Notes under the pieces: model-generated | Told to the model about the DNA's origin: nothing | The model's database searches: none | Seen by the model: only the letters and a program-made list of their open reading frames with translations | Translations under genes and position numbers: made by a program | DNA from: Escherichia phage CMSTMSU | Reading direction: 5' to 3' (one strand) | Sequence record: MH494197.1 | Length of the DNA stretch: 64,000 nt | Shown here: one piece after another, positions 1-64,000 of the stretch | How the letters are laid out: every line of letters begins with the position of its first letter | Numbering within the stretch: position 1 is the first letter of the stretch

Positions 1-66
1 TCTTCTGAATCTTCATACCAACTTCTTGTGCACATACTGGGAGGTTAACATACCAATCCAGTACTT

Positions 67-551
67 TTACCGAATCTTTTTAATTGTATCTGGGAATTCC
101 ATCCAACGTTCAATGTCAGCAACCATATCACATTCAGGATCGATAGGTTTCTTCTTAAGAACAATAGGAGCCGGAACTTCTGGTGAAGTAGCTACTGCTG
201 CCATGTTTGGACGAAGTTTGCCTTCCTTCCAGTCTCGGTACTCCTTCTCTAACGGAGGAATTGGGAGATCTGGAACGATTCTCACATTTGAGAAATGAAT
301 TTTATCTTTCATCAAATCCATTACCTTCAAACGGCGATTATCAAAATAGATCTCGTCGAGTGAAAGTGAACGGGTGTCGAAATGTGGATTTCCCAATGAA
401 TCGTATGTTCTGTCCACAACAATGGTATACATATATTTTCGATTCGATGAACGATCATACTGTTTTAACAGTGAGTTAAGAACGTAGTTGAAGTTAAATT
501 CTTTGATTTCAACTTCTTTGCCGTTGTCAATGAAAAATATTTTCCTTTCAT
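67..551 (-). CDS. hypothetical protein (~160 aa)
   Basis: ORF 67..432 extends upstream in frame (IFFIDNGKEVEIKEF...) to an ATG at 549-551 preceded by GAGG; the ATG is out of frame by 1 nt within an A-run, suggesting a homopolymer indel. Confidence 0.45.
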
Positions 552-735
552 TACTAACCTCTTAATTAATTAAAATTGATACGATACGTACATTCTACAT
601 ACACACGATGTATTTGTCAAACCATTTTTAAAGAAAAAAGGACGCACCTTAGTGCATCCTTTTGTTACTCTTGTCCTTGTACCACACAAATGTTTTACTG
701 GTGGGTACTTTTCATTCTTTGGTGGTTCCGGCATA

Positions 736-1457
736 TCATACACAGTTGCATTTCTGAATTTTAAAATGTATGAATCCATTAAACGAATTATACAATAGTT
801 CATGCACTTTTGTGCACGTTCTTTCAAAATGTTTATATGGTTCTGGACACCCAAGATAATCCAATTTGTACATACCCATAGCAGCTTGCATAAAGCGTTG
901 AGCAGAGAACTTACGCTTGTCTACCTTACTAGCTCGATGCTGGTCACATGTCCAACTAGAGATACGGAGATGACAGAATAAATCAAAACTCACCATACTA
1001 TCAAAGTACTTGTTATGACCGTTCAACTCTCCATAAAATACCGCTTCGGAAACAGTTTCATATAGTGAGTAATTTGTATGTATATGTTCATTGTCAAATA
1101 TAGCTTTTAGATCTTTGTAAGTTTCTGGTACTGGTGGCTCTGGTAAAACTTCACCGAACGTCTCTAAGCACCAAATCTTCCACAAGCCTTTCGTAAATTT
1201 TACTTCAAGTTCTTTATCGCTGTCAATATAAAAGTTTTCTCATTGATAAAACTTTTCGTGCCATGTATGCTTTGAATACCGCATCAGGGTCGATATCTTC
1301 ACGCTTGATATCGTCCATCCTTTACCGATTCGAGAAATTTCGAATCGTCTCATATACATCCTACATGCCAAATCTTTGTTGTACTACGATGATACTTGTC
1401 GTCTTGGTGAAGTTTGGTAGTCTCATGGAGAGATTTAAGCATGTTTAAAATTCTCAT
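736..1457 (-). CDS. hypothetical protein, interrupted by frameshifts
   Basis: ORF 736..1185 plus upstream fragments in three frames (MRILNMLKSLHETTKLHQDD.., MDDIKREDIDPDAVFKAYMARK.., ENFYIDSDKELEVKF..) ending at ATG 1455-1457; no recognised domain. Confidence 0.35.
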
Positions 1458-2131
1458 CGTAACACCAAATACTTCCCATCTTTGCCTACTACATACTGAT
1501 TACCGCTTCGTAGGACGCTATAACTTTCACCTAGTACCGAACTTAAACGAGATGTATCTACCTGCGTATCGTTCGATAGAAGCTGTTTTACGTATGCTTC
1601 TGACACAAAGCCACTACCAGTACTGTAATGTAATTTACCATATGCAGTGTTTAGTGCAAGCATGTGACCTTCTTTAACAACTGATACTCCAGCAAAGTCT
1701 AAAAATTCACTGATGGATTTAGGAATACCCAAATCGATACGTTGTTGAATTTCATCAAAATCAACATCAATCGGATCATTCACACCATAAAGCTGAATCT
1801 TCCAGCGATTTGGGCAAATGTTTTCAATAGTTTTGATAAGACGAAGTAGGTTTTCTGGAAATTCCGCATCACGTTCCATTTCTACGAATACCTGATAACG
1901 ACCATCCAGATTAGGTGTTTCAGCAGCTTCCGTATCAACTGCATCAATTGGTGACTTCTCAATAAAAGATGACAGGTCATATGCAGCATCAAAGTTGTTT
2001 AGTACTTGAAACATAACAACGATATTACTATCTTCAATCTTAGGAGTATATTCATCTACACTAATAATAGGATGAATCAAATCCTTTAGTACTTGTGGAC
2101 GTAAACCTTGTTCATTTAGTTTCTTTTTCAT
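1454..2131 (-). CDS. hypothetical protein (225 aa)
   Basis: intact ORF, ATGA overlap with the next gene; no recognised motif. Confidence 0.5.
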   Translation of the reverse strand: MKKKLNEQGLRPQVLKDLIHPIISVDEYTPKIEDSNIVVMFQVLNNFDAAYDLSSFIEKSPIDAVDTEAAETPNLDGRYQVFVEMERDAEFPENLLRLIKTIENICPNRWKIQLYGVNDPIDVDFDEIQQRIDLGIPKSISEFLDFAGVSVVKEGHMLALNTAYGKLHYSTGSGFVSEAYVKQLLSNDTQVDTSRLSSVLGESYSVLRSGNQYVVGKDGKYLVLR

Positions 2132-2692
2132 TGCATACCACCTTGTTGTACATCATCAGATACTTCTACATCTAAATCAACATCTTCACCAGTAATTGGT
2201 TCATCTGATGGTTCTTGTGCATTCATAGGATTACTATTGAACTCTGAAGCCATTAGTTTGTATTCATCAAAACTTTCAGGGTTAATTAAGTTTCTAGGAA
2301 TTTGTACACGAACCAATAGAACTGGAATTCGTTCATTTTTGGAATACGAACAGAACCAGATTGCGTTGCCACACTCTTCATATCAGCCTGACGGTTAGGA
2401 TCTTGAATAGGTGTAATTTCATAATCTGCTTTCACATATACCTTAGTTCCGTGCTTCTCAAGAATTGAGAATGCAGTAGGATCAGGAAATTCTCACGATA
2501 GTATTTGAATGTCACAGTACACCAGTACTTACTAACAATCGGACCTTCAACAAGTTCACCTTCGATAATACCATGATATGCGTACAAATCATTATCATCA
2601 AAATATTTTTCAACAGCCAGAAGTATATCAAGCATACCGCTGTTATCATACAACTGCTGGACTGCATTATCTGTATAATCTAAATCATCCAT
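2128..2692 (-). CDS. hypothetical protein with acidic C-terminal tail, frameshifted
   Basis: ORFs 2432..2692 and 2128..2316 joined through an intermediate frame (EFPDPTAFSILEKHGTKVYVKADYEITPIQDP..); C-terminus EDVDLDVEVSDDVQQ. Confidence 0.35.
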
Positions 2693-2786
2693 GTTTTATA
2701 TTATCCTTAAAAACTAGCACATATAATACTATTTACTACTTTTAAAAACAATAAAGGGATTAAATAATCCCCATTGTTTTACTATA

Positions 2787-3411
2787 TTATTGGTAATATT
2801 TCGACAGTACTGAATAGATTTTCAAACGTAGTTCATCCCAGTTGTTAACATAGTCATACCCATAACCATTTTTATACATATGATTGTGGGACGCTCGCAT
2901 CATAACTGATGGGATACCCAATTCCATTGATGTTTCAATATTATTGATATAATCATCAATCATCAGTTTTACGTCATATCGTTCTTTTAATTCTACTAGT
3001 GCTTCATGCTTAGATTCATTCATTTCAACAATGATGATTTCATCAAAACATGTCTCACCAAATACATGCATAAGATTAGTATTGCGAAGTACCTCGCTAT
3101 AACCTTTCTTACCACACTTAGTCAGTACTATGAATTTTTCCTTGTAAAACGATCACGCAGTTCATGCATAATACTTACAGTGTTAGTTTCTACAGGTTTT
3201 AGTAATCCAAACATATACGAACGTTGATTGAATTCAGTAATGATCTCTTGAACTTTTTTCGTGAAACACCAAACCATTCGGATAAATCGTATGCGAGTGG
3301 GTATGGTGTTGTTGGGTTGATATCATATTGGAGTTTTGCGTATTCTCCTAATGAACCAATGTGATCTAGTAGTACTTCATCACAGTCGAATACAATACAA
3401 CGGTCTTTCAT
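2787..3411 (-). CDS. HAD-superfamily 5-prime-nucleotidase-like protein, frameshifted
   Basis: N-terminus MKDRCIVFDCDEVLLDH resembles the DxDxV HAD motif of deoxyribonucleotidases; fragments 3199..3411 and 2787..3071 joined via a third frame. Confidence 0.45.
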
Positions 3412-4362
3412 TACATGTTCCCCGAACAGATTAGGTCAATCTCACACAGTAATGCACTGAGATTCATTTCACGGTCAGACACAGTAGCTTGTTTAACAAC
3501 AGCGTCACGAATCTTAACCTTAATTTTCATTAGAGTAATTTCATCAGTACTGAACATTTCTGCATTACGATACAGATAAGAGAAGAATGCATCCATCTCA
3601 TCATCAGGAATGTTTTGCACGATCTGCTCACGCATTTGACGAATGTTACCAGCTTTTAGTGCATCAACAATGGCAGTACGATACCCAGCAGAGTTCTCAA
3701 TACTGTCTTCAAGTTTTACAAGTTTACCATCGACTACTGAACTTTGCAATACGTTTAGCGTTTTGCGGAAATCAGGATATGAAGCATTGATGTATTTTTG
3801 TACTTGTTCAATACTTTCATCAGTACTTAGATCTACTCCTTCTGCCAATAGTACGTTGTAGATGCGTGACATGAATTGTTCCATATCATGCTTCTCAATG
3901 GTGATGACCTGAACACGAGAGATAATAGGTTTCTGAATCTTATGTGGTTCATTACTGGTAAGAATGAAACGAGCATTTTCATGGTAATCTTCCATGACAC
4001 GTTTCAAGCTACCCTGTGCTTTGTGGTTCATTTGTTCCATTTCTTCCAGAACAAATACACGATAACGACCAAAACATGATAGTTTTGCTGCTGCGTCAAT
4101 TTTATCACGAACAGCATCGATACCTTCATCTGACATATTCAGTGTTGTTACATCACTAGGGTCAAGGTGTCCGTTAGCTTCCAGACCATTCAGTAGTACT
4201 TTGATTGCTGAAGTTTTACCTGTCCCTGCTGGTCCAAAAATCCAATATGTGGATATCACCAGTACGAATCCATTCTTCCATCTTCTGACGTAGGGCTTCG
4301 TTCTTAGATACATAATCTTCCATAGTTTGTGGGCGGTATTTTTCAGTCCATAATGTAGTCAT
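3411..4362 (-). CDS. gp44: clamp loader large subunit (T4 gp44-like AAA+ ATPase)
   Basis: Walker A GPAGTGKTSAIK, FVLEEMEQM Walker B-like, ARFILTSNEP sensor; true N-terminus MTTLWTEKYRPQTMEDYV at 4360-4362 is in another frame, shift inside a T-run near 4265. Confidence 0.8.
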
Positions 4363-4709
4363 GTTTTATTTCCTTGTATATTAGGTGTTTATGAAATCCA
4401 ATCTGCATAATCATACAACAATGCAGTGAATAAGTCTTCTGTCATTTCAAGTTGATTAAACAAAAATTAAATGAGTTTGCTTTGTTCTTCACACCCATTG
4501 CTTCGGCCGGCTGATACGATAAGTAAGTACTTAAACATATCATGAGAAACTTCATATACGTACTTCGTGTTAGTTCTATCTTCAAACATAAATCGTCCAT
4601 TTTAGAAACTAACGTAACGTCAGAAAAACTATATTTTCCATCATCAGTTATCATGTATTTTCATCCAAATAAAAGCCCAGATAATATATCCGAGCTTTAG
4701 ATTTATGTT

Positions 4710-5036
4710 TTAACGACCAAATGTTTGAGCAGAGATGCGTGGATCAGTGTCAGATACCAAACTTACTGCTGCTGGATAATCCACAAGATTCATTTTAATA
4801 CCATCAATCTCAATAGTTCTCGACCAACGACCGTGGTCAATTAGAATCCATTGTCCTTCTTTGATATCGGTAATGTCTTCACCAACAGAATATACTTTAG
4901 CCCAACGACAACGAATACCACGTATCTTACCATCATCACTTGTCAGTACAATTCCACCTGCGGTTTTACGCTCACCATGTTCTAGCTCAGTTACAATAAC
5001 TTTACCTTTACAAGCTGTCATTACTTTATTGGTCAT
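4710..5036 (-). CDS. Cpn10-like co-chaperonin (T4 gp31 / GroES-like)
   Basis: 108 aa; KGKVIVTELEHGERKTAGGIVL and KVYSVGEDI...GQWILIDHG match the GroES pattern. Confidence 0.5.
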   Translation of the reverse strand: MTNKVMTACKGKVIVTELEHGERKTAGGIVLTSDDGKIRGIRCRWAKVYSVGEDITDIKEGQWILIDHGRWSRTIEIDGIKMNLVDYPAAVSLVSDTDPRISAQTFGR

Positions 5037-5039
5037 GAA

Positions 5040-5384
5040 TTACTCCTGATCTTTAGTTTTTGCTCGGCGTGGAGCTTTCTTCTCTTCAGATACTTCAACT
5101 TCTGGTTCTTGTGGTTGAACTTCAAAGCTTTCATCATCCCATACTTCTTCAGTACTATATTCAGCACTGTGAAGTTGGTGTTCAGGAATGAAATCAGGAA
5201 TTTGCATTTCACGTTCTTTTTCTTGGATTAGTTCTTCACGGGTTTTAATGACCGTACCACCTGAACTAATCTTATCACCACGAGCATTTAGGTTTGCATT
5301 ACCTAGTGCTACTTGGTGCTGGTTTTGATACTTTAGCATATCCATATCAATGGTGGTTCCACGATAAGTTGTGTGTTTTGACAT
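5040..5384 (-). CDS. hypothetical protein (114 aa), acidic C-terminus
   Basis: intact ORF; no recognised domain. Confidence 0.4.
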   Translation of the reverse strand: MSKHTTYRGTTIDMDMLKYQNQHQVALGNANLNARGDKISSGGTVIKTREELIQEKEREMQIPDFIPEHQLHSAEYSTEEVWDDESFEVQPQEPEVEVSEEKKAPRRAKTKDQE

Positions 5385-5619
5385 ATAAAAATCCTTTTTC
5401 TATGTGAGTGATATAACGCCTCAAACAACATTATATCACATGTTTTTCTACCATTTCAAAAATTCATTTACATCTAGTTTATACTTCAAAGAATCAACCA
5501 TATGCAAATCAATCAGGAACAAACAATACGAAGCCACTGAACTACCACGCCCAAGACCCCAAAAATATTGTGCTCTTCCATATAATCAACTAACCAGATC
5601 ATACATCTTAAAAGCTTAG

Positions 5620-5962
5620 TCATGTTGTAATGTTCAAACAAATCAATCTCATACATTACACGTTCACGGGCTTCATCCGATGTACATTTCTGTAAAAGTA
5701 CTCACGCAAGTTGATGTTATCGTACACTGGATCATAACGCCATAGCTCATGGTTTTATCATGTTCTATTGTATAATCCAGCATACGCTGTTCTAAACCAA
5801 ATTTTTACAATTATCGTTAAATTTCAATCGTTCCGGTTCATCAATCTCCTGTAGCTGTAAGTACTGAATATCTGCACCACAGTTGATTGCATACACGACT
5901 GCATTAAGGTTACATTTTACATCACCATTGGGACTTATAAATCTGTTTCCTTGTACTTTCAT
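5620..5962 (-). CDS. hypothetical protein, frameshifted
   Basis: ATG at 5960-5962 (MKVQGNRFISPNGDVKCNLNAVVYAINCG..) followed by fragments in other frames; no ORF of 60 aa survives. Confidence 0.25.
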
Positions 5963-6004
5963 TTTTCTTCTTCTGATCCTCTTCGTTATCCGTTAAGTAA
6001 GAGT

Positions 6005-6202
6005 TCATGTCAAATATACATGGGTCTTGTTCATCATAGGAGGTTTTTCTTTTTGTCCCTGACGAATCTCTAATTCAGCATAGCACTGATTCAGAACGGT
6101 TTGCATGTTACCAACAATCATATCACTCATACCTGCTGCACGAGCAGACGTAATACGCATCGATTGTTCGTTAATTTTCAATTGTAACTCTTTCTCGGTC
6201 AT
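6005..6202 (-). CDS. hypothetical protein (65 aa)
   Basis: ORF only. Confidence 0.3.
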   Translation of the reverse strand: MTEKELQLKINEQSMRITSARAAGMSDMIVGNMQTVLNQCYAELEIRQGQKEKPPMMNKTHVYLT

Positions 6203-6232
6203 GGTTGATGGATCAAAAATGGATTGAACATA

Positions 6233-6786
6233 TCATCCTCCTAAATTGCTGTTTTGTAATGAAATCAAAAATGTATCATGAACGTAGTTTTCGAATTCAT
6301 GTGCAAAGAATCCAAACTCAACTCCTGTGATTTCAAACTCAACACCAACCATCTTACCATGTTCATTGTTCTGAAGTAAAGTGTTAAAGAATGCTTCGCC
6401 CTTTCCGTGCACAATATGCAACTGGAATGATTGGCATAAATTTCTTTTCAACTCCATTTTCTTCGTATGGGTGATTCATGAAGCGAGGAACAGTGTCAAG
6501 CATCTCATCAGAAATTCCGTATAGCATCTACATACAAACCACGGTTCTGTAAATCAGTTGGGTCTTTCACAAGGTTAGTTGTGTCTTCGCCAATTGCTGC
6601 AAAAATATTTTGACGCAAGCCAAATATTTCACCGAGTGTTCCGTTATCAATTTGCGTGTAACTTCTTGGATTCTTAGAAACTGACACCAATGAACCTGCT
6701 GGTAAAACTTCACGGTATAATATATCATACTGCAAGTTACCTTGGTTGTCAAGTGCTGACATTACTTTATAGTTTCCCATTACCAT
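6233..6786 (-). CDS. one or two hypothetical proteins
   Basis: ORF 6508..6786 followed by MLYGISDEML.. and ORF 6233..6457 in a shifted frame. Confidence 0.3.
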
Positions 6787-6879
6787 TCTAAATTTTCCAT
6801 CAGGTATAGTTGCACCAGTTTGGTTTATGATATTTTCCCTAAGTACTTTTTAATATCACTCAACGTAGTGTAAGTATAG

Positions 6880-8638
6880 TTCTGACTCAAAAGTTTTCTT
6901 TTAATAAAATACGTGGTACTTTTTGTAACCCGTATCTATCATCTGATTGACGATGGAAAGCTTGATTTGTAAATGATGGTGTACTAATACACTTAAACCA
7001 TTCACGTTCAAAATAAACAGAAGGTACAATATGTGCACTTAAGTAGTTTTGTCCAAAACCACGTACAATTTTAAGTTTAAATAACTTGGACGCAACACCA
7101 CCTTCAGTGTCATATGCTTTGATGTTGAATTCTAAATTTATATCATCATTTGCACTGAAATCTAAACTTTTGCATATGCCGTCCCGACCAAGAACCCATC
7201 TGCGGTGAGGTCCAAACCATATTTGCGAATATCATCAGGTCCACCATCTAATACATAAGATACCTGATTAGTACTGGTAGTTTGTATTTGTGGATAAGTA
7301 CTGTGACCGAAATATTCACCCACATGAATACTACCTAAATCACTATCAGTTGTGAAGTCTATTGAGTTTCCTTCTTCTGCGTTCACTAGAACACGGAACA
7401 TCTTCTCTTCACCTATAATATTCTCACCTAAGCTTGAATCATAATATCCTAAATCAATCCAATCTGAACTTTTAAACACTGGCTTTGTTTCACCTAGATC
7501 ATATTCACCAGAGATTACATATGGATATACAACGTTATCTTTCAACTGATACAAATGATTAGGTAAAGGTTTATCACCATCAGCGTATATACCATCTACA
7601 TTGTCTGGACATACCCACATTTGATATGCTTTGAAACGTTGGTTTATAGCGAAGCGGTCAGTGTCATAACTATATGTACTCAAAATATCAACAATTTCAA
7701 CTTTGAAATATGCATCACATGCATCAGAGTCATATAGGAATGTTTGCAGAAATTGTCCATTTGGGTTGAAAACCAATCCTGAATCTAGTAACTCCCCAGA
7801 GCTAGTTTGAATATTAACCTTAATTTCTTTATTAATACCAAATACAGGCCATATATTATCAATAGGACGTAGGATTGCATAATCATCAGTAATGTGGCGA
7901 GCAGGAACTTCTGCTGGGGTCATATCGAGTAGACGATACGCTGGATAAAATACTCTAGGAGATAGGTCTGTTGATGTATCAGTTCCTAAAATAAATGGAC
8001 GACGGCGACCAAATCCCTGTACAAATAAAGTACTGTTGGAACCGTATTCAATATCGCCAATACAATATAATTTGTCATCATCACCGATTTCGATTCCGGA
8101 GTAACCCACACTTCCTGACTATCATATTCAATTGTTACTTCATTTGAACCAATTTCACCACTAGGGAAATGTTACCATAGTACATAACATTTACTGCTTG
8201 AAGATAAAAGTTAATCTGTTCAGAGTTGTTAAATGTACCATCATCTTTACAATGCAATTTAATAAAATAAACATCTTCGGTATTAGTGCTTGCCGATAGA
8301 TCAAATTGAGTTTTATCAATTTTACATTTGTGCTTACCATTAATCAACTTGTTACCAGTAATACCTGATGATATAGGTGTGAGATTAGATTCATCATTTC
8401 CAACATACACTGCGTAGTGATCTTCTGGTTGAAATACTGCATCAGAACTGTCCAAACCCTGAATAGTTAGAATCATCTCTAAGTATTCGTTTTCATTAAG
8501 TATATAACTATCATCCGTTGTGGTTTCTTTGTTGATACTCAAACGCACAAGAATGTCTTGTCCTTCTTGTATATATCGAGCATCGGCTTTTATATCCCAT
8601 CTAGGGTAAAAGTTGTCATTATAATTCTCCATAGCCAA
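6880..8638 (-). CDS. large hypothetical protein (~580 aa), possibly virion-associated, frameshifted
   Basis: ORFs 8135..8638 and 7162..8109 plus an open frame continuing to ~6880; TATAAATA box just upstream at 8658-8665. Confidence 0.4.
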
Positions 8639-8649
8639 GCTACCATTAT

Positions 8650-10119
8650 CTATAGATTATTTATATAAAGGACAAGGAAGACCCACAAAGGTCTTCCCTG
8701 TTTATAATCAATCTTCAGTTTTGGCGTGAAGTCAATCTTACGTAGTTCTTTCAACTCATCTTTATAGATGTTCCAAATCAAATCATGATTCGACAGGAGA
8801 TTGTTATATTCATCCATTAAATCCAAGTTATGTTGAATATCAGCTAGTACTGATTGATAATTGTCTTGGGTCCAACGATATGATGGGAAGTTTACGATGC
8901 TTTGAATATTCTCATCGGTTGCTTCGATTTCAGTGTTTAATGATTTAACAAACTCAACCATTTCTGAACGGTTAGCAAAACCCTTAACCTTAGCAATCAT
9001 ATCATTATCAAAACATTCTTTGATTAGAATCTTATAACGTACTTCAGCAGCACAATCATCAAGTTTCTTCTCATAGCGTTTCACATAGTATTTGAAACGG
9101 AATTCAACAAAGTCCTTAATCAAATCCATTGTGTTATCATAGACTTTAACCTTACCATTCTCACCTAGAACAGTTAGGATTTGTGTCATCTTCTTATGAA
9201 TGCCAAAGTATTCAATTACATCTTTCTCCACCCATTTAGCAGATGTTCCGCGTGGTAATTTGATTGTAATATCAATAACATCAGTACTATCATTATCATA
9301 ATCACGAATATCACCATCATCGCTCATCTTAATGAGTTTCTCGATGAATTTCTCAATACTGTAGTTAGGTGGTAGACCTGTTACTTTAACAGTACTGGCA
9401 TCAATTACTTGTGCTTTACCATAGAACTCATATTTGTTTTCATCAAGCTTAGTTACGATATCACTTGCACCACATGAAACATAGTATGGAGTCATTTCTT
9501 TTAATGGTTTTTATCAATAGCACGAATACAGTTATCAATAACATCTTCAATCTTATGTGGTAGAATTGTACTCTTATAACCTACTGACATACTATCGTTA
9601 CCAAACAAAGATAGTGGGATAATAGGTAAAAAGAAACTTGGTTCCATTGTAGTACCATCATAGTTCTCTTTCATTGGAATAATGTCAGAGTCACGCAGTA
9701 CTAACATTTCAGTACTTTTATTCTTTTAACATAAGTATAACGAGCAGAAGCTGGAGTACTGTTTACTTGTGTACCAAAACCACCACGTTTACCAATGAGT
9801 GGGTAGTTGTTTACTACTGGTGATGCTAGGTTCTGGAGAGTTCCAGATGCAGATGTATCACCGTGTAGATAGATACCATCACTAATCATTTTACCAGCAC
9901 ATGATACAGTTTTGATTTCACCACTAACTTTTGAGAGGGTGAAGATTGCTTTACGTTGTGAACTCTTAAGGCCATCAATCCCGGGATTGCACGGTCTAGT
10001 GTGTACATTGAATATTCTAGTGATGTGGTATTCACATAATCAGAACTGTTATAATCTAGTAGAGTTAGTGTTTGGTTATCGATGCTTTGATTTTCGGTTT
10101 TTACTTTTAGCCATTCCAT
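8650..10119 (-). CDS. gp52: DNA topoisomerase II medium subunit (T4 gp52-like, GyrA-type)
   Basis: YSMYTLDRAIPGLMALRVHNVK at N-terminus; fragments 9886..10119, 9701..9889, 9501..9707, 8650..9495 in different frames. Confidence 0.8.
8658..8665 (-). promoter_or_regulatory. T4-type late promoter TATAAATA
   Basis: exact TATAAATA on the minus strand about 20 nt upstream of the start of gene 6880..8638, just downstream of hairpin 8676-8697. Confidence 0.4.
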
Positions 10120-10133
10120 TGTCTCTTTGTAAA

Positions 10134-10165
10134 GGGAACACCATGTTCCCCATTAATCTATATTA
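10134..10165 (-). repeat. repeated intergenic element, copy 1: TATAGATTAAT box plus GGGAACA/TGTTCCC hairpin
   Basis: minus-strand sequence AATATAGATTAATGGGGAACATGGTGTTCCC in the 44-nt gap between the two topoisomerase genes. Confidence 0.6.
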
Positions 10166-12158
10166 TTCCATCCAGTTCTTACGATCATCAGCACGTTTCT
10201 TGTTGAAAATCAAATCAAGAGTTTCACCAAGGCGACCATCATCTGTAATCGCTACTGCAACACTGTTAGTGAATGCATCACGGAAGTTTGCTTTTTCTAA
10301 CGTACCCAATCCTTTCGCACGGGTTGCTTTCCAACCTTTCCAATCATCTGGGTTGTATTCATGTACATCATGACCATAGTAGTACTTGGATTCCTTACCT
10401 TTCTCTAGAATGATGAATGGTGTTTTGAATATATACACAAATGGATTCTCTGGGTCTTGGAATAGTTCAGGCCAGAATTTGTATAGGAAGTTACATACTA
10501 AAGCACCAATGTTCTTTCCATCCTCATCTTCGTCGGCACAGATATAAAGCTTACCATAGTTAAGGTCTGCTCTTTCCGCTTTTACACGGAATCAGGTTGA
10601 TACTCGCCATTATATCATGCAATGCCATTGAATCCATTAATTCTTTGGTTTTCTCATTACCACTGACGTTCATAATTTTACCACGCAATGGTAGAATACC
10701 ATGAACTTTAGGATCACGAGCACTCGCCATGTTGGAAATAGCAGAATCACCCTCAGCAATTAGTAGGATGCATTTGGAACGATCCGTACCTGTACTGTCC
10801 AATAGTTTTGCAACTTTACCTTTCAGTAGTTTTTAGCTAGACGGCGATCTTCTTCTGCATCTTTCTTGTTGGTACGAGCAGCACAGCGTTCAAAAATTTC
10901 ATCAATCCACTCTTTGTTCTTCTTGACTAATTCATCGAACCATTCAGAATTCATCGCTTGTTGAATTGGACGAATAACGTTTTCGTTGGTTAGTTTTGAT
11001 TTAATCTGTGAGTTGAATGATGGTGCTTTCATCGTTGTTACGTTATAAATCAACAGACCTTCTTCAATATCAGAGCGGTTAGGTTTCATCTTGCGTTTCT
11101 TTGATTCTTTCTCTAGAGCAGTTCCTACTCCTAATGAGAAGAATTTCTTGAATGTATCAAGATGTGTACCACCATCAAATGCTGGGGCATTGTTAACCAA
11201 ACCATGCATATGGAAGTTATTGTTCATACCCGATACTGCATTAGGAACAATGTAGAAAGTACTGTTAAAGTTGAATGATTCATCTTTAACGTTCAATTGC
11301 ATCAGTTTAGATGCGTTGAATAGTGCTTTTTCGGTAGTTCCTTTAATTGCAATACGCTTACCGTTAAGGAAAATCTTATAGGTAGGGTTAGCAGCAGACA
11401 TTTCTTTCAAAATACTGTATAGCAATTCGGTTGGTAGTTTACGGTTCGGAAATACCTCAGAACTCAAAGTGAAGCGAATTGTTGTTCCAGTCTTATCTGC
11501 TTGAACCTTACGAATAGTTGGTTCATGTACATGAAGTTCAGGAAACATAATAGTTCCTTCTTCGAACTTCTGATTGAACTTATAAAACCGTCATAACCGT
11601 CATTGCTACTTTGTGTTTTATACGGGCGACCTTGGCGATGGATTTCAAGTTCAGCTTTAGAACTTACAATCATTGCAACTGAACCACCCAAACCATTCTG
11701 ACCGATTGTTTCATCACGCTTCGAATCATCAAAGTTACGACCAGTTTTAGTTTCAGTCATTACCATTGTACATAGGTTTTTCTGATACTCAGGAACATAG
11801 TCAATTGGAATACCACGTCCATTATCACTGATCTCAAAGGATAACTCTTCCTCATTGAAATCAACTTTGAGTACTGGCTCTTTTGTACCAGCTTTTTAAA
11901 TTCATCTAAGCTGTTATCGATAATTTCACGAGTAGCAGTTAGAATTGCAGGAACCCACTCAACGTTTTTAACTTCATATCCAGACTCACCAAAGATCAGT
12001 ACTTGACTTTCGTGAACAGAACGTGAACCCAGATACATCTCAGTACGCAAGCGAGCATGTTGATAATCGTTTAGACGTTGTACATCATGTTCCTGAAGAA
12101 CAGCACTTTCTTTCTTAGCCATTTGAATTCCTTTTAATGTCTCTTTGTCATGCAACAT
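10163..12158 (-). CDS. gp39: DNA topoisomerase II large subunit (gp39 plus gp60 equivalent in one gene, GyrB-type)
   Basis: GHKL ATPase region, Toprim ILLIAEGDSA, C-terminal RAKGLGTLE; five fragments 11760..12158, 11464..11766, 10823..11548, 10560..10802, 10163..10438 in shifted frames. Confidence 0.8.
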
Positions 12159-12191
12159 TGTATCATCAATGCTTTGTTTGTCTCAAAAATA

Positions 12192-12212
12192 TCGGGACAT
12201 TAAATGCCCCGA
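12192..12212 (-). terminator. rho-independent terminator
   Basis: CGGGACAT-TAA-ATGCCCCG hairpin followed on the minus strand by ATATTTTTGAG. Confidence 0.45.
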
Positions 12213-12218
12213 CAATTA

Positions 12219-13010
12219 TTATTTTACCAGAAGTAATTGTAATTCAGCACTAGGACTAAATTCATCATCACTCCAGTACTTGTGAACCTTCTCTGGACTA
12301 GCCTTAGCCAGTACTTCACCACCACCAACAATGTAGACTTGGTGTGAACCAATCAAACGGGTCCAGAATTTAATTGCATCATCAGTGTGAAGACTGTCGC
12401 TTAGTACTTTAATACCATGAGCAACCATATCCATAAAGATATTATAGATGATACCTTTAGTACCAGTTTTGGAGGCCGTAGCAGCAATCTCAAACACTTG
12501 TGGTACACCTACCACCGCATCATTAGACAAATGTCCACTAACGATAGCAAGCTGTTTACCAGCCTTATCATATGCAATAAACCCAGTACCATTCTTATTC
12601 ATAAACACATCATAATCTTTGTGTTCTGCGAACTTGACCATGTTGTGCTTACCTGTCATCTCGGCAGTTTTATCAACGAACTCATCACGGTCTTGGCCTT
12701 GGAAACTATCGAAACGTTGTGGCATTTCTTCCAATTTCTCTTTATGTTCTTCTTCACATGAATCCATTATATCACTAGTTCTGTCTTCTGTATCAGCTAA
12801 TTCTGCATCTTGTACAATATCAACCAAACCACGCATACTAGATTCTTTTACCTTATTAGGGAGTTTTGAACCTTTCTTAAGATTTCCCGCTTTTCGTCGG
12901 CGGCATTCCACTCTTTAGCTGCACTTTGTGAAATCCCTGCTTTTTGGCGAATTCAGGATTATGGCAGCAGCAGCGAAGAATTTCGCTTGGCTTTTACTTT
13001 TACTTGGCAT
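12219..13010 (-). CDS. hypothetical protein with DUF3008-like N-terminus, frameshifted
   Basis: ATG near 13010 gives MPSKSKSQAKFFAAAA, then shifts into ORF 12219..12911. Confidence 0.35.
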
Positions 13011-13058
13011 TATAAACTCCTAACTCTCTTCTCATCTTAACAATTGAGATATCTTGAT

Positions 13059-13715
<657 letters not shown>

Positions 13716-13728
13716 TTATATAAAGTAC

Positions 13729-14540
<812 letters not shown>

Positions 14541-14563
14541 TAATGATAGACTCCTGTAATTGA

Positions 14564-15147
<584 letters not shown>

Positions 15148-15176
15148 CTAATCTTGGAGTTTTAGGTTATATACTG

Positions 15177-15737
<561 letters not shown>

Positions 15738-15763
15738 TTACTTTGACAGTACAGGTTACCTTT

Positions 15764-16233
15764 TTACCCGAATTCAACTTTCTGGACATACGTTACGTTA
15801 CCCAAACGACGAACGAATGATTCCATTGCATCAACGTTGTTTTGGATAACAGTTGCGTTTGTGCCGCGACCTGTAGTTTTCATTACAATGTGTACTTGCT
15901 TACCTTCTTCTAAGAACTTACCTGCACTTTTCGCTTTAATAAGCAAATCATGCTCTTGAGTTCCGAAGTTGAATTGAATCTCTTTAGTACTAACAGTGTT
16001 TTGACGCTGTTTCTTCAAAGAGGCTTTTTCAGCCTGTTTCAATTCGTATTTGAATTTGTTCAGATCAGTGATTTTAACAGCAGGTTCATCACCTGCTCCA
16101 ATAACCACCAAATCCAGACCTTCAGTTTCTGCTAAAGCAAGTGCTTTAGAGATTGCCATGACTTCACTTTTACCTTCCGTAACTAGACGGACAGTTTTGC
16201 GGTGATTTCGTTATTGGCAATAATAGATTTCAT
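15764..16233 (-). CDS. infC: translation initiation factor IF-3-like protein, frameshifted near N-terminus
   Basis: ALALAETEGLDLVVIGAGDEPAVKITDLNKFKYE and KEIQFNFGTQEHDLLIKAKSAGKFLEEGKQV parallel both IF3 domains; N-terminal MKSIIANNEITAK(TVRLVTEG) is shifted by one base. Confidence 0.6.
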
Positions 16234-16256
16234 GTAATAAAAGCTCCGATATGGTT

Positions 16257-16496
16257 TTAATGTTCAATTCGATAGTAATTATAGCTAAGAACTAATGTTC
16301 TGTCAAGCACTATCATTATGTTTTTAATTGCTTCACAGATTGCTTGAACTTGCACTAGATAAGTTTTAGCAAACTCTGCTTGAGTACGCACACGTGGATT
16401 TGGTGCGTCTTTGATCATAAGTTCTAAATCATAAACTACTTTATCGAAAACACCCTTGTCTTCAATAATACGATCATAAAAGGTTTTGTCAGTCAT
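16257..16496 (-). CDS. hypothetical protein (79 aa)
   Basis: ORF only. Confidence 0.4.
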   Translation of the reverse strand: MTDKTFYDRIIEDKGVFDKVVYDLELMIKDAPNPRVRTQAEFAKTYLVQVQAICEAIKNIMIVLDRTLVLSYNYYRIEH

Positions 16497-16519
16497 GTCA
16501 AGAACTCCATGTGGTTAAA

Positions 16520-17086
16520 TTATAATTTTACGTAAGAAACTACAGCAGCATCAGTTACAGAAGGTACGTTTAAGTACACATTCTCGTACTCAATGAAATC
16601 AACAGTGGTAGTAGATAGTGCATCTTTAACACGTTGGATTGTTTTCTGTACAGAAATTTCTTGATTCTCAATTGCATTAGTACCATCACCTTTAAGTGAT
16701 TCGTTTAACAATTCTTGAATAACTTCTGCTGCTTTAGCAGTTTTAAGATCAACAGTGGTTAGTGCAGCTTGTTCTTCAACGCTTAGAGTGCTTAGGAATG
16801 GCTCGTAGCTGATATAACCCACATTGATGGTTGCACCAGTTGGAATAGTTGCTGCTGTGCGGGTAGCAAATTCAACAGTACAATACACTGGGACAGAATA
16901 AGTTGATAGTAGGCGTGTAACCTGTAGGTAACGTAGTAGTGCTACAGACTTGTCAATTGTTTGTTGGTCGGTTGGTGCAGTTGTTGGGGAAGATGAATCA
17001 TAATCTTCATACATATAATAAGGAATATTATCTAGATTTGTCCCTGCAACTTCAATTTTGAATACTTGTAGTAAATTGTTCATTGT
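16520..17086 (-). CDS. hypothetical protein
   Basis: ORF 16520..17107, likely start MNNLLQVFKIE. Confidence 0.4.
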   Translation of the reverse strand, partial: TMNNLLQVFKIEVAGTNLDNIPYYMYEDYDSSSPTTAPTDQQTIDKSVALLRYLQVTRLLSTYSVPVYCTVEFATRTAATIPTGATINVGYISYEPFLSTLSVEEQAALTTVDLKTAKAAEVIQELLNESLKGDGTNAIENQEISVQKTIQRVKDALSTTTVDFIEYENVYLNVPSVTDAAVVSYVKL

Positions 17087-17166
17087 ATATTCTTCTCCAT
17101 AATACAAAACACTTTTGATTATTTATTGTTAAGAATCAAAATTATTTATGTATATCATTTAGTCTA

Positions 17167-18501
17167 TTAGAATCGTGCATTCTGACGCAACATAACATTG
17201 TAACGCGGTCGTGTCATAGCAGTGTATAGGATTCTGCATTTTGTATCGTTAGTTCCGATACGCTCAATAAAATCAGTATCAAACCAGATGTTATCGAATG
17301 TACTTCCTTGTGATTTGTGAACAGTTGTTGCATAAGGATAGTTGATAATATGTAATTTGTTTTAATCACATAGTAATCTTGCCACATATATGGTTTCTTT
17401 GTCAATGGGTTGATTTCTTTTTCTCAATGTTTTAACTAGTTCATCGAGTTTAGCTTCCATTGCAATTCTCGTTTCTGGTCCTACACCTAAGATGTAGCTA
17501 CCATTTGGTAAACGGAATTGCCAACAATCAATACCCATGAAACTTTCGGTTTTCACATCAGGACATTGGATGATTTGCTGAACCACATATGGACTGTTCT
17601 CAGTGATGCTTTCAAAGACAATCGGTTCACCTTTTGTGAATTCCTCTGGTACTTCAAACAATTGGCTACGAATGTAGATGTTAGCCAAGTTCACACGGTA
17701 GTTGGTGTATGCCAAGATTTTATTTTCATTAACAAAATCAAATATCTTCTTAGCTGAACCTTTGTTCTCCATAATGAATTCACGGTAAACTTCCAAGAAA
17801 AGATCTTCATCTTCAATTGGTGTAATAGTACTCAGACCATGTGTCTGGTGCATAATATCAAACGGGTTCTTGGAAGTACCTATGCACTCGCGGATTGCAG
17901 TTGCAATTGCAAGTATAGGGTTATCCAACGCTTGACGTAAAACTTCTGTTAATTCATATTGTACTGGAACATCAAAAGTAGGGGAAAGCTTAGTTTCTCC
18001 TATTGTTCCTTCTGATTCAACTGGAGGCAACTGACAGCGATCACCGATGAATAAAACCGCTCGGCGAACACGCCACAATTGATCCTGAATGTGTTGAAAC
18101 AGTTCTTCTGAAATCATACTACATTCATCGACAATTAGAATATCAACATTAGTATTACTAACTTTACTTTGTGGGTCATGCTTCAGTACTTGACGATTCT
18201 TTTCATATACTAGTTTTAAACCTAGAAATGAGTGAATAGTACTAACCTGTGCATCTTCTTTAGTTAACCCAGCATTGTTGATTAGCATATTGCGAATAAC
18301 AGAGTTTGCCTTGTGTGTTGGCGATGTTACTGCAATATTGTAATTTTACATAGTGCTTTAACAATCTCAGCAGTAGTGAATGTTTTACCTGTACCGCTGG
18401 TGCTGACAGTACTGATATAGTTTTACCTGCATAATTATAAACACGATCTACAAAATTATCAAAATTTCTTGTTGCTTATCCGTAAGCTTAATTTTACTCA
18501 T
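17167..18501 (-). CDS. dda: Dda-like SF1B DNA helicase, frameshifted
   Basis: Walker A SGTGKTFTTAEIV (shifted frame near 18400), ILIVDECSMIS, LFIGDRCQLPPV, C-terminal ATTVHKSQGSTF..TAMTRPRY in a third frame. Confidence 0.8.
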
Positions 18502-18526
18502 CGTTCCCTCGACTGATTATTACACT

Positions 18527-19819
<1,293 letters not shown>

Positions 19820-19841
19820 TTATTACTTTAACTCCATATAA

Positions 19842-22395
<2,554 letters not shown>

Positions 22396-22522
22396 TTAAG
22401 TGTTCGATTGGTTCTTTTCACATTCGACTTAGGAAAATTCTCATTAATTTTAGACAATATATACTGCATCATCAATACCTCAATTATTTGCGGTTTGCTT
22501 TTTAGACTTATTAGCCATTTTA

Positions 22523-22741
<219 letters not shown>

Positions 22742-22776
22742 TCATTATAGCACAGTTCTGGTGTTTGTCCTAAATT

Positions 22777-23031
22777 TTATTCGGTTGGTACAAACATGAC
22801 AATGTGTGCCTGAACAACTCTAGTACCATCTACCAGCACAAGACCATTTGGACAAACATCAGATACTGCACCAGTCACCTTAAATCCACCAGTTAGGTAG
22901 AAGTCATAGATAACATTACGCTCAATTGTAAAAATATCACTCATATAAATTCCATAAGAAAGGGATTCATAGAATCCTGTTAGTTTTATTTTATAGTTTA
23001 AATGGCGAGAATGTATCTCCTTGGATATCAT
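22777..23031 (-). CDS. hypothetical protein (84 aa)
   Basis: ORF only. Confidence 0.3.
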   Translation of the reverse strand: MISKEIHSRHLNYKIKLTGFYESLSYGIYMSDIFTIERNVIYDFYLTGGFKVTGAVSDVCPNGLVLVDGTRVVQAHIVMFVPTE

Positions 23032-24110
23032 TCACAATACCACCAATGATATAAGAACTGATTTCAGTTTCTTGTGGTGCTACCTGTACAGAACTACCAC
23101 TTACCCAGTGTTCAGTCCACGGTAGTGGGTTACTCTTGGATACAGTATATGGACATTTGATACCAAGTGCCGTCATACGCTTAGAACCAATCCATCGGAC
23201 ATACTGTTTAAGAATTTCAGAGTTCAATCCAATAATAGAACCATCTTTAAAGAGGAAATCTGCCCATGCTTCTTCTTGGCGAATAGCAGACATAAACATT
23301 TCCAGTACTTCATCATAGCACTCTTCGGCAATTTTTACCATATCTGGATCTTCTTTCTTTAGAAGACGTAAAATCATTTGTGTTGCTGCGAGATGAAGGT
23401 TTTCATCACGACAAATTAGACGAATAATCTTTGCATTACCTTCCATGAGGTTGTTCTCTGCAAATGCCCATGAACAAGCAAAACTAGCATAAAACGAACA
23501 CCTTCAAGAATGTTAATACTATTCAAACATAACCATAGTTTTTCTTTAGATCATACATATTAATTTCAATAGTTTTACCATTAACAGTATGAGTGCCTTC
23601 ACCTAATGCACGATACAATGTTCCTAGTTCATCAAGGTCATCATAGTATTTTGAAATATCAGCAGCACAATCAGTGATTTCTGAAATGTCCAACATAGTA
23701 TCAAAAACTTCAGATGGATTAGGATAAATGTTACGAATAATATGTGTATATGATTTACTATGAATAGCACCTTCAAAGAACGCCCATGTTTCAATAAAGT
23801 TTTCAAGTTCAGGTAGAGATGCATATGGAAGTAGCATTAGATTAGGACCACGACCTTGAACTGAATCAAGAAGGATTTGACGTTTTAAGTTTGATGTAAA
23901 GATATGCTTCTCAGAATCATTGAGGTTAGCAAAATCAATTTTATCTTTAGATACGTCAACTTCACCGTGTCCAGAAGAAACTTTTCTGTTGTTCAGTTAG
24001 TTTTTCAAGTGTAGAGTATTTGTTACTTTCAAAGCGTTGAATATCAACACTTTCATCAAAAACATATTCTTTTCTAGGTGAGACTTCTCATTAATTTTGA
24101 AAACTGACAT
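22991..24110 (-). CDS. nrdB: ribonucleotide reductase small subunit NrdB, frameshifted
   Basis: WAFFEGAIHSKSYTHIIRN and CRDENLHLAATQ iron-centre motifs; three fragments in different frames. Confidence 0.85.
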
Positions 24111-24130
24111 ATATATTCCTTTATATTTGG

Positions 24131-24146
24131 AAAGATTAATCCGCCG
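24131..24146 (-). promoter_or_regulatory. intercistronic hairpin between nrdA and nrdB
   Basis: ATCCGC-CGAA-GCGGAT stem-loop between the nrdA stop (24161) and the nrdB RBS. Confidence 0.35.
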
Positions 24147-24160
24147 AAGCGGATCTTTAA

Positions 24161-26471
24161 TTAGATCTTACAACTATCACAATCACCTTCATCTAAGTCA
24201 GGTAGTGTAGGTAACACAAACTGTCCAGATTCTGGTTTTGCAGCTTCTTTTAGTACTTTCTCAACATCCACTTCATCAGAACCATCATTAGTATTATGAT
24301 AGTACAGATTTTTCAAACCAACTTTGTATGCATACATTAGTTCAGTTAGTAGTGTTGACATTGGCAACTTACCATCAGGAAGTGTGCTGGATTGTAACTG
24401 GTATTCACACTAATACTTTGGTCAATGTATTTCTGAAGAACACCACAGATTTGTAGATAACCGATGTTATCTTTCTGATCCCATAGTAAATCATATTTGT
24501 TTTTCAACTTATTGATTTCAGGAACGACTTGTTTAAGAATACCATCTTTAGATAGTTTCTTAGTTACAAGTGAACGAGGTTTCTCAATACCATTAGTACT
24601 GTTACTGATTTGTGCACTAGTTTCTGCTGGCATCAGTGCCATAGTTGTTGCGTTACGAATACCATATTGTTTGATATCCTGACGCAATGTTTCCCAATCT
24701 TGTTTTAGTTCAGGAGATACCAACGCATCAATATCTTCTTTATAGGTATCAATTGGTAGAATACCTTTAGCATATTTTAGTGTGTCAAAACCTTCACACT
24801 TACCTTTCTCTTTAGCAAGCTGTACAGAAGATTTAATTAGATAATAAGACCATGCTTCAGCCCACTCGTTAACTGTTTCCAATGCAGCTTCATTGTAACG
24901 CAAACCACGTTTAGCAAGGAAGTATGCAAAGTTAATGATACCAACACCTAATGGGCGATACATTTTAGTTGCACGGTCAGCATGAACTACTGGGTAGTCT
25001 TGATAATCCAATAGAGAATCAAGAGCACGTACAGAAAGATCACATGCAGTTTCCATATCTTCTGGACGATCAAAGTTGCCCCAGTTGATTGCACTCAAAG
25101 TACATAGACTAATCAAACCTTCACCAGTATTAATATCATCAAATGGCACAGATGGTAGTGCGATTTCTTGACACAAGTTGGATTGTTCAATTGGTGCAAT
25201 TGATTCAATAAAGGTTGAGTGTGTGTTTGCATGGTCAATGTTTTGAATATAGATACGACCAGTTTCTGCACGCTCAGTCATTAGAGTACTGAATACTTCA
25301 ACAGCAGATACAGATTTTTACGAATGCTTGGGTCAGCTTCATACTTCTTGTATAGCTTTTCAAATTCTTTTGGTTAGAACAGAATGCTTCATATAGTCCG
25401 GAACTTCATTAGGACTAAAGAATGTAATATTCTTGCCATCAACTAAACGTTGATATAGTGTTTTGTTCACTTGGAAACAATAGTCAAGTTGTCGAACACG
25501 GTTGAACTCAGTGCCTTTGTTATTTTTCAGTACTACAAGATTGTCAAATTCCAAATGCCACAATGGGAAGTGGACGGTTGCTGCACCACCACGTACACCA
25601 CCTTGAGAGCAGCTTTTAACGGTCTTAGCAGTTGATGCAATGAAAGGAATCAAACCAGTGTGTACTGCATCACCTGAACGAATCTCGAGTCCAGAGCACG
25701 AATGCGGCCCATATTGATACCAAGTCCAGCTTTACGGGAAATATAACGTAGGATAGCGTGGTTAGAAGAACCAATACTATCTAGACTATCTCCAACGTTT
25801 AGTACTACACAAGAACTAAACTGACGTGTATTGGTACGTAGACCAGCCATGATAGGAGTCGGGAGACTGATATCAAAGTTACTAACAGCATCATAAAACT
25901 TCTTAACATAAGACATACGTACAGAGCGATCATACTCCATAAAGATGATTGCTGCAATGGTCATATATGCCATTTGTGGAGTTTCGTAGATTTTCTTAGT
26001 TACGCGATTCTTATATAGATACTTTCCTTCCCACTGACGCATAGCAACATAAGTGAATTTATCATCACGTTTATGTTTGATGTAACGTCCAAGCTCTTCA
26101 ATTTCTTGAAGTGTGTATTTCTCAAGAATTTCTGGATCATAGATTTTTGTATCTACCATTTCTTGTAGATGTGCAGTGTATTTGATAGGGTCATAGTCGC
26201 CATACACTTGCTTACGGATACTATAATTTAGTAAGCGACCAGCAACGTATTGGTAGTTTGGTGTATCTTCAGAAATAAGTTCTGCTGCTGATTTAATCAG
26301 AATATCATGAATAGTATTGGTTTCAATACCTTCAAAGAATTGAAGTTGTGCACGAATTTCAATTTCGGAAACAGATACACCACTCAGCCCTTCGGCAGCA
26401 AAAATAAAATTTGATGGATCTTATCCAAAGATAACGGTTCTTTTTTCCATTACGCTTGGTTACGTTAATCA
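24161..26471 (-). CDS. nrdA: ribonucleotide reductase large subunit NrdA, frameshifted
   Basis: N-terminal MINVTKRNGKKEPLSLDKI, GRIYIQNIDHANTHSTF, SNLCQEIALP, C-terminal DEGDCDSCKI; fragments 25650..26207, 25360..25653, 24346..25281, 24161..24367. Confidence 0.9.
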
Positions 26472-26521
26472 TGTGTCATCCTTGTTATTTTGTTTATACA
26501 GTTCTTAAATTTTGTGGAAGA

Positions 26522-26540
26522 AAAAGGCGGGACGCCTTTT
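26522..26540 (-). terminator. rho-independent terminator
   Basis: AAAAGGCG-GGA-CGCCTTTT hairpin overlapping the stop of gene 26539..27119, about 50 nt upstream of nrdA. Confidence 0.55.
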
Positions 26541-27119
26541 AAGGTTTGTCCCACCCACGATATACAAATTCTATGTGGTATCCTGAATTTAAATAATCCG
26601 CATTAACTATGTCAAATTGCATATTTCCAGTACTTGAATCATAAACTGGATTACTAAACAGAATAGATAAAATTGCATCAGTACGACTTGTGTTATTCGA
26701 CTGTGCAATCATTGTTGAAGAACCAGCAGCAACAATTTGCACTGTACCTGATTCTAAAATAGTCTCATTGCTATTATACGCGATGTAGTCGATGAATACA
26801 CGACTTTCACTTTCAATAATAACTTCAACACTCTCTTGGTTTTGTGGAATGTCTACTTCAAATGGACGGTTGATGATTTTTGATACCGTTCTCCACGGTG
26901 AGAATTCGGTAATTATTTCCACGTTCTCTTTACCAGAGTTTGGATCAGTTTCCATGTACGCCCAGCAACTAAGCTTGCTGGGTCTGATGAGGAAGGTAGG
27001 CCGATGAATACACGACCCACATCAGTACTGAATCCTATCTGGCCTTTTTCCAACGCGTCTGGTAAGTCACGTTGCTTACCAGTTCTTACTTGCTGTAACG
27101 CAATTTGTTGTTGTGCCAT
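26539..27119 (-). CDS. hypothetical protein with tail-fibre-like N-terminal motif, frameshifted
   Basis: MAQQQIALQQVRTGKQRDLPDALEKGQIGFSTDVGRVFIG resembles conserved fibre N-termini; continues into ORF 26539..26955. Confidence 0.3.
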
Positions 27120-27276
27120 AAAACTATCTCCTATAGTATTATAGGATTATTTAGCGTTTTCTTTAACTTCAGCAATACGCTCATTGATTAGTTGAGATAC
27201 AACAGAGCTATCAACGGAAGAAAGAATTGATTCAGGAACTAGGGATTTCAAGTGTTTTACATAGTTTGCAACACTT

Positions 27277-27720
27277 TTAGTTCTTTGGTTTTAGTGCTTC
27301 TTTGATAATATCCAAATCTTCTTTTGAAGCTTCAACACGTTCAATAACAACAACGTCTTCTTCTTCAACAACAGGTGCTAGTTCTTCAGCGATTACTTGT
27401 ACTTCTTCAGATACTTTAATTTGTTCTTCAGTATCTACTACATATGATTCGATTACTTCTGGTGCAACATTACGAGATACTTCGTCAACACTAATATCTT
27501 CAGCAATTTTCTCTTTGATTACTTCTACTGGTTTTGCACCGCGAGATTTATAATCTTTAATATTAACTAAAAGTTTATTTGAAAGTTGTAGTTTGTCAAT
27601 TTCTTCATCACTTAGTTTGATTACTTCATCTAAGGAGTAGCCTTTACTTTCTAGTGCACGAATTGTATATAGGTCTTGTTTCATTTGTTTATGCTGTTCC
27701 ATTTGATTCAATTTCTCCAC
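27277..27720 (-). CDS. acidic hypothetical protein
   Basis: ORF 27277..27789, likely start MEQHKQMKQDL; Glu/Val-rich C-terminus. Confidence 0.4.
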   Translation of the reverse strand: MEKLNQMEQHKQMKQDLYTIRALESKGYSLDEVIKLSDEEIDKLQLSNKLLVNIKDYKSRGAKPVEVIKEKIAEDISVDEVSRNVAPEVIESYVVDTEEQIKVSEEVQVIAEELAPVVEEEDVVVIERVEASKEDLDIIKEALKPKN

Positions 27721-28262
27721 GTAAAATATAGTATTGCTCAACTCTACCAATCCACATATCAACCGCATCTTTGAAGTCTTGTCCTTCAATAACGAATTCT
27801 TGATATTGTAAATTGTTAGGATCTTTTCTTACACAGATGAAAATTACACCACGCTCAATATTTGTTCCAAACATTTGATTATGCGATAGTGCATATGCAG
27901 CGATTTGCATACGGTAATTTTCGATATGTTCCCATGTCTTTAATTTACGGGAATTCTTATAGTCCATGATAGAAGGAATCCATCATGAACCCCAACTAAG
28001 TCAGTTGTTCCAGCCCATAATCCTTCATAGAATAAAGGAACTTCCTGACCCACACTTCATTGATTCTAGGCCATGCTTCTTCTTGAATTTTGTCAGCCAT
28101 TTTACGTGCCAGAACTCGTATCGGCATACCACCTTGGTGGTCAGGCTTTCCATCCAGACGATATTCTAAGTTCTCGTGCATAAAAGTACCAACAGTACAT
28201 GCTTCTAATGTAATCTCATTAGCTTTCTCTTCACCAACAAATTCTCTCCATTTTTCAACCCC
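27689..28262 (-). CDS. PD-(D/E)xK-type nuclease (tentative), frameshifted
   Basis: GTFMHENLEYRLDG, TDLVGVHDGF, KLKTWEH, QIAAYALSHNQ across three frames. Confidence 0.4.
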
Positions 28263-28417
28263 TCATTGTCAGAGGTGGCACTAAGAATTGTTGTTACTGA
28301 CGGCAGATTCCTGTTGGAGTTGAATAAAGGCGACCTTCGGGGCCGCCTTCAATTCTTTGTAATCAACGTATGTATATCTGCTAACAATTGGTGGTGTGTA
28401 CATCCGTGTACTCCTAA

Positions 28418-28772
28418 TTATAGCATCGTATTTTTGTTTGTCTCAGTTTTATTGCTTATTTGCTGCAACAGCAGCTTTTGTTGCCAATCTTCAACTTGGT
28501 CTTCAGAGTTCTGTTCAACTTCACCAGTACTTTCTGAATCATTACCAGTAAATGTTACAACATCCGAATTCGCATCTTGCACAAATGGCAAAGAGTTTAG
28601 AATATCCATCATAACATTATAAGGAACATCAATGTTGGTTCGCTTTTGATTTCAGCGATTAAAGATTGTAGGTTCACTTCTTCGCGACCCGATGATACTA
28701 AAGACAACGCAATAGTAGTAATCATATTGCGTATGTCTTTACCGAGCCTCTTCTGTAAGATCTTGAAATCTC
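28418..28772 (-). CDS. hypothetical protein, frameshifted
   Basis: ATG near 28772 (MRFQDLTEEARKD..) then ORF 28418..28612. Confidence 0.3.
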
Positions 28773-28851
28773 ATTTAGATTCATCCTTAATTATTTTTAA
28801 CGTATCCTAGTACACGTTTAACTTTCTTCTCGTTCTCAGATAGCCAAGTTT

Positions 28852-29400
28852 TCATTTCTTCTTTGTTTTGAAGAATTTAGTACCTACAGTACCGCGAACA
28901 CTTTCCATCTTAATACCAATTTGAGTTGGTTTTACAGATTCTTTCATTTCACGTTCAGTTGGTACTGGCTCAGAAATAATATCTTCTTCGAAATCAGCAT
29001 CAGCACCCATGTCGAACGTTGGGGTGTCAGCAGCAATGTCGATATCAACATCTTCACTACCAATATCAGAAACTGCTGGACCATCAGTGATATCACCAGT
29101 TAGTTTTAAAGTTTCAGTACTGATTTTGTCTTTAACATCCATTAGAGTAGTAACTGCATGTTGAAGTAGGTGGCGAACGCTATCACTAAAGTTCTGTGCA
29201 GCATCAAGACCTTGTTCCGCTTTGATACGGTCAAGTAGTGGGCCTAGAACGTCAACGCCCATGTTGTTGATTACTTCAGACTGACGTTGTAGTTTGTCAA
29301 CGATTTCACCTTTAACAGAGAGAACGATTTCAGCTTTCTCAATATTAGATTCGTTCAATTTGATGAACTTCATTGCTTCAACACGTGAAGCAGATTCCAT
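28852..29400 (-). CDS. hypothetical acidic protein (182 aa)
   Basis: intact ORF. Confidence 0.4.
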   Translation of the reverse strand: MESASRVEAMKFIKLNESNIEKAEIVLSVKGEIVDKLQRQSEVINNMGVDVLGPLLDRIKAEQGLDAAQNFSDSVRHLLQHAVTTLMDVKDKISTETLKLTGDITDGPAVSDIGSEDVDIDIAADTPTFDMGADADFEEDIISEPVPTEREMKESVKPTQIGIKMESVRGTVGTKFFKTKKK

Positions 29401-29453
29401 TAGTTTTTGTAGTTAGACATTTGAATTTCCTTATAAAATATCACTAAATTTAT

Positions 29454-29744
29454 TTACTTTATATAACCTTCACTCTTTAGAAAGTTCAGTACACGCTCTT
29501 TGAGTTTGTATGCTTCAGCTTTCTTTTCAGCGATGATGATATCTAAATCTTTTGCTTCATCGTACTTCGACTCATTCAGAACACGTTGACGTTTCTGTGC
29601 AGCCTTCAATGCTTCGGTAATTACATTGGTGTATTGTAAACCGGAACTGATGATACCAAGAACTTTTGCATCTGTCAACATTCTTCCTTCGTTGAGAAGG
29701 TTTACTAGTGTTAGTGCAGCTTCATACATCATAATATTATTCAT
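29454..29744 (-). CDS. hypothetical protein (96 aa)
   Basis: ORF only. Confidence 0.4.
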   Translation of the reverse strand: MNNIMMYEAALTLVNLLNEGRMLTDAKVLGIISSGLQYTNVITEALKAAQKRQRVLNESKYDEAKDLDIIIAEKKAEAYKLKERVLNFLKSEGYIK

Positions 29745-30130
29745 GATAACTTGAGAACTATGATTACATTTAACACTGTATACTTTTGTTGATTTAGTAC
29801 CTTGAATTTTTCTTCTACTAAACTCCAGTTAGTTTTAGGTTTAGCAGGTGCACGTTGTACAACAGGTTGTGCTGGTTGGTGACCAAGCATGTGTTCATTG
29901 TATGGGGCGTGGAATGGAACAACATGTGGATGAGCCTGTTCTGGATCAACACCATAATTCATACCAGCTTCATTTAATGATGTCAATATGTCGGTCATTG
30001 CACCGATATCACCACCTGACTTGTAAGGAACACCAGACGCATTATGGGTTGCACCAGCTTCAATGTCATTCAAACCGCTTAACAAATCAGCCATCTGATT
30101 AACTGATTGTTGATCGTACTCGTAATTCAT
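29741..30130 (-). CDS. hypothetical protein (129 aa)
   Basis: ORF only. Confidence 0.4.
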   Translation of the reverse strand: MNYEYDQQSVNQMADLLSGLNDIEAGATHNASGVPYKSGGDIGAMTDILTSLNEAGMNYGVDPEQAHPHVVPFHAPYNEHMLGHQPAQPVVQRAPAKPKTNWSLVEEKFKVLNQQKYTVLNVIIVLKLS

Positions 30131-30751
30131 TTATTACTCCTAACAGTTGAATACTCTTCAGTACCGTCATCTTTCTCAACAATATTTAGGACTCCACGAG
30201 ATACCATTTTATCCGCTAGTTCCTGATAGTATTCGTTTACTTTTCAACTGGCACGGAACCTCGTGCCTTAATTTTCTGTAATAGTCTGTATTCTTCGTTG
30301 GAAACCATAGTGTTGTGACCATGAACATTAGGTACAGTTCTCATTATCGGCCTCGCATACGGTGACAGAAATCAATGATTTGATCTACCATCTCATCATT
30401 CTCTTGTTGTGCAGAGTTTGCTATTACACTTTCATCACCATAGATATCATCTTCTTTTCGATATCAGCGATTGCATGAATCATTTCACCCATACCGGTGC
30501 GTGTTGTGTTAGTGGAGATGGTGAATTTGGATTACCGTCTGGTTCCATACCGGCTCACCCATCACTTCACTATTAATTTCTTGTGGTGATTTCTCTTCAC
30601 GAATTGTAGTACTTTGATTTTGATTGTCAACTGGAGTTACATCATCCAAAGGAAAACATTCAATTCGTTTGGCTTAGTGCCACTTTTAGTTACTACTAAA
30701 GATTGCTGTGGGTTTTGTCCAGCATCGATACCAACAACAGGTTCAATTGAA

Positions 30752-31294
30752 TCAGTACCGCTTTGATTCCGGGCTAACTTTAATGTTATTAGCATTACGT
30801 TGTAGTTCTGCTTGTTTAAGTTTAGCTTGGGTTTGTGGGTTCACTTGCTGTTGTTGCTGTGACACATTCATTTTAGCAATCTGTGTAGATTTTAATTGAT
30901 TTTCTGGATTTTCCAAATTAGAGGATAAATCTTCAAACACAATAGTTTTTAATTCTTGAATACTCAACTTAGAAACATCAGAGTATGTGAAGTTACTTTT
31001 GTATGCTTCAACTAAGTCTTTCATTGTCATAGAATCAACTGTCTTATGCCAATCAGAACTTTCAACAATATGTTTAGTTACATTGTCAGTACTGAAGTAT
31101 GAGAAACTTTCACTCATTTGTGCTTTGTACTTTTGTAGAATTTGAAAAATTTCACGGTTATCTGAATTATCCATAGCGGCATTTAGTGTAATGAAATCAC
31201 CCGCATCCATATTATCCAGTACAACAGAAACATCAACATTCAAATTATGTGCGTCAGCAAACTTCTGTAGCTCCGCTGCTGTTTGGTTTATATC
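30752..31294 (-). CDS. hypothetical protein with poly-Gln stretch
   Basis: ORF 30752..31351, likely start MDINQTAAELQ; QQQQQ near C-terminus. Confidence 0.4.
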   Translation of the reverse strand, partial: DINQTAAELQKFADAHNLNVDVSVVLDNMDAGDFITLNAAMDNSDNREIFQILQKYKAQMSESFSYFSTDNVTKHIVESSDWHKTVDSMTMKDLVEAYKSNFTYSDVSKLSIQELKTIVFEDLSSNLENPENQLKSTQIAKMNVSQQQQQVNPQTQAKLKQAELQRNANNIKVSPESKRY

Positions 31295-31740
31295 CATAAT
31301 TACTCCATATAAAATAAAAAGACCTCTGTCTTGCTTTATGATATTTATCACAATTAAGAAAAGGTCTGTTTGCTGATGCTAATATTTGTATCATTACCTG
31401 TTGTGATAAATTTTGTAATTCTTTTACCATTTAATTCTGTAGGTAAAACTAATGGTATTCCATTCAAACGCAAATCAACATCCATTGGTATTGCGAATTT
31501 GAAAGTACTAAGAGTACATTTACCCCATGAAACTGGAAGATTATAGAAAGATGCATTGTTATCTTTATATAGATCTATTTCAGTTTTACTACACTTACCA
31601 TCATGGGATAATCATGTACCATAATAGCCTCCAACAATCTCGACAAATTCATAGCACCTGTGAACTTAGAATCGATGATTGTTGGAGTTTACCATCACCT
31701 ATATCTACAACAGTATTAATTGTGTAGAAAGTATATGGTT

Positions 31741-31938
31741 TCATTCATTATCCTTATTTTTAGTCTCAACAACTTTATATCCAAAGAAATTTGTAGGAGG
31801 CATTCTTCGAAGTAATGGGTAATTTAATCCAGTACTGACTGATGCTACTGCACCTGCTGATGTTGCACCAGCAGAAGCATTTTCTTTTAGTTTAGTTTTC
31901 TTCTTCATATCAATTCCCTTTATTACGTTTTTCATCAA
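31741..31938 (-). CDS. hypothetical small protein
   Basis: ORF only. Confidence 0.3.
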   Translation of the reverse strand: MMKNVIKGIDMKKKTKLKENASAGATSAGAVASVSTGLNYPLLRRMPPTNFFGYKVVETKNKDNE

Positions 31939-32173
31939 GTGCTATGTTCTCCAAGCCCTTCTGAAACTTTTTATAATCTCGGTTCTTAATACTAAGAAAT
32001 AAACGTTTCTTCAAATCTTCAGCATCAGTTTGGTTAAATTCATCTTCGATACTCTCCAATAAATGAATAACAGAGTTGATTGCATGATCTGCACGATTAC
32101 CAAAACTCTGTAACGTATCTTTCTCTGGTGTATAGTCAACTATACTATCAAGTAGATTCTTTTATTGGATTTA

Positions 32174-33698
32174 CTAGACATTCATTATTTCCTTTGATTT
32201 AACCATTGCTTCATTGCATTTACGATCAGTACCAATGTGAGGCTGTTGAGGCTGGGATTCAGTTTGTGTAGAAGTGATTGGATCACTATCTGTATTTAGT
32301 GTTACGCTTTCAACACTCGGTGTAGTGCTTGGTTTAGGAGCACCAGAAAGCGTATGACGCAGTGTTTGCATTGTACTTGGTGGCATTGCCATGTTACCAC
32401 CGCCGACCTTAGAGATGCCACTGTGACGGAATCCTGACCCATCAGTTTCGAATTGTTGGATTGTGGTTGCGTGGTCTAGTACACGAAGTGAGTCGATATC
32501 ATATGACATACGCAAACGTGAACCAACTGCACTACTGTTACGTGTTTTCTGGAAGTCAAACCAAAGTTCGCCAGTTTCTTTACGTGCTTCAATGTAGATA
32601 ACGTTATCCGCAGTATAGATTTTAGAAATACCACCAGCAATCTGACTTTGACTTTTCTTATCTTCATCCATACCACTACGGTTAAACTGTGACGCAGTGA
32701 ATACGGTCAAATCCATTTTGGTTGCTAGTGCACGCAATTCTTCAGATACAAATTTATCTTTTGTAAATGTATTAGATTTATCATTAGGACCAAGACGATT
32801 TGATGTTAATAGGTCAAGGTAGTCCACACAAACATAATCTAATTTGACTTCCATTTTAATTTGCAATTCACGAAGATAACTTTCAATATCATCAGTGGTT
32901 GTTACGGATTCTGGTAAACGTTTAATACGCAATATACCACTATCCTTGCCTTCCATTTGAACTCGTAGACCAATCTTTTCAGCTTCGTTCTTAACGTTAC
33001 TTAGCTTAGATTCAGTCATCATACCATAGATACGAACGGCTACCAACTCTTCTGCTAGTTCTAGTGAAATGTATGCACCATTCATACCAGCCTTAGCAAA
33101 GTTAACTGCTAAGTTCTGTAGTACTACTGATTTACCACCACCAGACGCTGCTGCAAAGATTTCAAGTTCACGGCGACCAAAACCACCGAATAGTTTATAG
33201 TCAAGGGTTTCCCATCCACTCTTGAATGAACCTTGCATCGTGCTCAATGAACGAATGGTATCTTCTGGATTTTCAAAGATATCAAGACCAACTCATTCTG
33301 TACAGATACTAACATAGCTTCACGAATGAGTTCTTCGATGCCACCATATTTTTCTGATGTACTAATTCCATACCTTTCTCTGCTAGAGCTAGAGCTTTGT
33401 GACGGCAAAACTCACTACAGGTATCCAGTACTGCCTGTTTATGAAGTTCTTGTACTTCATAATGATCATACTGATAACCACCTTTCACTTCGATATCTTT
33501 CAGTGTAGGGGATGAACTATATTTTGCTGCATAATCATGAACGTACTGAATACTTTCATGAAATGTTTTATCAAAATATTCTGGCTTTAGAATATTTTTA
33601 CAACGTACAAATAAATCTGGATTACTGAAAACTTGGGATAGTAAGTATTGTTGTGCATTAATCCCATACTGTTTGACGTCCACTGTGCTTTGAATCAT
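32174..33698 (-). CDS. gp41: replicative DNA helicase (T4 gp41-like, DnaB family), frameshifted
   Basis: Walker A AAASGGGKSVVLQNLA, DnaB-like RecA core, N-terminal domain in ORF 33309..33698. Confidence 0.85.
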
Positions 33699-33724
33699 TT
33701 ATGTTCCCTCATTTATATCCTGTG

Positions 33725-34773
33725 TTACATCCACTTATCCGTTTGTGCTTTAATATAGAAAGGCTCGTCAACTATACTATCATGTATCAGTTGTAAACAA
33801 AATAATCTTCCAAATCTAGCACATGCTTCGTCAAAATCTTTAATGTGACGTATAGTACTTCCAACACGTACTGCCCCAAAATCTGGGAAAGAAACACTAA
33901 ATCCATATTCTAGTGCTTGTTCTATTGTTTGTAATCCATCCTTATCACGGTCAGGTACGATAACAATCTTTTTACCTTTTTCTTGTGCAGCTTTAAGTAC
34001 ATCTATTTGTACTGCTGACAATTTAAAGTTATTTGCAGAAACACCACCCATTAGTGCTGCATCCATTGGACCTTCACAAACTAATATAGTTTTAATTCGT
34101 TCATCTTGTAACAGATCATAATTATATAGAATATTAGTACTGACCTGATTAATAAAACGATAGGTACTTCCGGTCTTTAAGTTTGTGTCTAGCAGTATAT
34201 CCGATAATTTTACCGTTCATAACGTATGGTATGATAAATCGGTCATACATTTTATGTTCTTTAGCTGGACTCAATACAATTCTAAATCTAATAGATATGG
34301 ATTTCGCTCATTCACATGATTCAGAACACTAATAAATTCTTGTGGTATTTGCTCTTCTGGTAACGATGCCCATTCCCAGAATGTTTTTGAGTTCGGTGGT
34401 AATTCACGAACAGTTACACGTTGATATAGTTTAGATGCAGTAGTTTCTTGTTCTGCAAAGTCTCCACTATCAACCATTTCTTTAATGTAAAATTTAGCTA
34501 GTTCTATTTCCTTATCCTGTGCACCAAAGAAATGAGCAAAGACTCCATATCTTTGCTCATATATTTTCCAGTTGCCACCCAGTTTTTAGACTACAGTTAA
34601 AACAGTTATAAGAAACAGAACCATCTGCATTAAACATATGATTGCCGCGATTTTTAGTATCGGGGCGTGAATGACCACGGAACACACAAGCAGGACAATT
34701 GTGATGTGTCCACATACCAATTCGGTACTGGGTCATTCATGATTTGTGCCATGATGTTTTGTACAGCGTTCAT
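33725..34773 (-). CDS. gp61: DNA primase (T4 gp61-like), frameshifted
   Basis: N-terminal zinc ribbon HHNCPACVFRGHS..NCFNCSLKTGW in a shifted frame; Toprim IVIVPDRDKDG in ORF 33725..34066. Confidence 0.75.
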
Positions 34774-34828
34774 AATTTAATCCTTGTTATTTCTCACAAA
34801 TGATTATAGCACAAACACTTGTTTTGTC

Positions 34829-35500
34829 TCACCTGCGAATCAAAATTTTAGGAACTGACAGTAGTGGGTCATAGACTTTTCTTACTGCCGCATAGTCATA
34901 AGGAACTGGAACGATCTTAGGATGAATACAAACAACCAATCGCAACCACATGTAATTACCTTTAAAATTAAATGCTTGAATCCCATCTAACGCTTTAGGG
35001 AATCCATTTTCATCAATATCATTTTCGATATATTCTTTACCATCCAATTTAACAATAAACCATTTATAGTTTTCGTTATCAGTTGGTACGTTATTACACA
35101 AACATCCTTGTAATTGAATTCTACCAATAAATTTATCAAAGTACATTGCAATAGTACTAAGACCATCAACTAATCCGTACTGCATTTGTGCAGGAAGGGA
35201 GATGTTGCCATTATATCAAATTCACCAATAACGCCACGAGCGATTGGTTCATGATAAAGCGTTTGATGGTAGTCCATGCTGGGTTTTATTAACAGATACT
35301 TCAATACTTGGCACAAACACAGGAGCAGCTTGGTCGGAAATGATCAATTCAGCAGAGGCTTCATAATCAAGACCAGTGTATAAGTACTGTGTAGGTTCAA
35401 TCAAGGAACCATCCATTGTTACTTTAGTAATACTCCATCTATATTTTGAACGGGACTAGTATCCTGAATTACACCAGCAGGAACAATACATCCATAATAT
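34829..35500 (-). CDS. hypothetical protein, frameshifted
   Basis: ORF 34829..35185 plus upstream open frame. Confidence 0.3.
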
Positions 35501-35515
35501 ACTTTTTACTATTAC

Positions 35516-35801
35516 CTAATGTTTGTCTTGCTTGTCCACTTTCTGATAGCCATGATGGTTTTGTTTATCCAGAACTACATCGAATAATTTAGTATTGTTT
35601 CTAGCATCAAAAATCATGAATGTTAGATATTCGTTATCTTTTAGTAATGTATATTTTCCATCAGCATTATGCACAGTGAATGATAAATTGTTATTTGCAC
35701 CTCTGTATATTGTAAGTTTCTCATTGCTGTATGGCATATTAAAATTGCCCAATGATACTTCTTGGTTATAAGGGTACATAAACACGCCGTGATGAGCCAT
35801 A
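35516..35801 (-). CDS. hypothetical protein
   Basis: ORF 35516..36034, likely start MAHHGVFMYPYNQ. Confidence 0.3.
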
Positions 35802-36192
35802 GTTTTTCCTTCCATAAATAATAGGTATAAATTTATACTAATATTTATGGAACTCATATGAATCAATATAATACTATTCCACCATTTATCACGGTAGTTC
35901 AGTGTGATGGTAAAACTTTCATTGGTATTATCAAGATAAAAAGTAAACAGTATACTACTCTTTACTGCTTTGATGATATGGATGAACCAATGCAAGATGA
36001 ATTGTTGGGTATAGCACATGATTGGTGGTGGCAAAGCAACAGGTCAATTCCAGTCTGTCTATTCTTCCAAGAAGAGATGGAGAAATTTGAACCTTACACA
36101 CAGAGATTCGATACCTGCGGTGAATTTCGTTTGTGGTCCAGTAGTTTCTTTATGATTTGCCACAAAACGCATCAAGCGTCGTAATGTGGCTC

Positions 36193-36826
36193 TTAAGAAG
36201 AAGTAAGATGTTCAACTAAAGCGTTAAGTTGAACTACAATCATTAAGCTGTATGCATACGCATGTGGCTTTTTGAAATATCGTAACTTATTTCCTGCTTG
36301 GTCTGTGCCAATAGTACTGTAATCCCATATAGTGGATTCAACTTCACTCCATGTATTCATACTTTGGCACTGCCTTTTCAGACGAATCATTGCAATAAAC
36401 ATTGCAAGTTCATCAATGGATTTAGGTTTCCACACATTTAATAATGTAACGTGTTTTTAATCTGTGAAAGATGTTCAACTATTTCTGGTTCTAACAGAAG
36501 ATCCCAATTAGGTTCCTGATTCATTAGTTCTTTTAAATGTGCTCTATCACGAACATACTGGTAAGCCGATTGTGACAGGATATCTACCTTTTGATATCCC
36601 AAGCGTTCGGCTTCTTTATATTGTATGCTGGCTAAACCAGTGATAGGGTCAATTGGTATATTATCAAAATGAACACCACTGTTATGGGGATTAAACCATC
36701 CTCCGTAATTTTTCTGTACTTCGCACACAAGGAAGCTGTGCAATCACTGACTTACTATCTTTAAAGTCAATGTCGATATCTGTTCGTGCTTTACGGTACG
36801 AATTAGAATTTGTCGAATCCTGCATT
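36193..36826 (-). CDS. hypothetical protein, frameshifted
   Basis: ORFs 36438..36743 and 36193..36435 plus upstream MQDSTNSNSYRK. Confidence 0.3.
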
Positions 36827-36882
36827 TTTGATTTGCTCCTGCAATTTGTTTACAGTGTTAGATAATTTGGTTACCTGATTTT

Positions 36883-37131
36883 CTAACATTGTACACTTTG
36901 TTTGGTCTTTGACAACTCTTGACTTAGACCAAAGAATCTTTCCTCATGTCTTTCAACCATACTGATAATTTTTTCTACACGAACAGGATCGTGCACCTGA
37001 AAGGTTTTACCATCAAGTGTAATTTCAGTTATAGAACCCTGTCTAAGCAATGATAAAGATTTAGATTTATCTGCTTTTGGCACAGGTACATACCCTTCTG
37101 GTATTTTATTATATATACTTTTTCCATTCAT
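36883..37131 (-). CDS. hypothetical protein (82 aa)
   Basis: ORF only. Confidence 0.4.
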   Translation of the reverse strand: MNGKSIYNKIPEGYVPVPKADKSKSLSLLRQGSITEITLDGKTFQVHDPVRVEKIISMVERHEERFFGLSQELSKTKQSVQC

Positions 37132-37683
37132 AATCCAGCCTCACGTAGCATACTTTTTATTTCATCACATTCCTTTTTGTACTTTATAGTTTTAACCTCA
37201 AAGTAACTAGGATCAATGTATTTAAGTATATACTCGATTTCAGAGTTAGAGAGATTCTTGAAAAACTTATTAGTACTTTCTTTTGGTGCTAACCAGATAA
37301 TCCAAGGTGAAATCTTACCACTCTCAATCCATGCAATTGCACGGGCAGAACTAACATTGGAAAAAACTTATTCCACTCCAAGTTCAGATTCTGACCCCAT
37401 TCCACCATCGCAACAACACTACGGAAACCGCAGCATTGGGAGATTCAGAACGAATACAATCTAATATCCATTCATCCTTTGCTTTATAAGTACTCCATTC
37501 CATAATAGGACGGTTTCTTACAATTAGACTTTTTACAAAACCATCAATATCTAAAATATCACGGTTGTTCAAATAATAAATTGCAAAATCATAAAAATCA
37601 CTAAAGTACTTTGATTTTATAAAAGCCATTAATGGTTCAACACCCTTCTTGAAAGGGAAATGGTTTAACTCCATGAATTGCAT
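37131..37683 (-). CDS. hypothetical protein, frameshifted
   Basis: ORF 37384..37683 plus downstream frame IAWIESGKISPWIIWLAPKEST. Confidence 0.3.
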
Positions 37684-37684
37684 A

Positions 37685-37843
37685 TAATGCGAAAAGCCTC
37701 CCTCATGGGGCGGCTATCACGATCTTCGTAGCGGTCACGTTTAACACACTTATGTGTGTTAACTGTGTCTTCGCGTTTAAATTCTTTATCACAGAACTTA
37801 CATTTGTATACGGGACTACTTGATTTCTTTGCCATATTTCTTA
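37685..37843 (-). CDS. small zinc-finger-like protein (~52 aa)
   Basis: MAKKSSSPVYKCKFCDKEFKREDTVNTHKCVKRD (C-x2-C ... H-x-C). Confidence 0.35.
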
Positions 37844-37895
37844 CATTCTTCTTTAAATAATTTCATCATTGATTTCATTTCTTTCTCTTGTAAAC

Positions 37896-38659
37896 CTATG
37901 TCTTCAAGGAAAGACTCGAATGTTTTTTGTTATATTGCAACAAAACAATTTTATATTCATCTTCGTTCATTTGAGTTGCGATTGAATCTGGCTGTGTACT
38001 TTTAATGAGTTCAAATAATTCATTATTAGCACGCTTAAAACTCTTGGAAAAGTTTAACCAGTTTCGTGGCAATTCCTTACCACCCAACATATCATGAACA
38101 GAACATAGTAGTTGATATACAAGTTCAGGGTGTTCTTTCATGTCCCAGAACCCATCATTAACCATATCATTCAACATAATCAACTGATAACGTACAACGT
38201 CACTGTCAACCAATGAGATGATCTGTCCACCAGCAATACTAAATTCAGTCATTGCGGCAATCAACTTGTTAGCATCATCATTGCTTTGTACGGCAAACTT
38301 GATACGCCAATCATAGTCACTGTGACAGTACTTAGTAACTGATGTTACATTAACACCAGTACTATTGAGTTCTTTGACAAGTTCAGTGAGTGCTTCTTTG
38401 CCACCAGCTTTCCACTTACCAAATACGTTTTCCACTTTACTACTAGGAAAGTTACTTGAAGTGAGTCATCAAGTGAACTTACCCAACGAAGTACAGTATA
38501 AGGCGTAAATTCCTTACGCTCATCTTCGGTCATGTCATTATAGTATTTGTAATCTGCACGGTCAATATGTTTTAGAAATTCAGCAATAGAAAATGTATGC
38601 TGGGTTGGTTTATCGTTTTCGTCTACTGACTTAGCTTTAATATTACTGAAATCTAACAC
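37896..38659 (-). CDS. hypothetical protein, frameshifted
   Basis: ORFs 38345..38659 and 37896..38435. Confidence 0.35.
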
Positions 38660-38669
38660 TATTACACTC

Positions 38670-39158
38670 CTAGATACAAATCTTGAATTTTCTCGTTCTC
38701 ATCTGCAAAGTAAACACAAGGTGGATTGTCACCACTGTGCAGAGGAACACATAGTAAGTTCTTCTTAGGCAACATAGGATCTGCCATTTAGTAGTGAGTG
38801 CGAATACACGCAGCACTTTTACAGGTTCGAACTTAGGATACATTGAGCGGATTGGATTGTAAACAAAAGCTTTAGGTTCTTTCATATTAAGAATGTTTTC
38901 AATGGTACACATCTCAACCATACCTGTCTCTTCATCACCCAACATGATTTGCCAACCCAATGGTACTTGGATAATCTTTTCACCAATCTGCAAATCAGCA
39001 CTGATACTATTAAATGACACAGTGTTTAAAATGTGGCGAAAATAAAAGTCAGAGTCACCGTTTGGACTCAAATCTAAAACACAATACATTTCTGATGGAA
39101 TGTGTTCAGTTACTAAATCCATATCAAATGAATTATTTTCTGGGGTTAATACGTTCAT
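38670..39158 (-). CDS. hypothetical protein (162 aa)
   Basis: ORF only. Confidence 0.4.
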   Translation of the reverse strand: MNVLTPENNSFDMDLVTEHIPSEMYCVLDLSPNGDSDFYFRHILNTVSFNSISADLQIGEKIIQVPLGWQIMLGDEETGMVEMCTIENILNMKEPKAFVYNPIRSMYPKFEPVKVLRVFALTTKWQILCCLRRTYYVFLCTVVTIHLVFTLQMRTRKFKICI

Positions 39159-39167
39159 CTCATCTCC

Positions 39168-39593
39168 TTAGTACTGGGAATCTTCATCTTCATCGTAGTA
39201 ATCTTCTTCATCTTCATCGGATGTACCATAGAATTCAAGACCATACGTTTCACACATTTCTTGAATCTTATCAACATCAGTATCTAAGTAAGAATCAAAA
39301 TTACCACTAAGACTAACAACATCAATAAACGTTGTAGTATCAGTACTTGCATAGATGATATCATATTTTAATGATTCAACTTTCGAGTCAATTCTGGTTT
39401 GCAATTCATAGATATTAATCCATGAATTAGTGTCAATATTACATCTCCAAACATTAGTATCGTCAGTTTCTAGTTCAGGTATATAGTCAAGTGAAGATAC
39501 CATGTCATCCATAATACCATCATTCAACAATACATCAATTACATCTAACGTTTCTTGGTCACAGATAAAAGCAATACTAGATCTTAATTCCAT
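39168..39593 (-). CDS. acidic hypothetical protein (141 aa)
   Basis: intact ORF, DE-rich C-terminus. Confidence 0.45.
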   Translation of the reverse strand: MELRSSIAFICDQETLDVIDVLLNDGIMDDMVSSLDYIPELETDDTNVWRCNIDTNSWINIYELQTRIDSKVESLKYDIIYASTDTTTFIDVVSLSGNFDSYLDTDVDKIQEMCETYGLEFYGTSDEDEEDYYDEDEDSQY

Positions 39594-39648
39594 TTTTATT
39601 TTACTTCCTTGTTGTTGTCATACGACACATTATATCATGCACAGCGGA

Positions 39649-41125
39649 TTATCCCGCTGTATTTTCCCAATCCTTAACATCTATGATACTATGAGGATAT
39701 TGTGCTTCCTTGTAGTATTGTAAACGTTCACGTAAGTGTTTTGCACTATATTTGTTTGTACCACTGATATCAAAGATTTCCACGTGGTCTTTGTCTTCTG
39801 CTCGACGCAACCCACGACCAATGGACTGTATGGTACGAACGAAGCTCTTTCCGGTTCGATTAGAACAACATTATACAAACGAGAAATACTGATACCAGTA
39901 CTTGCTACCCCATAGGTTGCAATGAGTATTTTGTTATCAGCCCAGCGAATTTCACCATATGAAGATTCACGATCTTTCTTTTGGTTTCACCACGAACAAA
40001 TTCTGACTTAGGAATACCCAAAAATTCACAAAGTAATTCACCAGCTTCAAGTCTATCAACCAGTACTAAAGTGTTTCCAGATTCTGCTAACGCACCTATC
40101 AGTGATGCTACATATGCCATTCTATCACGGTCAGTAACTAAGTACTTCAATTCTTCTGCATATGACGCGAACTTTAAATTACTTTTAAGTTTAATACAGT
40201 TCACATTACATGTGCTTAGTATTTTTTATCTTGTAATTCTTTAGCTGTGATTTTAAATATCACATCGCCAACGTTACATTTAATCTTCGCAGCGACAACT
40301 TGGTCTTTAGGATTGTACCAGTTAATCCCCAGCGAAGTGGGACGTTATTCATAACTTTAGAGAGTACTTGAACTAATGCATCACCACCAGCACCTTGACA
40401 CTCATCAACAATCACACAAACCACACCATCAATAAAGTCATGAACGTCTTGTTCAGTCAGTTCAATTTCACCTTTCTTTGTTTTCTTCCACAAAGAGTTG
40501 AATGACTGCCGTAGTGATTGTGTGTTGGTGACCAAAGTCTTTCTGTGCACCATAGAACACTCCAGTGTCAAGACCACACATAACATAGTCATCATATGTT
40601 TGCTGCACCAAATCAGTACTGGGTACGATAATCACAGAACGTCCATACTCCTGTACCTTCTTGGATAATGCTGCTGTGATGAGCGTTTTACCAGCCCCTG
40701 TAGCTGCTAATAATAAACCATGTGGGTTTGCAAGGCAAGCATTAACTGCGTTCACCTGATGCTCTCTGAGCTTGATTGACTTACCTTCCATGTGGTGTCC
40801 AGCACCAAACACAACATCACTAAAAATATCTTCATCAATTGGTTCAAAATTGAATCCGTAATTGACACGATGATCTTCAAGTTCAATATCAATTTTGCTT
40901 CATCTAAGATTGGCAACAACTTATCCAACATGTGGTAGTAAGTACTGCCACCTAAGTTCATAAACTGTACCTTACCATCCCAACGACCAATACGACCAGC
41001 AGGGGTGAACTTAGCGTATGGAAGTACATATTCTGTTGCACGAATCATCTTCTGACGAATTGAGGATCTAGTCCCTCAAATTTACAATTAACCTCGTCCA
41101 GTAAGGTTAGCTTACAAGTTTTCAT
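39649..41125 (-). CDS. uvsW: UvsW-like SF2 DNA helicase, frameshifted
   Basis: N-terminal RIGRWDGKVQFMN, Walker A LAATGAGKTLI, VIVDECQGAGG, motif VI QSIGRGLRR; five fragments. Confidence 0.8.
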
Positions 41126-41140
41126 CCATGAATACCTTTA

Positions 41141-41959
41141 TTAATTAGTTCGAGTATTATATTCGTACTCAAATGTATATACTAAATCTTTATCACAGTT
41201 TGGGTTACTTGCATCAAGAATATCACTGTTAGTAATCATCCATTCAATATAGTTCAATGGAACAGTTTCCATTGGTTCGCCTTTGTGTTTACCAAATGGC
41301 ATGAATTTATAACGCATTGGTGTATTACAGAATGTTACGATTTGTTCACCAATGTCACCATTAGGGTCAATATGTCCACGTTCAATCGCAACTTCAATCA
41401 ATTTGATTAGAACTTGATAACACATAAACACGTCATCTTTTGCTGCGTGAGCATTGACTGCACGATGTACATCACGATAGCAACCAAATTTATACCACAA
41501 ATAACTTAGAGTTAAGTTTTTGAATTCAGTGTCTTCTGCAAACATCTTCTTAGCTAAACGAAGGGTACAAATCCATTTATCTTCATCGAGCAAGTACTGC
41601 GAAACTGAGTTACGATATTTATATTCGTTATCTACCATCATTCGGCGGTCAAATTGAACGTTGTGTCCAATAAAATAATTACGACACCCCATTAGTGCGT
41701 CAATGTTTTCTAAGTCATCTTTATATCCAATGCAGTTTGCTACATCTTCAGTACTGATAAAATGCACAGCACTTGCTTCTGGTGGTATATCTTTTAGTGG
41801 TTTATAACGCAAAGTGTAGTTATCAATAGTATCAATATTCTCATGTGCACCGTGAGGATATGAAATACTAAATTCAATAATATCATCTTCACTTTCTACA
41901 CCAGTCGTTTCGGTGTCTAGTACTGATACGTTTGATAGGAACTCATCTAATTTTGTCAT
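41141..41959 (-). CDS. DnaQ-like 3-prime to 5-prime exonuclease (DEDDh family, DexA-like)
   Basis: LDTETTG, GHNVQFD, HRAVNAHAAKDD; intact 272-aa ORF. Confidence 0.7.
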   Translation of the reverse strand: MTKLDEFLSNVSVLDTETTGVESEDDIIEFSISYPHGAHENIDTIDNYTLRYKPLKDIPPEASAVHFISTEDVANCIGYKDDLENIDALMGCRNYFIGHNVQFDRRMMVDNEYKYRNSVSQYLLDEDKWICTLRLAKKMFAEDTEFKNLTLSYLWYKFGCYRDVHRAVNAHAAKDDVFMCYQVLIKLIEVAIERGHIDPNGDIGEQIVTFCNTPMRYKFMPFGKHKGEPMETVPLNYIEWMITNSDILDASNPNCDKDLVYTFEYEYNTRTN

Positions 41960-42460
41960 TTTATTCTCGATAGAAAAGGACGCGTAATGCGTCCTTATGG
42001 ATAGTTATTCTAAACGTGCATCTTCAATACCCGCAGCACGTAGTCTCACAATATTGTTTAACTGAAAAGCTTTCATCTCTAAGGATTTAACAATACTGGA
42101 AAACGTATTACGGATATATGATACTTCATTTATTAGTTCGGATAATTCACAAACTTCTTTATCACCTTCAACATACTTTTACAGTCAGAAGATGATAGTG
42201 CTCGACGATATGCTTCAAGGAAATATTTAAACTTTTCAGCTTGTAGTTGACGCATTTCAATTTCTAGCATTTCAAGTACCGCTTTAGTTCTTGAAGCTGA
42301 CTGAGACGAGTCTCATGCCAGCCGAATCTCCTGAGCAATCTTTTCAATGATGCCAATCTTTTTAACTTCACGACGAGCTTCTTCAGTTTCTTTTTCGAAG
42401 TGTTCAATCATGTCGATTATTTTAGATTTATCATCTTTGATGATCCAATGCCAAGGTTTC
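41960..42460 (-). CDS. hypothetical protein, frameshifted; UvsY-like only by position
   Basis: MKPWHWIIKDDKSKII.. with downstream fragments; lies between exonuclease and UvsX; sequence similarity not established. Confidence 0.25.
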
Positions 42461-42461
42461 A

Positions 42462-43579
42462 TTATTCCTCACTACTTCCAATATCAGTACCAAATGATTC
42501 ATCACCTTTTTCTTCTTCTTTGACTTCTTCAATCAAAGGGTGACGTTTGAATTGATTCATAACTAAATCAAGACAAGAATCTTCGTTACGCATCCATTCT
42601 TTACGATATTTTAGAATCTGTTCACCAGTGTCAATATCAACGTACATTAGACGTTACCCGATTTAACGATAAGTTCATATTTCTCGAACATATCTAGTAG
42701 ACCACTGCGTGGGTCCATACCTTTATCCCAAGGAATTTTAATCTCAACATCTTCAAATGGTTTGTTGTAACGAGTCTTCATGACTTTACATTTAGAACGA
42801 ATACCACTTACATCTGAAGTCTTGTTGCCTTCTTCATCTTCTTTAAGTTTTAGTTTACCCATTGCGATAACCATAGAAGATGCATAAATCAAACCACTAC
42901 CACCAGATACTTTTGGATCAGGGTTGAACATATCTTGGGATTCATAACTATGGTTTACACAAACCATACCAATGTTAAGTGAACCAATCGAGTTTACGCA
43001 GTTGGTGATGTAAGCTTTAAGCTGTTTAGGTTTGTGACCCATATCACCTTTCAAGTTACCAGCTTTCATCTGGTCATTAGCAACTTCAGTATTCAACATA
43101 CCAATTGAGTCGATAATGAATAATACTTTTTGACGTTCTTCTTTAGGAGTATTTTCGTATTCTTTACGATACCCTTCGATGAACTCATAGGTAAATTTAG
43201 CAACATCACCAATCATACCCATGTTTACTTTTAGTAGTTTTTCTTCTGAAGTGTCTACACCTAGTGCTTGTAGCCAATCTGAATCCAATGCGTTCTCGGA
43301 ATCAATCATAACAACAAAGATACCTTGTTGTTGTGCTTCACGGGCGATGTTTCCAGAAACGATAAATGATTTACCAGAACCAGATTCACCAGCAAACATT
43401 GTTACTTTACCCAGTGGAATACCACGGTCAAAATAACCACTAATACGATAGTTCAAAGCAAAGTTACCAGTACTAATCCATGTATCAGGATCATGAAAGC
43501 CTACGCTAACACCAGTATTCTTTTTAACGCTACCAGTACTATTTTTTAGAATGTTTGCAAAACCACTTGTCATTTTCAT
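42462..43579 (-). CDS. uvsX: UvsX recombinase (RecA family)
   Basis: Walker A FAGESGSGKSF, FIIDSIG, KGMDPRSGLLDMF; C-terminal tail in ORF 42462..42647. Confidence 0.85.
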
Positions 43580-43643
43580 AATTCGCTCCTTGAATTTTAT
43601 GAATAAAACCGCAAACTCCGTTGCCCTTAACTTTCAAATACTA

Positions 43644-44687
43644 TTACTTACCTTGTTGTTTCAAACGAGCAACTAGTGCAGATGCAGAAAGTTGTTCTTT
43701 TGGAGCTTCAGCTACTGGTGCTGGTGCAGCAGCTACTGGTTCAGCAGCAGGAGTAGGAGTAGCTACTGGTGCTTGCGGTGCAGGAGTTTGTGCAGGAGCA
43801 GGTTGTTGTACTGGAGCTTGTGGAGCAGGTTTGTTTTCACTAATAGTACCAGTTGTTGGTTTTGTACACCTGCTGGACGGTAAGCGAAAGCCCAACGTGC
43901 AGGGTCATAAGGTTTACCATCAACAGATGCTTCGAACATTTCTTCGATAGCTTTTAGTTCTTCTGAGTTGGTTGTTTTGGCATAAAATCATTTAGATTAT
44001 ATAGACCAAACTTTTCAATCGCTGCCAGTTCTTCTTCATTGAGTGGACGCTCTGACATGGAGAATTGAGACATGTCATAGCTATTGTAACCACCACCATT
44101 CTTAGTTTTAACAATACCAAAGTCACGACCGTGAATGTAGTGAGTTGGTAGTTCTTTGATGCCCGGTTTAGCAGGATAGATTTAACTTTATCAAAGATAT
44201 CTTTGTTAGCTAGGATACGACGGATTGGGTTTTCTGGAGCAATATCGTCTTTTACTGCTACGCTATCAGAGCAACGAAACATTGCATTAGATAGGTTTTC
44301 TTTTCCAGTAACGACCAGCCATTGCTTTCAGTTCTTCGTTTCCAGTTTCATTCGCACTTTGGAACCATTGACGTACTTCTTTAAGAATTGGACATGATTT
44401 AGGAACCCACATTTCGTTACATGGTACTTGAACGGTAACTTTATCGGTGTGCATACCAACAATACCTTGGAACGTTAGGTTGATCATATCACGTTCACGC
44501 CAGAAGAATGGGTTAGACTCATCAGCATCTGGTAGAAAACGTAGGTTTAGTGGTTCATTGTAAGGGACATTCCAGAAAGCTAGGAAAGAATCGGCTTTAC
44601 GTTCACCTGTAAATGTACCATTCTTCTGTGCTTCTGCTTTTCTTGTTCAGCTTTTAGTTTTGCACGAATTTCAGCTAGAGTTTGCAT
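43644..44687 (-). CDS. gp32: single-stranded DNA-binding protein (T4 gp32-like), frameshifted
   Basis: FLAFWNVPYNEPLNLRFLPDADESNPFFW core; Pro/Ala-rich C-terminal repeat PAPQAPVQQPAPAQTPAPQAPV. Confidence 0.75.
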
Positions 44688-44841
44688 ATTGGGCTTCCTT
44701 GTCATTAGTTTGTTTGTTAAGTTTTAACGGGCTATTAACGTTGATTTGTCTTCATTGACTCATCAACAATTTACATTATATCATGGGATTTTTAACCGTC
44801 CCAAGGTTTTTTACTCTGTTTGTCAAGGCTCATTGCCCTGA

Positions 44842-50045
<5,204 letters not shown>

Positions 50046-50076
50046 TTATAGCACATCTTTAATCACTTTCCCAGAT

Positions 50077-50152
50077 TTGATAAATAATATCATAGAGATC
50101 AGGGAATATTGCCTTAAATTTAAATGTGGTTTATATTTTTGATAAATAATAT
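50077..50152. promoter_or_regulatory. divergent promoter region with two copies of TTGATAAATAATAT
   Basis: exact 14-nt direct repeat at 50077-50090 and 50139-50152, the second 44 nt upstream of the ATG at 50196. Confidence 0.35.
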
Positions 50153-50195
50153 TAAGCAGGGTGTTCCTGCACAAAATTTGACAAGGAGATTTTTA

Positions 50196-50792
50196 TGAGT
50201 CTTAATTCTTTTAACCGTAACTATGGTATGTCTGCTACTGCTCGTGAATACTGGGTGGTAACAATGGTTTCGTAACCATCGTTGTTGATCTACCAGCAGA
50301 TGTTGAAGTTGGTACTACCGCTGTTACTTCTGACGGTTCCGAAATTCAAGATGAAGCACTACAAACTGCAATCAGCAATGCTCAATACAACCAATTCATG
50401 ATTACCCAACTACTACAACAACGTGCAGTACTAGTTACTACTTCCGTACTAGCTCTAGACACCGCTGTTGTTATCCCTGCTGACTTTAAAACCGTTGGTG
50501 GTAACGTAATCGCGTTTGGTACTAGTGGTGCTGATGTTGCAGGTGGTGCTGGTTCTGTTGCTCTAACCTTCATCTGTGAACGTCAAGACGTATTTGACAA
50601 ACAAGAAGTTCGCCCGTGCTGCTTACTCTGTTCCAGTTGATCCAACTGTTGAACTAGCTAAAGCTATTGCACAAGCTAAATTCTTCCGTACCAAATCTTA
50701 TGTTGCTCTAGGTACTGATGGTGTTGGTGATGCTGCTGCCGCTGACGCTGTTGCAATTAAAGTTCGTGCTGCTCTACCAGTACAACTATAAT
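50196..50792 (+). CDS. probable abundant late protein, paralog A (unknown function), frameshifted
   Basis: AAGGAGA RBS 7 nt upstream of ATG; gct/cgt/act/cta codon usage matches the capsid gene; LLQQRAVLVTTSVLALDT...FICERQDVFDK. Confidence 0.5.
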
Positions 50793-50805
50793 AGGGGACT
50801 ACAAT

Positions 50806-51494
50806 ATGTCTAATACTAATACTTCTTTGAACGTATCAATGGTTATTCCTTTGATAAAATTCTAGGTTACTTCTGTGGCAAAAACGCCCTAGCATCTATC
50901 GCAATTAGTAAAATTGGTAATGTTAACGTGCGTGTTACTGGTGCAGTTGGTTCTTTCGCTGGTCTACAACGTTTCCTAAACACTGACGTAGCTGATGAAA
51001 TCGTTGCATATCTAAACGAAAAAGGTATCATCCGTATCGATGGTACTCCATTTGAAGCAGCAACTCTAGAAGCTGATTATAACGCTGCTTACGCTGCACA
51101 AACTAACGTTAAACGTATCGTTGATGTTGTTCAACAACGTGCAGTTATCATCGCTACTTCCGAAATCGCTGGCAACGACGCTGAACCATTTGCAGTTACT
51201 GGTTTTACCAACGCTGCTGACGGTATCCTAAGTGTTGGTGCTGTTGATATCGCTAGTGCTTCAGTAGTTACTTTCCTCGTTGAACGTGCTAACGTATTTG
51301 ATAAAGATATTCAATCTTTCCAAGGCGTTCCAAGTACTGAAATCGAAGAAGGCCGTCTACTAATCGATGACCTAACCGCAGTTCCACTACTTGCTAATGA
51401 TGGTGTTACTGAAGTTGTTCTACGTTCCCAAGCTGCTGATGCTGCGGGTGACTTCGGTATCAAACTATTCAAATTCATCCCAGCGATGGTTTAA
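50806..51494 (+). CDS. probable abundant late protein, paralog B, frameshifted
   Basis: ORF 50928..51494 plus N-terminal MSNTNTSLNV; VVQQRAVIIATSEIAGND...FLVERANVFDK parallels paralog A. Confidence 0.5.
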
Positions 51495-51511
51495 TAAATT
51501 AAAGATAAAAG

Positions 51512-51540
51512 AAAAGGAGAGCTTTTGCTCTCCTTTTTAT
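51512..51540. terminator. strong bidirectional rho-independent terminator
   Basis: AGGAGAGC-TTTT-GCTCTCCT hairpin flanked by A-run and T-run, between convergent genes. Confidence 0.75.
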
Positions 51541-51689
51541 TTGTATGAACGAAACCCTTCAGGTAAACCGTAGATTCTCTAACCCTTCGTTCGCATTCAC
51601 TAGCTTTACGTCATAATCATCACTGAAATCATCCGTAGCTAGTTTACGCCCCATGTCTCTAACGAAGTTGTCAATAATTTCTTCTTCGT

Positions 51690-52250
51690 CATTGCGGATG
51701 ACCTTCCGCTTTTAACTTTTTCCAAAAGTATTCATTATAATCAAAACAAATTCAACTTCATTTGTTTCTGGATTAAGTACTACATCCAAATCAATCCAAG
51801 GTTCTTTACGTAAAGTAAAGATTTCCTTTGAATACTCTTGTTGTGTAATCTCTTCATAACGATATGCAAACTCGATAGCTTTAAGACGTTTGTCATCACC
51901 ATCAGGCATTAGTTCGATTACTTCCATATCATACTCTTTTGAGTAATTGCACCAGTACTTAATTTAGCATCAAGTAATTTTACATTATACTCATCACGGG
52001 TAATCTTGGAATACTTCAATTGTACATCTGCCTGTGCTATTAGATAATCAAGAGTTTCTAATACATTGTATTTCTTTTGATATCCAACTGTGCTATATCA
52101 ACTTCATATGGTGTTAGATATGTAAGTTCTGCAACTAACATATCAGCTTCATAATCATCGTTATAGTAGTATGCTTTCGCAATCTCTTTCGCTTTACCAG
52201 AAAGTCCCCAGTGAGCGGGACCATCCAGAAAGGAATAAACCTTTTTTAGC
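51690..52250 (-). CDS. hypothetical protein, frameshifted
   Basis: ORF 51712..51927 plus upstream frame MAKKVYSFLDGPAHWGLSGKAKEI. Confidence 0.25.
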
Positions 52251-52261
52251 CATTTGATTTC

Positions 52262-52547
52262 TTACCAAAATTTCTTCAATTTTCATCACATAATATGTGT
52301 CTTCACCACCACCAAGATCTTCAGTGATAGGAGTGTTTAGTGATGAACGACCAAATACAACCATATCACCAACACAAATATTATGTTCTGCAATTTGTCC
52401 ATTAGGTAGTACTTTACCTTCACCAACTGAAATCACCATACCAACACATGGTGGTTCAACGTTTCCTAGGATAATACCACCAGTACTTTTGTTCTGTGCT
52501 TCAATTTGACGAACCAGTACATAATCGTTAATCATTTTAATTTTCAT
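52262..52547 (-). CDS. groES: GroES-like co-chaperonin (Cpn10)
   Basis: MKIKMINDYVLVRQIEAQNKSTGGIILGN...VGDMVVFGRSS..YYVMKIEEIL; the listed ORF 52194..52631 has extra N- and C-terminal residues. Confidence 0.6.
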
Positions 52548-52785
52548 ATCAGTAACCTCCAGTGTTTGCAAACCATTTACCACGGAAATAAAGATTAGCA
52601 CCTTTATCACGGGTAAAACTTCCAACTTCATAGTCTTCTCACCATTACATTGTGGACAATCATGAGGTTCTTCACGATTGGCAATTTTACAATCTTTTCT
52701 AAACTGTGTTTACATTCTTCTTTTCACAACGATATGTATATAATGGCATTTTTGTCTTCCTTTACTTATTTTTAAATCAAAATTT

Positions 52786-52817
52786 GGGGAACTCCATGTT
52801 CCCCATTATTTATATTA
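52786..52817 (-). repeat. repeated intergenic element, copy 2: TATAAATA box plus GGGGAAC/GTTCCCC hairpin
   Basis: minus-strand sequence ATATAAATAATGGGGAACATGGAGTTCCCC, near-identical to 10134-10165. Confidence 0.6.
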
Positions 52818-53544
52818 GCAACCAGTTACGTAAATCTTGTATACTGCAATACCAGTGTCTAGAGTTACGTTTAGCATACCAGTTTTGGTAATACCTAGGG
52901 TAACAGATTCTGCGTTAGAAACGCGGGATAGAGCTTGTAGAACACGGTCAATGTTATAACCAAAACCAAGACCTAGTTCACCTTCAGTTTTAGAGAATGC
53001 TAGTGCACCAACGTGGTTACTTTTGTTCTTCTCACCAACGTGGAAGTAAAGAGTATCACCTTCAGTGTATGGAGTTACTAGAGAACTGAAAGATTTAAAC
53101 ACACCAGAGAAGCTTTTAGTTCCTGAACTTTAGCTGCACTAGGTGTAACCTGTACGTCATATGGTTGTTCGTGGAAACGAGGCTGGGCTGGAATTAGTTT
53201 TTCTGGTTGAACCATGAAAGTAGTGCTTGCATCTTCTGCTTTGAATGCTAGGCTCTTAACTGCACCATCTTTCAAATTAGAAGTGATAGTAGTTCCTTCA
53301 GTACTGTAAGTTTTAGAGACATTAGACCCTGTAGAAGACCTAGGTTACCAAGACCAAAACGACCTTGAACTTCTGGTACGTCTTCTTTAGTGTGAGCACG
53401 CATAACTAGGGTGCGGTCATCGGTGTATGCTTCCATGTAAACACGCTGTCCATCACCACGGTCTTCACTGCTAACTGCGATACAAGAAAAGTCGATGCCG
53501 TTGGTAGTGTTAACTAGGTCACGTAGTACGTTGCGTAGATCCAT
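52815..53544 (-). CDS. probable sliding clamp (T4 gp45-like), frameshifted
   Basis: about 240 aa in three fragments; N-terminal LRDLVNTTNGI resembles T4 gp45 LKNFATINSGI; size and location next to DNA polymerase fit. Confidence 0.4.
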
Positions 53545-53645
53545 TATATAATTCTCCGTTTTATTTGTTAATCAAAAATGTTTTGTATGCTTCAGATTAC
53601 TACAAGCACCATTATATCTCGTGAATGATGCTTGTCTCATTTTTA

Positions 53646-54089
53646 TCAGTATTTTGTGTTCCAACGTTTAAGGTACGGCTTATCAGCGTTTGCACCTGCA
53701 CCAATGTTGAATTTGTAACGTAGATGTTCTAAGTCTTTTAACGTGTTAACATCTTCAACAATGACAACTTTGCGTTTCTTTTCAATAGAATAGACGTCAA
53801 CAATCTCACCGTCGATTTCAACAGAACCAGTTCTGGTGAAACCAGCAGACATTAGAACAACTTCATCATCATTATTGTATGCAAGTACTGAATTTACGAT
53901 AGTACTATCTTCCAGTACTGCACCAACACGCTTATAGATATTTTCCATATTACTCTCCTTGGGATGCACTCCATAAAACGTACTGTTCCACGCCTCGTTA
54001 ACACTGTCCTCAGACAGTGCTAGTGATTCATCAGAGAATACGTCATTTACTTCGTCATATTTTAGTTTAGTTTCGTCTGCAATAATCAT
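53646..54089 (-). CDS. hypothetical protein (147 aa)
   Basis: intact ORF, ATGA overlap with the polymerase end. Confidence 0.4.
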   Translation of the reverse strand: MIIADETKLKYDEVNDVFSDESLALSEDSVNEAWNSTFYGVHPKESNMENIYKRVGAVLEDSTIVNSVLAYNNDDEVVLMSAGFTRTGSVEIDGEIVDVYSIEKKRKVVIVEDVNTLKDLEHLRYKFNIGAGANADKPYLKRWNTKY

Positions 54090-57000
54090 AATATTTTCCT
54101 TACGGTGAAGAATCCGTTATTAACGGCTGCTGTACTTTTCTCATGAATACCAATATCCATATCCAGAATACCAAAAATGTTTTCTAATTTTTAGTTAGAA
54201 CTATTTCTTCCATTTTCTCTGTATCAAATGGTAGTTCTAGGAACCATTCAGGTAGATATTCCACACAGTCAATTGGATAACCTACTGCTTTGATACCCAT
54301 CGGGTTATCTTTTAAGTTACATACAATTACTTTTGTACCGTCAGTTACTTCAGGTACAGTTTTGTCATCATATACTTCACGTAGACGGTTCCATTGAATA
54401 CCTGCTAATACATGACCAACTTTACATTTACCAGAAACTTCATATTCTGCTTCTAAGTTGGTATAGTTCTTAACAGTTTTCGGTGAACCTTTTTCGTGTA
54501 CTGGCATGTCTTTAAATACCTCTTTAAAGTCACGTACACGCTGTTTAAGTTGAGCTTCAGACTCACCCACCAGCAATGCAATTAGAGTCTCTTCTAGGAA
54601 GTTCTGGATGTATTTTGGCGTGTCTGAACGTTTAATTTCAAGACCCATCGCTTTAATTTCACCGGCTTACCATCAACATCTTTACGGAAACCATCTTCCC
54701 AGTACTTGAGAATTGCATAACGCTTTTCTTCAGGAATAGACCACGGAACCGACCATCTCTAAGTCTGCACCAACAATCTTACCTTTCTCAATACCAGTAT
54801 TGAACATTTCGTTCATGAATGAAGGGAATGATTCGCCAACTTCATCACCGATTTTGATATACATGTCAACGATTTCTTCTTTAGAAAGATTATATGGAAT
54901 ACCTTGTTCTTTCAGGTAATGAGTTACACTGAAGTAAACGGAGTCAGTATCACCGTAAATCACAGAGCCACCTTGATGATTATAAACACCAGTAGTGATT
55001 TCATTGATACGGCTTGCCATATGTTTAGTCATAGAACGACCAGTTAAGGTAACGGACTGACCTAAACGCTTATCAAAGAAACGTGAACCTTTGTTCAATA
55101 GTGCACCATATAGACTGTTTAGAAGAATCTTACGAATTTGCTGGTTCTGTTTCCAGAATGCACTTTGCTGTTTGAAGTAATTCTTATCTTCCGGTGCACA
55201 GAAAATACGACCATCTTTCAGTACTAAACCATTTTCCACAATGAGTTTTGCAACTTCTTCCCATTGACCTTTACCAATAGCAATACGTAATAGATAAACA
55301 GGATCATTGTCATGTAAGTTTGTACGGAACATTGTACCACTTGTGTAGTTAGATAGCAAAGGTTCAACCTTCTCAGAACCATTGAATTCCCACCCATCAC
55401 TGTACATGTGTTTGTAGTCGATTACCATTTTTGTTGTGCTTTACGCTCAGAATACCATTGAGTAAGAATATCTGGAATTACACCATACTTAGACTTATCA
55501 AAAAGTGTTCCGTTAGCACTTAGTACAATAGTACTGTCTTCAGCAAAGATAATATCATACAATTCTTTACCAGTTGCATTGAACGAACTACCATCTTCTA
55601 AATCAACAATCAAAGTTTTGTCAGATTTTTCATGAACCATTGTAAATTCTACAGCAGCAAATAAACCATGCCATGCTGCGGTCCAATCAGGTTCAAACGC
55701 TTTAGATTTGGATTTAGCTTTTTGTTCTTGTACTTTAGCAGCAAGATATGCATCAGTGTAGTCTTGACGAAGTTGTCCAAGAATACATTCAGTACTCATG
55801 CCAAGTGTACGTAGTACAGTTGGATACAATGAGTTAAAGTCTGTACATCCCAAATCGCTAACAAGGCCAAGAACTGGATCTTGAACCCATGCACCAGCAG
55901 CTTTTGCACTGATTTTCTCATCTTCTTCATCACCTTCTTCACCATAGTACTCCATCTCTGGATCTAACTCAAAATCATCCTTCGGTGCTTTGTTAAAACA
56001 ACTTCACCGCGTGAGTGAGCGAGGTTGATAATAGCAGTGTCGATTAGTGCAACAGAACCCATTGTGGTACTAATTAGTACACATTCTTTATGAGCAAGAC
56101 GGTTATGCAGGTTGATAAAGTCACATTTAGCATCAATTTTCTTTAGAAGAATACTATCCTGCTTAGAATAACGCAAGAATGTAATGTAATCTTCTCGGTA
56201 TAATTTATCCAATGAACCTTCATAGGATACTTTGTTTTCTTTAGTTACTTTTTCAGCAATATAATCTAGTTTGTACGACTGTTCAACTTGACCAGCATGT
56301 TTCTTATAAAGAGCAAGATAGTCTAAGTGTACGCGACCAATAAGATCATACGTTACTACAGTTTTACCAAAGTTATCAGCTTCACGAGCATTTGGTTTTT
56401 ATTCCACAAGCACCAACGAGCAGTAGTTGCTTCATTGAAGATTTTCTTGGTACGGTTTACCATATATGGAATATCAAAGAATTCACTGTTCCAACCTGAA
56501 ATTACATCAGAGTCATCGATTAGACTAAAGAACTCCATAAACATTTCTTTCTCATCCGTATAAAGGATGACAGTACTGTTAGGTCGTTAGTTTCTTCGTT
56601 TAACTGACGAACAATATCTTGTGCTTCGTACATTTCCATATCAGTTGGTGGTAAAGTCAGTACATAATCCTTACCAGTCCATGATTGATATAGAGAAATT
56701 GCAGTTACACGGTTGAATGGATCTGATGGTGGAGCATAACCAAACTTCTTATGGAAGTCGGTTTCGATATCGAAAAATGCTACGTTCAAATCCGGCGAAC
56801 CTTTACCCATGTATTCTCTAGCCAACGTTTTGAAGGTAATGTTGCAATCACTTTCAAAAATACGTAGACCTTCATTTTTATGTTGCTCAACGCTTTTATT
56901 CATCTGTGATTGAGTTTCAAACTCCAAATGCTTTGCGTTGGTTCCATAAATTGTTTTGTGTTCACCAGTAGGAGATTCAACATAATATTCATATACTGGG

Positions 57001-57094
57001 TCCAACTGACGTAGAATACGTTTACCGTTTTACGTTCTGCTACGTGCAAAATATCACCAGTACGTTTACGTTCCATATAAGCATCGATATACAT
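54086..57094 (-). CDS. gp43: DNA polymerase (family B, T4 gp43-like), at least five frameshifts
   Basis: exo motif FFDIETD, motif A DFNSLYPTV, motif B KILLNSLYGAL, motif C IYGDTDSVYF, KRSDTPKY, C-terminal NIFGILDMDI clamp-binding-like tail. Confidence 0.9.
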
Positions 57095-57178
57095 CGTTTG
57101 TATTCCTTTACGTTTATTAAGTTAAAAATAAAGCCCCATTCATTGGAGGCTATAAAGTTTAGTTTTAGTACTTATTAG

Positions 57179-57477
57179 TAATCGTCATCTGCTTGTGGCA
57201 AATTGTTAGTAACACTTAGGATAGTTTCGATGTTATCGAGTTTGTTTTGTTTGTCAAAGTAATCGCCTTTGTAGATACGTTGAGCGGCTTGTTTGATATC
57301 GGATGCATCAATACCTAGTTCATCAGAGATGGAACTAATGAAATCTGCATAGGATGCTTTGGTGTCGTCAATAAAAGTAAGTTGTACTACTGCGTTGTTT
57401 AGTGCATCACCTAGACGTTTACGTTGTTCATCATTTAGGTCACGAATTTCAACTTTAACTTCTTTTTAGCTTTTGCC
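57179..57477 (-). CDS. hypothetical small protein, frameshift near start
   Basis: MAKAKKEVKVEIRDLNDEQRKRLGD.. recovered by a 1-nt shift in an A-run. Confidence 0.35.
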
Positions 57478-57659
57478 ATTTGTTTGCTTCTCCATGTGTT
57501 TTGAAAAAATGTCATCTCACAACCGCTGTAAGATGACTACATTGTATCACTACTTACGATTTTGTTCCAAAAACTTTTAAACAGGTTTAACAGGGAACGA
57601 AAACTTCTTCTTACTAAATTCAGATGTTGTTAGAGATGATAGCTCAAGAACATATGCTT

Positions 57660-58022
57660 TCAACTTAGAAACAGTTCTATTTCATAATCAGTTGCTACCT
57701 CAAGATCTATCGCCATCTTAATGTTATTCAACTCATTAATTGCTACGGTTCTTAATTCTTGGTGCTCAGATGATAGACGTTTGATCTTTTCATCAGTAGA
57801 TTCAACATAATCAGAAATTTTACTTCCATCATAGATTTTACCAACTACTTCATCTTCATCTCCATCATGCTCCAACTCAGAAACACTGTATCCATACGGT
57901 ACTAACAATGTTACATCATATGATGCTTGTGCAATATATCCATCGTCAGAGTACTGAACTTTTAAAGTATCTTGTCTGAATTCGCTTTGACAATCATACC
58001 AGTCAATACCCTCATCTGACAA
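57660..58022 (-). CDS. hypothetical acidic protein (120 aa)
   Basis: intact ORF immediately downstream of the fibre gene. Confidence 0.4.
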   Translation of the reverse strand: MSDEGIDWYDCQSEFRQDTLKVQYSDDGYIAQASYDVTLLVPYGYSVSELEHDGDEDEVVGKIYDGSKISDYVESTDEKIKRLSSEHQELRTVAINELNNIKMAIDLEVATDYEIELFLS

Positions 58023-58092
58023 TAGATAAAGAACATTATCGCCATGTTTTTTCTACTGGGATATATTTTTGAAATTTTTATACGTTTTCATA

Positions 58093-59717
58093 TTAAGACT
58101 CCACTACTACGTTAGTCCATACACCATTTACTAGTTTTTGTGTATATCTCCAACTCAAACCTTCAACGTGTGTACCTGAACTACCATTTACTGAAATAAA
58201 CAACCCATCCAGTGTAGCACCTTCTGGTACATAGTTCCAAGAAGAATCAGGAACATTTCGCGTAGTTGTTCTTTTACTTAAACGAACATCTTGTACAGCA
58301 CCTAGTGTTAAAGTTACGTTACCGTTTGCATCAGCGTTGTTACCGTTAATAGATCTGACGATGTTTTTACTAGCAACAGTTGCTGTGTTTCCAGAAATAG
58401 ACAATGATGCACCAGTTACTGATGGAGCATAAAGTACACCAGAAGAGTTAATTGTAACTTCAGAACCACCATTACTTCTCAAACGTAATGTATTTGTTGA
58501 TGAACTGTGATAAATTGCTGCACGTTCAGTAGTTCCTGCCGCGTTACGGAAGTAAAGTACCAAAGATGTGTCGTCTGAACGAATTGTTGCACTGTTAGCA
58601 ATACTCAATGAACCAGACATTGTATCACCAGTTTTCAGTACATAACGGGTGTTTGCAACTTTTCACTCAACGCAACGTTGGACTCAGCAATGTTATATAA
58701 GTATGCCACATTGAAGTGTGGTACGTCAATATTACTAATTCCGTGGCTGTGTGCTTGACCACTACCAACAGTGTTCGTAGAGCCACTGAAACTATGCACG
58801 TGATCAGGTGCTTCGTTAATGTTATTAATTACAGTTGGGATTCCGTTGTCGTTACTGGATGTTAACGCATTAAGACCACTTCTGTCCATACCTTTAGTGC
58901 CTGACTATGACCATGACGACCAGCAGCACCAGTAGTTCCACTGAAACTAAATGAGTGCGGTGGAAGTTGAGCAATTGATATAGCAGTGCCACTAATTGAT
59001 GCACTACTTGCAATCACACTATCAGTTTTAGTTACGCCTGATGTGGTAATGCCTTTCAAGTATGCTTCTTGGTTAAGATTTGGAACTTGTTTTGTGATTG
59101 TACCATTTTCACCAGCCCATGTCCACCACATTCCATCAGCAAAACACCAACCATCAGAAGTTTTCCACGGAGAACCTTGTGAACCATTACGACCACTTTG
59201 ACCATTAGTTACACCAGACATCTGTTCACGAATACTAGCAACAGTTTGTCCAGAAGTCAATGAGTACTGGTAATTGCACGGGCTTCATTGAAGTATAAAG
59301 ACCTGTTGGGCCAGTACCGCTACTTGATGGAATAGGGAATACGATATTTAAATTCGTACCACTAATGCTCGCACTTGGAACAGCACTACTACTATATGTT
59401 ACTGTTTCAACTTTTAAATTCAGTTTACGGTTCACTTCATCGAGTGAAATACGGATTGGTTCAAGAATTGTATCAGTATCATATACTGCAATCCAACTTG
59501 TACCGTTGTGGTATTTTAACACCAACTCATTTCTATCAAATACCATCGCACCTTGCTCACCTGCTGGCAATGCCTGTACTGGTAAAATGACAGAAGATGA
59601 ATTAAAACGAATAGGTCTTGGATTAGTTGGTGTACCACCAAGCACTATTAGTTCTAAAGATCCATTAGCACCAGTACTAGTCATAGTATCCAGTGGGTTA
59701 TTAAAACTTATGCTCAT
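58093..59717 (-). CDS. tail fibre protein (T4 gp12-like, collar-type His-rich motifs), frameshifted
   Basis: LPPHSFSFSGTTGAAGRHGHSQ and HVHSFSGSTNTVGSGQAHSHG repeats, RYVLKTGDTMSGSL fibre motif; four fragments. Confidence 0.55.
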
Positions 59718-59758
59718 GTATAAATCCCTTTAATGATTAATATATACTATATTTATTA

Positions 59759-60082
59759 CTATAGCAAGTCGTTTTCCATATCGTCAAGAACAGAATCAAC
59801 GATGTTCGCTGCTATCTTCTTAGGCATCTTGAACCACTCGGTGTTAGGTTGCCTTACTGCGTTCATTTGTTTTAGTCTTTTGTGAATTTCTTTCTCTGCT
59901 AAACGTGCATCTTCAAAGTGTACTTCATGGTATACCACAAAATCTCTAAAAGGTGTAGCAGTTTGATATGTCCTTAAACGCTCTGTCATTTCAGATTTAC
60001 TGGTAAATCCTATCTTAACATAATCAGGCCATGCATCATTTACTATAACATAACATATCTGTGACATAGAAAATATCTCCAT
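59759..60082 (-). CDS. T5orf172-domain protein (GIY-YIG-like)
   Basis: CYVIVNDAWPDYVKIGFTS...RLRTYQTATPF...EWFKMP is the typical T5orf172 pattern. Confidence 0.55.
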   Translation of the reverse strand: MEIFSMSQICYVIVNDAWPDYVKIGFTSKSEMTERLRTYQTATPFRDFVVYHEVHFEDARLAEKEIHKRLKQMNAVRQPNTEWFKMPKKIAANIVDSVLDDMENDLL

Positions 60083-60134
60083 CAGTAATATGAAGATATT
60101 TATTAATCAAGTAATTCGGAAATTTACCCCAGCA

Positions 60135-60341
60135 TCAATTAGGCGTTGGAATGGGTTTGTGGCTCGAATTCAGAAGGAGTTTTGAAATGTTCAGTACTGG
60201 AGCATCAGCATGTAACTTTGACATACGTTCTTTGTACTTATCTAAGTATTCTTCATATAACATATCTTCAGTGTTACTATTAAGTATGTCTTCGATAAAT
60301 GAATCAATACTATAGTCCAGTCTATCATCATTATAATACAA
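60135..60341 (-). CDS. hypothetical small protein
   Basis: ORF only. Confidence 0.3.
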   Translation of the reverse strand: MYYNDDRLDYSIDSFIEDILNSNTEDMLYEEYLDKYKERMSKLHADAPVLNISKLLLNSSHKPIPTPN

Positions 60342-60499
60342 AGTTTCACTAGCTTCATCATAACCAACTAAAGTTCCGTATGGAACATTAATCTCAATTT
60401 TGAGTACTGACTCTTTAAGTACTCTTCTTTCTTAAAATGTATACAGTTAACATTGGTATCCTCCATAGTTTTATGTATTTAGAATTTTAGTCAAAGAAA

Positions 60500-60516
60500 A
60501 GGACTCGAAGAGTCCC
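60500..60516 (-). terminator. rho-independent terminator after the capsid gene
   Basis: GGACTC-GAA-GAGTCC hairpin followed on the minus strand by TTTTCTTTG. Confidence 0.5.
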
Positions 60517-60559
60517 TATTGTTTTAATTTCTTGATTAAATCTTTTAAATCGATTACAA

Positions 60560-61732
60560 TTACATGAAAGTAACGTTTTTGATAGCGATTTTGCTGTAGT
60601 AGTCAGCAGCGTTACCAAGAGATGAAGTACTATCAGTCAATTGTACATAACCATAACGAGTGAGGAAGGTTGTGACCAATTCACCAGTGTTAGGGTCCAT
60701 TACAGTACCGGAAGCCATTAGTGGGATGTATGGGCAATAGAACACACCAGCATCAGTTTCAGCGTTACCTTTGTAACCAATTAGGATATCTTCAACATCA
60801 CTTGCATAGGTATCAACGAAGATACGCATGGTGCTGTTTAGAGTACCAACAAATTTAACGTTAGTTGGAGCTTCGAAAGTACCTTCAGTAGTACGTGCAA
60901 AACTAGAAGTAGTTGCAGACTGTAGAATGGTTAGAGCGGTTGGAGAAACAACAGCCCAGTTCGCAGCACCACGTTTGGTACGACGAGCAACTTCGTTCGC
61001 TTGACGGTTGATTAGGGTAGCTAGAGCAGCGTGCTCGTCACCAACGAAGGTCGCAACACCAGTAACTTTAGATTGGTCATAAGTTACAGCAGCAGCACCG
61101 TAGTGCACGTAGACGGCTTAGTAGCTCTTGGTCGATTTCAACGGTAACTTCTTGAGCGATTGCAGCCATTAGTTCAGCTTCAACGTCGATACCATGTTGG
61201 GATTGTGCATCTTGTGCAGATTCAACAGTCCAACGTGCAGATAGACGACGAGATTTCGCTTCAACAGTTTCACGTAGAATACGGATGTTAACGCGACGAC
61301 CCATAGTACCTTCTAGTTGGCTAGTAGGAGCAGCTTGTGGGTTGCTGTTGTCTGCGTTTAGGTCACCAGTATAAGACTTAGCGATTTTGTATGGAGAAAG
61401 CATTTCTTCACCAGCGATAACACCGGAGCGTTGTCAGCATATTGAACACGTAGGGTGTGGATCTGACCAACTGGGCCAGTCATTGGCTGAACACCGATGA
61501 TTTCGTTAGCGATTACGGTTGGCATAACACGACGCATAATTGGTAGAATCACTTTGTTTAGAGTAGCGATGTTACCAGCAGTGGTTGCACCAGAAGTAGC
61601 AGATTCGTTTAGCATTAGTTTACGATGGTTATCAAGTACGGTTTCCATTACGGACTTACGAGTACCTTGTAGACCTTCAACTAGTTTCTCTTTAACTGCT
61701 ACCCATTTGGATTCATTTAGTAGTTGTGACAT
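60560..61732 (-). CDS. gp23: major capsid protein (T4 gp23-like), frameshifted
   Basis: VIANEIIGVQPMTGPVGQIHTLRVQY matches the T4 gp23 IAFDICGVQPMNSPTGQVFALRAVY region; three fragments; late-gene codon usage. Confidence 0.85.
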
Positions 61733-61776
61733 TATTATCTCCTTAAAGATGTTATATTCGTTTTTCAGTATGATAT

Positions 61777-61784
61777 TATTTATA
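61777..61784 (-). promoter_or_regulatory. T4-type late promoter TATAAATA upstream of the capsid gene
   Basis: exact TATAAATA on the minus strand 45 nt upstream of the gp23-like start. Confidence 0.5.
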
Positions 61785-61803
61785 GAACTGAAAAATTTGA
61801 TTA

Positions 61804-62931
61804 TTAAAATGCTTTAAAATGTTTATTTTTATTGATACCAGAAAGAACATCGAGTTCTTTTAGGAATGCCATATCGTCAGCGGTCATTTCTTCGCTTTCA
61901 ACAATAGCCTGACGGTTGCCAGTGATTACTTTACCTTCTGCAAGAGTTCTCTTAGCGGAAGACTGAACTGCTTGACGAGTGGTAGCAGATTCATTTACTT
62001 TAGTACCGTTAAGTACTGACTTATGGTACTTGCTGAAATCGTCTTTAAGCTTTTCTGTAGGAGAAGTAGCTAGAAGGGATTCCATAATTTGTTTCTGTTG
62101 TGTAGTTAGTGGCTTAACTAGTTCAGACATAATCGCATTACGAGCTTGTGAATCTTCCATAATACGTAGTTTGGTTTTAGCAGCTTTAACTTCACTTACA
62201 GTTTCATTTAGTTCTTTCTTAACTTGAGCAATTTCGTCTTCTTTAGACTTGATTGATTCAGTTAGGGAACGTAGTAGTGAATTCTCATTAAATTGTTTGA
62301 CATTAAACTCTTGAGCAAATGCTTCAAAGATTTTACGACCAAACATATTTTGTTTTGCTTCAACAAGATCTTCTTTCAAAGCGTATAGGTTTTTCTGAGT
62401 AGTTTCTGCAATATATTTAGCAGCACTTTCAGATGTACGTTTGATGAAGTTGTTACGTGCTTCAGCAATTTGACGGAGCCTTCAGCTAGTTTAACGCGAG
62501 TTTCAACTAGTTGACGTTTCTCGATGTGGAATTCTTTTAGCTCTTCTGCTAGGATACCGTTAGAGAAATTAACGAATTTATCCATGCATTCTTGAAGATG
62601 CTTACGTTCTTTACGCATTTGTTTAACTTCTTCAGCCAAAACAGAGTTAGAAAACGCAGAGAAATTACTTAGGGTTTTGCGGAGAGTTACACGATCTTCT
62701 ACAAGACGTTTTTCTCTTCATATACTGCACCCATTTCTTCAGCGATAACTTGAGTAACCATAGTATTTAGACCTTCGGTTAGCTCAGACAAATCTTGTTT
62801 GTAGCGGCCTTTCATTTCTTCACGCATTTCTGCGGCAAGTGTGTTTTTTCTTCATTCCATGCTTCCTGAATTAGCTGTTTTGCCTCATCAGAAAGAGATG
62901 ATTCTTTTAGAAGCTTTTCTAATTTAGACAT
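61804..62931 (-). CDS. gp22: prohead scaffold protein (T4 gp22-like), frameshifted
   Basis: coiled-coil-like Glu/Lys-rich protein between protease and capsid genes; AAGGAGAG RBS before ATG at 62929-62931. Confidence 0.55.
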
Positions 62932-62978
62932 TCGTTCTCTCCTTTAAGTACTGAAATATCTGTACTTCAACATACAAA

Positions 62979-62986
62979 TATTTATA
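62979..62986 (-). promoter_or_regulatory. T4-type late promoter TATAAATA upstream of the scaffold gene
   Basis: exact TATAAATA on the minus strand 48 nt upstream of the scaffold start. Confidence 0.5.
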
Positions 62987-63105
62987 TTTTTAAAATGTTA
63001 ACCTTTTAATTTCTTGAAAAAATCGTAAATTTCAGAATCTACATTATTTACTGTTTTAGATTCTGTGATTTTTTAGGACTATTACAAGGTGATCCGTACT
63101 ACTCA

Positions 63106-63615
63106 TCAGAGATTCAAAACCGCAGTAGGGTATGCCTCTGGAGCACTAGGTTGAGCAACAATATCAATTGTGATAATTTCAAAATCAGAAACTATTCCAT
63201 TGTAATCCACGTTACCGGAACCACGAGAACTTACACCAAGTTTCACACCAGCTTCTAGCATTTTACGAATATTAGTACCATGAGCAGTATCAAGTAGTTT
63301 GATTTCTGCCATGCCGTTAGCACCTTCCATCCAGACCTTAGTAATCATTGCTGCTACACGGTCAAGGTTAATTGTTAGTGTTTCAGGGTGGTCACATTCA
63401 ACTAGAATACTTTCACCTTTAGCCAAACGTTGAGCCATATTATTAACAGCTTTAGTAATTTCGGCTAAAGGGTAAATTCTCTCATTTAAATTTCTTTGAT
63501 CGGCTTGAATAGCAATACCACGAAGATAGCAATCACGCCCACCAAGTCCATTATCACGATGTTCCAAAACAACTTTAGAATCATTGAATGAAGACCATTC
63601 ACGAATCATACTCAT
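63106..63615 (-). CDS. gp21: prohead core protease (T4 gp21-like)
   Basis: intact 169-aa ORF; GVKLGVSSRGSG matches the T4 gp21 GWIPGVSSRGLGS active-site region. Confidence 0.8.
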   Translation of the reverse strand: MSMIREWSSFNDSKVVLEHRDNGLGGRDCYLRGIAIQADQRNLNERIYPLAEITKAVNNMAQRLAKGESILVECDHPETLTINLDRVAAMITKVWMEGANGMAEIKLLDTAHGTNIRKMLEAGVKLGVSSRGSGNVDYNGIVSDFEIITIDIVAQPSAPEAYPTAVLNL

Positions 63616-63636
63616 AATGATCTCCTTTCCTTTTCT

Positions 63637-64000
63637 TTATTTAGTGTTAGATTTTTGGTTGTGATTTTGGTAGTGGAGAACGAGATTTAGAAGCGGTATT
63701 TTTGGCTTCGCAACATCTTTCATTTCGCCACGAGCATTTTTACCTAGGTCTTCATCAGTGTGGGACATAGCATCTTCGTTTTCAAAATCATAATCTACTT
63801 GTTTTTCGGAAGCTTTAGCGAATTTCACTGGAGCAACACCTTGAACTGGAGATTTAGCTTCTGGAGCAACTGGGGACTTGGTATTAACGCCAGCTTTTTC
63901 TTTCTTATCAACCGCAGCAACTTGCTTAAGTTTGAAAGACTCACCAACTTTCTCATCACCGAATTGTACATCAGCAAATTCGTCTTCAGATTCTTCACCA
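63637..64000 (-). CDS. prohead core-type acidic protein, partial (runs off window end)
   Basis: open frame from the window edge to 63637; acidic, upstream of the protease as T4 gp67/gp68 are. Confidence 0.35.
   Translation of the reverse strand, partial: GEESEDEFADVQFGDEKVGESFKLKQVAAVDKKEKAGVNTKSPVAPEAKSPVQGVAPVKFAKASEKQVDYDFENEDAMSHTDEDLGKNARGEMKDVAKPKIPLLNLVLHYQNHNQKSNTK

Follow-up and report, generated by a model that had tools for sequence, protein, structure and literature searches.

A conserved 89-residue protein gene, probably interrupted by nanopore-type sequence errors, in the apparent gap between the Cpn10-like and clamp-loader genes of Escherichia phage CMSTMSU

The window analysed here, 64,000 nucleotides of Escherichia phage CMSTMSU (record MH494197.1), is tightly packed with genes, and the question raised by positions 4363-4709 is why this stretch of 347 nt appears to be empty. 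The genes around it all lie on the minus strand. A reading of the letters alone (hereafter the sequence-only reading) had placed a Cpn10/GroES-like (gp31-like) gene on one side of the stretch, at 4710-5036 (-), and a clamp-loader gene starting at 4362 (-) on the other, and both placements are confirmed. Between them it found no convincing open reading frame (ORF) and proposed that the region may hold promoters, a small RNA or a very small gene. In the sequence as written, the ORF list contains one sizeable frame in the interval, of 70 codons at 4442-4654 (-), and the others are smaller. The claim that a convincing ORF is lacking is thus literally true of the letters given, but the absence belongs to an error-laden sequence and not to the phage. 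With a probability of about 95%, the interval is a small protein-coding gene on the minus strand that has been broken by three error deletions of the Oxford Nanopore type, and not a non-coding gap.

The relatives of the phage provide the standard against which the interval can be read. A megablast search with positions 3400-5400 retrieves 15 phage genomes, all from E. coli jumbo phages, of which nine are 98.5-99.1% identical to the window and six, including 121Q and A4, are 81-83% identical. Those of the opened records that carry a genus are all assigned to Asteriusvirus. Judged by sequence, the window is that of an Asteriusvirus, an E. coli jumbo phage of the 121Q/PBECO4 type, and its identity to phage Ecwhy_1 is about 99%. 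The query of 2001 nt aligns to 2002-2010 nt in each of the 15 relatives. In the eight close relatives listed, the interval measures 352 nt, compared to 347 nt in the window, and an ORF of 270 nt is intact in all eight. The same interval holds a 270-nt gene in 15 of the 15 relatives found by the DNA search. In the annotated genomes of Ecwhy_1, 121Q, A4, fEgEco12 and EC.P1, it carries a 270-nt coding sequence for an 89-residue 'hypothetical protein' (gp59 in 121Q), and the Ecwhy_1, fEgEco12 and EC.P1 proteins are identical to one another.

Alignment to Ecwhy_1, 121Q and A4, together with tblastn and a three-frame translation, locates the ortholog of this gene (121Q gp59, Ecwhy1_100; PHROG 16539) at 4389-4654 (-) in the window. 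It shares its position between the Cpn10-like gene and the clamp loader with the 121Q gene (YP_009101653.1), the Ecwhy_1 gene (QAY00381.1) and PHROG 16539, and differs from them in that its ORF is interrupted, a difference that is attributed to sequence error. The gene is 266 nt long in the window, compared to 270 nt in the relatives, and three deletions divide it between two reading frames, leaving it without an uninterrupted frame of about 270 nt. The first deletion, at 4600-4603, where the plus strand has T4 in place of the T5 of the relatives, shifts the frame after codon 18. The second, at 4507-4510, has CCGG where the relatives have the Dcm site CCTGG plus an extra G; the loss of these 2 nt restores the first frame. 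The third, at 4462-4466, has A5 on the plus strand in place of A6 and changes the frame ahead of the final 24 codons. Within the whole interval, the window differs from Ecwhy_1 by only four deletions: these three and one in the U-tract of a terminator-like hairpin described below.

The four frame pieces of the 89-residue protein are all present in the window and in the correct order. Residues 1-18 and approximately 51-65 lie in the frame of the 70-codon ORF, and residues 19-49 and 66-89 lie in the other frame. When the three deletions are repaired, the protein is 100% identical to that of Ecwhy_1 and 84% identical to that of 121Q, and it matches the profile phrog_16539 over its full length (E-value of 4.5e-45 over positions 1-88 of 89). 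The 70-codon ORF at 4442-4654 (-) is therefore a chimeric artefact with a true start. It consists of the true residues 1-18, followed by 31 out-of-frame residues, 15 true residues and an out-of-frame tail; apart from residues 1-18 and the AEAMGVKNKANSFNF stretch, which keep the true frame, it is out-of-frame read-through. The sequence-only reading had set this ORF aside for its poor start context, which is half right. The real gene does begin at the ATG at 4654-4652, a conserved start, and the element upstream of it is weak: GGATGA, about 8 nt from the ATG, is not conserved in 121Q or A4. The very small gene that was offered as one of three alternatives does exist, in the form of the 89-residue gene at 4389-4654 (-), and it has its start codon in common with the dismissed ORF.

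The pattern of substitutions indicates that the small gene is real. Among the orthologs from Ecwhy_1, 121Q, A4 and RaK2, pN is 0.11-0.25 and pS is 0.64-0.83, with synonymous changes near saturation, and it is the third codon position that takes most of the differences (for instance, 11/9/43 for the first, second and third positions). By this measure of its sequences, the gene is protein-coding and under purifying selection. Conservation with coding-type substitutions, which the sequence-only reading had said would overturn the idea of a non-coding stretch if found for the 70-codon ORF, thus belongs to the repaired ORF, the 70-codon frame itself being a chimera. In a tblastn search, the protein turns up in 76 phage records with identities down to 38%. 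These include Asteriusvirus, the RaK2-like Klebsiella phages, the Salmonella phages 7t3 and SE_PL, Eneladusvirus, CBB, GAP32, Erwinia phages and the Xanthomonas phage XaC1. Over the family as a whole, conservation reaches down to 36-40% identity. A profile search of 5.8 billion proteins yields 63 homologs of 87-122 residues and two short fragments, in none of which a Pfam domain is found, and when 1.84 billion cluster representatives are searched exhaustively with an HMM, only 27 clusters at 50% identity are found. As far as these searches reach, the family is compact and limited to RaK2/121Q-like jumbo phages. A weak tblastn match to the Lak megaphages (Prevotella phage Lak-A1, stretch 3001-3162; 35% identity over residues 14-66, E-value of 3e-3) was dropped as a homolog, as the ORF list made with the standard code (table 11) gives no usable gene context and the match may be due to chance.

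The nature of the three deletions becomes clear when the comparison is extended to the first 48.6 kb of the window (positions 1-48595), aligned to Ecwhy_1. The alignment shows 221 indels, and in every case it is the window that has lost bases. They can be sorted into 127 in homopolymers of at least 4 bases, 34 at CCWGG sites, 6 next to GATC and 54 others, which are mostly contractions of 3-base runs of C or G. The share of reference homopolymers that are shortened is 1.8%, 4.4%, 35%, 87% and 94% for runs of 3, 4, 5, 6 and 7 bases, respectively. The 64-kb window contains no CCWGG (Dcm) site, although its base composition would lead one to expect about 44; Ecwhy_1 has 32 of them in its aligned 49.6 kb, and each of the 32 is damaged in the window. 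The number of CCGG sites is raised in turn (28 in the 64-kb window, compared to 6 in the 50-kb stretch of Ecwhy_1). GATC (Dam) sites are not depleted, with 85 in the window and 84 in Ecwhy_1. When the coding sequences of Ecwhy_1 are compared, 52 of 63 genes prove to be frameshifted in the window by one deletion or more. Among them are both topoisomerase II subunits, three helicases, the primase, both subunits of ribonucleotide reductase (RNR), the terminase and many structural proteins.

When Oxford Nanopore basecallers are applied to native enterobacterial DNA, the errors that dominate the consensus are wrong homopolymer lengths and errors at Dcm motifs (Wick et al. 2019, PMC6591954). The window resembles these errors in having deletions only, in losing bases according to homopolymer length and in being affected at all CCAGG and CCTGG sites. 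It differs from them in that the Dam (GATC) sites are unaffected, so that only the Dcm and homopolymer parts of the signature are present. The deletions are one-directional, depend on homopolymer length, occur at every CCWGG site and extend across essential genes, and from this pattern, which is unambiguous, we infer that they are base-calling or assembly errors of the nanopore type and not mutations. That no CCWGG site survives would mean that the DNA of the phage was Dcm-methylated at the time of sequencing, and the pattern as a whole implies a nanopore-type assembly of this methylated DNA that was left unpolished.

It might be argued instead that the deletions are real and that this strain carries a genuine pseudogene of the 89-residue gene, with the interval consisting of decaying non-coding DNA. 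About 0.7% substitutions also separate the window from its closest relatives and mark it as a distinct isolate that could carry private mutations. However, the same kind of deletion frameshifts the 52 genes mentioned above, among them essential replication and packaging genes, and such a phage would not be viable. Besides, with every indel a deletion, located at long homopolymers and at each CCWGG site, a mutational origin would demand frameshifting deletions that erase one methylation motif, which is not what mutation does. A pseudogene is accordingly very improbable, and the apparent break is best read as an artefact that an assembly of low accuracy has produced in a hypothetical gene annotated before. 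With approximately one deletion per 220 bases, ORF-level oddities in the window, such as gaps, frameshifts, pseudogenes and split genes, are unreadable. The remark of the sequence-only reading that the stretch is among the longest non-coding-looking gaps carries little meaning with 52 of 63 genes frameshifted. Findings that rest on broken or missing ORFs in it are suspect, and Ecwhy_1 or fEgEco12 should be checked first.

The comparison with Ecwhy_1 also revealed a segment of about 788 bp (24618-25391 of the comparison stretch), located between the genes for the small and large RNR subunits, that is absent from the window at about 24124-24135. It carries a gene for a 257-residue hypothetical protein, Ecwhy1_127, without a Pfam match. 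The difference is a presence/absence polymorphism, and the gene is possibly a mobile one.

The part of the interval that lies outside the small gene is short. The stop codon of the Cpn10-like gene, which is intact in the window without indels relative to Ecwhy_1 (4710-5036, -; Pfam PF00166, 22.6 bits against a cut-off of 21.1), is separated from the ATG of the small gene by a spacer of 55 nt. Most of this spacer is occupied by a hairpin and U-tract resembling an intrinsic terminator at 4664-4698 (-), just downstream of the Cpn10-like gene. The hairpin has a 12-bp stem at 4672-4698 (-) and is followed by UUUUAUUU. Its U-tract is interrupted in the window and is one base short, with A4 at 4671-4674 where the relatives have A5. 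The RNA is predicted to fold with -13.3 to -14.6 kcal/mol (z of -4.7), and none of 200 shuffled sequences is as stable.

A hairpin followed by a U-run is found at the matching position in five phages (the window, 121Q, A4, RaK2 and GAP32), and the stem sequences are entirely different in RaK2 and GAP32 (comparison loci 2459-2488 and 2457-2483). As the position is kept even though these stems differ, it is the terminator function that appears to be conserved. The record of phage G17 has a 'terminator' feature annotated under the match. Like the intrinsic terminators of T4-like and RaK2-like phages, of which 74 have been predicted genome-wide in phage CBB (PMC5259590), the structure is a GC-containing hairpin that is followed by a U-tract and lies immediately after a stop codon. 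It differs from them in having two G-U pairs in the stem and an interrupted U-tract, and in not being called by a consensus scanner: a simple terminator scanner missed it, its loop and T-run being outside the criteria of the scanner. The structure itself is well defined, and it probably acts as a rho-independent-type terminator of the Cpn10-like gene. The room after this terminator is too small for a promoter. The small gene and the clamp loader are thus probably expressed by read-through or from promoters located further upstream.

The stable, conserved hairpin at 4672-4698 and the AT-rich sequence are the features that would suit a truly non-coding interval with a small RNA or a cluster of promoters, as would a match to the Aggregatibacter sRNA of Rfam with an E-value of 0.011. 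This match scores 21.7 bits against a gathering score of 97, and the covariance-model search of positions 4200-4900 returned sub-threshold noise only, the best score being 21.9 bits against a gathering score of 70. The check for tRNA and small RNA that the sequence-only reading had proposed therefore gives nothing at the gathering score, and ARAGORN finds no tRNA genes. The scan for sigma-70 promoters gives two promoter-like sites, compared to 3.1 expected from shuffled sequence, so that such sites are not in excess. The promoter motifs described for phage CBB are ATAAATA (late) and TGAAACG...TATA (middle) (PMC5259590). A candidate for a CBB-like promoter, CATAAATC at about 4700-4707 (-), was rejected because it is not conserved in 121Q or A4; TGAAACG is absent on inspection by eye, and no promoter is claimed. 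The hairpin, moreover, is accounted for as the upstream gene's terminator, and neither codon-periodic substitutions with pN far below pS nor a protein family conserved to 36-40% identity agrees with non-coding DNA. The notion of a non-coding stretch with promoters or a small RNA is therefore not supported, its probability being even lower than that of a pseudogene.

On its other side, the small gene ends with the stop codon TAA at 4391-4389 (-), and the ATG of the clamp loader is at 4362-4360 (-). In the 26-nt spacer between them (4363-4388, -), which was read directly from the sequence, AAGGA at 4375-4371 (-) would be the Shine-Dalgarno element, that is, the ribosome-binding site, of the clamp loader. 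In the alignment, this element is conserved as AAGGAA in 121Q and appears as GAGGAA in A4.

The RFC/gp44-like clamp-loader gene itself (3411-4362, -) is damaged in the same way as the small gene. Two 1-nt deletions, at about 4241 and 4251, shorten A6 to A5 and GGG to GG just before the P-loop and split the gene into ORFs of 48 and 300 residues. In the relatives, the gene is intact, with 954 nt encoding 317 residues, and the intact ortholog has Pfam matches to DNA_pol3_delta2 and AAA. Such a split by itself suggests frame errors rather than biology. The split is an error of the same type as those in the small gene and not a case of programmed frameshifting. Expression of both the small protein and the clamp loader by programmed ribosomal frameshifts, for which the slippery-looking T and A runs at the shifts might speak, is effectively refuted. 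Relatives that are 99% identical read the same protein from one frame, and no recoding mechanism that is known would account for three successive shifts within 266 nt, of which the one at a CCWGG site changes 2 nt. The same pattern also runs across the whole window.

With the gene accepted as protein-coding and broken by sequence errors only, the protein itself can be considered. The 89-residue protein is predicted with confidence (pLDDT of 95) to have a fold that has no match in the PDB; according to this model, it would be a small acidic protein with a beta-strand part and three helices. Q69, N61, E74 and W87 contribute to a conserved surface. The only structural neighbour outside the family is a 109-residue phage protein (BFVD A0A2I7S9S3; Foldseek E-value of 0.04, TM-score of 0.72 on the query, 16% identity). 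A Pfam search of the protein gives no hits, NCBIfam gives only a noise match to RimP (12.9 bits against a cut-off of 205), and a profile search of PDB sequences returns nothing meaningful. Comparisons by hhalign with T4 gp62, RpbA and gp45.2 are negative in all three cases. In these searches, no link to any known replication protein was found by sequence or by fold. No profile search supports the label 'TelA-like protein' that the CRJP21 ortholog carries, or two stray JGI names found on homologs, and these annotations were disregarded. The protein contains SFNFLF, which we take to resemble the clamp-binding SLDFLF motif of T4. As a clamp-binding motif, SFNFLF was rejected: it is internal, the model places it among the helices, and XaC1 does not share it.

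The position of the gene provides the main hint at its role. It lies 2-26 nt upstream of an RFC-like clamp loader in every complete genome examined, and direct adjacency is seen in Asteriusvirus, RaK2, GAP32, XaC1, Serratia phage BF, 7t3 and two distant metagenomic members. In XaC1, the adjacency is kept though the upstream neighbours differ. In P0081, the most distant of the members tested, about 2.8 kb separate the gene from the clamp loader. The adjacency belongs to a longer block of genes whose order is conserved across the whole clade, and because it is part of such a syntenic block, it is weak evidence of a physical partnership.

RaK2-like phages are reported to have a gp44 homolog and no detectable gp62, gp45 or gp59 (CBB paper, PMC5259590), so that a missing partner of the clamp loader is to be expected, and an RFC-family ATPase with a helical small subunit is described as the typical pair in related jumbo phages (Iyer et al., PMC7824862). 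Given this pairing, a gp44 homolog lacking gp62 and the adjacency to the clamp loader, a clamp-loader-associated role is the most economical guess. The protein might tentatively be regarded as a non-virion accessory of the replication module that is co-transcribed with, and works with, the RFC-like clamp loader, although we would sooner bet against this assignment than for it. More doubtful still is the proposal that it is the missing clamp-loader partner in RaK2/121Q-like jumbo phages, either as a stand-in for gp62 or as an adaptor to an unrecognised sliding clamp. It resembles T4 gp62, the small subunit of gp44/62, in being a small non-ATPase protein encoded next to a gp44-like AAA+ clamp-loader gene. 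Membership in the gp62 family was rejected on sequence, since hhalign of a 60-sequence profile against T4 gp62 gives a probability of 0.1% and an E-value of 0.51, and it failed on fold, size and gene order as well. A well-predicted, unmatched fold beside a clamp loader offers a modest starting point for work on the replisome of RaK2-like jumbo phages, which is understood only in part.

A minor observation concerns the DNA two genes upstream, at about 5450-5970 (-). This region corresponds to a gene for a 172-residue 'DNA polymerase III alpha' fragment (5839-6357 in the Ecwhy_1 comparison stretch), and four frameshifting deletions interrupt it in the window. For jumbo phages of group 2.2, a Pol III alpha that is minimal and split has been described (Iyer et al. 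2021, PMC7824862).

Follow-up and report, generated by a model that had tools for sequence, protein, structure and literature searches.

A sequencing error, a putative terminator and a putative T4-type late promoter at the end of the topoisomerase II genes of an Asteriusvirus-type jumbo coliphage

In the 64,000 nt of phage DNA analysed here (the window), ORF 8650..9495 (minus strand, 281 aa) ends in a hydrophobic tail that overlies a hairpin and a TATAAATA box. This arrangement is very probably explained as a whole by a one-base sequencing error together with a terminator hairpin and a T4-type late promoter in the 88-nt spacer between the genes for the topoisomerase II medium subunit and a virion structural protein. 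The overlap of the ORF end with both signals had been noticed in the original prediction, and the presence of the 8-bp-stem hairpin and of the box within that end is borne out by coordinates and fold statistics. The tail length given there, 15 codons, does not hold, the out-of-frame part comprising 22 codons from position 8718. The features are collected in Table 1.

Table 1. Positions of the signals and genes around the topoisomerase II medium-subunit gene, in window coordinates
Feature	Position	Strand	Basis or remark
Terminator-like hairpin TGTCGGGGCATTTAATGTCCCGATA followed by a T run	12190..12214	minus	Would close the preceding structural-gene unit, upstream of the large subunit
Promoter-like TGAGACA-N13-TGATACAAT (29 nt)	12157..12185	minus	Upstream of the topoisomerase II large subunit
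Topoisomerase II medium subunit (T4 gp52-like), true CDS	8708..10114	minus	Mapped from the fEgEco12 annotation; 470 aa in relatives
A4 run, A5 in fEgEco12	8719..8722	minus	Alignment and indel list (A deleted in ...CACGCCAAAAACTGA)
Spurious out-of-frame tail, LKIDYKQGRPLWVFLVLYINNL plus TAG	8650..8718	minus	Not protein-coding; missing from all 13 homologues
True TGA stop of the medium subunit	8708..8710	minus	Out of frame in the window
Hairpin with tail UUGUCCUUUAUA after it, putative intrinsic terminator of the topoisomerase II unit	8672..8701	minus	Fold, conservation and annotated counterparts
TATAAATA box, putative late promoter	8658..8665	minus	38 nt before the true virion-gene ATG; exact T4 late consensus
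GGAG ribosome-binding site	8627..8630	minus	7 nt before the ATG; GGAG kept in all relatives
Virion structural protein, true CDS	6233..8619	minus	fEgEco12 g420, 798 aa; PHROG 13911, E = 0
C3 run, C4 in relatives	8604..8606	minus	Alignment and indel list; 13 nt into the virion-protein gene

The broken frame of the medium-subunit gene

The window derives from an Asteriusvirus-type jumbo coliphage of the PBECO4/121Q group, with 98.5-99% identity to fEgEco12 and EC.P1. Its GC content is about 36%, and nearly all genes are carried on the minus strand. Over region 8100-12200, identity reaches 97.5-99.1% to nine Escherichia jumbo phages, including EC.P1, fEgEco12, BF17 and WPEC3/5, and about 86% to the PBECO4 group (genus Asteriusvirus), with weaker matches to other Rak2-like jumbo phage genera. 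The gene order in the relatives, all on a single strand, is topoisomerase II large subunit, medium subunit of the same enzyme (T4 gp52-like), virion structural protein.

In the window, the medium-subunit gene is split by six deleted bases into ORFs 9886..10119, 9701..9889, 9501..9707 and 8650..9495, the last of which represents only the C-terminal ~60% of the 470-aa protein. This ORF matched the Pfam family DNA_topoisoIV (PF00521) with 78.4 bits (cut-off 31) over profile positions 203-432, and the upstream fragments matched positions 45-95 and 107-170 of the same profile, in order. The likeness to T4 gp52 and the type IIA topoisomerase subunit A family is one of ordered domain fragments, the relatives' gene being annotated as the medium subunit, and no difference from that family remains after repair of the six sequencing deletions.

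The C-terminus of ORF 8650..9495 reads ...KLKIDYKQGRPLWVFLVLYINNL*. When the junction was aligned with fEgEco12 and PBECO4, the window was found to read CCAAAACTGAAGATTGA against CCAAAAACTGAAGATTGA in fEgEco12 or, in shorter form, CCAAAACTG against CCAAAAACTG in the relatives. The missing A sits 9 nt before the medium-subunit TGA. With A4 the frame misses the TGA at 8710-8708, and the ORF continues to the TAG at 8652-8650, being extended by 66 nt into the 88-nt spacer. With A5 restored, the sequence is read as CCA AAA ACT GAA GAT TGA, giving ...PKTED*, the same end as that of the 470-aa fEgEco12 protein. Correction of the assembly at this base, which had been suggested as a check, thus returns an ORF ending in ...TPKTED* as in fEgEco12. 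The proposal that the true stop had been lost to an indel is thereby upheld and refined: the indel at 8719-8722 almost certainly arose in sequencing and not by mutation.

The comparison of C-termini covered 13 phages belonging to Asteriusvirus, Alcyoneusvirus, Eneladusvirus and Mimasvirus, together with unclassified phages such as Munch. The reference proteins end in ...DFTPKTED* (fEgEco12) and ...DFTPKSDN* (PBECO4), and all 13 homologues stop 3 to 5 residues past the window's frame break. A hydrophobic C-terminal tail was found in none of the 13 (at least four named genera), in agreement with the earlier suspicion that the tail is not real protein; a tail shared with homologues, which would have spoken for a genuine end, was not found in this sample. 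As written, the C-terminus of the window ORF is not collinear with the homologues, having 22 extra residues, and it becomes collinear once the A is restored; the fault is one of the assembly, not of the gene. The hydrophobic tail is an artefact because the missing A lets the ORF run into the spacer.

The lost base is one of many. Against fEgEco12, the whole 64,000 nt of the window shows 297 deletion events and a single insertion. Deletions affect 44 of the 47 CCWGG (Dcm) sites of the reference, 22 of its 24 runs of seven identical bases, 54 of 66 six-base runs, 80 of 213 five-base runs and 32 of 708 four-base runs. Oxford Nanopore errors (homopolymer compression and Dcm-methylated CCWGG) produce the same one-directional deletions, with a steep rise with run length. 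Judged by signature only, we take the pattern to be that of uncorrected nanopore basecalling of DNA from a dcm+ host. The deletions touch 71 of 82 genes, among which are those for the terminase, the major capsid protein and DNA polymerase (11 bases). ORFs in the window reach 357 aa at most, against genes of 800-1000 codons in relatives.

It is extremely unlikely, given this genome-wide error pattern, that the missing A is a real mutation in the isolate and that the topoisomerase subunit truly bears a 22-residue hydrophobic C-terminal extension. Some differences must be real, since the window is identical to no database record (best identity 99.1%), but the deletion in question is one of 297 one-directional events concentrated in homopolymers and CCWGG sites. 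A phage with so many broken essential genes, among them those for DNA polymerase, major capsid protein and terminase, would not be viable. In addition, no net length change is seen at the A-run in the nine closest genomes (spans of 1001 nt against the 1001-nt fEgEco12 query). As a practical consequence of a sequencing error on this scale, the window is not annotatable as it stands, because 71 of its 82 genes carry frameshifting deletions; odd ORF ends, short ORFs and apparent gene fusions in it should first be compared with a polished relative.

Two further loci were recorded in the comparison with fEgEco12. The gene g398 of that phage (774 nt, 257 aa; PHROG 3532, function unassigned), which lies between the ribonucleotide reductase large and beta genes, is missing from the window (at ~24121-24160, corresponding to 39567-40340 of the fEgEco12 stretch), a difference of ~790 bp; it may be a mobile insertion. 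A gene of the GIY-YIG nuclease family (fEgEco12 g352; 59759-60067, minus strand) lies between a hypothetical gene and a tail-fibre gene, is flanked on both sides by ATAAATA boxes and is among the few genes of the window without a deletion.

The spacer and its hairpin

After repair, the spacer measures 88 nt from the medium-subunit TGA to the virion-gene ATG. Starting at the TGA, it consists of 10 nt, the hairpin, the tail TTGTCCTTTA abutting TATAAATA, and 38 nt that include GGAG, up to the ATG. The same four parts, namely a hairpin, a T-rich tail, an ATAAATA-type box and a GGAG ribosome-binding site, occur in the same order in all 13 relatives. The stems of these relatives (n = 13) are perfect over 7-10 bp, contain 4-6 G-C pairs and start 4-12 nt past the stop, and the 10 nt that follow them hold 4-7 T. 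The distance from the end of the ATAAATA box (GTAAATA in RaK2) to the ATG is 27-38 nt in all 13, and the records of Muenster, fHe-Yen9-04 and Munch carry annotated ribosome-binding sites.

The stem sequence itself is specific to the lineage, being GGAAGACC in Asteriusvirus proper, GGAGCAC in RaK2 and Muenster, and AAGGACGC in EJP2, CBB, GAP32, XbC2, SNUABM_50 and fHe-Yen9-04. In Munch the stem is AAGGATGC; relative to the AAGGACGC type, both sides of a pair have changed, from C-G to T-A, and pairing is preserved. The loops vary freely among the relatives. The 13 hairpins were compared by a direct perfect-stem scan; MAFFT alignment followed by a consensus fold of the same 13 recovered no structure, the arms being placed out of register. 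On comparative grounds, lineage-specific stems combined with free loops are the pattern expected of selection for pairing and not for sequence, and coding constraint is ruled out.

With a stable hairpin shortly after an A-run, the site has a superficial likeness to a frameshift cassette, and a programmed ribosomal frameshift was considered, with the A-run as slippery site and the hairpin ~20 nt on as stimulator, giving a minor long isoform. The chance of this is practically nil. PBECO4 and 121Q are without the A-run and read CCTAAATCAGAC; the spacers are 73, 81, 85, 87, 88 and 93 nt long and so vary by non-multiples of three; the stems differ completely between lineages, as would any tail they encoded; and the hairpin lies past the zero-frame stop in all relatives. 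Lack of conservation of the A-run, spacer lengths that do not keep to multiples of three, and lineage-specific stems together exclude programmed frameshifting.

The core of the hairpin, at 8697-8676, pairs GGAAGACC (8697-8690) with GGTCTTCC (8683-8676) in a perfect 8-bp stem around the loop TTTGTG, and G-U pairs extend it to 13 pairs over 8701-8672. An 81-nt fold around it has a free energy of -27.2 kcal/mol against -13.9 +/- 2.7 for shuffled sequences (z = -5.0), and none of 200 shuffles was as stable. The exact arm pair GGAAGACC/GGTCTTCC occurs once in the window, where no copy is expected. A repeated (REP-like) element was also considered and was rejected, the arm pair being present only once in the window.

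Intrinsic terminators are recognised by a GC-rich stem just past the stop codon, 5 bp or longer, that closes a loop of 3-8 nt, and here a stem of 8 bp with five G-C pairs and a 6-nt loop begins 11 nt past the TGA. The U-tract UUGUCCUUUAUA contains six T in 10 nt, interrupted by G and CC, and passes a simple terminator scan. Counterparts have been annotated as terminators in related phages. The GenBank record of vB_EcoM_G17 (MK327931) labels the counterpart 'putative transcriptional terminator, -14.00', with ARNOLD as the source; it has the same position and the same GGAAGACC/GGTCTTCC stem, and its loop differs by a few bases. In CBB, the counterpart is listed as Torf325 (Table S8; PMC5259590) and agrees in position and hairpin size, but has its own stem (GGACGC/GCGTCC), a cleaner T-tract and a gap to the box of 22 nt, compared with 11 nt in the window. 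Furthermore, similar hairpins with a T-run behind them occur in many other spacers of the 67 kb that were compared. From these features, the hairpin is most likely an intrinsic terminator, or at least a 3'-end-forming hairpin, of the topoisomerase II unit.

Alternatively, the hairpin could serve to stabilise or process the mRNA 3' end, or to bind a protein, with read-through into the virion-protein gene. Such a role would suit the interrupted T-tract of Asteriusvirus (six T in 10 nt, with G and CC) and the second hairpin with a TTTT tail that lies between the two topoisomerase genes, where transcription is unlikely to end completely. It is nevertheless distinctly unlikely, as the corresponding tract of more distant relatives is a canonical UUUAUUUUU, the counterparts were called terminators in two independent ARNold runs, and the same design of hairpin plus T-run recurs in many other spacers of the genome. 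Termination at the putative terminator may be partial, because the T-tract of Asteriusvirus has interruptions and is weaker than the UUUAUUUUU tract of the Mimasvirus and Eneladusvirus versions.

The box and the virion-protein gene

In T4, late promoters are gp55-dependent and have the consensus TATAAATA (Geiduschek and Kassavetis 2010, as cited in PMC5259590). The window box at 8665-8658 matches that consensus at 8 of 8 positions, stands before a virion-protein gene and has no -35 element, in which it resembles both the T4 late promoter and 'Promoter 3' of CBB and GAP32. In those two phages, an ATAAATA motif was reported upstream of structural genes and likened to the T4 late promoter (PMC5259590). 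The late-promoter table for CBB omits the site upstream of CBB_326 (PMC5259590), and the PA5oct RNA-seq paper describes TATAATA/TTGAC promoters and no late TATAAATA class. Among the papers searched, none reports an experimentally mapped promoter of the ATAAATA class in this phage group.

No raw over-representation of TATAAATA was found in the window, which holds five copies against 7.5 expected. All five are on the coding strand, and in fEgEco12 four of the five are intergenic, 38-59 nt upstream of a gene start. The significance of the box comes from its position and strand, not from its number, because the raw count is not above chance. Three of the other copies (52807-52814, 61777-61784 and 62979-62986, minus strand) lie 44-59 nt upstream of gene starts, and are followed respectively by the genes for a small CxxC-protein (preceding GroES-like and virion-protein genes), the major capsid protein and the outer capsid protein. 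The fifth copy, at 41616-41623, is inside the exonuclease X gene and is probably due to chance.

The shorter motif was examined in 67 kb of fEgEco12, where ATAAATA occurs 15 times, about half the frequency of 7-mers of the same composition. Eleven of these copies (73%) are intergenic, compared with 16% for the control 7-mers and a non-coding fraction of 5.3% (binomial P ~1e-7 to 1e-11), and 10 of the 11 lie at most 70 nt upstream of a start on the same strand. The genes behind the boxes include those for the outer capsid protein, the major capsid protein and a tail fibre, and four structural genes.

A candidate sigma factor is encoded by relatives. CBB was reported to have a gp55-like sigma factor, and its authors found no gp33 or gp45 homologues (PMC5259590). 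In fEgEco12, the 312-aa product of g336 matched two families, PHROG 12791 ('sigma factor for late transcription', E = 1.4e-152) and, over residues 161-295 only, PHROG 234 ('late sigma transcription factor', E = 1.5e-16), its kinship to T4 gp55 being no more than distant. Neither Pfam nor the PDB sequences gave a significant match to g336, the N-terminal half being without a recognisable relative there. The gene adjoins gp47/gp46-like genes and is situated ~11 kb beyond window position 64000 (10975-11913 of a separate fEgEco12 stretch); the gp55-like sigma is confirmed in the closest annotated relative (98.5% identical) only, outside the window. A sliding clamp is annotated in fEgEco12 as g359 (window 52815-53544), in a PHROG without an assigned function.

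Several properties of a T4-type late promoter are found together: a -10-type element without a -35, a position upstream of virion genes, recurrence, and a gp55-family sigma in a relative. The box at 8665-8658 is most likely such a promoter. By analogy with T4, a g336-like sigma would use it, and transcription would start ~6-8 nt downstream.

The box also resembles TATAAT, and its raw counts are not above chance, so that host sigma-70 holoenzyme might read it as a -10-like element (TATAAA), or it might be no more than AT-rich spacer. We regard this as highly unlikely. A sigma-70 scan at 8665-8658 reported no -35/-10 pair, and hence no -35-like hexamer at the site. ATAAATA is rarer than words of the same composition and yet 73% intergenic, against 16% for controls; the motif precedes capsid, tail-fibre and virion-protein genes; and the closest relative encodes a gp55-like sigma. 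The readings as a sigma-70 element and as a stabilising hairpin are both less consistent with the evidence than a late promoter preceded by a terminator. The original prediction, in which the gene downstream has a late promoter placed behind a terminator, is well matched by the sequence as a putative arrangement: the layout is conserved, counterparts are annotated, and a virion gene comes next.

That gene starts at the ATG at 8619-8617 (MTTFTPRWDIK...), and the loss of 10 bases breaks it into pieces in the window. ORF 8135..8638 (MAMENYNDNF...) owes its TTG start to an artefact, a C4 to C3 deletion having fused an upstream frame to the true gene. The product of the orthologue in CBB, CBB_326, was detected in virions by mass spectrometry.

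Proposed transcription of the topoisomerase II unit and its setting in the family

Signals are also present upstream of the large-subunit gene. The T run that follows the hairpin at 12190..12214 is T7 in relatives and T5 in the window, and the orthologue of this hairpin in CBB is Torf323 (PMC5259590). The adjacent promoter-like site shares its 29-nt length and its layout with 'Promoter 1' of CBB and GAP32 (TGAAACG...TGnTATAAT). In CBB, 'Promoter 1' (Porf_324, Table S6) is located upstream of CBB_324 and after Torf323, CBB_324 preceding the medium-subunit gene CBB_325 (PMC5259590). The two topoisomerase genes appear to make up a unit with its own promoter, flanked by terminator-like hairpins and placed between virion-protein genes, because a hairpin and a promoter-like site stand upstream of them in a layout like that of CBB.

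A third hairpin was observed at ~10130-10155 (minus strand), in the 50-nt spacer between the large- and medium-subunit genes, where fEgEco12 reads GGGGAACATGGTGTTCCCC followed by TTTT; two bases at the 3' edge of this hairpin are deleted in the window. It may act as an attenuating terminator inside the topoisomerase II unit.

Taken as a whole, the proposed course of events is as follows. The base lost from the A5 run lets the medium-subunit ORF run 66 nt into the spacer on paper. In the phage, the topoisomerase II transcript would start at the promoter-like site after the preceding terminator (12214-12157) and end at the 8672..8701 hairpin. The TATAAATA box, overlapping the terminator tail, would be read by host RNA polymerase together with the phage gp55-like late sigma. 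By T4 precedent, the late start would lie ~6-8 nt downstream of the box, at ~8650-8652, leaving a leader of ~30 nt with the GGAG ribosome-binding site for the virion structural protein gene. The sequences directly show the frameshift, the error signature, and the conservation and positional enrichment of the signals; termination at the hairpin, use of the promoter, the sigma involved and the start site are what we infer from them.

The gap between stem and box is 11 nt in Asteriusvirus, compared with 21-22 nt in Mimasvirus and Eneladusvirus. It is a doubtful possibility, put forward tentatively, that terminator and late promoter have been compressed in Asteriusvirus, with the box forming part of the U/A-rich tail, so that one element would stop middle transcripts and start late ones. 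If this were true, the weakened T-tract could permit regulated read-through into the virion-protein gene.

The terminator counterpart, the ATAAATA late motif and the gp55-like sigma are already published or annotated for the group, and the feature is in this respect an ordinary and known one. The arrangement of topoisomerase II genes and late promoter has likewise been described previously for relatives. The site confirms the Rak2-like organisation, in which the topoisomerase II genes are placed amid virion genes and the next virion gene has its own late-promoter box.

Follow-up and report, generated by a model that had tools for sequence, protein, structure and literature searches.

What kind of signal lies between the two topoisomerase II subunit genes of this phage, and why does a similar one follow the sliding clamp gene? 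The window analysed is a stretch of 64,000 nucleotides from sequence record MH494197.1 (Escherichia phage CMSTMSU). A preliminary description had joined an AT-rich box and a GC hairpin into a single element of about 30 nt, present in two copies. It had proposed a late promoter with a 5' stabilising stem-loop, a terminator-promoter cassette, an RNA processing site or a protein-binding operator.

Sequence and genomic setting of the two copies

Two near-identical elements are indeed present at the sites described, with coordinates correct to within one base. On the minus strand, the copy 1 locus (10165–10131) reads TAA-TATAGATTAAT-GGGGAACATGGTGTTCCC-TTT, and the copy 2 locus (52817–52786) reads TAA-TATAAATAAT-GGGGAACATGGAGTTCCCC. 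The pattern GGGGAAC-N5-GTTCCC(C) occurs twice in the window, at 10134–10151 and 52786–52804, again on the minus strand. With at most one mismatch, GGGAAC-N5-GTTCCC has two matches in the window (0.04 expected), and the same number was found for the 22-nt core TAATGGGGAACATGGWGTTCCC (0.00 expected). The reference for all genome-wide counts was the complete genome of fEgEco12 (374,733 bp), a 98% identical relative, in which the hairpin is present exactly twice. An upstream similarity, AACTGG (AACTGGnTG), was considered as an extension of the repeat and was attributed to chance, as fEgEco12 reads ACAGG and the two coding frames differ.

Copy 1 makes up most of a 50-nt gap between the genes for the large (gp39-like) and the medium (gp52-like) subunit of topoisomerase II. 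The TAA stop codon of the large subunit gene (10163–10165), which matches the end of fEgEco12 g418, is followed on the minus strand by the AT-rich spacer TATAGATTAAT (10152–10162), which is the 'box' of this copy, and by the hairpin GGGGAACA-TGG-TGTTCCC (10134–10151). Directly after the stem come a T-run (10131–10133) and the conserved ribosome-binding region ACAAAGAGACAATGGA with the ATG (10114–10112) of the medium subunit gene (together 10112–10130).

Copy 2 is located in a 67-nt gap between the sliding clamp gene (fEgEco12 g359) and a small zinc-ribbon gene. Here the TAA stop codon (52815–52817, minus strand) is followed by TATAAATA, a box of the T4 late promoter type (52807–52814), and the hairpin GGGGAAC-ATGGA-GTTCCCC (52786–52804). 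A spacer (AAATTTTGATTT...) then leads to the Shine-Dalgarno sequence AAGGAAG and the ATG (52749–52747) of the zinc-ribbon gene (together 52747–52785). The zinc-ribbon gene encodes an FmdB-like protein (Pfam Zn_ribbon_8). It is followed by a GroES gene and by a virion-protein gene, the third gene 3' of copy 2, which matches the virion structural protein family phrog_13349 (E = 7e-111). Gene names at both copies were taken from the annotation of relatives.

Source phage and quality of the assembly

Nine jumbo phages of Escherichia (EC.P1, fEgEco12, BF17 and others) match the 3 kb around copy 1 with 97–99% identity, and the PBECO4/121Q/G17 group of the genus Asteriusvirus does so with ∼87%. More remote kin are jumbo phages of Klebsiella, Salmonella, Erwinia and Serratia. 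The window comes from an Asteriusvirus jumbo phage, a giant T4-related coliphage.

Alignment of the whole window with fEgEco12 revealed 651 mismatches and a single insertion, against 298 deletions, 231 of them in homopolymers, which shows the window to be a homopolymer-compressed assembly. Its genes lie nearly all on the minus strand, and the list of open reading frames is broken up, with the topoisomerase II large subunit gene in five pieces. Short runs of G, C, A and T are under-called and have to be read with caution; in copy 1 this concerns the CCC and the TTT. All close relatives have GTTCCCC for the 3' arm and TTTT for the tail, where the window has GTTCCC and TTT; the final C of the arm was lost from the window by a homopolymer deletion. 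Copy 1 reads GTTCCCCTTTT in the relatives and, with its flanks, TAA-TATAGATTAAT-GGGGAACATGGTGTTCCCC-TTTTAC. Programmed frameshifting was considered for the zinc-ribbon gene that follows copy 2 and was rejected for the same kind of reason: the window has an A5-to-A4 homopolymer deletion.

Folding and terminator quality

The hairpin fold proposed in the preliminary description was reproduced for both copies. The stems are 7–8 bp long with four G-C pairs at the base and loops of 3–5 nt, and start 10–11 nt after the TAA. Their folding energies are -11.6 and -12.8 kcal/mol; with z-scores of -1.6 to -1.9, the folding of the two gaps stands out only modestly. Both copies have the stem of an intrinsic terminator, that is, a GC stem-loop of ∼5–14 bp with a loop of 3–8 nt, in sense orientation after a stop codon. 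Predicted terminators are already annotated at both copies in G17, at copy 1 in UE-S1 and at copy 2 in Munch. With these ARNOLD/TransTermHP-type terminators of the G17, UE-S1 and Munch records our elements share the sense GC stem soon after the stop codon and, in copy 1, the UUUU. They differ in the U-tract, which is short in copy 1, displaced by AAA in copy 2, and unconserved.

The terminator score d was computed with our own implementation of a d'Aubenton-Carafa-type formula and gives relative values only. By this measure, copy 1, with a tail of UUUU followed by ACAAAG, is borderline (T score 3.1, d = -1.7). Copy 2, the tail of which is AAAUUUUUG with AAA ahead of the U-run, is not terminator-like (d = -30 to -43). 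At the copy 1 site, JNE01, Munch, CBB and Serratia BF lack the U-tract (d about -50). At the clamp site it is found only in Munch, CBB and Serratia BF, and the orthologs of CBB (d = +3) and Serratia BF (d = +39) are both classical terminators. At both sites, then, the U-tract is variable across the orthologs while the hairpin is kept. Since the copy 1 orthologs of JNE01 and of the phages outside Asteriusvirus lack a U-tract, canonical intrinsic termination cannot be the conserved function there. Because it is the hairpin that is conserved, and not the U-tract, we consider 3'-end protection and attenuation beside termination. A literature search for transcript maps and transcript-end data for Asteriusvirus and relatives found none.

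Conservation and covariation of the stems

Orthologous gaps were taken from eight phage genomes for the copy 1 site and from nine for the copy 2 site, representing four to five genera. As MAFFT misaligned five of the 15 hairpins, the arms were delimited by hand for the counting of pairs. Every one of the 15 distinct orthologous stems is paired throughout. The foot of three G-C pairs (GGG/CCC) is invariant, and pairs 4–7 switch among A-U, U-A, G-C, C-G and G-U. The loops are 2–6 nt long and have no common sequence (TGG, CTA, AGT, TAT, GTAAT, ATGAA and TG are among them).

At the topoisomerase site, the hairpin is GGGGAACA-TGG-TGTTCCCC in fEgEco12, G17 and UE-S1, and GGGGGACA-TTG-TGTTCCCC, with a G-U pair, in ph0011. 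JNE01, also with a G-U pair, has AGGGAGTGCA-GGG-TGTACTCCCT. Munch and CBB have GGGGTAC-loop-GTACCCC, and Serratia BF has GGGTAC-loop-GTACCC, which is one pair shorter. At the clamp site, GGGGAAC-loop-GTTCCCC is found in most orthologs. Variants are GGGGAAT/ATTCCCC in ph0011, GGGGAAA/TTTCCCC in RaK2, GGGGGAA/TTCCCCC in Serratia BF and GGGAGC/GCTCCC in CBB. Compensated stems together with variable loops argue for selection on the fold rather than on a sequence recognised by a protein.

In every relative and at both sites, the stem starts 7–14 nt after the upstream stop codon. The clamp hairpin is kept irrespective of the next gene, which is the zinc-ribbon gene in Asteriusvirus and RaK2 and a phosphoesterase gene in Munch, CBB and Serratia BF. 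In RaK2 the copy 1 hairpin is replaced by an open reading frame for a Hef-like homing endonuclease. Its ATG begins at the third base after the stop codon of the large subunit gene, and it ends just before CAAAGAGGCAATGGA-ATG, so that the ribosome-binding region of the medium subunit gene is kept. The association of the hairpin with the upstream gene and the replacement in RaK2 indicate that it belongs to the upstream cistron as a 3' appendage and is dispensable for expression of the downstream gene.

GC hairpins elsewhere in the genome

To place the two copies among similar structures, hairpins of -7 kcal/mol or better were counted in the same-direction intergenic gaps of fEgEco12. A GC hairpin is present in 146 of the 286 gaps, or in 112 after removal of the second terminal repeat. 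The arms had been described as unusually GC-rich for the genome, a view which these counts contradict. Of the 112, 41 combine a 5' arm containing GGG with a 3' arm containing CCC, and GGGGA is found in 19. When pairs of hairpins are ranked by shared sequence, the pair of copies 1 and 2 is only the 29th, and many hairpin types recur. Both hairpins are thus ordinary members of the ∼110 intergenic stem-loops of this phage. The two 'repeats' belong to the ordinary punctuation of a T4-related jumbo phage genome and not to a new mobile or regulatory family, and their importance is modest.

A dispersed repeat family was considered and rejected. Regular-expression scans of fEgEco12 (arms of 7, 6 and 5 bp, loop, TAATGGGG) detected only the two copies; they also matched one unrelated terminator after the tail sheath gene. 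The preliminary description had made its case depend on further copies in the genome or in relatives. The genome gave none, and the relatives do have the orthologs: by BLAST, the 43-nt element is found at two places per genome in nine close relatives and at one in the PBECO4 clade, where the loop of copy 2 differs. A search of the whole window against Rfam at gathering thresholds gave no match, and around both copies only far sub-threshold ones.

The strand on which these structures act can be read from their imperfections. In fEgEco12 intergenic hairpins with a single internal non-Watson–Crick position, this position is G-T on the transcribed strand in 24 cases and A-C in one. This bias argues that the folds are selected as sense-strand RNA. 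Among the intergenic structures of fEgEco12 are also several hairpins with a CUUCGG loop. The early region holds ∼14 modules per terminal-repeat copy, each consisting of a consensus sigma-70 promoter, a hairpin of the GGGGAGAA...TTCTCCCC type and a ribosome-binding site, in this order. The hairpin of these modules begins 12 nt after the -10 element.

Promoter signals around the two copies

The likeness of the box to the T4 late promoter, on which the preliminary description had relied, holds for one copy only. The box of copy 2 is a perfect TATAAATA in fEgEco12, G17, UE-S1 and JNE01 and thereby conserved in four Asteriusvirus clades, with the two-base spacing to the stem kept; in ph0011 it is TATATATA. 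The box of copy 1, TATAGATT, has two mismatches to TATAAATA and is the most variable part of the gap. In relatives it reads TATAGACT, TATAGGCT, GATAAGAA or TCATTAGT while the hairpin stays, and no conserved promoter is seen. From its sequence we consider it not to be a promoter. The idea of a single element of box plus hairpin accordingly survives only in its hairpin part, which is conserved across genera; the joint element dissolves as the copy 1 box drifts.

The motif TATAAATA is associated with structural genes. It occurs nine times in fEgEco12, with seven of the nine in intergenic regions. Six of these precede virion or structural genes, including those for the major capsid protein and its neighbour and two baseplate genes, with three virion proteins among them; the seventh is copy 2. 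The relaxed motif ATAAATA has 49 sites, of which 27 are intergenic (∼10% of the genome is intergenic), and most of these are 12–65 nt upstream of structural genes. A late sigma factor of the gp55 type is encoded by fEgEco12 g336 (phrog_12791, E = 1e-152; phrog_234, E = 1.5e-16). The same late motif has been proposed for the relatives CBB and GAP32 by Buttimer et al. (PMC5259590). The copy 2 box is therefore predicted to be the late promoter of an operon of zinc-ribbon, GroES and virion-protein genes, for which it is a credible candidate. A peculiarity is the sequence that follows it, ATGGGGAAC (GGGG), whereas AT-rich sequence comes after the box at the other late-type sites (see also PMC5259590). 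The GGGG may weaken the promoter.

The combination of late box and hairpin is not a general one. At the other TATAAATA sites of fEgEco12, no GC hairpin follows directly, and just one of the ATAAATA sites is followed by a hairpin, at a distance of 12 nt. Normally the hairpin comes first and the late box after it, an example being 8701–8658 of the window (minus strand), where a strong 13-bp hairpin (8701–8672) ends the topoisomerase gene pair and TATAAATA (8665–8658) precedes the next virion gene. Box and hairpin are separate modules, which happen to lie side by side at copy 2.

Neither copy has a sigma-70 promoter (TTGACA-N17-TATAAT). A sigma-70 or middle-type promoter within the boxes was rejected: there is no -35 element, and a TGn before TAATAT is present in copy 2 and missing in copy 1. 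A divergent promoter of the CBB type (TGAAACG + TATA; PMC5259590) was also rejected, with one match in fEgEco12, in a coding region, and none near the copies. A middle-type motif, GAGACAAAC-N11-14-GMTATAAT (G(A/C)TATAAT), was found before the genes for the clamp, the primase, the topoisomerase large subunit and two other genes of the replication region. The sites in the window are GAGACAAAC-N11-GATACAAT (12157–12184, minus strand) before the large subunit gene and GAGACAAGC-N11-GATATAAT (53611–53638, minus strand) before the clamp gene. These promoter-like sites would drive the transcripts which read into copies 1 and 2, respectively.

The topoisomerase unit has the order middle-type promoter site, large subunit gene, copy 1, medium subunit gene and strong 13-bp hairpin. 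In the gap between its two genes, no promoter-like sequence was found, so that copy 1 can be at most a partial stop: with a medium subunit gene that has no promoter of its own, termination at copy 1 cannot be efficient.

The T4 late box spans positions -13 to -6 relative to the transcription start. Applied to copy 2, this spacing places +1 within the 5' arm, on its fourth G. RNA beginning at this position folds with -5.4 kcal/mol and without the stem. RNA with the stem, from a start at the first G or from read-through, reaches -15 kcal/mol.

Comparison with known elements

The PeSLs (promoter-early stem-loops) of T4-type phages are short intergenic cassettes of a strong sigma-70 promoter and a stem-loop, in many cases with a G-run and then a C-run; promoter and stem-loop often overlap, and PeSLs terminate transcription in vivo (PMC2839356). 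Degraded PeSLs keep the stem-loop without the -10 element, and a version with a middle promoter (PmSL) is known; PeSLs or PmSLs are hosted by RB49, phi1, T4/PST and KVP40/nt-1 (PMC2839356, PMC4122927). Both our copies resemble PeSLs in that an intergenic GGGG...CCCC stem is placed between a stop codon and the next Shine-Dalgarno sequence and ATG, and copy 1 resembles a degraded PeSL. The box, however, is of the late type in copy 2 (TATAAATA) and of no recognisable kind in copy 1, and not a sigma-70 or Mot-type promoter. Further, there are two copies within a conserved replication module, whereas PeSLs occur by the dozen among orphan genes in hyperplastic regions. As the sigma-70 promoter and the orphan-gene setting are missing and the copy number is low, the two copies are not PeSLs. 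In this phage, the genuine PeSL-like cassettes are the modules of the early region.

In the T4 genes e, soc, 49 and I-TevI, late promoters are located within the 5' strand of an inhibitory hairpin (PMC3014915). In copy 2, TATAAATA is likewise set such that late transcripts would lose the 5' strand of the hairpin, unlike longer early or middle transcripts, so that the two classes would behave differently. The T4 hairpin differs in that it sequesters the Shine-Dalgarno sequence or the AUG, and so blocks translation. Such sequestration was rejected for both our copies, the ribosome-binding sites being 5–30 nt 3' of the stems and unpaired or weakly paired in the folds. As the ribosome-binding site of copy 2, about 25–30 nt beyond the stem, is not paired with it, a hairpin bypassed there by late transcripts would be a terminator or attenuator and not a translational block.

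Stable intercistronic hairpins are present in T4, including those with a C(UUCG)G tetraloop. Like them, the elements described here are stable GC stem-loops located between the genes of a phage related to T4; unlike the UUCG hairpins, they have ordinary loops of 3–5 nt (UGG, AUGGA).

A gap of ∼50 nt with a hairpin in a topoisomerase gene region also called for a comparison with the translational bypass of T4 gene 60. This was rejected, as the two genes cannot be joined in one frame. Between the stop codon and the hairpin there are 11 nt, and a single GAA codon matches, in a frame that ends after 17 codons. The medium subunit gene has its own Shine-Dalgarno sequence and ATG, the Munch ortholog has no matching downstream codon, and RaK2 holds a whole gene in this gap.

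Proposed function and alternative explanations

We consider it probable, with moderate confidence, that the two copies are intercistronic stem-loops of the sense RNA which act as weak terminators, attenuators or 3'-end stabilisers, and that copy 2 is combined with a late promoter. Each stem-loop would form after the stop codon of a replication gene that is read from its own middle-type promoter, and the most likely target of its action is the upstream transcript. Working as a weak intrinsic terminator or attenuator, it could halt some of the RNA polymerases that pass; by blocking 3'-to-5' exonucleases, it could shield the upstream message. At copy 1, the hairpin would be only a partial stop, and the medium subunit gene would have to be expressed by read-through. 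At copy 2, TATAAATA occupies the space from the stop codon to the stem. Late transcripts may start there at the fourth G of the 5' arm and, being without the hairpin, run freely into the zinc-ribbon, GroES and virion-protein genes. Among the mechanisms proposed beforehand, the terminator-promoter cassette is the best fit for copy 2.

A stronger version, less likely than not, may be put forward tentatively. Copy 2 would then be a 'promoter-late stem-loop', a variant of the PeSL idea with TATAAATA joined to the 5' side of a terminator or attenuator stem, inside which gp55-type late transcripts would start and so be unable to fold it. These 30 nt would be a temporal gate which stops clamp transcripts of the middle phase and lets late ones pass, and copy 1 a decayed copy of which only the stem is left. 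If the arrangement at copy 2 works in this way, a known T4 trick, the late start inside a hairpin, would be extended from the control of translation to that of termination. Elements of this kind are already known, and the late promoter within a terminator at copy 2 is the one possibility that would be mildly novel.

A different reading is that the box (TATAAATA, TATAGATT or the shared TAATAT) is a promoter with its start at the first G or immediately ahead of it, which would give the downstream message a protective stem-loop at its beginning. A transcript started at this G would keep the hairpin at its extreme 5' end, an architecture which exists in the ∼14 early modules per terminal-repeat copy, and the copy 2 box is a perfect late motif. 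We nevertheless regard this as unlikely: box and stem are 2–5 nt apart against 12 nt in the early modules, which puts a normal start inside the stem, and from a T4-spaced start on the fourth G the stem cannot form. The late promoter with a 5' stabilising stem-loop, as originally suggested, is hence a poor fit. It is also at odds with the unconserved box of copy 1, with the other late-type sites, which lack an adjacent hairpin, and with a hairpin which follows the upstream gene when the downstream gene changes; RaK2 lives without copy 1 altogether. An RNA processing site would imply that a host or phage endonuclease cuts the AU-rich strand beside the stem, the protected 3' or 5' hairpin then uncoupling the decay of the neighbouring cistrons. 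AU-rich single-stranded stretches do flank the hairpins, and copy 1 orthologs that keep the hairpin without a U-tract would suit a post-transcriptional role. RNase E is, moreover, a major factor in T4 mRNA decay (PMC3014915). The flanks vary, however, and no conserved cleavage motif was found beside the stems, so that we give this explanation little credence in its own right; it overlaps the stabiliser half of our preferred interpretation and does not exclude that half.

Two further explanations concern the recurrence of the element. The 22-nt core might be the operator of one RNA- or DNA-binding regulator which co-regulates the downstream genes, in the manner of translational repression by gp43 or RegA in T4. 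Within the clade the copies are near-identical, loop included; both are in the replication gene module, and a small zinc-ribbon protein is encoded directly after copy 2. Against this stand loops which vary in sequence and length at both sites, the two loops differing from each other already in the PBECO4 clade, as well as stems which covary, ribosome-binding sites outside the hairpin and the loss of copy 1 in RaK2. We therefore disfavour the protein-binding operator of the preliminary description and regard it as very improbable. Finally, the hairpins might serve as short homologies for gene gain and loss, with any transcriptional role being secondary. Gene content has changed at both sites (phosphoesterase gene present or absent after the clamp hairpin; homing endonuclease in RaK2), and PeSLs have been reported as recombination linkers (PMC2839356, PMC4122927). 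The two indel events are anecdotal, however, and the compensatory evolution of the stems indicates selection on the fold. There are only two copies, which lie in a conserved core rather than a hyperplastic region, and recombination from one to the other would cost the phage 44 kb of essential genes. This is the explanation to which we attach the least probability.

The searches made around the two copies also yield a map of signals for this group of phages, consisting of the late box (T)ATAAATA, the middle-type box and the early PeSL-like modules of promoter and hairpin.

Repeated promoter and hairpin modules

The 21-kb terminal repeat of fEgEco12, a 98%-identical relative with a complete genome sequence, carries about 14 near-identical modules in each of its copies (1–21000 and the second copy). 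Each module reads TTGACA-N17-TGTATAAT, followed after about 12 nt by a hairpin of the GGGGAGAA...TTCTCCCC type, ACTAA, a Shine-Dalgarno sequence and the ATG. The module thus places a promoter-proximal 5' hairpin behind a consensus sigma-70 promoter, and in this it resembles the PeSL (promoter-early stem-loop) cassettes of T4-type phages (PMC2839356, PMC4122927).

Two other cassettes are repeated in fEgEco12. One is a terminator-like hairpin whose stem contains the -35 hexamer, with TATAAT lying just 3' (AAAGGGTTGACTTCGGTCAGCCCTTT ttgcTATAAT); the other consists of TTGACA flanked by AGTACT palindromes. Both are overlapping terminator/promoter units, present in about 15 copies (example sites at 13478, 19495, 315188, 321127, 326447 and 327017).

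A candidate middle promoter

A promoter-like motif, GAGACAAAC followed after 11–14 nt by G(A/C)TATAAT, recurs ahead of replication genes, including those for the clamp, primase and topoisomerase large subunit. It occurs on the minus strand of the window at 12157–12184 and 53611–53638, and in fEgEco12 at 231800, 238216 and 244693. This motif is probably the middle promoter of the phage. It is unlike TGAAACG, the motif reported for CBB (PMC5259590), a more distant jumbo phage relative; no promoter of the CBB type was found in the present phage, the one match in fEgEco12 lying within a coding region.

Other intergenic hairpins

Several intergenic hairpins of fEgEco12 have C(UUCG)G tetraloops, for example those at 183913, 205917, 242521 and 276584. 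This extra-stable loop is known from intercistronic regions of T4. Between 334000 and 348000, fEgEco12 contains about a dozen paralogous genes in tandem which are annotated as ‘chromosome condensation regulator’. A variant of the hairpin GCCAGTACT...AGTACTGGC is found 3' of each of these paralogues, and therefore the hairpin has been duplicated along with the gene.

The gap between the topoisomerase II subunit genes

The sequence ATGGAAT is present twice on the minus strand around this gap, 54 nt apart: at 10114–10119 and at 10166–10172. The copy at 10166–10172 belongs to the last codons of the large subunit gene (ATG GAA TAA), and that at 10114–10119 lies around the start of the medium subunit gene (ATGGAATGG). 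Because of this repeat we checked for a bypass across the gap in the style of gene 60, which was rejected: the two reading frames do not connect, and phage Munch does not share the repeat. In Klebsiella phage RaK2 and its Klebsiella relatives, the gap is occupied exactly by a gene for a Hef-like homing endonuclease. In RaK2, this gene takes the place of the hairpin, while the downstream ribosome-binding region is retained.

Differences between the window and fEgEco12

Alignment with fEgEco12 revealed 298 deletions in the window, 231 of them in homopolymers, and one insertion. Frameshifts are apparent in most window genes: the topoisomerase II large subunit is split over five ORFs (10163–12158), and an A5-to-A4 deletion disrupts the zinc-ribbon gene (52700–52749). 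The window looks like an uncorrected long-read assembly, and its broken genes do not appear to be real pseudogenes.

A gene-sized indel also separates these 98%-identical phages. About 790 bp of fEgEco12 (242545–243336), comprising the hypothetical gene g398 between the genes for the large and beta subunits of ribonucleotide reductase, are missing from the window at about 24124–24138.

Follow-up and report, generated by a model that had tools for sequence, protein, structure and literature searches.

The enzyme of bacteriophage T4 is described as the only three-subunit topoisomerase of type IIA, whereas the enzymes of T2 and T6 consist of two (PMC11461880). The split of the T4 large subunit was caused by the mobile element MobA, which is always inserted within the Toprim domain and adds a C-terminal extension (CTE), an N-terminal extension (NTE) and a bypass cassette (bioRxiv 10.1101/2022.08.31.505936; PMC2988022). 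At the insertion site, the CTE and NTE of the cassette comprise ~44 aa and ~45 aa, respectively, and the element is present in 28 genomes, each of which has near-identical relatives with an unsplit gene (bioRxiv 10.1101/2022.08.31.505936). The medium subunit of T4, gp52, is encoded on the same strand ~6.2 kb downstream of gene 60, across the rII region. Genes 39 and 52 are likewise separated in the remaining T-even phages.

The closest described counterparts of the locus analysed here are found in jumbo phages, where the adjacent gene pair for large and medium subunit has already been annotated in dozens of Asteriusvirus-type genomes. In the records of fEgEco12 and PBECO4, both genes are intact and annotated as topoisomerase II large subunit (1965 nt) and medium subunit (1413 nt), with a spacer of 50 nt in between. 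In the record of EC.P1, the closest relative of the DNA studied here, both genes are annotated only as hypothetical proteins.

The present analysis concerns a stretch of 64,000 nt from the sequence record MH494197.1 of Escherichia phage CMSTMSU (hereafter the window, 64 kb), in which a preliminary description had recognised a single, unsplit large-subunit gene at 10163-12158; all features reported below lie on the minus strand. By megablast, 59 phage records matched window positions 8600-12300. Nine E. coli jumbo phages, including EC.P1 (99.0%), fEgEco12 (98.8%), BF17, WPEC3/5, vB_Ec-M-J, Ecwhy_1, Turkey3 and TH47, did so at 97.6-99.0% identity, and the PBECO4/121Q group (genus Asteriusvirus) was ~87% identical. 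Judged by these matches, the window is Asteriusvirus-like E. coli jumbo phage DNA. The order, strand and lengths of the two genes as well as the 50-nt spacer with its hairpin are alike in fEgEco12 (g418/g419), PBECO4 (gp453/gp452), 121Q (genes 52/53), EC.P1 and BF17. The corrected proteins of the window are 99.6-99.8% identical to those of fEgEco12, from which the locus differs by a few substitutions and artefactual deletions, and the DNA is ~87% identical to that of PBECO4. With a high degree of confidence, we therefore take the locus to encode the topoisomerase II (type IIA) that is usual for Asteriusvirus-like jumbo phages, a T4-type enzyme with two subunits, and its apparent breaks to be an artefact of sequence quality.

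Two differences in gene content were observed among these phages. About 790 nt of fEgEco12 are missing from the window at 24124-24135, and they contain the ORF g398 (257 aa) between the genes for the large and beta subunits of ribonucleotide reductase. A Pfam scan of g398 for a homing endonuclease domain gave no match; given its position between nrdA and nrdB, which is that of mobE in T4, the segment may represent a mobile insertion. In Escherichia phage A4 (L012 4124-4510), an additional gene with a DUF3307 domain separates the large-subunit gene from the structural-protein gene upstream, and this additional gene is absent from both the window and fEgEco12.

Fragmentation of the two genes and quality of the sequence

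As given, the region 10163-12158 falls into five pieces of ORF spread over three frames (11760-12158, 11464-11766, 10823-11548, 10560-10802 and 10163-10438). The one continuous region that had been described for the large subunit is therefore found only in part: ATPase, transducer, Toprim and C-terminal segments are indeed colinear within 10163-12122, but they do not form one ORF in the sequence as it stands. Four deletion events relative to fEgEco12, with 5 nt in total, account exactly for the five fragments; homopolymer runs are affected three times and a CCWGG site once. In the alignment to fEgEco12, one base each is lost from a T6/A6 run at 11893 (codon 77), from an A5 run at 11584 (codon 181) and from a T6 run at 10830 (codon 432), and two bases are lost at 10588 (codon 514, inside Toprim) from CCTGG on the coding strand, a Dcm site of the CCWGG type. 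None of the nine near-identical relatives shares these deletions. With the five bases restored, the gene for the topoisomerase II large subunit (GyrB/ParE-like, equivalent to T4 gp39 plus gp60) spans 10163-12122 and comprises 654 codons, and its length of 1965 nt equals that in fEgEco12 and PBECO4. After this reference-guided correction, the protein is identical to fEgEco12 g418 at 653 of 654 residues, with T302N as the sole difference.

The large-subunit gene starts with ATGGCTAAG at 12122, and the protein begins with MAKKESAV. The ATG at 12158, from which the gene had previously been taken to start, was rejected, as only the loss of one A from an A5 run at 12132 brings it into frame; the sequence of fEgEco12 has a TAA stop four codons ahead of the true start. 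In Erwinia phage Hallingskeid (L010 2471-2500), the annotated start of the large subunit precedes the conserved MAKK by 10 codons. Since this extension runs through the conserved AAGAGACA box and an AAGGA ribosome-binding site, the Hallingskeid start is probably mis-annotated.

The gp52-like region 8650-10119 is likewise broken into four to five ORF fragments as given, with five deletion events relative to fEgEco12 (10098, 9983, 9724, 9508 and 8719). After correction, the gene for the topoisomerase II medium subunit (GyrA N-terminal-like, equivalent to T4 gp52) extends over 8708-10114 with 470 codons, and the protein is identical to fEgEco12 g419 at 468 of 470 residues (differences I88T and A144S). 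It directly follows the large-subunit gene on the same strand, as had been described, but the spacer (10115-10162) measures 48 nt in the window and 50 nt in the relatives instead of the 44 nt proposed earlier. The latter figure stems from the use of the ATG at 10119, which we rejected as start of the medium subunit because it is brought into frame only by the 2-nt deletion at 10098.

These breaks are part of a pattern that extends over the whole window. Between 8600 and 12300, a global alignment to fEgEco12 contained 27 substitutions and 13 indel events, and all 13 were deletions in the window; the aligned span amounts to 3701 nt in the window compared to 3718-3719 nt in each of the nine relatives, which are thus ~17 nt longer over 3.7 kb. 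Across the entire 64 kb, 298 deletions but only 1 insertion were found relative to fEgEco12, corresponding to about one deletion per 215 nt, with 216 of the 298 residing in homopolymers of at least 3 nt and 46 at CCWGG sites. The aligned stretch of fEgEco12 contains 46 CCWGG sites, whereas none is intact in the window, where they often read CCGG (destroyed sites are found, for example, at 9983, 10588, 18903-18908 and 30771), and CCGG motifs number 28 instead of the 9 of the relative. GGWCC, CAWTG, CTWAG and GATC, which served as controls, showed no change between relative and window, and a role of Dam in the errors was rejected on the basis of 106 GATC sites in the relative versus 109 in the window. 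All of the 24 homopolymer runs of 7 nt in the relative are shortened, so that none is left in the window, and the longest open frame comprises 372 codons compared to 1010 in the relative, with no long gene remaining intact.

Deletions in homopolymers and at Dcm-methylated CCWGG sites are characteristic systematic errors of an unpolished nanopore consensus. Since the deletions are systematic, located at homopolymers and Dcm (CCWGG) sites and distributed window-wide, the fragmentation of both topoisomerase genes is, by all signs in the sequence, an artefact, and from the error pattern we infer a nanopore-type origin. The loss of all CCWGG sites with the control motifs untouched further implies that the sequenced phage DNA was Dcm-methylated; as such, its cytosines would be accessible to the host Dcm enzyme and not hypermodified as in T4.

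Spacer and flanking signals

The spacer between the subunit genes contains a conserved hairpin at 10133-10151, GGGGAACA-TGG-TGTTCCCC with the arm TGTTCCC(C), which is followed by a short T run. Its stability as calculated by RNAfold is -10.4 kcal/mol in the window and -12.1 to -14.1 kcal/mol in fEgEco12, PBECO4 and Hallingskeid. We rejected the hairpin as a strong intrinsic terminator, since the terminator scan missed it and only four T follow even in the relatives.

Just upstream of the medium-subunit start, the 11-nt box ACAAAGAGACA is located at 10120-10130 and includes an AAGAG Shine-Dalgarno-like core. A second copy at 12138-12148 ends 15 nt upstream of the large-subunit start, and these two, one upstream of each topoisomerase subunit gene, are the only exact copies in the 64-kb window. 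Among Asteriusvirus, Alcyoneusvirus and Erwinia-phage relatives, including PBECO4, A4, Hallingskeid and Muenster, variants of the box occur at both positions, and both subunit proteins begin with ATGGCTAA (MAK). The box may thus be an element for translation initiation or regulation that both genes have in common. A role as a general promoter or RBS motif of this phage is not supported, since only these two sites match well in 64 kb and looser matches were at chance level. One could speculate that the two copies act in cis as a common regulatory signal, for instance as a translational operator or as a site bound by a protein or RNA, through which the synthesis of both subunits would be coupled, but we regard this as rather improbable; alternatively, the pair could simply reflect two similar ribosome-binding regions.

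Upstream of the large-subunit gene, a putative promoter-like site of the sigma-70 type (TTGAGA-18-TACAAT, extended by TG; 10/12 in the consensus scan) was found at 12157-12186. The number of promoter-like sites in the region was 15 compared to a shuffle expectation of 15.5, and it is only the positional conservation that argues for the site at 12157-12186. Scan and conservation further point to two terminator-like hairpins, one with a T run at 12190-12214 that closes the upstream gene, and one of 13 pairs at 8672-8701 directly after the stop codon of the medium subunit. The promoter-like site, the flanking hairpins and the spacer hairpin all keep their positions in fEgEco12, PBECO4 and Hallingskeid, the latter being 78% identical at the protein level. 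This would fit a single transcription unit, in which both genes are probably co-transcribed from the promoter-like site at 12157-12186.

Domain content and predicted activity

All Pfam domains of both subunits scored above the curated cut-offs. The large subunit contains a GHKL ATPase domain (aa 62-172, 11608-11939; PF02518 HATPase_c, 36.5 bits versus a cut-off of 26.4) in which the N-box and G-box motifs were recognised (EIIDNSLDE, DNGRGIP and GQNGLGGS), followed by a transducer domain (aa 305-427, 10844-11212; PF00204 DNA_gyraseB, 62.5 bits versus 27) with SQIKSKL, a lysine motif resembling the QTK loop, from residue 372. The Toprim domain (aa 454-549, 10481-10766; PF01751, 39.9 bits versus 23.1) carries PLRGK as well as the metal-binding E...DxD motif, with AEGDSA from residue 457 and DEDEDG from residue 532, and is continuous only once the 2-nt deletion at 10588 is restored. 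The C-terminal TOPRIM_C domain (aa 567-654, 10166-10429; PF16898, 32.2 bits versus 29) corresponds to the C-terminal part of T4 gp60. Among solved structures, the best match was the unsplit gp39 of T6 topoisomerase II (8YLU, chain 8ylu_C; E=1e-46; PMC11461880), and an artificially fused T4 gp39-gp60 chain matches too. On this domain content, the large subunit is the ATPase/Toprim subunit (GyrB/ParE/gp39-type) of a type IIA topoisomerase.

In the medium subunit, the DNA_topoisoIV domain (PF00521, 217.8 bits) covers residues 42-457 of 470 aa, and the protein is 29% identical to T4 gp52 (E=3e-40). The catalytic Tyr127 lies in the sequence ARYT, which aligns with SRY of T4 gp52. A GyrA C-terminal domain is lacking, as in a short gp52-like partner.

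Large and medium subunit are predicted to assemble into an A2B2 type IIA topoisomerase. In such an enzyme, ATP binding would dimerise the GHKL domains, the gate duplex would be cut by the Toprim metal sites together with Tyr127 of the medium subunit, and another duplex would pass through this ATP-gated double-strand break. The medium subunit is too short to include a C-terminal wrapping domain of the GyrA type; from its domain content, the enzyme would thus relax and decatenate DNA like the T4/T6 topoisomerase II, without supercoiling. Some records of relatives name the proteins DNA gyrase subunit B/A, and E. coli GyrB structures match the large subunit at E about 5e-44, from which one could argue that the pair is a DNA gyrase (GyrB/GyrA) that introduces negative supercoils. 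Gyrase, however, requires the DNA-wrapping domain at the C-terminus of GyrA, which does not fit into a medium subunit of 470 aa that is filled by DNA_topoisoIV from residue 42 to 457. Further, the TOPRIM_C end is as in T4/T6 and eukaryotic topoisomerase II, and only those enzymes match the large subunit over its full length (residues 11-653). That the T4/T6 enzyme relaxes DNA (PMC11461880) also counts against a gyrase, which we consider very unlikely; the gyrase names in some records are probably loose annotation.

Comparison with T4 and other phages

As for a possible gene 60-type organisation, the two-subunit topoisomerase II proposed here was compared with T4 genes 39, 60 (with the annotated 50-nt bypass at 2803-2852) and 52, taken from NC_000866. 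The corrected large subunit is 25% identical to T4 gp39 over gp39 residues 3-473 (E=3e-22), and its residues 520-653 are 32% identical to residues 29-158 of T4 gp60 (E=6e-16, BLASTP). The T4 junction, which consists of the gp39 C-terminus and the gp60 N-terminus and occupies ~67 columns of a three-way alignment, is absent from both the window and PBECO4. The GGA codon of Gly-537 (10517-10519) corresponds to the take-off codon of T4 gene 60, but the position reads GAT GAG GAT GGA AAG AAC ATT GGT as uninterrupted coding sequence, with no 50-nt untranslated gap after GGA in either the sequence or its translation. Inside the large-subunit gene there is neither an HNH (MobA) nor any other endonuclease or extra ORF, its length being as in the relatives, and no CTE or NTE cassette extension was found in the alignment of the corrected protein to T4. 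Instead of an ORF split within Toprim, a single ORF of 654 codons is obtained. The earlier proposal of one unsplit gene without gene 60-type split or bypass-type gap is hence supported once the frame has been corrected.

A MobA cassette or a remnant of it inside Toprim could be suspected at the break 10560-10588, which sits 18-23 codons upstream of the DxDxD motif and thus near the T4 insertion site, and the Gly that follows DEDED is encoded by GGA, the codon of the T4 take-off site. Yet the difference from the relatives at 10588 is a 2-nt loss in CCTGG and no insertion, the downstream frame translates straight through VKAERADLNYGKLYICADEDEDGKNIG, the ~67 extra alignment columns are those of T4 with no equivalent of the MobA-derived CTE or NTE, and the gene holds 1965 nt as in the relatives and no endonuclease ORF. 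We attach practically no credence to a gene 60-type split, which can be regarded as already refuted by the alignment. The five fragments of the large and the four to five fragments of the medium subunit, with the 10588 break lying within Toprim close to the T4 split position, could also be taken at face value, namely as pseudogenes or as genes decoded by programmed frameshifting or bypassing. Against this, like deletions recur about every 215 nt over 64 kb and break essentially every long gene (372 versus 1010 codons), outnumber insertions by 298:1, go along with homopolymers and affect every CCWGG site, and all nine relatives at 97.6-99% identity carry the extra bases over 3.7 kb. Moreover, a lytic phage with all of its essential genes broken would not be viable. 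We thus deem real frameshifts extremely unlikely and retain the reading of an intact gene pair whose breaks are artefactual.

The locus shares with T4 (gp39 + gp60 + gp52) a homologous enzyme, the order of large and medium subunit on one strand and the GGA codon after DxDxD, whereas the split, CTE/NTE, mobA and the coding gap belong to T4 alone of the two. In line with the preliminary description, the contrast also holds for gene order, with genes 39 and 60 separate and gene 52 ~6.2 kb away in T4, compared to a spacer of 50 nt (the relatives' length) here. The unsplit gp39 and gp52 of T2/T6 (PDB 8YLU, 8YOD) form a two-subunit enzyme with continuous Toprim and TOPRIM_C as in the window, but the identity is only ~25-27%, an estimate based on T4 gp39 and on records of T4-like phages, and the large subunit of the window is ~50 aa longer than the T2/T6 type, with the extra segments in the ATPase region.

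Further afield, the Ackermannviridae phage Cba120 likewise has an unsplit large subunit followed by a gp52-like gene (orf014/orf015), but with ~25% identity, a 1-nt spacer and no spacer hairpin. The two topoisomerase genes of phiM9 are ~2 kb apart, and in a KVP40-like Vibrio phage no medium-subunit gene is annotated within ~2.5 kb downstream of the large subunit. The Klebsiella Alcyoneusvirus phages Muenster, K64-1 and KP13-7 contain an orthologous pair (~77% DNA identity) in which the box upstream of the medium subunit is kept. They differ in that a 1710-nt gene for a Hef-like (VSR-fold) homing endonuclease resides in the spacer (Muenster, L011 1930-3639), for which the window represents the empty site. 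This Alcyoneusvirus insertion is a second, independent route by which homing endonucleases target phage topoisomerase II genes.

When 50,697 phage records were searched by tblastn with the corrected large subunit, 2206 gave a match, and in 1959 of these no less than 80% of the protein is encoded at a single location. These unsplit records span T4-like, Ackermannviridae, Vibrio, Acinetobacter and Klebsiella phages as well as jumbo phages. With the T4 split originating from a MobA cassette in only 28 genomes, the novelty that had been implied for the unsplit form does not hold.

Overall, the finding carries little biological weight, and what can be learned from it in practice relates to the quality of the data: any ORF-level oddity in the window, be it a split or short gene, a frameshift or an odd start codon, should be presumed to be an artefact until it has been compared with relatives. 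A large subunit encoded by one unsplit gene, with the medium-subunit gene next to it, is ancestral and common among phages and was already known, and it is T4 that represents the exception.

Follow-up and report, generated by a model that had tools for sequence, protein, structure and literature searches.

In this study, the 64,000-nt stretch of Escherichia phage CMSTMSU (record MH494197.1; the whole stretch is called the window below) was found to carry, on its minus strand, a gene that judged from its sequence encodes a full-length phage translation initiation factor IF3 in the real phage, whose N-domain and C-domain are joined by a Lys-rich helical linker. The gene is interrupted twice in the window, and both frame breaks are attributed to consensus errors of the assembly (one shortened homopolymer and one deletion at a Dcm site), not to biology. 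We consider it highly probable that the real phage holds an intact IF3 gene of 167 codons, the breaks being errors, and that its product is expressed early, binds the host 30S subunit and supplies or replaces IF3 activity. The sequence-only reading had assigned 15764-16233 to an IF3 homolog. The homology stood, but the interval is not a single intact ORF, and its lower boundary proved to be an artefact of a 2-base deletion; the frame breakage was overlooked in that reading, as was the fact that such IF3 genes had been annotated and treated in print before.

The IF3 gene starts with the ATG at 16233 on the minus strand and, after repair, ends with the stop at 15733-15735 (Table 1). As written, 15764-16233 contains two reading frames instead of a single ORF, and no uninterrupted reading frame is present for the IF3 gene as given in the window, which holds two frame breaks. 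The ATG at 16233 opens MKSIIANNEITAKLSV, which is 16 codons long and is followed by a stop at 16185-16183. The IF3 frame then picks up again in the -1 frame, and the pieces can be joined only via a -1 slip at GCA-AAA-C. The peptides KEIQFNFGTQEHDLLIK and FLEEGKQV quoted in the sequence-only reading were both recovered on the minus strand, inside the 131-aa ORF of the mechanical ORF list, while the third, EVRLVTEG, was not; the sequence has TVRLVTEG, located upstream of the ATG of that ORF and in frame with it.

Table 1. Positions of the IF3 gene, its lesions, its expression signals and the neighbouring genes in the window.
Feature	Position	Strand	Remarks
IF3 (infC-like) gene, corrected form	15733..16233	minus	167 codons plus stop; window copy 3 bases short
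131-aa ORF	15764..16159	minus	IF3 fragment in the mechanical ORF list, from internal Met26 to a false stop
Lesion 1	16195..16198	minus	A4 run, A5 in Turkey3, fEgEco12 and 121Q (alignment)
Lesion 2	15767..15772	minus	2 bases lost between 15769 and 15770, within a CCTGG (Dcm) site
Sigma-70 consensus promoter TTGACA-17 nt-TATAAT	16278..16306	minus	12/12 match, 45 nt upstream of the IF3 ATG
Shine-Dalgarno GGAG	16244..16247	minus	read from the sequence, 10 nt ahead of the IF3 start codon
ClpS-like adaptor gene	15177..15719	minus	begins 13 nt downstream of IF3; frame-broken by 3 deletions
KTSC-domain gene	14564..15105	minus	third cassette member; frame-broken; L001 1061-1606

Alignment of the window gene with three relatives (Turkey3, fEgEco12 and 121Q) revealed exactly two deletions, amounting to 3 bases. 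The first lesion moves the frame after codon 13 and leads to the false stop at 16185-16183. At the second, the window reads ACCC--GAATTC where the relatives have ACCCTGGAATTC and 121Q has ACCTTGGAACTC; the result is a false stop at 15764-15766 and the loss of the last 12 codons. After the 3 bases were restored, a protein of 167 aa was obtained, which was 98-99% identical to the annotated IF3 of Turkey3 and Ecwhy_1, 89% to that of 121Q, 68% to that of RaK2 and 53% to that of CBB. Its length equals that of the uninterrupted 504-nt CDS annotated as "translation initiation factor IF-3" in Turkey3, 121Q and fEgEco12, and 167 codons is the annotated IF3 length in all four relatives inspected.

The frame-repaired protein was recognized by the profiles of both IF3 domains. 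Pfam IF3_N (PF05198) matched residues 7-71 with 59.5 bits (cut-off 26.9, 3.8e-16), IF3_C (PF00707) matched residues 82-152 with 42.2 bits (cut-off 34.8, 8.1e-11), and the NCBIfam infC equivalog TIGR00168 aligned residues 6-152 to model positions 7-152 of 170 with 100.4 bits (cut-off 60, 9e-29). All three scores lie above the curated cut-offs, so the earlier claim of a phage-encoded IF3 homolog with both domains was confirmed. The 131-aa fragment alone still gave IF3_C at 5.2e-11 and a partial IF3_N match at 1e-09 (38.8 bits). Among phage families, phrog_9787 ("translation initiation factor") matched the repaired protein at 3.7e-66 over residues 1-167 of a 168-position profile. In the PDB sequence search the best matches were the IF3 proteins of E. 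coli (1.7e-16), G. stearothermophilus and T. thermophilus, at about 1e-16.

An AlphaFold model was built on a 20-sequence alignment. With a mean pLDDT of 85, it showed two alpha/beta domains linked by a long helix (residues 58-78), and the best real structures found by Foldseek against the PDB were 30S-bound IF3 (5lmn_X, TM 0.76). The C-domain, the fold of which was retained in the prediction, matched 1tig with a TM of 0.84 and an rmsd of 1.9 A, while the N-domain matched 1tif (TM 0.75) and 6o6d. Neither outcome that the sequence-only reading had named as refuting it, an absent IF3 profile match or a lost C-domain fold, was therefore seen.

The two lesions of the IF3 gene belong to a pattern that runs through the whole window. 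Over about 62 kb aligned with Turkey3, 283 deletion events were counted in the window vs 2 insertions, and 205 of these deletions fell in homopolymers of at least 3 bases and 43 at CCWGG. The rate is about 4.5 deletions per kb, which breaks nearly every ORF. Among 46 CCWGG sites, 43 were hit by a deletion, and homopolymers were shortened in 40% of the 5-mers, 87% of the 6-mers and 100% of the runs of at least 7 bases. All the essential genes checked were frame-broken, among them those for the major capsid protein, DNA polymerase, terminase, SSB and the RecA-like protein, as were those for primase, the DnaB-like helicase, ribonucleotide reductase and gyrase; the DNA polymerase gene alone had 10 frame-breaking indels. 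Deletions at homopolymers together with Dcm-methylated sites are the mark that consensus errors of long reads (nanopore-type) leave when they go uncorrected, and the CCWGG pattern implies that the source DNA was Dcm-methylated. Since the same pattern recurs at 43/46 CCWGG sites and in each of the essential genes checked, the lesions of the IF3 gene are regarded as artefacts, a verdict based on comparison with relatives.

Taken at face value, the early stop after 16 codons and the shifted C-terminus could mean that IF3 is truly a pseudogene in this isolate, with both frameshifts real and only fragments made. We regard this as extremely improbable: comparable lesions sit in every essential gene checked, they are nearly all deletions, and they track sequence context, not gene content, as the CCWGG and long-homopolymer counts show. 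Even less credible is that IF3 synthesis is regulated at GCA-AAA-C, through programmed -1 frameshifting of the ribosome or through slippage during transcription, by analogy with prfB and its +1 frameshift. At this A-rich, slippery-looking run, the pieces in the 0 and -1 frames do meet seamlessly and yield a perfect IF3 N-domain. Against this, the three aligned relatives have A5 and one continuous ORF, every Rak2-type relative among the matches listed gave a full-length uninterrupted match, the break has no heptameric X XXY YYZ slippery site, 40% of the runs of the A5/T5 type are shortened across the window, and a second, unrelated frame break is located at the 3' end of the same gene. A viable phage could not carry all such lesions, and both the pseudogene and the programmed frameshift were therefore rejected in favour of an intact gene damaged in the assembly. 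The consequence reaches beyond IF3: throughout this error-rich assembly, no ORF boundary, start codon or apparent "pseudogene" can be accepted as it stands.

The relatives of the window were identified by megablast as Rak2/121Q-type jumbo phages of E. coli, with 98.6% identity to Turkey3, 97-98% to eight other phages (95-99% band) and about 85% to 121Q, PBECO4 and Sharanji; the remark that IF3 is not a classical T4 gene agrees with this placement. Using tblastn, 96 phage records were found to contain an IF3 match, which in 83 cases was near full length. These included Asteriusvirus (121Q, PBECO4, Sharanji), Alcyoneusvirus (RaK2, K64-1) and Mimasvirus (CBB, XbC2), as well as GAP32, Serratia phage BF, Yersinia phage fHe-Yen9-04 and Salmonella phage Munch, with more distant matches in Vibrio phage 2.275.O and Agrobacterium phage Atu_ph07. 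The dN/dS of IF3 was 0.07-0.08 for Turkey3 or fEgEco12 vs 121Q, indicating strong purifying selection. The genes stand in the order Dda helicase, structural protein, small ORF, IF3, ClpS-like, KTSC, and the position of IF3 between the Dda-side genes and the ClpS-like/KTSC genes is common to Turkey3, 121Q, fEgEco12, RaK2, CBB and XbC2.

Upstream of the IF3 gene lies the only perfect TTGACA-17-TATAAT of the 64-kb window. Its hexamers are identical in 121Q despite a diverged spacer and are conserved in CBB as well, and promoter-like sites were found in the equivalent place in CBB, RaK2 and XbC2. The ATG and the GGAG 10 nt upstream of it are kept in Turkey3, fEgEco12, 121Q, RaK2, CBB and XbC2. The ClpS-like gene is probably co-transcribed with IF3, and the conserved promoter suggests a transcription unit for the two genes that is read by the host RNA polymerase, that is, early.

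The product of the ClpS-like gene was studied through its 181-aa ortholog in Turkey3. The Pfam ClpS match was below threshold (17 bits vs a cut-off of 23). The AlphaFold model (pLDDT 82.5) has a core (about residues 74-155) that matches E. coli ClpS (2w9r, 1mbu), and by Foldseek this core gave a TM on target of 0.8-0.9 and an E of about 1e-4 against the ClpS of E. coli and Caulobacter. The model adds an N-terminal beta domain (residues 1-70) and a C-terminal helix, and the protein bears a conserved C-terminal tail, LExLIRxDYPxD. A ribosomal protein resembling the bL12 C-domain was considered for this neighbour and rejected, the Foldseek E for bL12 being 0.07 vs about 1e-4 for ClpS. The third gene was assigned on its Turkey3 ortholog (Pfam KTSC, 6.2e-14). 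KTSC denotes a lysyl-tRNA synthetase C-terminal-like domain, and the orthologs of CBB and XbC2 are annotated as structural (virion) proteins.

RaK2, CBB, XbC2 and Vibrio phage 2.275.O share the order IF3, ClpS-like, KTSC. The Vibrio phage has a bS21 (RpsU) gene inserted between the IF3 and ClpS-like genes (L010 3015-3260), which in this distant relative connects the cassette with initiation and with functions of the 30S platform; the IF3 of this phage has an annotated TTG start and an RLHGR loop. In Atu_ph07, IF3 (annotated GTG start, RFKGR loop) is located directly downstream of a Clp ATPase gene (L011 1173-2995), and this adjacency echoes that of IF3 and the Clp system in the Rak2-like group. 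Since synteny among these related phages extends over the entire region, the adjacency in the cassette may be merely inherited and not functional.

Besides the small deletions, the window and Turkey3 differ at a few places. Two Turkey3 genes are absent from the window, at about 24124-24141 and about 60453-60493. One encodes a 257-aa hypothetical protein, with no Pfam match, between the ribonucleotide reductase alpha and beta genes, and the other a 365-aa DUF4379 treble-clef zinc-finger protein beside the gene for the major capsid protein; each resembles a mobile insertion. In addition, 57555-58433 of the window does not align to the C-terminal end of the Turkey3 tail-fibre gene (878 nt vs 446 nt), which is likely a host-range-determining replacement.

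Start codons were assessed in the syntenic region of Turkey3, where ATG opens 81 of the 82 CDSs and GTG the remaining one, TTG being absent as a start, and an SD-like core precedes 71 of the 82. The earlier impression that several genes of the window start with TTG thus has to be withdrawn: the apparent TTG starts arise because deletions, at about 4.5 per kb, break nearly every ORF in the window, and none is seen in the intact Turkey3. On the same counts, unusual phage start codons were rejected as a reason for the phage to have its own IF3. A phage initiator tRNA co-evolving with an altered IF3 was rejected as well, since no tRNA genes were found in the window and the sole CAU-anticodon tRNA of Sharanji is not an initiator. 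That tRNA, annotated as tRNA-Met(CAT) (L006 23374-23463), is of type II, measures 90 nt and has a long variable arm; its acceptor end shows a G1:C72 pair, and its anticodon stem is without the run of three G:C pairs; on these features it is not predicted to initiate. The next gene after it encodes a 92-nt tRNA-Ser with the unusual anticodon ACT (L006 23471-23562).

To compare the 30S-relevant residues, the phage protein was set against E. coli IF3 (the E. coli residue is given first). R25 (R16 in the phage), Y75 of the linker (Y63), D106 (D96), K110 (K100), G132 (G122) and R133 (R123) are kept; R112, R116, R129 and R168 are Lys in the phage protein; R99 (N89) and R131 (T121) are lost. K110 and Y75, with their roles in 30S binding and in the linker, are thus all present together with D106, G132 and R133. 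In the 20-sequence alignment, K100, Y63, D96 and G122 are invariant and R123 is nearly invariant. Charge is distributed much as in E. coli IF3, the N-domain, linker and C-domain carrying -3, +5 and +6 in the phage IF3 vs -2, +6 and +6 in the E. coli protein.

A departure is seen in the 129-RFRGR-133 loop of E. coli IF3, for which the window has KTTGR. All 23 of 23 phage clade members carry a non-basic residue (V, A, T, S, I or Q) at position 131, vs R or K in 100 of 118 remote IF3 representatives. RFRGR is a conserved functional loop and not a family-defining one, and its loss leaves the IF3 membership standing. In published work, IF3 with K110L no longer binds 30S and Y75N has an effect on the selection of start codons (PMC7145577), while R131 contacts and inspects the start codon, and R131P relaxes fidelity and permits non-AUG and leaderless initiation (PMC11775629). 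The KKGK of mitochondrial IF3 and the R131 to P/F/Y changes of Mycoplasma IF3 have been associated with the acceptance of non-AUG starts, of mRNAs without a leader or of atypical initiator tRNAs (PMC11775629). In the literature searched, no report of a clade-wide RFRGR change in phages was found. The proofreading of the phage IF3 may differ from that of the host IF3, because the start-codon-inspecting Arg131 is replaced throughout the clade, and part of the canonical IF3 function may be lost with R99 and R131 unconserved. As to the bias of initiation toward phage mRNAs raised in the sequence-only reading, the altered loop is the sole hint at the sequence level.

These data also bear on a different role, in which the phage IF3 acts as a competitor or decoy at the IF3 site of the host 30S subunit with altered proofreading in the absence of Arg131; host IF3 would be displaced and the choice of start sites or mRNAs changed, leading to relaxed fidelity or to shut-off of host translation. 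The clade-wide non-basic residue at a position known to inspect the start codon is consistent with this role, as are the retention of K110 for 30S binding and of Y75 in the linker and the strong host-type promoter, which implies abundant early expression. However, the genes of the phage give no indication of needing relaxed fidelity, given their ATG starts and SD-like cores; the only CAU-anticodon tRNA of Sharanji lacks the initiator features; and position 131 is non-basic in 18/118 remote homologs too. We consider this role unlikely. A related reading, to which we give an equally low probability, holds that the Rak2-like IF3 is a proofreading-altered factor that has kept 30S binding through K110, the basic C-domain and the Y75 linker but has lost Arg131, and that is made early with the ClpS-like adaptor; it may displace host IF3 and re-set start-site selection or ribosome availability for the phage, with the ClpS-like protein possibly delivering a host factor to ClpAP in the meantime.

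The preferred reading is that of a factor which supplies or replaces IF3 activity. The gene would be transcribed early by the host RNA polymerase, together with the ClpS-like gene and possibly the KTSC gene, and the early timing is probable on the consensus match of the promoter. By homology, the C-domain would bind the platform of host 30S subunits, where the protein would provide anti-association activity, subunit supply and kinetic control of the formation of the 30S initiation complex. Phage mRNAs, almost all with AUG and SD, would as a result go on initiating during infection. While homology, the predicted fold, purifying selection, group-wide conservation, the promoter and SD signals, the retained residues and the charge layout are established, we infer the timing, the 30S binding and any selectivity. 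Three features offer concrete, testable handles on the role of the phage IF3: Arg131 is lost in a conserved manner, the promoter is strong and of an early type, and the cassette with the ClpS-like and KTSC genes is fixed.

A phage IF3 is already known, being annotated in dozens of GenBank records of jumbo phages, grouped in a PHROG family and treated in several papers. Annotated entries include 121Q gp47 (AIT13944.1), PBECO4, Turkey3 (XMR01311.1), RaK2 ORF153 (YP_007007308.1), CBB_318 and GAP32, and the gene is discussed in the CBB genome paper (PMC5259590), the Sharanji paper (PMC11895373), Iyer et al. 2021 (PMC7824862) and Al-Shayeb et al. 2020 (PMC7162821). No experimental work on any phage IF3 was found in the literature searched. 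The present analysis adds little as a discovery, and its practical value is as a warning about an error-rich, nanopore-type assembly.

Compared with the IF3 of other Rak2-like phages (phrog_9787), the window gene is the same gene in the same position with the same length of 167 aa, and only the assembly differs, with 3 bases missing. Bacterial IF3 (E. coli P0A707; 5lmn, 8jsg, 1tif, 1tig) shares with it the two domains, the Lys-rich helical linker and, by prediction, the fold of the 30S-bound factor. The identity to E. coli IF3 is about 32%, and with a clade that extends across several host genera, a recent capture from the host was rejected. Unlike bacterial IF3, the phage protein has no basic N-terminal tail, and it contains 5 Arg vs 15 in E. 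coli IF3, most Arg having become Lys. In enterobacteria, infC typically has an AUU start codon that gives autoregulation, and the bacterial infC operon is thrS-infC-rpmI-rplT; the phage gene, in contrast, starts with ATG behind a good SD and adjoins the ClpS-like and KTSC genes outside such an operon.

Among phages, Atu_ph07 IF3 keeps the bacterial-type RFKGR loop, whereas the Rak2-like clade is without it. Mitochondrial (KKGK) and Mycoplasma IF3 resemble the phage protein in their altered RFRGR loop, which is a functional analogy only, as other residues are substituted there and neither non-AUG nor leaderless usage is evident in the phage. With the IF1, IF3, bS21, bS1 and bL12 of huge phages, the IF3 of the window shares the idea of ribosome factors of the initiation stage that would redirect host translation (PMC7162821, PMC7824862).

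Follow-up and report, generated by a model that had tools for sequence, protein, structure and literature searches.

The locus analyzed here raises two questions: whether a nuclease-like gene that is split over several frames is intact, and what role a GC-rich hairpin near its start might play. The gene lies on the minus strand of a window of 64,000 nt from phage CMSTMSU. The window corresponds to an Asteriusvirus-like jumbo coliphage and shares 99% identity with phage TH47 and 98.8% with phage fEgEco12, where the exonuclease gene is annotated as 'exonuclease'.

Reading Frame of the Exonuclease Gene

In a preliminary description, the gene was placed at 27689-28348 and identified by the signatures GTFMHE, DLVGVHDG, KLKTWEH and QIAAYA. 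All four signatures were found on the minus strand, in three different frames. Alignment with annotated relatives placed the coding sequence at 27689-28403 on the minus strand (start codon, 28401-28403; stop codon, 27689-27691), encoding 239 aa once corrected. The gene first described was too short because five single-base deletions split the frame. The counterparts are g394 in fEgEco12 and gp29 in phage 121Q, and the corrected protein differs from that of fEgEco12 by a single residue change, R102K.

The five 1-nt deletions span 27979-28358 (near 28358, 28311, 28255, 28051 and 27979). None of them is present in fEgEco12 or 121Q, and four of the five are located within A or G homopolymers. When the whole window was compared with fEgEco12, 297 deletion events were counted versus one insertion, and 218 of the 247 single-base deletions were in homopolymers. 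Since this deletion-only homopolymer pattern spans the whole window, the frameshifts were read as sequencing errors. A true pseudogene in phage CMSTMSU, with biological frameshifts, would also fit the five frameshifts that the window as given carries. However, this explanation is extremely improbable, because the same pattern extends over all 64 kb, the protein is otherwise identical to that of fEgEco12 at 238 of 239 residues, and the frame is intact in TH47 and nine other near-identical isolates. Comparison with the relatives thus indicates that the five frameshifts are uncorrected long-read sequencing errors, not pseudogenisation. Because homopolymer deletions are so many, the reading frames of this window cannot be trusted unless they are compared with relatives.

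Relationship of the Exonuclease to Known Nucleases

The corrected protein was matched by phrog_298 'exonuclease' (E 3.5e-62). When the family profile was compared with PDB sequences, human mitochondrial genome maintenance exonuclease 1 (MGME1; PDB 5ZYT, 5ZYU, 5ZYV, 5ZYW, 8XA9) matched residues 32-231 with E 3.4e-16, and no other family passed. The AlphaFold2 model of the corrected protein (pLDDT 94.3) has a restriction-endonuclease-like alpha/beta fold most similar to that of MGME1: the top nine Foldseek matches were all MGME1 (E down to 7.6e-11; target-normalised TM 0.64-0.81, with 0.73-0.81 for the leading ones). The nuclease fold proposed in the preliminary description was therefore recovered in the corrected protein.

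The active site (27893-28178, minus strand) comprises H77 (28176-28178), E122 (between H77 and D136), D136 (28000-28002), D149-Y-K151 (27956-27964), Q168 (27905-27907) and Y172 (27893-27895). H77, E122, D136, D149, K151, Q168 and Y172 are invariant in 40 homologues. In the family profile alignment, the first five align with MGME1 His180, Glu223, Asp238, Asp251 and Lys253, and mutagenesis of MGME1 showed that His180, Glu223, Asp238 and Asp251 are required for activity (PMC6237815). Thus the catalytic His, Glu, Asp and Asp-x-Lys are all kept in the phage protein, together with the QxxxY motif. In the predicted model, two long helices (59-84 and 95-114) are found at the place of the MGME1 helical arch, and many family members carry the JGI label 'genome maintenance exonuclease 1'. 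In contrast, the sequence identity to MGME1 is about 21%, the phage protein is viral, with 239 aa and without a mitochondrial presequence, and its residues 1-31, including the segment encoded by the hairpin, are outside the profile match.

Cas4 and the RecB/AddB-type nucleases (Pfam PDDEXK_1, TIGR00372) share the superfamily and the motif order with the phage exonuclease. Their matches were weak: PDDEXK_1 gave E 3.8e-4 and 20.9 bits, under the curated cut-off of 22, and cas4 (TIGR00372) gave E 3.2e-5 and 23.8 bits, under the cut-off of 65. The four-Cys Fe-S cluster of Cas4 is absent, as the exonuclease has only two Cys, C70 and C192, of which C192 alone is nearly invariant in homologues. Furthermore, structural matches to Cas4 in Foldseek were far weaker than those to MGME1. 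In some phage records, this gene is labelled Cas4 or type II restriction enzyme; the relationship to MGME1 corrects such labels in several of them.

The PD-(D/E)xK core is also common to lambda exonuclease and YqaJ, and a YqaJ-like nuclease had been suggested. However, lambda exonuclease, RecE and LHK-Exo are distant fold matches with TM of only about 0.3-0.5; lambda exonuclease was at rank 28 in the Foldseek list (E 4e-3, TM about 0.28). Pfam YqaJ did not match the exonuclease, for which PDDEXK_1 and DUF2800 were the only Pfam matches, and the motif pattern with QxxxY and the helical arch is of the RecB/MGME1 type. The assignment to the PD-(D/E)xK superfamily, with MGME1, RecB and Cas4-type kin, is thus correct, whereas the specific assignment to YqaJ or lambda exonuclease is not. 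By profile and model, the gene product is a PD-(D/E)xK exonuclease of the MGME1-like branch, with predicted activity. This exonuclease is found in RaK2/121Q-type jumbo phages and is intact in nature; the gene itself is routine, being already known and annotated in phage records.

Hairpin within the Coding Sequence

The GC-rich hairpin reported at 28326-28348 does exist. It had been located 60 to 90 nt upstream of the gene; after frame correction, it lies inside the coding sequence. The full stem-loop (28322-28355, minus strand; mRNA sense GAAUU-GAAGGCGGCC / CCGAA / GGUCGCCUUU-AUUC) has 14 pairs and one bulge. It covers codons 17-28 (CDS +49 to +82), which encode R-I-E-G-G-P-E-G-R-L-Y-S. Its GC-rich core, GGCGGCC-CCGAA-GGUCGCC, is at 28329-28347, with the loop at 28336-28340. 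A U-rich tract, UUUAUUC (28322-28328), is positioned directly 3' of the core and doubles as the 3' side of the outer helix.

In the mRNA sense, the 39-nt window 28318-28356 folded at -19.1 kcal/mol (z = -4.65), and none of 200 shuffled sequences was equally stable. The full 34-nt hairpin alone gave -17.6 kcal/mol and the GC core -11.7 kcal/mol. The plus strand, as written out in the preliminary description, folded less stably (-13.0, z = -1.9), because a G.U pair of the sense strand becomes an A.C mismatch there. The window contains a single copy of the motif, for 0 copies expected by chance. In IMG/VR, it was detected in 16 contigs, once in each, always in the same codons of the exonuclease gene. 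An Rfam scan of 27500-28700 gave no matching family at E <= 1.

Signals and Genes around the Hairpin

A predicted promoter of the class TGAAAC-N16-TATAAT is found at 28417-28445 on the minus strand, as TGAGACA (28439-28445) and TG-C-TATAAT (28417-28425); the consensus scan reported it as GAGACA-16-TATAAT with an upstream TG. It is kept in relatives, and the homologous promoter of phage CBB, 'Porf_300' (TGAAACAATAAAAAAACATGTGCTATAAT), is listed just upstream of the CBB exonuclease (PMC5259590 Table S6). A Shine-Dalgarno sequence, AGGAG (28411-28415, minus strand), was read from the sequence 7 nt ahead of the ATG, where a ribosome-binding site is annotated in UE-S1 and Yersinia phage records. 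Since the -10 box ends only 13 nt ahead of the exonuclease ATG, transcripts from this promoter would be without the Shine-Dalgarno sequence. The hairpin would be reached after about 90 nt of such a transcript. Elsewhere in the region, promoters of this class are followed by longer leaders in which no such hairpin is found.

The upstream gene (28449-28774, minus strand) is the homologue of fEgEco12 g393 and 121Q gp28, and is annotated as a virion structural protein in 121Q, RaK2 and GAP32. It is preceded by a second virion gene, the g392 homologue (28790-29420, minus strand), and by a late-promoter-like motif, GTAAATA (29451-29457, minus strand). Motifs of the GTAAATA class are predicted before CBB_298 and CBB_302 (PMC5259590 Table S7), and late-promoter motifs were found ahead of g392 and g396. 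A small 'transcription regulator' gene, g390, is located 1.7 kb upstream. The intergenic gap between g393 and the exonuclease gene is 46 nt and is taken up by the promoter and the ribosome-binding site, which would explain why the hairpin sits in the next reading frame.

Selective Constraint on the Hairpin

Among 14 diverged relatives, the pairwise synonymous difference was 0.038 in the hairpin arms, whereas it was 0.443 gene-wide and 0.439 in the loop codons. Synonymous variation was reduced about 12-fold, in the arms only. Codons 19-27 formed the lowest 9-codon window of the gene, and no random 7-codon set in 100,000 was as conserved as the arms. Across 14 distinct genes, 15 of the 176 informative codons were codon-invariant, and six of the 15 make up the two arms (GAA GGC GGC and CGC CTT TAT). 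The arm codon GGT changed only to GGC, and the loop codons varied freely. Elsewhere in these genes, the arm codons are rare: GGC accounts for 7% of Gly, CGC for 4.8% of Arg and CTT for 14% of Leu. The U-tract codons CTT and TAT were invariant in every hairpin-bearing sequence; the tract reads UUUAUGC in the PHA46 type.

Pairing was also conserved. Among 17 to 23 distinct relatives, 98-99% of the cells were paired, compared with 35-63% in slid controls. All one-sided stem changes gave a sense-strand G.U or G-C (A-U to G.U, C-G to U.G, G.U to G-C). Eight of the 14 stem pairs never varied, and apparent two-sided covariation was seen at one (columns 9-40; A-U, U.G, C-G). This outer-helix covariation had no exception in 17 sequences, but the pair was open in 4 of 23 after IMG/VR variants were added. 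The stem is conserved in sequence rather than via compensatory changes. The hairpin is found across at least four jumbo-phage genera, in none of which it is annotated, and it is kept down to 60-63% protein identity despite a changed loop peptide (EGGLEG, EGGEIG, EGGPLG).

In fEgEco12, six sense-strand GC-rich hairpins occur within genes, all at +32 to +137 of the start, and the five others were used as negative controls for conservation. In RaK2 and GAP32, these five, which are also in frame, decay, but the exonuclease hairpin keeps a stability of -19 to -20 kcal/mol. Because the five controls lack conservation there, the idea that in-frame terminators within the first 140 nt are a general rule was dropped. 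A programmed frameshift stimulator was rejected because the upstream heptamer (C AAA AGA) is unconserved in relatives. An overlapping or antisense gene was likewise rejected as the source of the constraint, which covers only 7 codons and skips those of the loop, and so was a repeated genomic element, the motif being single-copy in the window.

Could the hairpin be a functionless by-product of encoding E-G-G-P-E-G-R-L? Codons for Gly, Arg, Glu and Leu are partly self-complementary, many family members have no hairpin, and the peptide varies in this segment. Against this, the synonymous suppression is confined to the arms with rare codons fixed there, random codon sets never reached it, and the control hairpins decay in relatives. 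Moreover, genes without the hairpin encode the same Arg and Gly positions by the common codons CGT, AGA, CGA and GGT. Gene conversion over these 27 nt only is argued against by the varied loop codons. The by-product explanation is therefore strongly disfavoured and, from these comparisons, very unlikely. As judged from the alignments, selection beyond coding constraint maintains the hairpin as a stem-loop of the mRNA-sense strand. It is a clear and quantifiable example of a nucleic-acid structure kept by selection at the synonymous sites of a phage enzyme gene.

Possible Functions of the Hairpin

We infer that the hairpin works as RNA. The interpretation that we consider most likely, with moderate confidence, is that of an exonuclease gene intact but for read errors, whose in-frame hairpin is a terminator-like or 3'-end element closing the upstream late transcript. 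The late transcript of g392-g393 would begin at the GTAAATA motif and would be closed by the hairpin, which may act by intrinsic termination or attenuation and may also shield the RNA 3' end. Read-through into the exonuclease gene, and thence toward the ribonucleotide-reductase genes further downstream, would thereby be limited.

In phage CBB, 74 Rho-independent terminators are predicted (PMC5259590 Table S8). These, as well as the intergenic hairpins of the present genome, have a GC-rich stem of 7-10 pairs, a loop of 3-5 nt and a T-rich tail, a layout that the exonuclease hairpin resembles (compare CBB Torf237, GGGCATCTTCGGATGCCC-TTTATTCTT, with GGCGGCCCCGAAGGTCGCC-TTTATTCAA). The energies are similar: -11.7 kcal/mol for the exonuclease hairpin core and -9.5 to -16.8 kcal/mol for the compared terminators and hairpins. 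The tail weight, 3.2-3.4 for UUUAUUC (5 U in 7), is within the CBB set but at its low end; that of Torf237 is 3.6. In the syntenic but hairpin-less relatives L096, L100 and L092 (a Vibrio phage), a canonical terminator follows directly after the upstream-gene homologue and precedes the same promoter. In hairpin-bearing genomes, no canonical terminator was found after the homologous upstream gene. This replacement pattern was observed in two independent lineages only. In addition, intergenic hairpins of the same GC-rich class are missing from the roughly 15 kb of fEgEco12 that surround the site, and the CBB stretch between about 203.8 and 221.8 kb lacks predicted terminators (PMC5259590).

Several observations do not fit a simple terminator. 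Unlike the CBB terminators, the hairpin is in frame: it is positioned 100 nt past the stop of the late virion gene pair, yet downstream of the promoter and the start codon of the next gene. As the predicted promoter of the exonuclease gene is upstream of the hairpin, efficient termination there would shut off expression of the exonuclease as well, and translating ribosomes should melt an in-frame hairpin. The U-tract is short and interrupted. A consensus terminator scan gave no call at the site, because the stem extension takes up the first U residues. The site is also absent from the ARNold terminator list for CBB; in the CBB paper, the promoter ahead of the exonuclease is given, with no terminator at the hairpin site (PMC5259590). 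Since both the hairpin and an intergenic terminator are absent from at least four syntenic lineages (L097, L102, L103 and L123), the hairpin is dispensable. A literature search found no transcriptome for the RaK2/121Q phage group.

Terminators within translated leader reading frames exist, the pyrBI attenuator of E. coli being one example, and Term-seq has located RNA 3' ends inside reading frames. As in pyrBI, the terminator hairpin would lie within a translated frame, and its formation would depend on the closeness of the ribosome and RNA polymerase. In contrast to pyrBI, the frame here is a full-length enzyme gene and not a leader peptide, and neither a U-rich pause region nor a regulatory logic was identified at the exonuclease hairpin. 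The terminator proposed in the preliminary description is thus consistent with the GC stem followed by UUUAUUC, the synonymous constraint and the terminator replacement in two lineages, but not with a position upstream of the gene. Any transcript terminated at the hairpin would be that of the upstream virion genes; alternatively, the hairpin would attenuate entry into the nuclease gene. If an in-frame terminator is present, packed jumbo-phage genomes would part late virion transcripts from DNA-metabolism genes without intergenic space.

The same synonymous-constraint and pairing data would fit a conserved RNA structure with another job, such as a site of processing by RNase III or RNase E, a decay barrier, ribosome pausing, or the end of a short promoter-proximal transcript, which could be a translation-sensing attenuator, an R-loop primer or a small RNA. 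The U-tract is itself paired within the outer A/U helix, in which one pair occurs as A-U, U.G and C-G. This suggests that helix length, rather than U-richness, is selected; the four exceptions among 23 sequences weaken this point. The position of the promoter, whose transcripts would lack the Shine-Dalgarno sequence and reach the hairpin after about 90 nt, and the longer, hairpin-free leaders of the other promoters of its class also favor such a role. However, the unconserved loop sequence argues against a loop-reading protein, 14 pairs are short for RNase III, codons 1-16 are synonymously unconstrained, which makes a functional small-RNA body unlikely, and Rfam offered no matching family. We regard another RNA job as possible but rather unlikely.

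Recognition at the level of double-stranded DNA is less probable still. Under this view, a dimeric protein of the phage or the host would bind the imperfect palindrome AAGGCGGCC / GGTCGCCTT, which would serve as an operator, a roadblock or some other recognition site. Near-invariant arms with a variable spacer are expected for a target with two half-sites, true compensatory changes are nearly absent, and the 'transcription regulator' gene g390 is nearby. However, the two permanent asymmetries and every polymorphism are of the sense-strand G.U type, equivalent to A.C on the other strand, and four-fold sites pairing with G show C or T only. The loop length (5 nt versus 3 nt) and the stem extension differ between lineages, and there is no second site in the window. 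An operator for the nuclease, as first suggested, is unsupported, as the loop varies freely and the element is 55 nt downstream of the start codon.

Apart from the terminator-like function preferred above, the predicted promoter and the hairpin might together constitute a short transcription unit of their own that overlaps the start of the nuclease gene, which we consider unlikely. Such a unit could be a translation-coupling attenuator that gates the exonuclease and possibly the downstream ribonucleotide-reductase genes. It could also yield a structured promoter-proximal RNA or an R-loop primer, by analogy with the uvsY origin of phage T4. In that case, a regulatory device in the synonymous sites of an enzyme gene would be common to RaK2/121Q jumbo phages. 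The hairpin stem offers an experimental handle on the transcript architecture of this phage group.

Exonuclease Gene and Its Product

Forty-one phage records matched the 1.3 kb surrounding the site. The top match was Escherichia virus TH47 (99.0%); fEgEco12, Ecwhy_1 and others gave 98.6-98.9%, and the 121Q group gave 84.5%. The matched phages are jumbo phages of the RaK2/121Q type, 345-385 kb in size. In all top matches, 1301 window bases were aligned with 1309 record bases. Over its full length, the window showed 297 deletion events and 1 insertion relative to fEgEco12, and 218 of the 247 single-base deletions lay in homopolymers. This is the characteristic error profile of uncorrected long-read sequencing, which breaks up most reading frames in the window and therefore makes them unreliable.

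Alignment to fEgEco12 and 121Q placed the gene on the minus strand, with the ATG at 28401-28403 and the stop codon at 27689-27691. Its homologues are g394 of fEgEco12, annotated as 'exonuclease' (720 nt, 239 aa), and gp29 of 121Q. Five single bases are missing near 28358, 28311, 28255, 28051 and 27979, four of them within A or G runs. Because of these losses, the four peptide signatures noted in the preliminary description fall in three different frames, and a mechanical ORF list gives pieces of 40, 61, 37 and 92 aa. When the five bases were put back, the protein differed from that of fEgEco12 by one residue (R102K). The gene is ordinary, and its breakage appears to arise solely from sequencing errors. 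It is annotated in many records, some of which carry wrong labels (Cas4, restriction enzyme).

Single-sequence searches with the protein were weak: Pfam PDDEXK_1 was slightly under the cut-off (E 3.8e-4), and NCBIfam cas4 reached 23.8 bits where the cut-off is 65. PHROGs assigned it to phrog_298 'exonuclease' (E 3.5e-62). The family comprises 1281 database proteins, for many of which the JGI name is 'genome maintenance exonuclease 1'. When a 40-member family profile was compared with all PDB sequences, the sole match was human MGME1 (E 3.4e-16, residues 32-231). Foldseek with the AlphaFold2 model (pLDDT 94.3) gave MGME1 at ranks 1-9 (E 7.6e-11, TM 0.64-0.81), and far below came RecE, Cas4, Exo5, lambda exonuclease and an exonuclease of E. 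rectale. H77, E122, D136, D149, K151, Q168 and Y172 are invariant in the family, and the invariant residues align with His180, Glu223, Asp238, Asp251 and Lys253 of MGME1, in which mutagenesis showed that catalysis requires the four metal-coordinating residues (PMC6237815). Since the phage protein has just two Cys residues, it is without the iron-sulfur cluster that is a feature of Cas4. Thus, the assignment to the PD-(D/E)xK nucleases was right, whereas 'YqaJ-like' is not the closest description, MGME1 being the best match by both profile and fold.

Location and Fold of the Hairpin

An inverted repeat does exist at 28326-28348. It had been placed 60-90 nt upstream of the gene, as a possible terminator or operator. 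However, alignment to relatives showed that the stem-loop (28322-28355; GC core, 28329-28347) lies within the verified coding region, at +49 to +82 (codons 17-28, R-I-E-G-G-P-E-G-R-L-Y-S). Folded as RNA of the minus, mRNA-sense strand, it has 14 base pairs and a single bulge (GAAUU-GAAGGCGGCC / CCGAA / GGUCGCCUUU-AUUC), and a 39-nt segment that includes it reaches -19.1 kcal/mol (z -4.65). On the opposite strand, on which it was originally written, an A.C mismatch replaces G.U and the fold is much weaker (z -1.9). The motif is single-copy in the window, and in IMG/VR it was found in 16 jumbo-phage contigs, every time at the same exonuclease codons. No phage record inspected annotates the hairpin, the terminator table of phage CBB does not list the site (PMC5259590), and no family in an Rfam scan matched the region. 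The hairpin is best classed with terminator-like RNA structures that lie within reading frames, a kind already known.

Conservation of the Hairpin

Four lines of sequence evidence indicate that the hairpin is genuinely conserved and is not merely a by-product of coding. We aligned the codons of 14 distinct exonuclease genes from Asteriusvirus, Alcyoneusvirus (RaK2), Mimasvirus (GAP32, CBB, XbC2), Eneladusvirus (BF, Yersinia phages), Salmonella phage PHA46, EJP2 and Hallingskeid. Of 176 informative codons, just 15 are the same codon throughout, and six of these are the two hairpin arms, GAA GGC GGC (codons 19-21) and CGC CTT TAT (codons 25-27). Codon 24 is GGT or GGC only, either of which pairs with G. 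The two codons of the loop are freely variable (CCC, CCA, CCG, CCT, TCA or TCT in the first; GAA, GAT, CAA, CAG or GAG in the second). Pairwise synonymous difference was 0.038 in the arms, 0.439 in the loop codons and 0.443 in the whole gene; codons 19-27 are the lowest 9-codon window of the gene, and none of 100,000 random 7-codon sets was as conserved as the arms. Elsewhere in the aligned genes, the fixed codons are rare: GGC makes up 7% of Gly codons, CGC 4.8% of Arg codons and CTT 14% of Leu codons.

Metagenomic relatives with 60-75% protein identity keep the hairpin with an altered loop peptide (EGGLEG, EGGEIG, EGGPLG), and in one lineage GGC...GGT is exchanged for GGT...GGC. Paired cells made up 99.2% in 17 distinct sequences and 98.4% in 23, six of the 23 having been retrieved by a search pattern in which the core was fixed; slid controls gave 35-63%. 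On the sense strand, each one-sided stem change leaves a G.U or G-C pair. The stem is conserved, not covarying: the sole two-sided pair is columns 9-40 (A-U 16, U.G 2, C-G 1), which is unpaired in 4 of the 23 sequences. As a control, five other GC-rich intragenic hairpins of the same genome were lost or weakened in RaK2 and GAP32, whereas the exonuclease hairpin was steady there at -19 to -20 kcal/mol.

Predicted Promoters and Terminators around the Gene

In an annotated relative, intergenic regions are 5% of the sequence, yet hold about 16 of about 24 GC-rich hairpins, most with T-rich tails such as TTTATTTGTT or CTTTTATC. The GC-rich, T-tailed hairpins at window positions 636-663, 8672-8701, 12190-12214, 41976-41996, 48489-48514, 51511-51538 and 52785-52805 map to its intergenic gaps. 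These are the phage's ordinary terminators, some bidirectional. For the CBB genome, 74 ARNold-predicted terminators of like style are listed, such as GGGCATCTTCGGATGCCC-TTTATTCTT (PMC5259590 Table S8). The core of the exonuclease hairpin (-11.7 kcal/mol) is comparable to these, and the UUUAUUC after it is at the weak end of the CBB set.

The two genes upstream, g392 and g393, encode virion structural proteins in 121Q, RaK2 and GAP32. A late-promoter-like GTAAATA precedes g392-g393 and another such motif, CTAAATA, precedes the downstream gene g396, which agrees with the predictions of late promoters ahead of CBB_298 and CBB_302 (PMC5259590). The 46-nt gap ahead of the exonuclease gene is filled by a predicted promoter and AGGAG (28411-28445, minus strand). 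This promoter is of the CBB 'Promoter 1' class, TGAAAC-N16-TATAAT (compare CBB Porf_300), which was tied to DNA-synthesis genes (PMC5259590). Its -10 box ends 13 nt ahead of the ATG; therefore, transcription would begin no earlier than the Shine-Dalgarno sequence, and about 90 nt would be transcribed before the hairpin. The class has further copies in the fEgEco12 sequences (10374, 19272 and 29298 in L093; 9609 in L094, or 59609 in the two joined), with longer leaders and no comparable hairpin. This arrangement could also reflect a dedicated attenuator or a short RNA.

No intergenic hairpin of the same GC-rich class was found in about 15 kb around the site in fEgEco12, and CBB has about 18 kb without a predicted terminator (PMC5259590). 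The hairpin is absent from the exonuclease genes of L096 and L100 (relatives with 74% protein identity) and of a Vibrio phage (67%). These three carry a canonical terminator directly 3' of the homologous upstream gene (ATCCCCTCTAGTAGGGGATTTTTTATT, TCCCCTCGTTGTAGGGGATTTTTTTATTT and GCGCACCTTTGCGCTTTTTTATTG), followed by the same promoter and then the exonuclease gene. In the hairpin-bearing genomes, the gaps examined contained no GC-rich, T-tailed hairpin.

Possible Role of the Hairpin

The resemblance to terminators, the late-gene context, the hairpin-less relatives and the lack of a nearby alternative suggest, with moderate confidence, a terminator-like mechanism. From within the next reading frame, the hairpin would signal the 3' end of the late g392-g393 transcript or, alternatively, attenuate entry into the exonuclease gene. 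However, the gene's own predicted promoter lies upstream of the hairpin, and translation should unwind it. Moreover, at least four syntenic lineages (L097, L102, L103 and L123) have neither the hairpin nor an intergenic terminator, and the complementary pattern of hairpin and terminator comes from only two independent lineages.

A dimeric DNA-binding site formed by the arms would also fit, given near-invariant arms and a free spacer. However, the consistent G.U-type asymmetry, the restriction to C or T at four-fold sites that pair with G, and the changes in loop length point instead to the sense strand in single-stranded form. Of the preliminary description, the nuclease and the hairpin itself stood and the upstream placement did not, while a terminator-like RNA signal is plausible from the comparisons.

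Other Intragenic Hairpins and Endonuclease Genes

In fEgEco12 (L093/L094), all six sense-strand GC-rich intragenic hairpins are within the first 140 nt of a reading frame, with a short or absent intergenic gap in front. Besides the exonuclease gene, the genes are g362, g366, g387, g396 (window 26960-26983) and g416, whose hairpins are not conserved in RaK2 or GAP32. Two metagenomic relatives almost without an intergenic gap carry different hairpins in the exonuclease gene, at about +35 in L101 (about 735-760; CCCGTCAAT...ATTGACGGG, -14.8 kcal/mol) and +53 in L124 (about 753-787; AGATGGGGT...ACCCCATCT, -13.7 kcal/mol). This placement could be convergent or due to chance.

At about 24124-24138, the window lacks gene g398 ('hypothetical', 774 bp), which in fEgEco12 separates the two ribonucleotide-reductase subunits, large and small. 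GAP32 has an 'endonuclease' gene at the counterpart position, and the difference looks like that of a mobile endonuclease gene with presence/absence polymorphism. RaK2 (L105, 24149-25882 and 44039 onward) and GAP32 (L106, 13156-14064) contain homing or HNH endonuclease genes, at differing insertion points in an otherwise syntenic block of replication and virion genes.

Follow-up and report, generated by a model that had tools for sequence, protein, structure and literature searches.

Why a gp32-like SSB, a protein that binds single-stranded DNA, should carry a long proline- and alanine-rich stretch near its C-terminus is the question raised by a minus-strand gene (43644..44687) in the 64-kb stretch of phage DNA analyzed here, called the window. 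A first-pass annotation, made from the letters alone, had described the protein as ending in a Pro/Ala repeat, unlike the C-terminus of T4 gp32, and had proposed that the repeat might be an expandable flexible linker. The window comes from a jumbo phage that infects Escherichia coli and belongs to the genus Asteriusvirus (PBECO4/121Q group). DNA identity is 98.9% to the Escherichia phages EC.P1, Ecwhy_1, and fEgEco12, whose annotations name the gene SSB/gp32. In intact relatives, the gene has 1,050 nt (349 codons plus stop), while in the window six one-base deletions (at 43860, 43965, 44164, 44269, 44301, and 44638) scatter its 1,044 nt over several frames, and neither the open reading frame (ORF) list nor three-frame translation of the window yields a single intact SSB ORF. 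The stop codon lies at 43644..43646, according to both the ORF list and the translation. Once repaired, the translation equals XBS49453.1 except for one residue, located at a garbled CCWGG site.

These deletions, called by pairwise alignment to fEgEco12 and EC.P1, belong to a pattern that extends across the window. All 34 indels found in the 7.3 kb between 40511 and 47779 are deletions in the window, located in homopolymers or at CCWGG sites and including intergenic DNA. Their rate is about 4.7 per kb, some 300 systematic one-base deletions are estimated for the window, and CCWGG sites number 0 versus about 47 expected. The pattern looks like nanopore basecalling errors. The deletion at 43860, where five T's become four on the plus strand, falls at the boundary between core and linker and separates the tail-coding ORF from the core. 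A programmed frameshift at this position was considered and rejected, as it is just one of the 34 similar deletions in 7.3 kb. The UvsX/RecA-like recombinase gene located downstream (42462..43579, minus strand; 1,119 nt in relatives) is also truncated, by a deletion at 42653. Given the estimated 300 deletions, ORF-level observations in the window need to be checked against intact relatives.

The identification as a gp32-like SSB was upheld by several comparisons, and we conclude that the gene product is the phage's gp32-type SSB. The Pfam gp32 family (PF08804) matches residues 49 to 245 with 29.8 bits (cutoff, 26.8), and PHROG 1192 (phage single-strand DNA binding protein) matches residues 1 to 347 against profile positions 2 to 326 of 326, tail included, with an E value of 2.3e-97. 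A Foldseek search with the AlphaFold core recovered the RB69 and T4 gp32 structures at E values of 1e-9 to 1e-10 (2a1k, E 2.7e-10, TM 0.69 on the target; 1gpc, E 2.9e-9, TM 0.72), and hhalign against an alignment of T4-like gp32 gave a probability of 96.5% (E 7.8e-10). PF00436 did not match the protein at E values up to 1. When the full-length sequence was searched against solved structures, the only hit was an uninformative low-complexity one between the linker and EB1 (E 0.034). The folded single-stranded DNA (ssDNA)-binding core, a gp32-type OB fold, comprises residues 23 to 279 approximately (43857..44622, minus strand), with a pLDDT above 90 over residues 31 to 280. It is preceded by an amphipathic helix, MQTLAEIRAKLKAEQEKAEAQK (residues 1 to 22; 44623..44687, minus strand), predicted by AlphaFold for residues 4 to 22 with a pLDDT of 82 to 84 and kept across the family as [ST]-L-A-E-I-R-A-x-L. 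This helix corresponds to the B domain of T4 gp32, which mediates cooperativity. The family comprises more than 5,000 database proteins, from Rak2/PBECO4-like jumbo phages and metagenomes.

The Pro/Ala-rich coding region is real. The minus-strand frame through 43692..43856 encodes TTGTISENKPAPQAPVQQPAPAQTPAPQAPVATPTPAAEPVAAAPAPVAEAPKEQ (residues 280 to 334, 55 amino acids), which contains exactly the peptide quoted in the first-pass annotation. Its composition is 25% Pro and 27% Ala (52% together), and its DNA has a G+C content of 50%, compared with about 36% for the window. Of all 30-residue segments in the 348-kb PBECO4 genome, just one is strongly Pro/Ala-rich, that of the SSB linker (63% Pro plus Ala; the runner-up has 47%), an enrichment far above chance. 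Two ORFs on the opposite strand, a Gly/Cys/Ala-rich one of 109 amino acids (43621..43950, plus strand) and another of 63 amino acids nested in it (43692-43883), are spurious by-products of the Pro/Ala codons, as the first-pass annotation had supposed of its antisense Cys/Gly-rich ORFs; both lie wholly opposite a conserved gene with more than 5,000 homologues.

The repetitive character of this DNA was confirmed in part. All three copies of GCAGGAG in the window fall in the linker region, and TGGTGC is also present three times, although the full-length GCAGGAGC occurs once and the tandem repeat is weak at the DNA level. Tandem Repeats Finder detected just two copies of a 21-nt unit at an 80% match, and the other direct-repeat families are 61 to 74% identical; consequently, a clean tandem repeat was rejected. 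Comparing the repeat number among isolates, as had been proposed, revealed an identical tail length in seven independently sequenced isolates at 98 to 99% identity, with no indel and 1 to 3 substitutions. Length differences appear only between more distant relatives. From the earlier proposal, flexibility is retained, and expandability is not borne out among the isolates. The same comparison bears on the concern that the repeat is an assembly or sequencing artifact, that is, a collapsed or expanded tandem array. The many sequencing-type errors in the window speak for such an origin, but they are single-base deletions in homopolymers or at CCWGG sites and do not change repeat units, the tail DNA is free of indels, and the sole local difference is the homopolymer deletion at 43860. 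We therefore give this explanation practically no weight; the repeat is sound, and the deletions lie instead in the surrounding gene.

Prediction and comparison both point to a stretch that acts as a flexible, intrinsically disordered linker. The AlphaFold pLDDT is below 50 for residues 283 to 335, and both the sequence and the length (28 to 95 residues) of the linker are hypervariable among 119 homologues. Among relatives with 95% identical cores, linkers are 58 to 67% identical, against a shuffle baseline of 48 ± 4%, and DNA identity to PBECO4 is 65 to 72% in the linker versus about 90% in the gene body. The Asteriusvirus orthologues phAPEC6 Gp204, PBECO4 gp498, and 121Q gp6 illustrate this divergence, since their cores are about 95% identical in protein sequence to that of the window and their tips identical, but their linkers (47 to 61 amino acids versus 55) cannot be aligned with it.

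The protein does not end in this stretch, contrary to the earlier description, which missed a conserved terminal helix. Fifteen further codons, encoding LSASALVARLKQQGK (residues 335 to 349; 43647..43691, minus strand), stand between the linker and the stop codon and are the most conserved part of the tail. AlphaFold predicts a short amphipathic helix at residues 337 to 347, with a pLDDT of 57 to 70 over the tip. Of 120 homologues, 119 carry the family motif, S-x-x-[D/A]-L-[L/V]-A-[K/R]-L-[K/R], even where overall identity falls to 45%, and the shorter pattern [LI]-[LV]-A-[KR]-[LI] stands at the tip in the same proportion (119/120); metagenomes and phages infecting Klebsiella, Xanthomonas, and Vibrio are the sources of these proteins. 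Furthermore, the tip is 100% identical in relatives whose linkers are already scrambled. Thirteen of 119 members have a second, internal copy of the tip and longer linkers (median, 75 versus 58 amino acids), which suggests the behavior of a modular short linear motif. Whether the distal residues are acidic had been posed as a test; the linker has a net charge of about -2 to -2.4, and the tip, with +2 to +3, is basic rather than acidic.

The motif was also searched for outside the SSB. It was absent from the C-termini of the other ORFs in the window and from all other C-termini in the whole 348-kb PBECO4 genome, where the next best score was 9.7 bits versus 25.6 for the SSB. An N-terminal look-alike in PBECO4 gp347, TRAADLLTRL, reached 15.7 bits, which is about chance level (roughly 0.6 expected). 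As no second PBECO4 protein has the motif at its C-terminus, we rejected a tip that is common to several clients of one hub.

The closest structural parallel is gp32 of T4 and RB69, which has in common with the phage SSB the OB-fold core and a three-part plan of N-terminal helix, core, and unstructured C-terminal tail. The differences lie in the details. The N-termini of the family read M-x-[ST]-L-A-E-I-R-A-x-L-K without KRK, and thus the KRKST "LAST" motif of the basic B domain of T4 is missing. The T4 zinc ligands H64, C77, C87, and C90 align with Q/N74, C90, C99, and L102, of which two of four are kept; position 74 is Gln here and Asn in 55% of the family, C90 and C99 are each present in 100%, and position 102 is Leu in 82%. 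In T4 gp32, helices at the termini dock onto other proteins, the one formed by residues 248 to 270 binding Dda and the N-terminal one attaching to a neighboring core (PMC11551737); a counterpart of the Dda-binding helix is not visible in the phage SSB. The T4-like tails (115 proteins) are Ser/Asp-rich and acidic, with a mean charge of -6.7, of which the last 12 residues show -4.9, whereas the jumbo-type tail is near-neutral and rich in Pro, Ala, Thr, Val, and Gln, with a basic tip.

The contrast with T4 drawn in the first-pass annotation consequently stands for charge but not for the pattern of the terminus. T4-like gp32 ends in L-D-D-L-L-x-x-L (...LDDLL[NA][GD]L), and the jumbo-type tip reads S-A-L-V-A-R-L or D-L-L-A-K-L, with equal hydrophobic spacing and opposite charge, followed by 3 to 6 additional polar or basic residues that T4-like gp32 does not have. 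The terminal L-L-x-x-L was derived here from 115 T4-like sequences and is not a criterion taken from the literature. A matrix built from T4-like ends scores the jumbo-type tip above every other position in 52 of 119 proteins, and when the matrix of each family is applied to the other, the tip is among the three best positions in 63 of 119 and 64 of 115 proteins. Profile-profile alignment of the two families with hhalign aligned the core only, so the likeness of the tips is a matter of these motif matrices.

The tail also resembles that of an SSB with an unrelated fold. The E. coli SSB has a 56-amino-acid linker and a 9-amino-acid tip that recruits partners (PMC7145534), dimensions nearly equal to those of the 55-residue linker and terminal peptide found here, and in both proteins the linker varies in sequence and length and the tip is conserved. 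However, the E. coli protein is a tetrameric PF00436 OB fold, compared with a monomeric gp32-type core here; its linker is rich in Gly, Gln, and Pro rather than Pro and Ala, and its tip is the acidic peptide DDDIPF instead of a basic predicted helix. The likeness would thus be functional and architectural only, not chemical. To our knowledge, the characterized SSB tips, those of E. coli SSB, T4 gp32, and T7 gp2.5, are all acidic. In composition, the linker is similar to Ala/Pro-rich interdomain linkers, such as those of the 2-oxo-acid dehydrogenase E2 chains and TonB, and like them it would be expected to behave as an extended, semirigid, protease-sensitive spacer. Those interdomain linkers join folded domains, while that of the phage SSB joins a domain to a 15-residue peptide.

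Taking these comparisons together, we consider it probable that the disordered linker tethers the conserved terminal helix for docking to a partner, in a way that resembles the linker and tip of E. coli SSB and the A domain of T4 gp32. The SSB consists of four parts, namely, the N-terminal helix, the ssDNA-binding OB-fold core, the 55-residue Pro/Ala linker, predicted to be unfolded, and the 15-residue basic amphipathic helix. The linker would serve as a flexible but rather stiff and extended spacer that keeps the terminal helix out from the SSB-coated DNA, and its sequence could drift rapidly because only its composition and approximate length would matter. The terminal helix, most likely a protein-docking motif, would bind a second protein, whichever of the two does the capturing, and the likeliest candidate is a replication or recombination factor of the phage. 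Weighing against this reading are the basic charge of a tip whose characterized counterparts are acidic, the modest AlphaFold confidence in the tip helix, the high identity to PBECO4 of the DNA in and behind the tip-coding segment, and the absence of the motif from the other C-termini of PBECO4.

Three other readings of the tail were weighed against this one. In the first, which we regard as unlikely, the tip mimics the cooperativity helix at the N-terminus of the same protein. A gp32-type SSB would carry a like amphipathic helix at either end (for the jumbo-type family, S/T-x-x-[E/D]-[I/L]-x-A-[K/R]-L, with analogues in T4-like gp32), and the leashed C-terminal copy could compete for the N-helix groove of a neighboring core, tuning filament assembly and turnover instead of recruiting other proteins. 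Outside the tip itself, the tip matrix indeed scores best on the N-terminal helix in 100 of 119 proteins, in a single fixed register, and when the jumbo-type matrix is applied to T4-like gp32, it again selects the N-terminal helix, in 100 of 115 proteins. The mean BLOSUM62 score between helix and tip is 10.4 over 10 residues, compared with -8.8 ± 6.1 for random core 10-mers, of which 0.4% reach 10.4. Moreover, the C-domain of T4 gp32 reportedly speeds filament reorganization (J Mol Biol 2024, cited in PMC12893549). However, the matrix scores are modest (median, 3.3 bits, versus a shuffle null of -3.1 ± 3.7), and helix and tip do not covary within proteins (permutation p = 0.72). An AlphaFold model lacking the N-terminal 30 residues gave no higher tip pLDDT (52 to 60 versus 57 to 70) and so lent no support to the tip occupying the docking site of the N-terminal helix, although the shallower alignment makes this a weak test. 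The resemblance may also be generic, since both are low-information amphipathic helices. If the idea were true, the C-terminal copy would be a tunable off-switch of the SSB filament, it would offer a structural account of the control of gp32 filament dynamics by the C-terminal domain, and the charge of the tip, acidic in T4-like proteins and basic here, would have coevolved with the receiving surface.

Another reading concerns localization: the basic helix at the end of the linker would target the SSB to the membrane, or the linker would drive condensates. Precedents exist in the membrane-targeting helices of MinD and FtsA and in the linker-driven phase separation of E. coli SSB, and a basic amphipathic helix (+2 to +3) at the extreme C-terminus behind a flexible linker fits this picture. 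Mass spectrometry of purified phAPEC6 virions found the SSB orthologue Gp204 together with the RecA-like Gp203 (PMC7247149), a hint of unusual localization and the reason why SSB orthologues are sometimes annotated as "structural protein." The hydrophobic moment of the tip (0.34, versus 0.27 for the MinD helix in the same computation) is in line with membrane targeting as well, but such values do not tell the two cases apart. The hydrophobic face consists of Leu, Val, and Ala only, with aromatic residues absent, and T4-like tips share the hydrophobic spacing yet are strongly acidic, which is incompatible with binding to anionic membranes. We therefore hold localization to be improbable. An explanation we find more doubtful still assigns the tail no function at the protein level; the linker would be tolerated filler, and the 3' end would be kept for an overlapping nucleic acid signal, such as the terminator or the signals for expressing the uvsX-like gene downstream. 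Between the clade of the window and PBECO4, whose gene bodies are about 10% apart, the DNA that encodes the tip and the intergenic stretch behind it are 97 to 100% identical, so that part of the local conservation could stem from a recent exchange or from a signal in DNA or RNA. Directly behind the tip come a terminator hairpin and the next gene's ribosome-binding site. In relatives, the terminator consists of GGGGCAACGGAGTTTGCCCC followed by GTTTTATTT, and a remnant of it lies just downstream of the SSB stop codon (43600..43635, minus strand); its stem is eroded by deletions at 43602, 43610, 43624, and 43632, and a terminator scan, which picked up no such hairpin in the window, detected it in L001 (3131 to 3112, minus strand). 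On the other hand, the amino acid motif persists at 45 to 55% protein identity, where it is spelled SAQDILAAIRNRGN, STADLLAKLKASKG, and SVDDLLSMIRNRK, which argues against conservation of the DNA sequence as such. In addition, the motif is duplicated within the linker in 13 proteins, and no Rfam match was found in or around the SSB gene at E values up to 1. Upstream of the gene, a sigma-70-like promoter match, based on consensus only (TTGGGA, an 18-nt spacer, and TG-TATAAT; 44775..44804, minus strand), lies about 90 nt before the SSB start and is found at the same site in L001.

The tethered docking helix remains the reading we favor, supported by the predicted disorder and hypervariability of the linker and by the conservation and helical propensity of the tip. 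SSB tails are hubs that organize replication and recombination proteins on ssDNA, and the tail of this phage SSB appears to be a variant of that known leash-and-tip design, ordinary in its design and unusual in its chemistry, with a neutral Pro/Ala linker and a basic tip as the new elements. Since a family of more than 5,000 proteins keeps the leash and tip with a neutral leash and a basic tip, architecture, and not charge, would be the conserved principle. Rak2/PBECO4-like jumbo phages reportedly do not have the T4 gp45 clamp, gp62, or the gp59 loader (PMC5259590). In such a poorly understood jumbo-phage replisome, the 15-residue tip peptide may serve as a defined bait for partners.

The minus-strand SSB gene (43644-44687) is scattered over several frames in the window, and an intact SSB ORF is absent from it. 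Comparison with the closest relatives, Escherichia phages fEgEco12 and EC.P1 (98.9% identity), revealed 34 indels in 7.3 kb (window 40511-47779), every one of them (34/34) a deletion in the window located at homopolymers (T5 to T4, C4 to C3, G3 to G2) or at CCWGG. Six fall within the SSB gene, one of them (43860) exactly at the edge of the Pro/Ala-rich feature described in the first-pass annotation. All five CCWGG sites of the relative are garbled in the window, and the whole window contains no CCWGG versus approximately 47 expected from the PBECO4 density, with GATC unaffected (109 versus 113); likewise, there are no homopolymers of at least 7 bases, where about 27 are expected. Such deletions at homopolymers and CCWGG are typical of Dcm-methylated DNA read by nanopore without correction of the basecalls, which is probably their origin here. 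Extrapolation gives around 300 such errors across the window, and many of its ORFs are therefore falsely fragmented. Filling the deletions restores a 349-residue SSB, identical to that of fEgEco12 (XBS49453.1) save at one garbled CCWGG site. The tail DNA aligns to seven independently sequenced isolates with no indel and 1 to 3 substitutions; thus, the repeat is not an assembly artefact, and, with no length polymorphism among isolates, the suggestion of an expandable repeat finds no support there.

The same deletions affect the surroundings of the gene. In the 42133-43579 region (minus strand), a deletion at 42653 breaks the UvsX/RecA-like gene, which is 1119 nt long in relatives, and deletions at 42177, 42285, and 42324 reduce the UvsY-like gene, 462 nt long in relatives, to three short ORFs that overlap. 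Between the SSB and uvsX-like genes, relatives carry the hairpin of an intrinsic terminator, GGGGCAACGGAGTTTGCCCC and then a T-run (3112-3131 in the relative locus L001); its counterpart at window 43600-43635 (minus strand) was eroded by four deletions and consequently went undetected by the scan. The fEgEco12 annotation divides the large terminase (5710-7312 in the relative loci L001 and L002; window ~46190-47779) into a CDS at 5710-7047 and a second, overlapping one from 7010. The upstream ORF of the two is labelled a hypothetical protein in EC.P1, and PBECO4 has a 1638-nt terminase gene overlapped by a 684-nt "hypothetical" gene; the arrangement may reflect either a split gene or a problem of annotation.

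The identification of the protein as gp32-like is borne out by profile and structure matches, and the gene already carries an SSB annotation in relatives. Residues 49-245 match Pfam gp32 (PF08804) above the curated cut-off, PHROG 1192 matches over the full length (E 2e-97), and hhalign against 51 T4-like gp32 proteins gives 96.5% probability in the core region (E 7.8e-10). An AlphaFold2 model built on a 100-sequence alignment (mean pLDDT 84.9) has an N-terminal helix (residues 4-22, pLDDT 82-84), a confident core (31-280, >90), a disordered stretch (283-335, <50), and a C-terminal helix (337-347, 57-70), and Foldseek groups the core with RB69 and T4 gp32 (2a1k, E 2.7e-10; 1gpc, E 2.9e-9). Of the four zinc ligands of T4 gp32, the jumbo-type family, that is, the SSB homologues examined, retains only two, the invariant C90 and C99, with Q/N74 and L102 occupying the positions of T4 H64 and C90 (all encoded within window ~43857-44622, minus strand). 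The family may lack structural zinc or bind it differently. E92 is also invariant in the family.

The Pro/Ala-rich linker (43692-43856, minus strand) translates as TTGTISENKPAPQAPVQQPAPAQTPAPQAPVATPTPAAEPVAAAPAPVAEAPKEQ, which contains exactly the peptide originally reported. Its Pro (25%) and Ala (27%) content, the G+C of its DNA (50% versus ~36% for the window average), the three occurrences of GCAGGAG in the 64-kb window, every one of them inside it, and the position of its counterpart in the related 348-kb PBECO4 genome, where the SSB linker is the sole strongly Pro/Ala-rich 30-mer, establish that the compositional feature is real and not due to chance. The DNA is weak as a repeat: Tandem Repeats Finder returned a single array of two 21-nt units with 80% match, and the remaining direct-repeat families have 61-74% identity. 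The composition put forward for this low-complexity repeat therefore stands, but its repetitive DNA structure is slight. The Gly/Cys-rich ORFs on the plus strand (43621-43950 and 43692-43883) are, as proposed, spurious by-products of the coding minus strand.

The protein does not end in this segment. The frame runs on for 15 codons, LSASALVARLKQQGK (43647-43691, minus strand), to a stop at 43644-43646, and this tip has a net charge of +3, so the distal residues are not acidic. A homologue search returned >5000 proteins; all of the best 120, which were examined, have a low-complexity Pro/Ala/Thr/Val/Gln-rich segment after a conserved ...PARWAFAYRPAGVQKP, and 119 of these 120 end in S-x-x-[D/A]-[L/I]-[L/V/I]-A-[K/R]-[L/I]-[K/R] with 3-6 polar or basic residues behind it. 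In relatives with cores 95% identical to the window protein, tips are 100% identical and linkers 58-67% (shuffle baseline, 48 ± 4%). The hypervariable sequence of the linker, its length of 28-95 residues among homologues, and its low predicted confidence support the proposal of a flexible linker. In 13 of the 119 homologues, including P0023, P0025, and P0026 (Klebsiella phage KP13-7-like), the motif occurs a second time inside the linker (e.g., TGAADLLSKLK), and the median linker of these proteins is 75 residues versus 58 in the rest. A leash constrained in composition but not in sequence, an end under strong constraint, and a motif duplicated as a module are what one would expect if a disordered linker tethers a short linear interaction motif. 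At the DNA level, identity to PBECO4 is ~90% over the gene body, 65-72% over the linker, and 97-100% over the last ~70 nt of the gene, which include the tip, and the downstream intergenic region (window 43580-43715; L001 3081-3215 versus the PBECO4 locus L008), a pattern that may reflect a recombination boundary or constraint at the nucleic-acid level. Rfam gave no family match. No other ORF in the window or the whole PBECO4 genome ends in the tip motif. The N-terminus of PBECO4 gp347 (191813-192181, 122 aa, hypothetical protein), MSLDTTRAADLLTRL, resembles it at 15.7 bits, about the chance expectation for the number of termini scanned.

The difference from the acidic T4 gp32 C-terminus noted at first sight holds for charge: in the jumbo-type family compared with 115 T4-like proteins, mean net charge is -2.4 versus -6.7 in the linker/tail and +2.0 versus -4.9 in the last 12 residues. 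It does not extend to hydrophobic spacing, as all 115 T4-like proteins end in ...[D/E]-L-D-D-L-L-x-x-L, matching the jumbo-type D-L-L-A-K-L. A matrix from T4-like ends ranked the true tip first in 52/119 jumbo-type proteins, and the reverse matrix placed the T4 tip within the top three positions in 64/115. Since the hhalign alignment with T4-like gp32 stopped short of the termini, common descent of the two tips is only suggested.

Terminal helices serve T4 gp32 for docking, with Dda helicase bound through residues 248-270 in helical form and the N-terminal helix docking onto a neighboring core (PMC11551737). The jumbo-type tip might compete for the cooperativity groove, although we consider this improbable. 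The tip and the N-terminal helix of the jumbo-type proteins (S/T-L-A-E-I-R-A-K-L-K) are alike in one fixed register (mean BLOSUM62 10.4; random core 10-mers, -8.8 ± 6.1). Outside the tip itself, this helix scores highest with the tip matrix in 100/119 proteins, and in 100/115 T4-like gp32 proteins the same matrix picks their N-terminal helix. Nevertheless, the matrix scores are modest, co-variation of the two segments within proteins is absent (p = 0.72), and AlphaFold confidence in the tip was no higher once residues 1-30 were removed (52-60 versus 57-70; shallower alignment). Hydrophobic moments did not discriminate the tip from membrane-targeting helices.

The functional element is the terminal helix, to which a replication or recombination protein of the phage most likely docks, with the Pro/Ala-rich stretch acting as an entropic, extended spacer. 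UvsX-like, UvsY-like, exonuclease, and UvsW-like genes neighbor the SSB gene in its module, and PBECO4 also encodes Dda-like helicase, primase, and RNase H homologues. Mass spectrometry of purified phAPEC6 virions detected the SSB orthologue (Gp204) together with RecA-like Gp203, either packaged or carried over (PMC7247149), which explains the "structural protein" label on this SSB in some records (121Q and Ecwhy_1 annotations). Full-text searching, not aimed specifically at such a tail, found no description of this architecture. In dimensions, the tail comes closest to that of E. coli SSB, whose 56-residue linker carries a 9-residue tip recruiting partner proteins (PMC7145534). The gp32-type SSB of this Asteriusvirus-like jumbo phage thus ends in a hypervariable disordered linker and a conserved basic helix at the terminus, which makes it a chemically new version of the well-known linker-plus-tip design.
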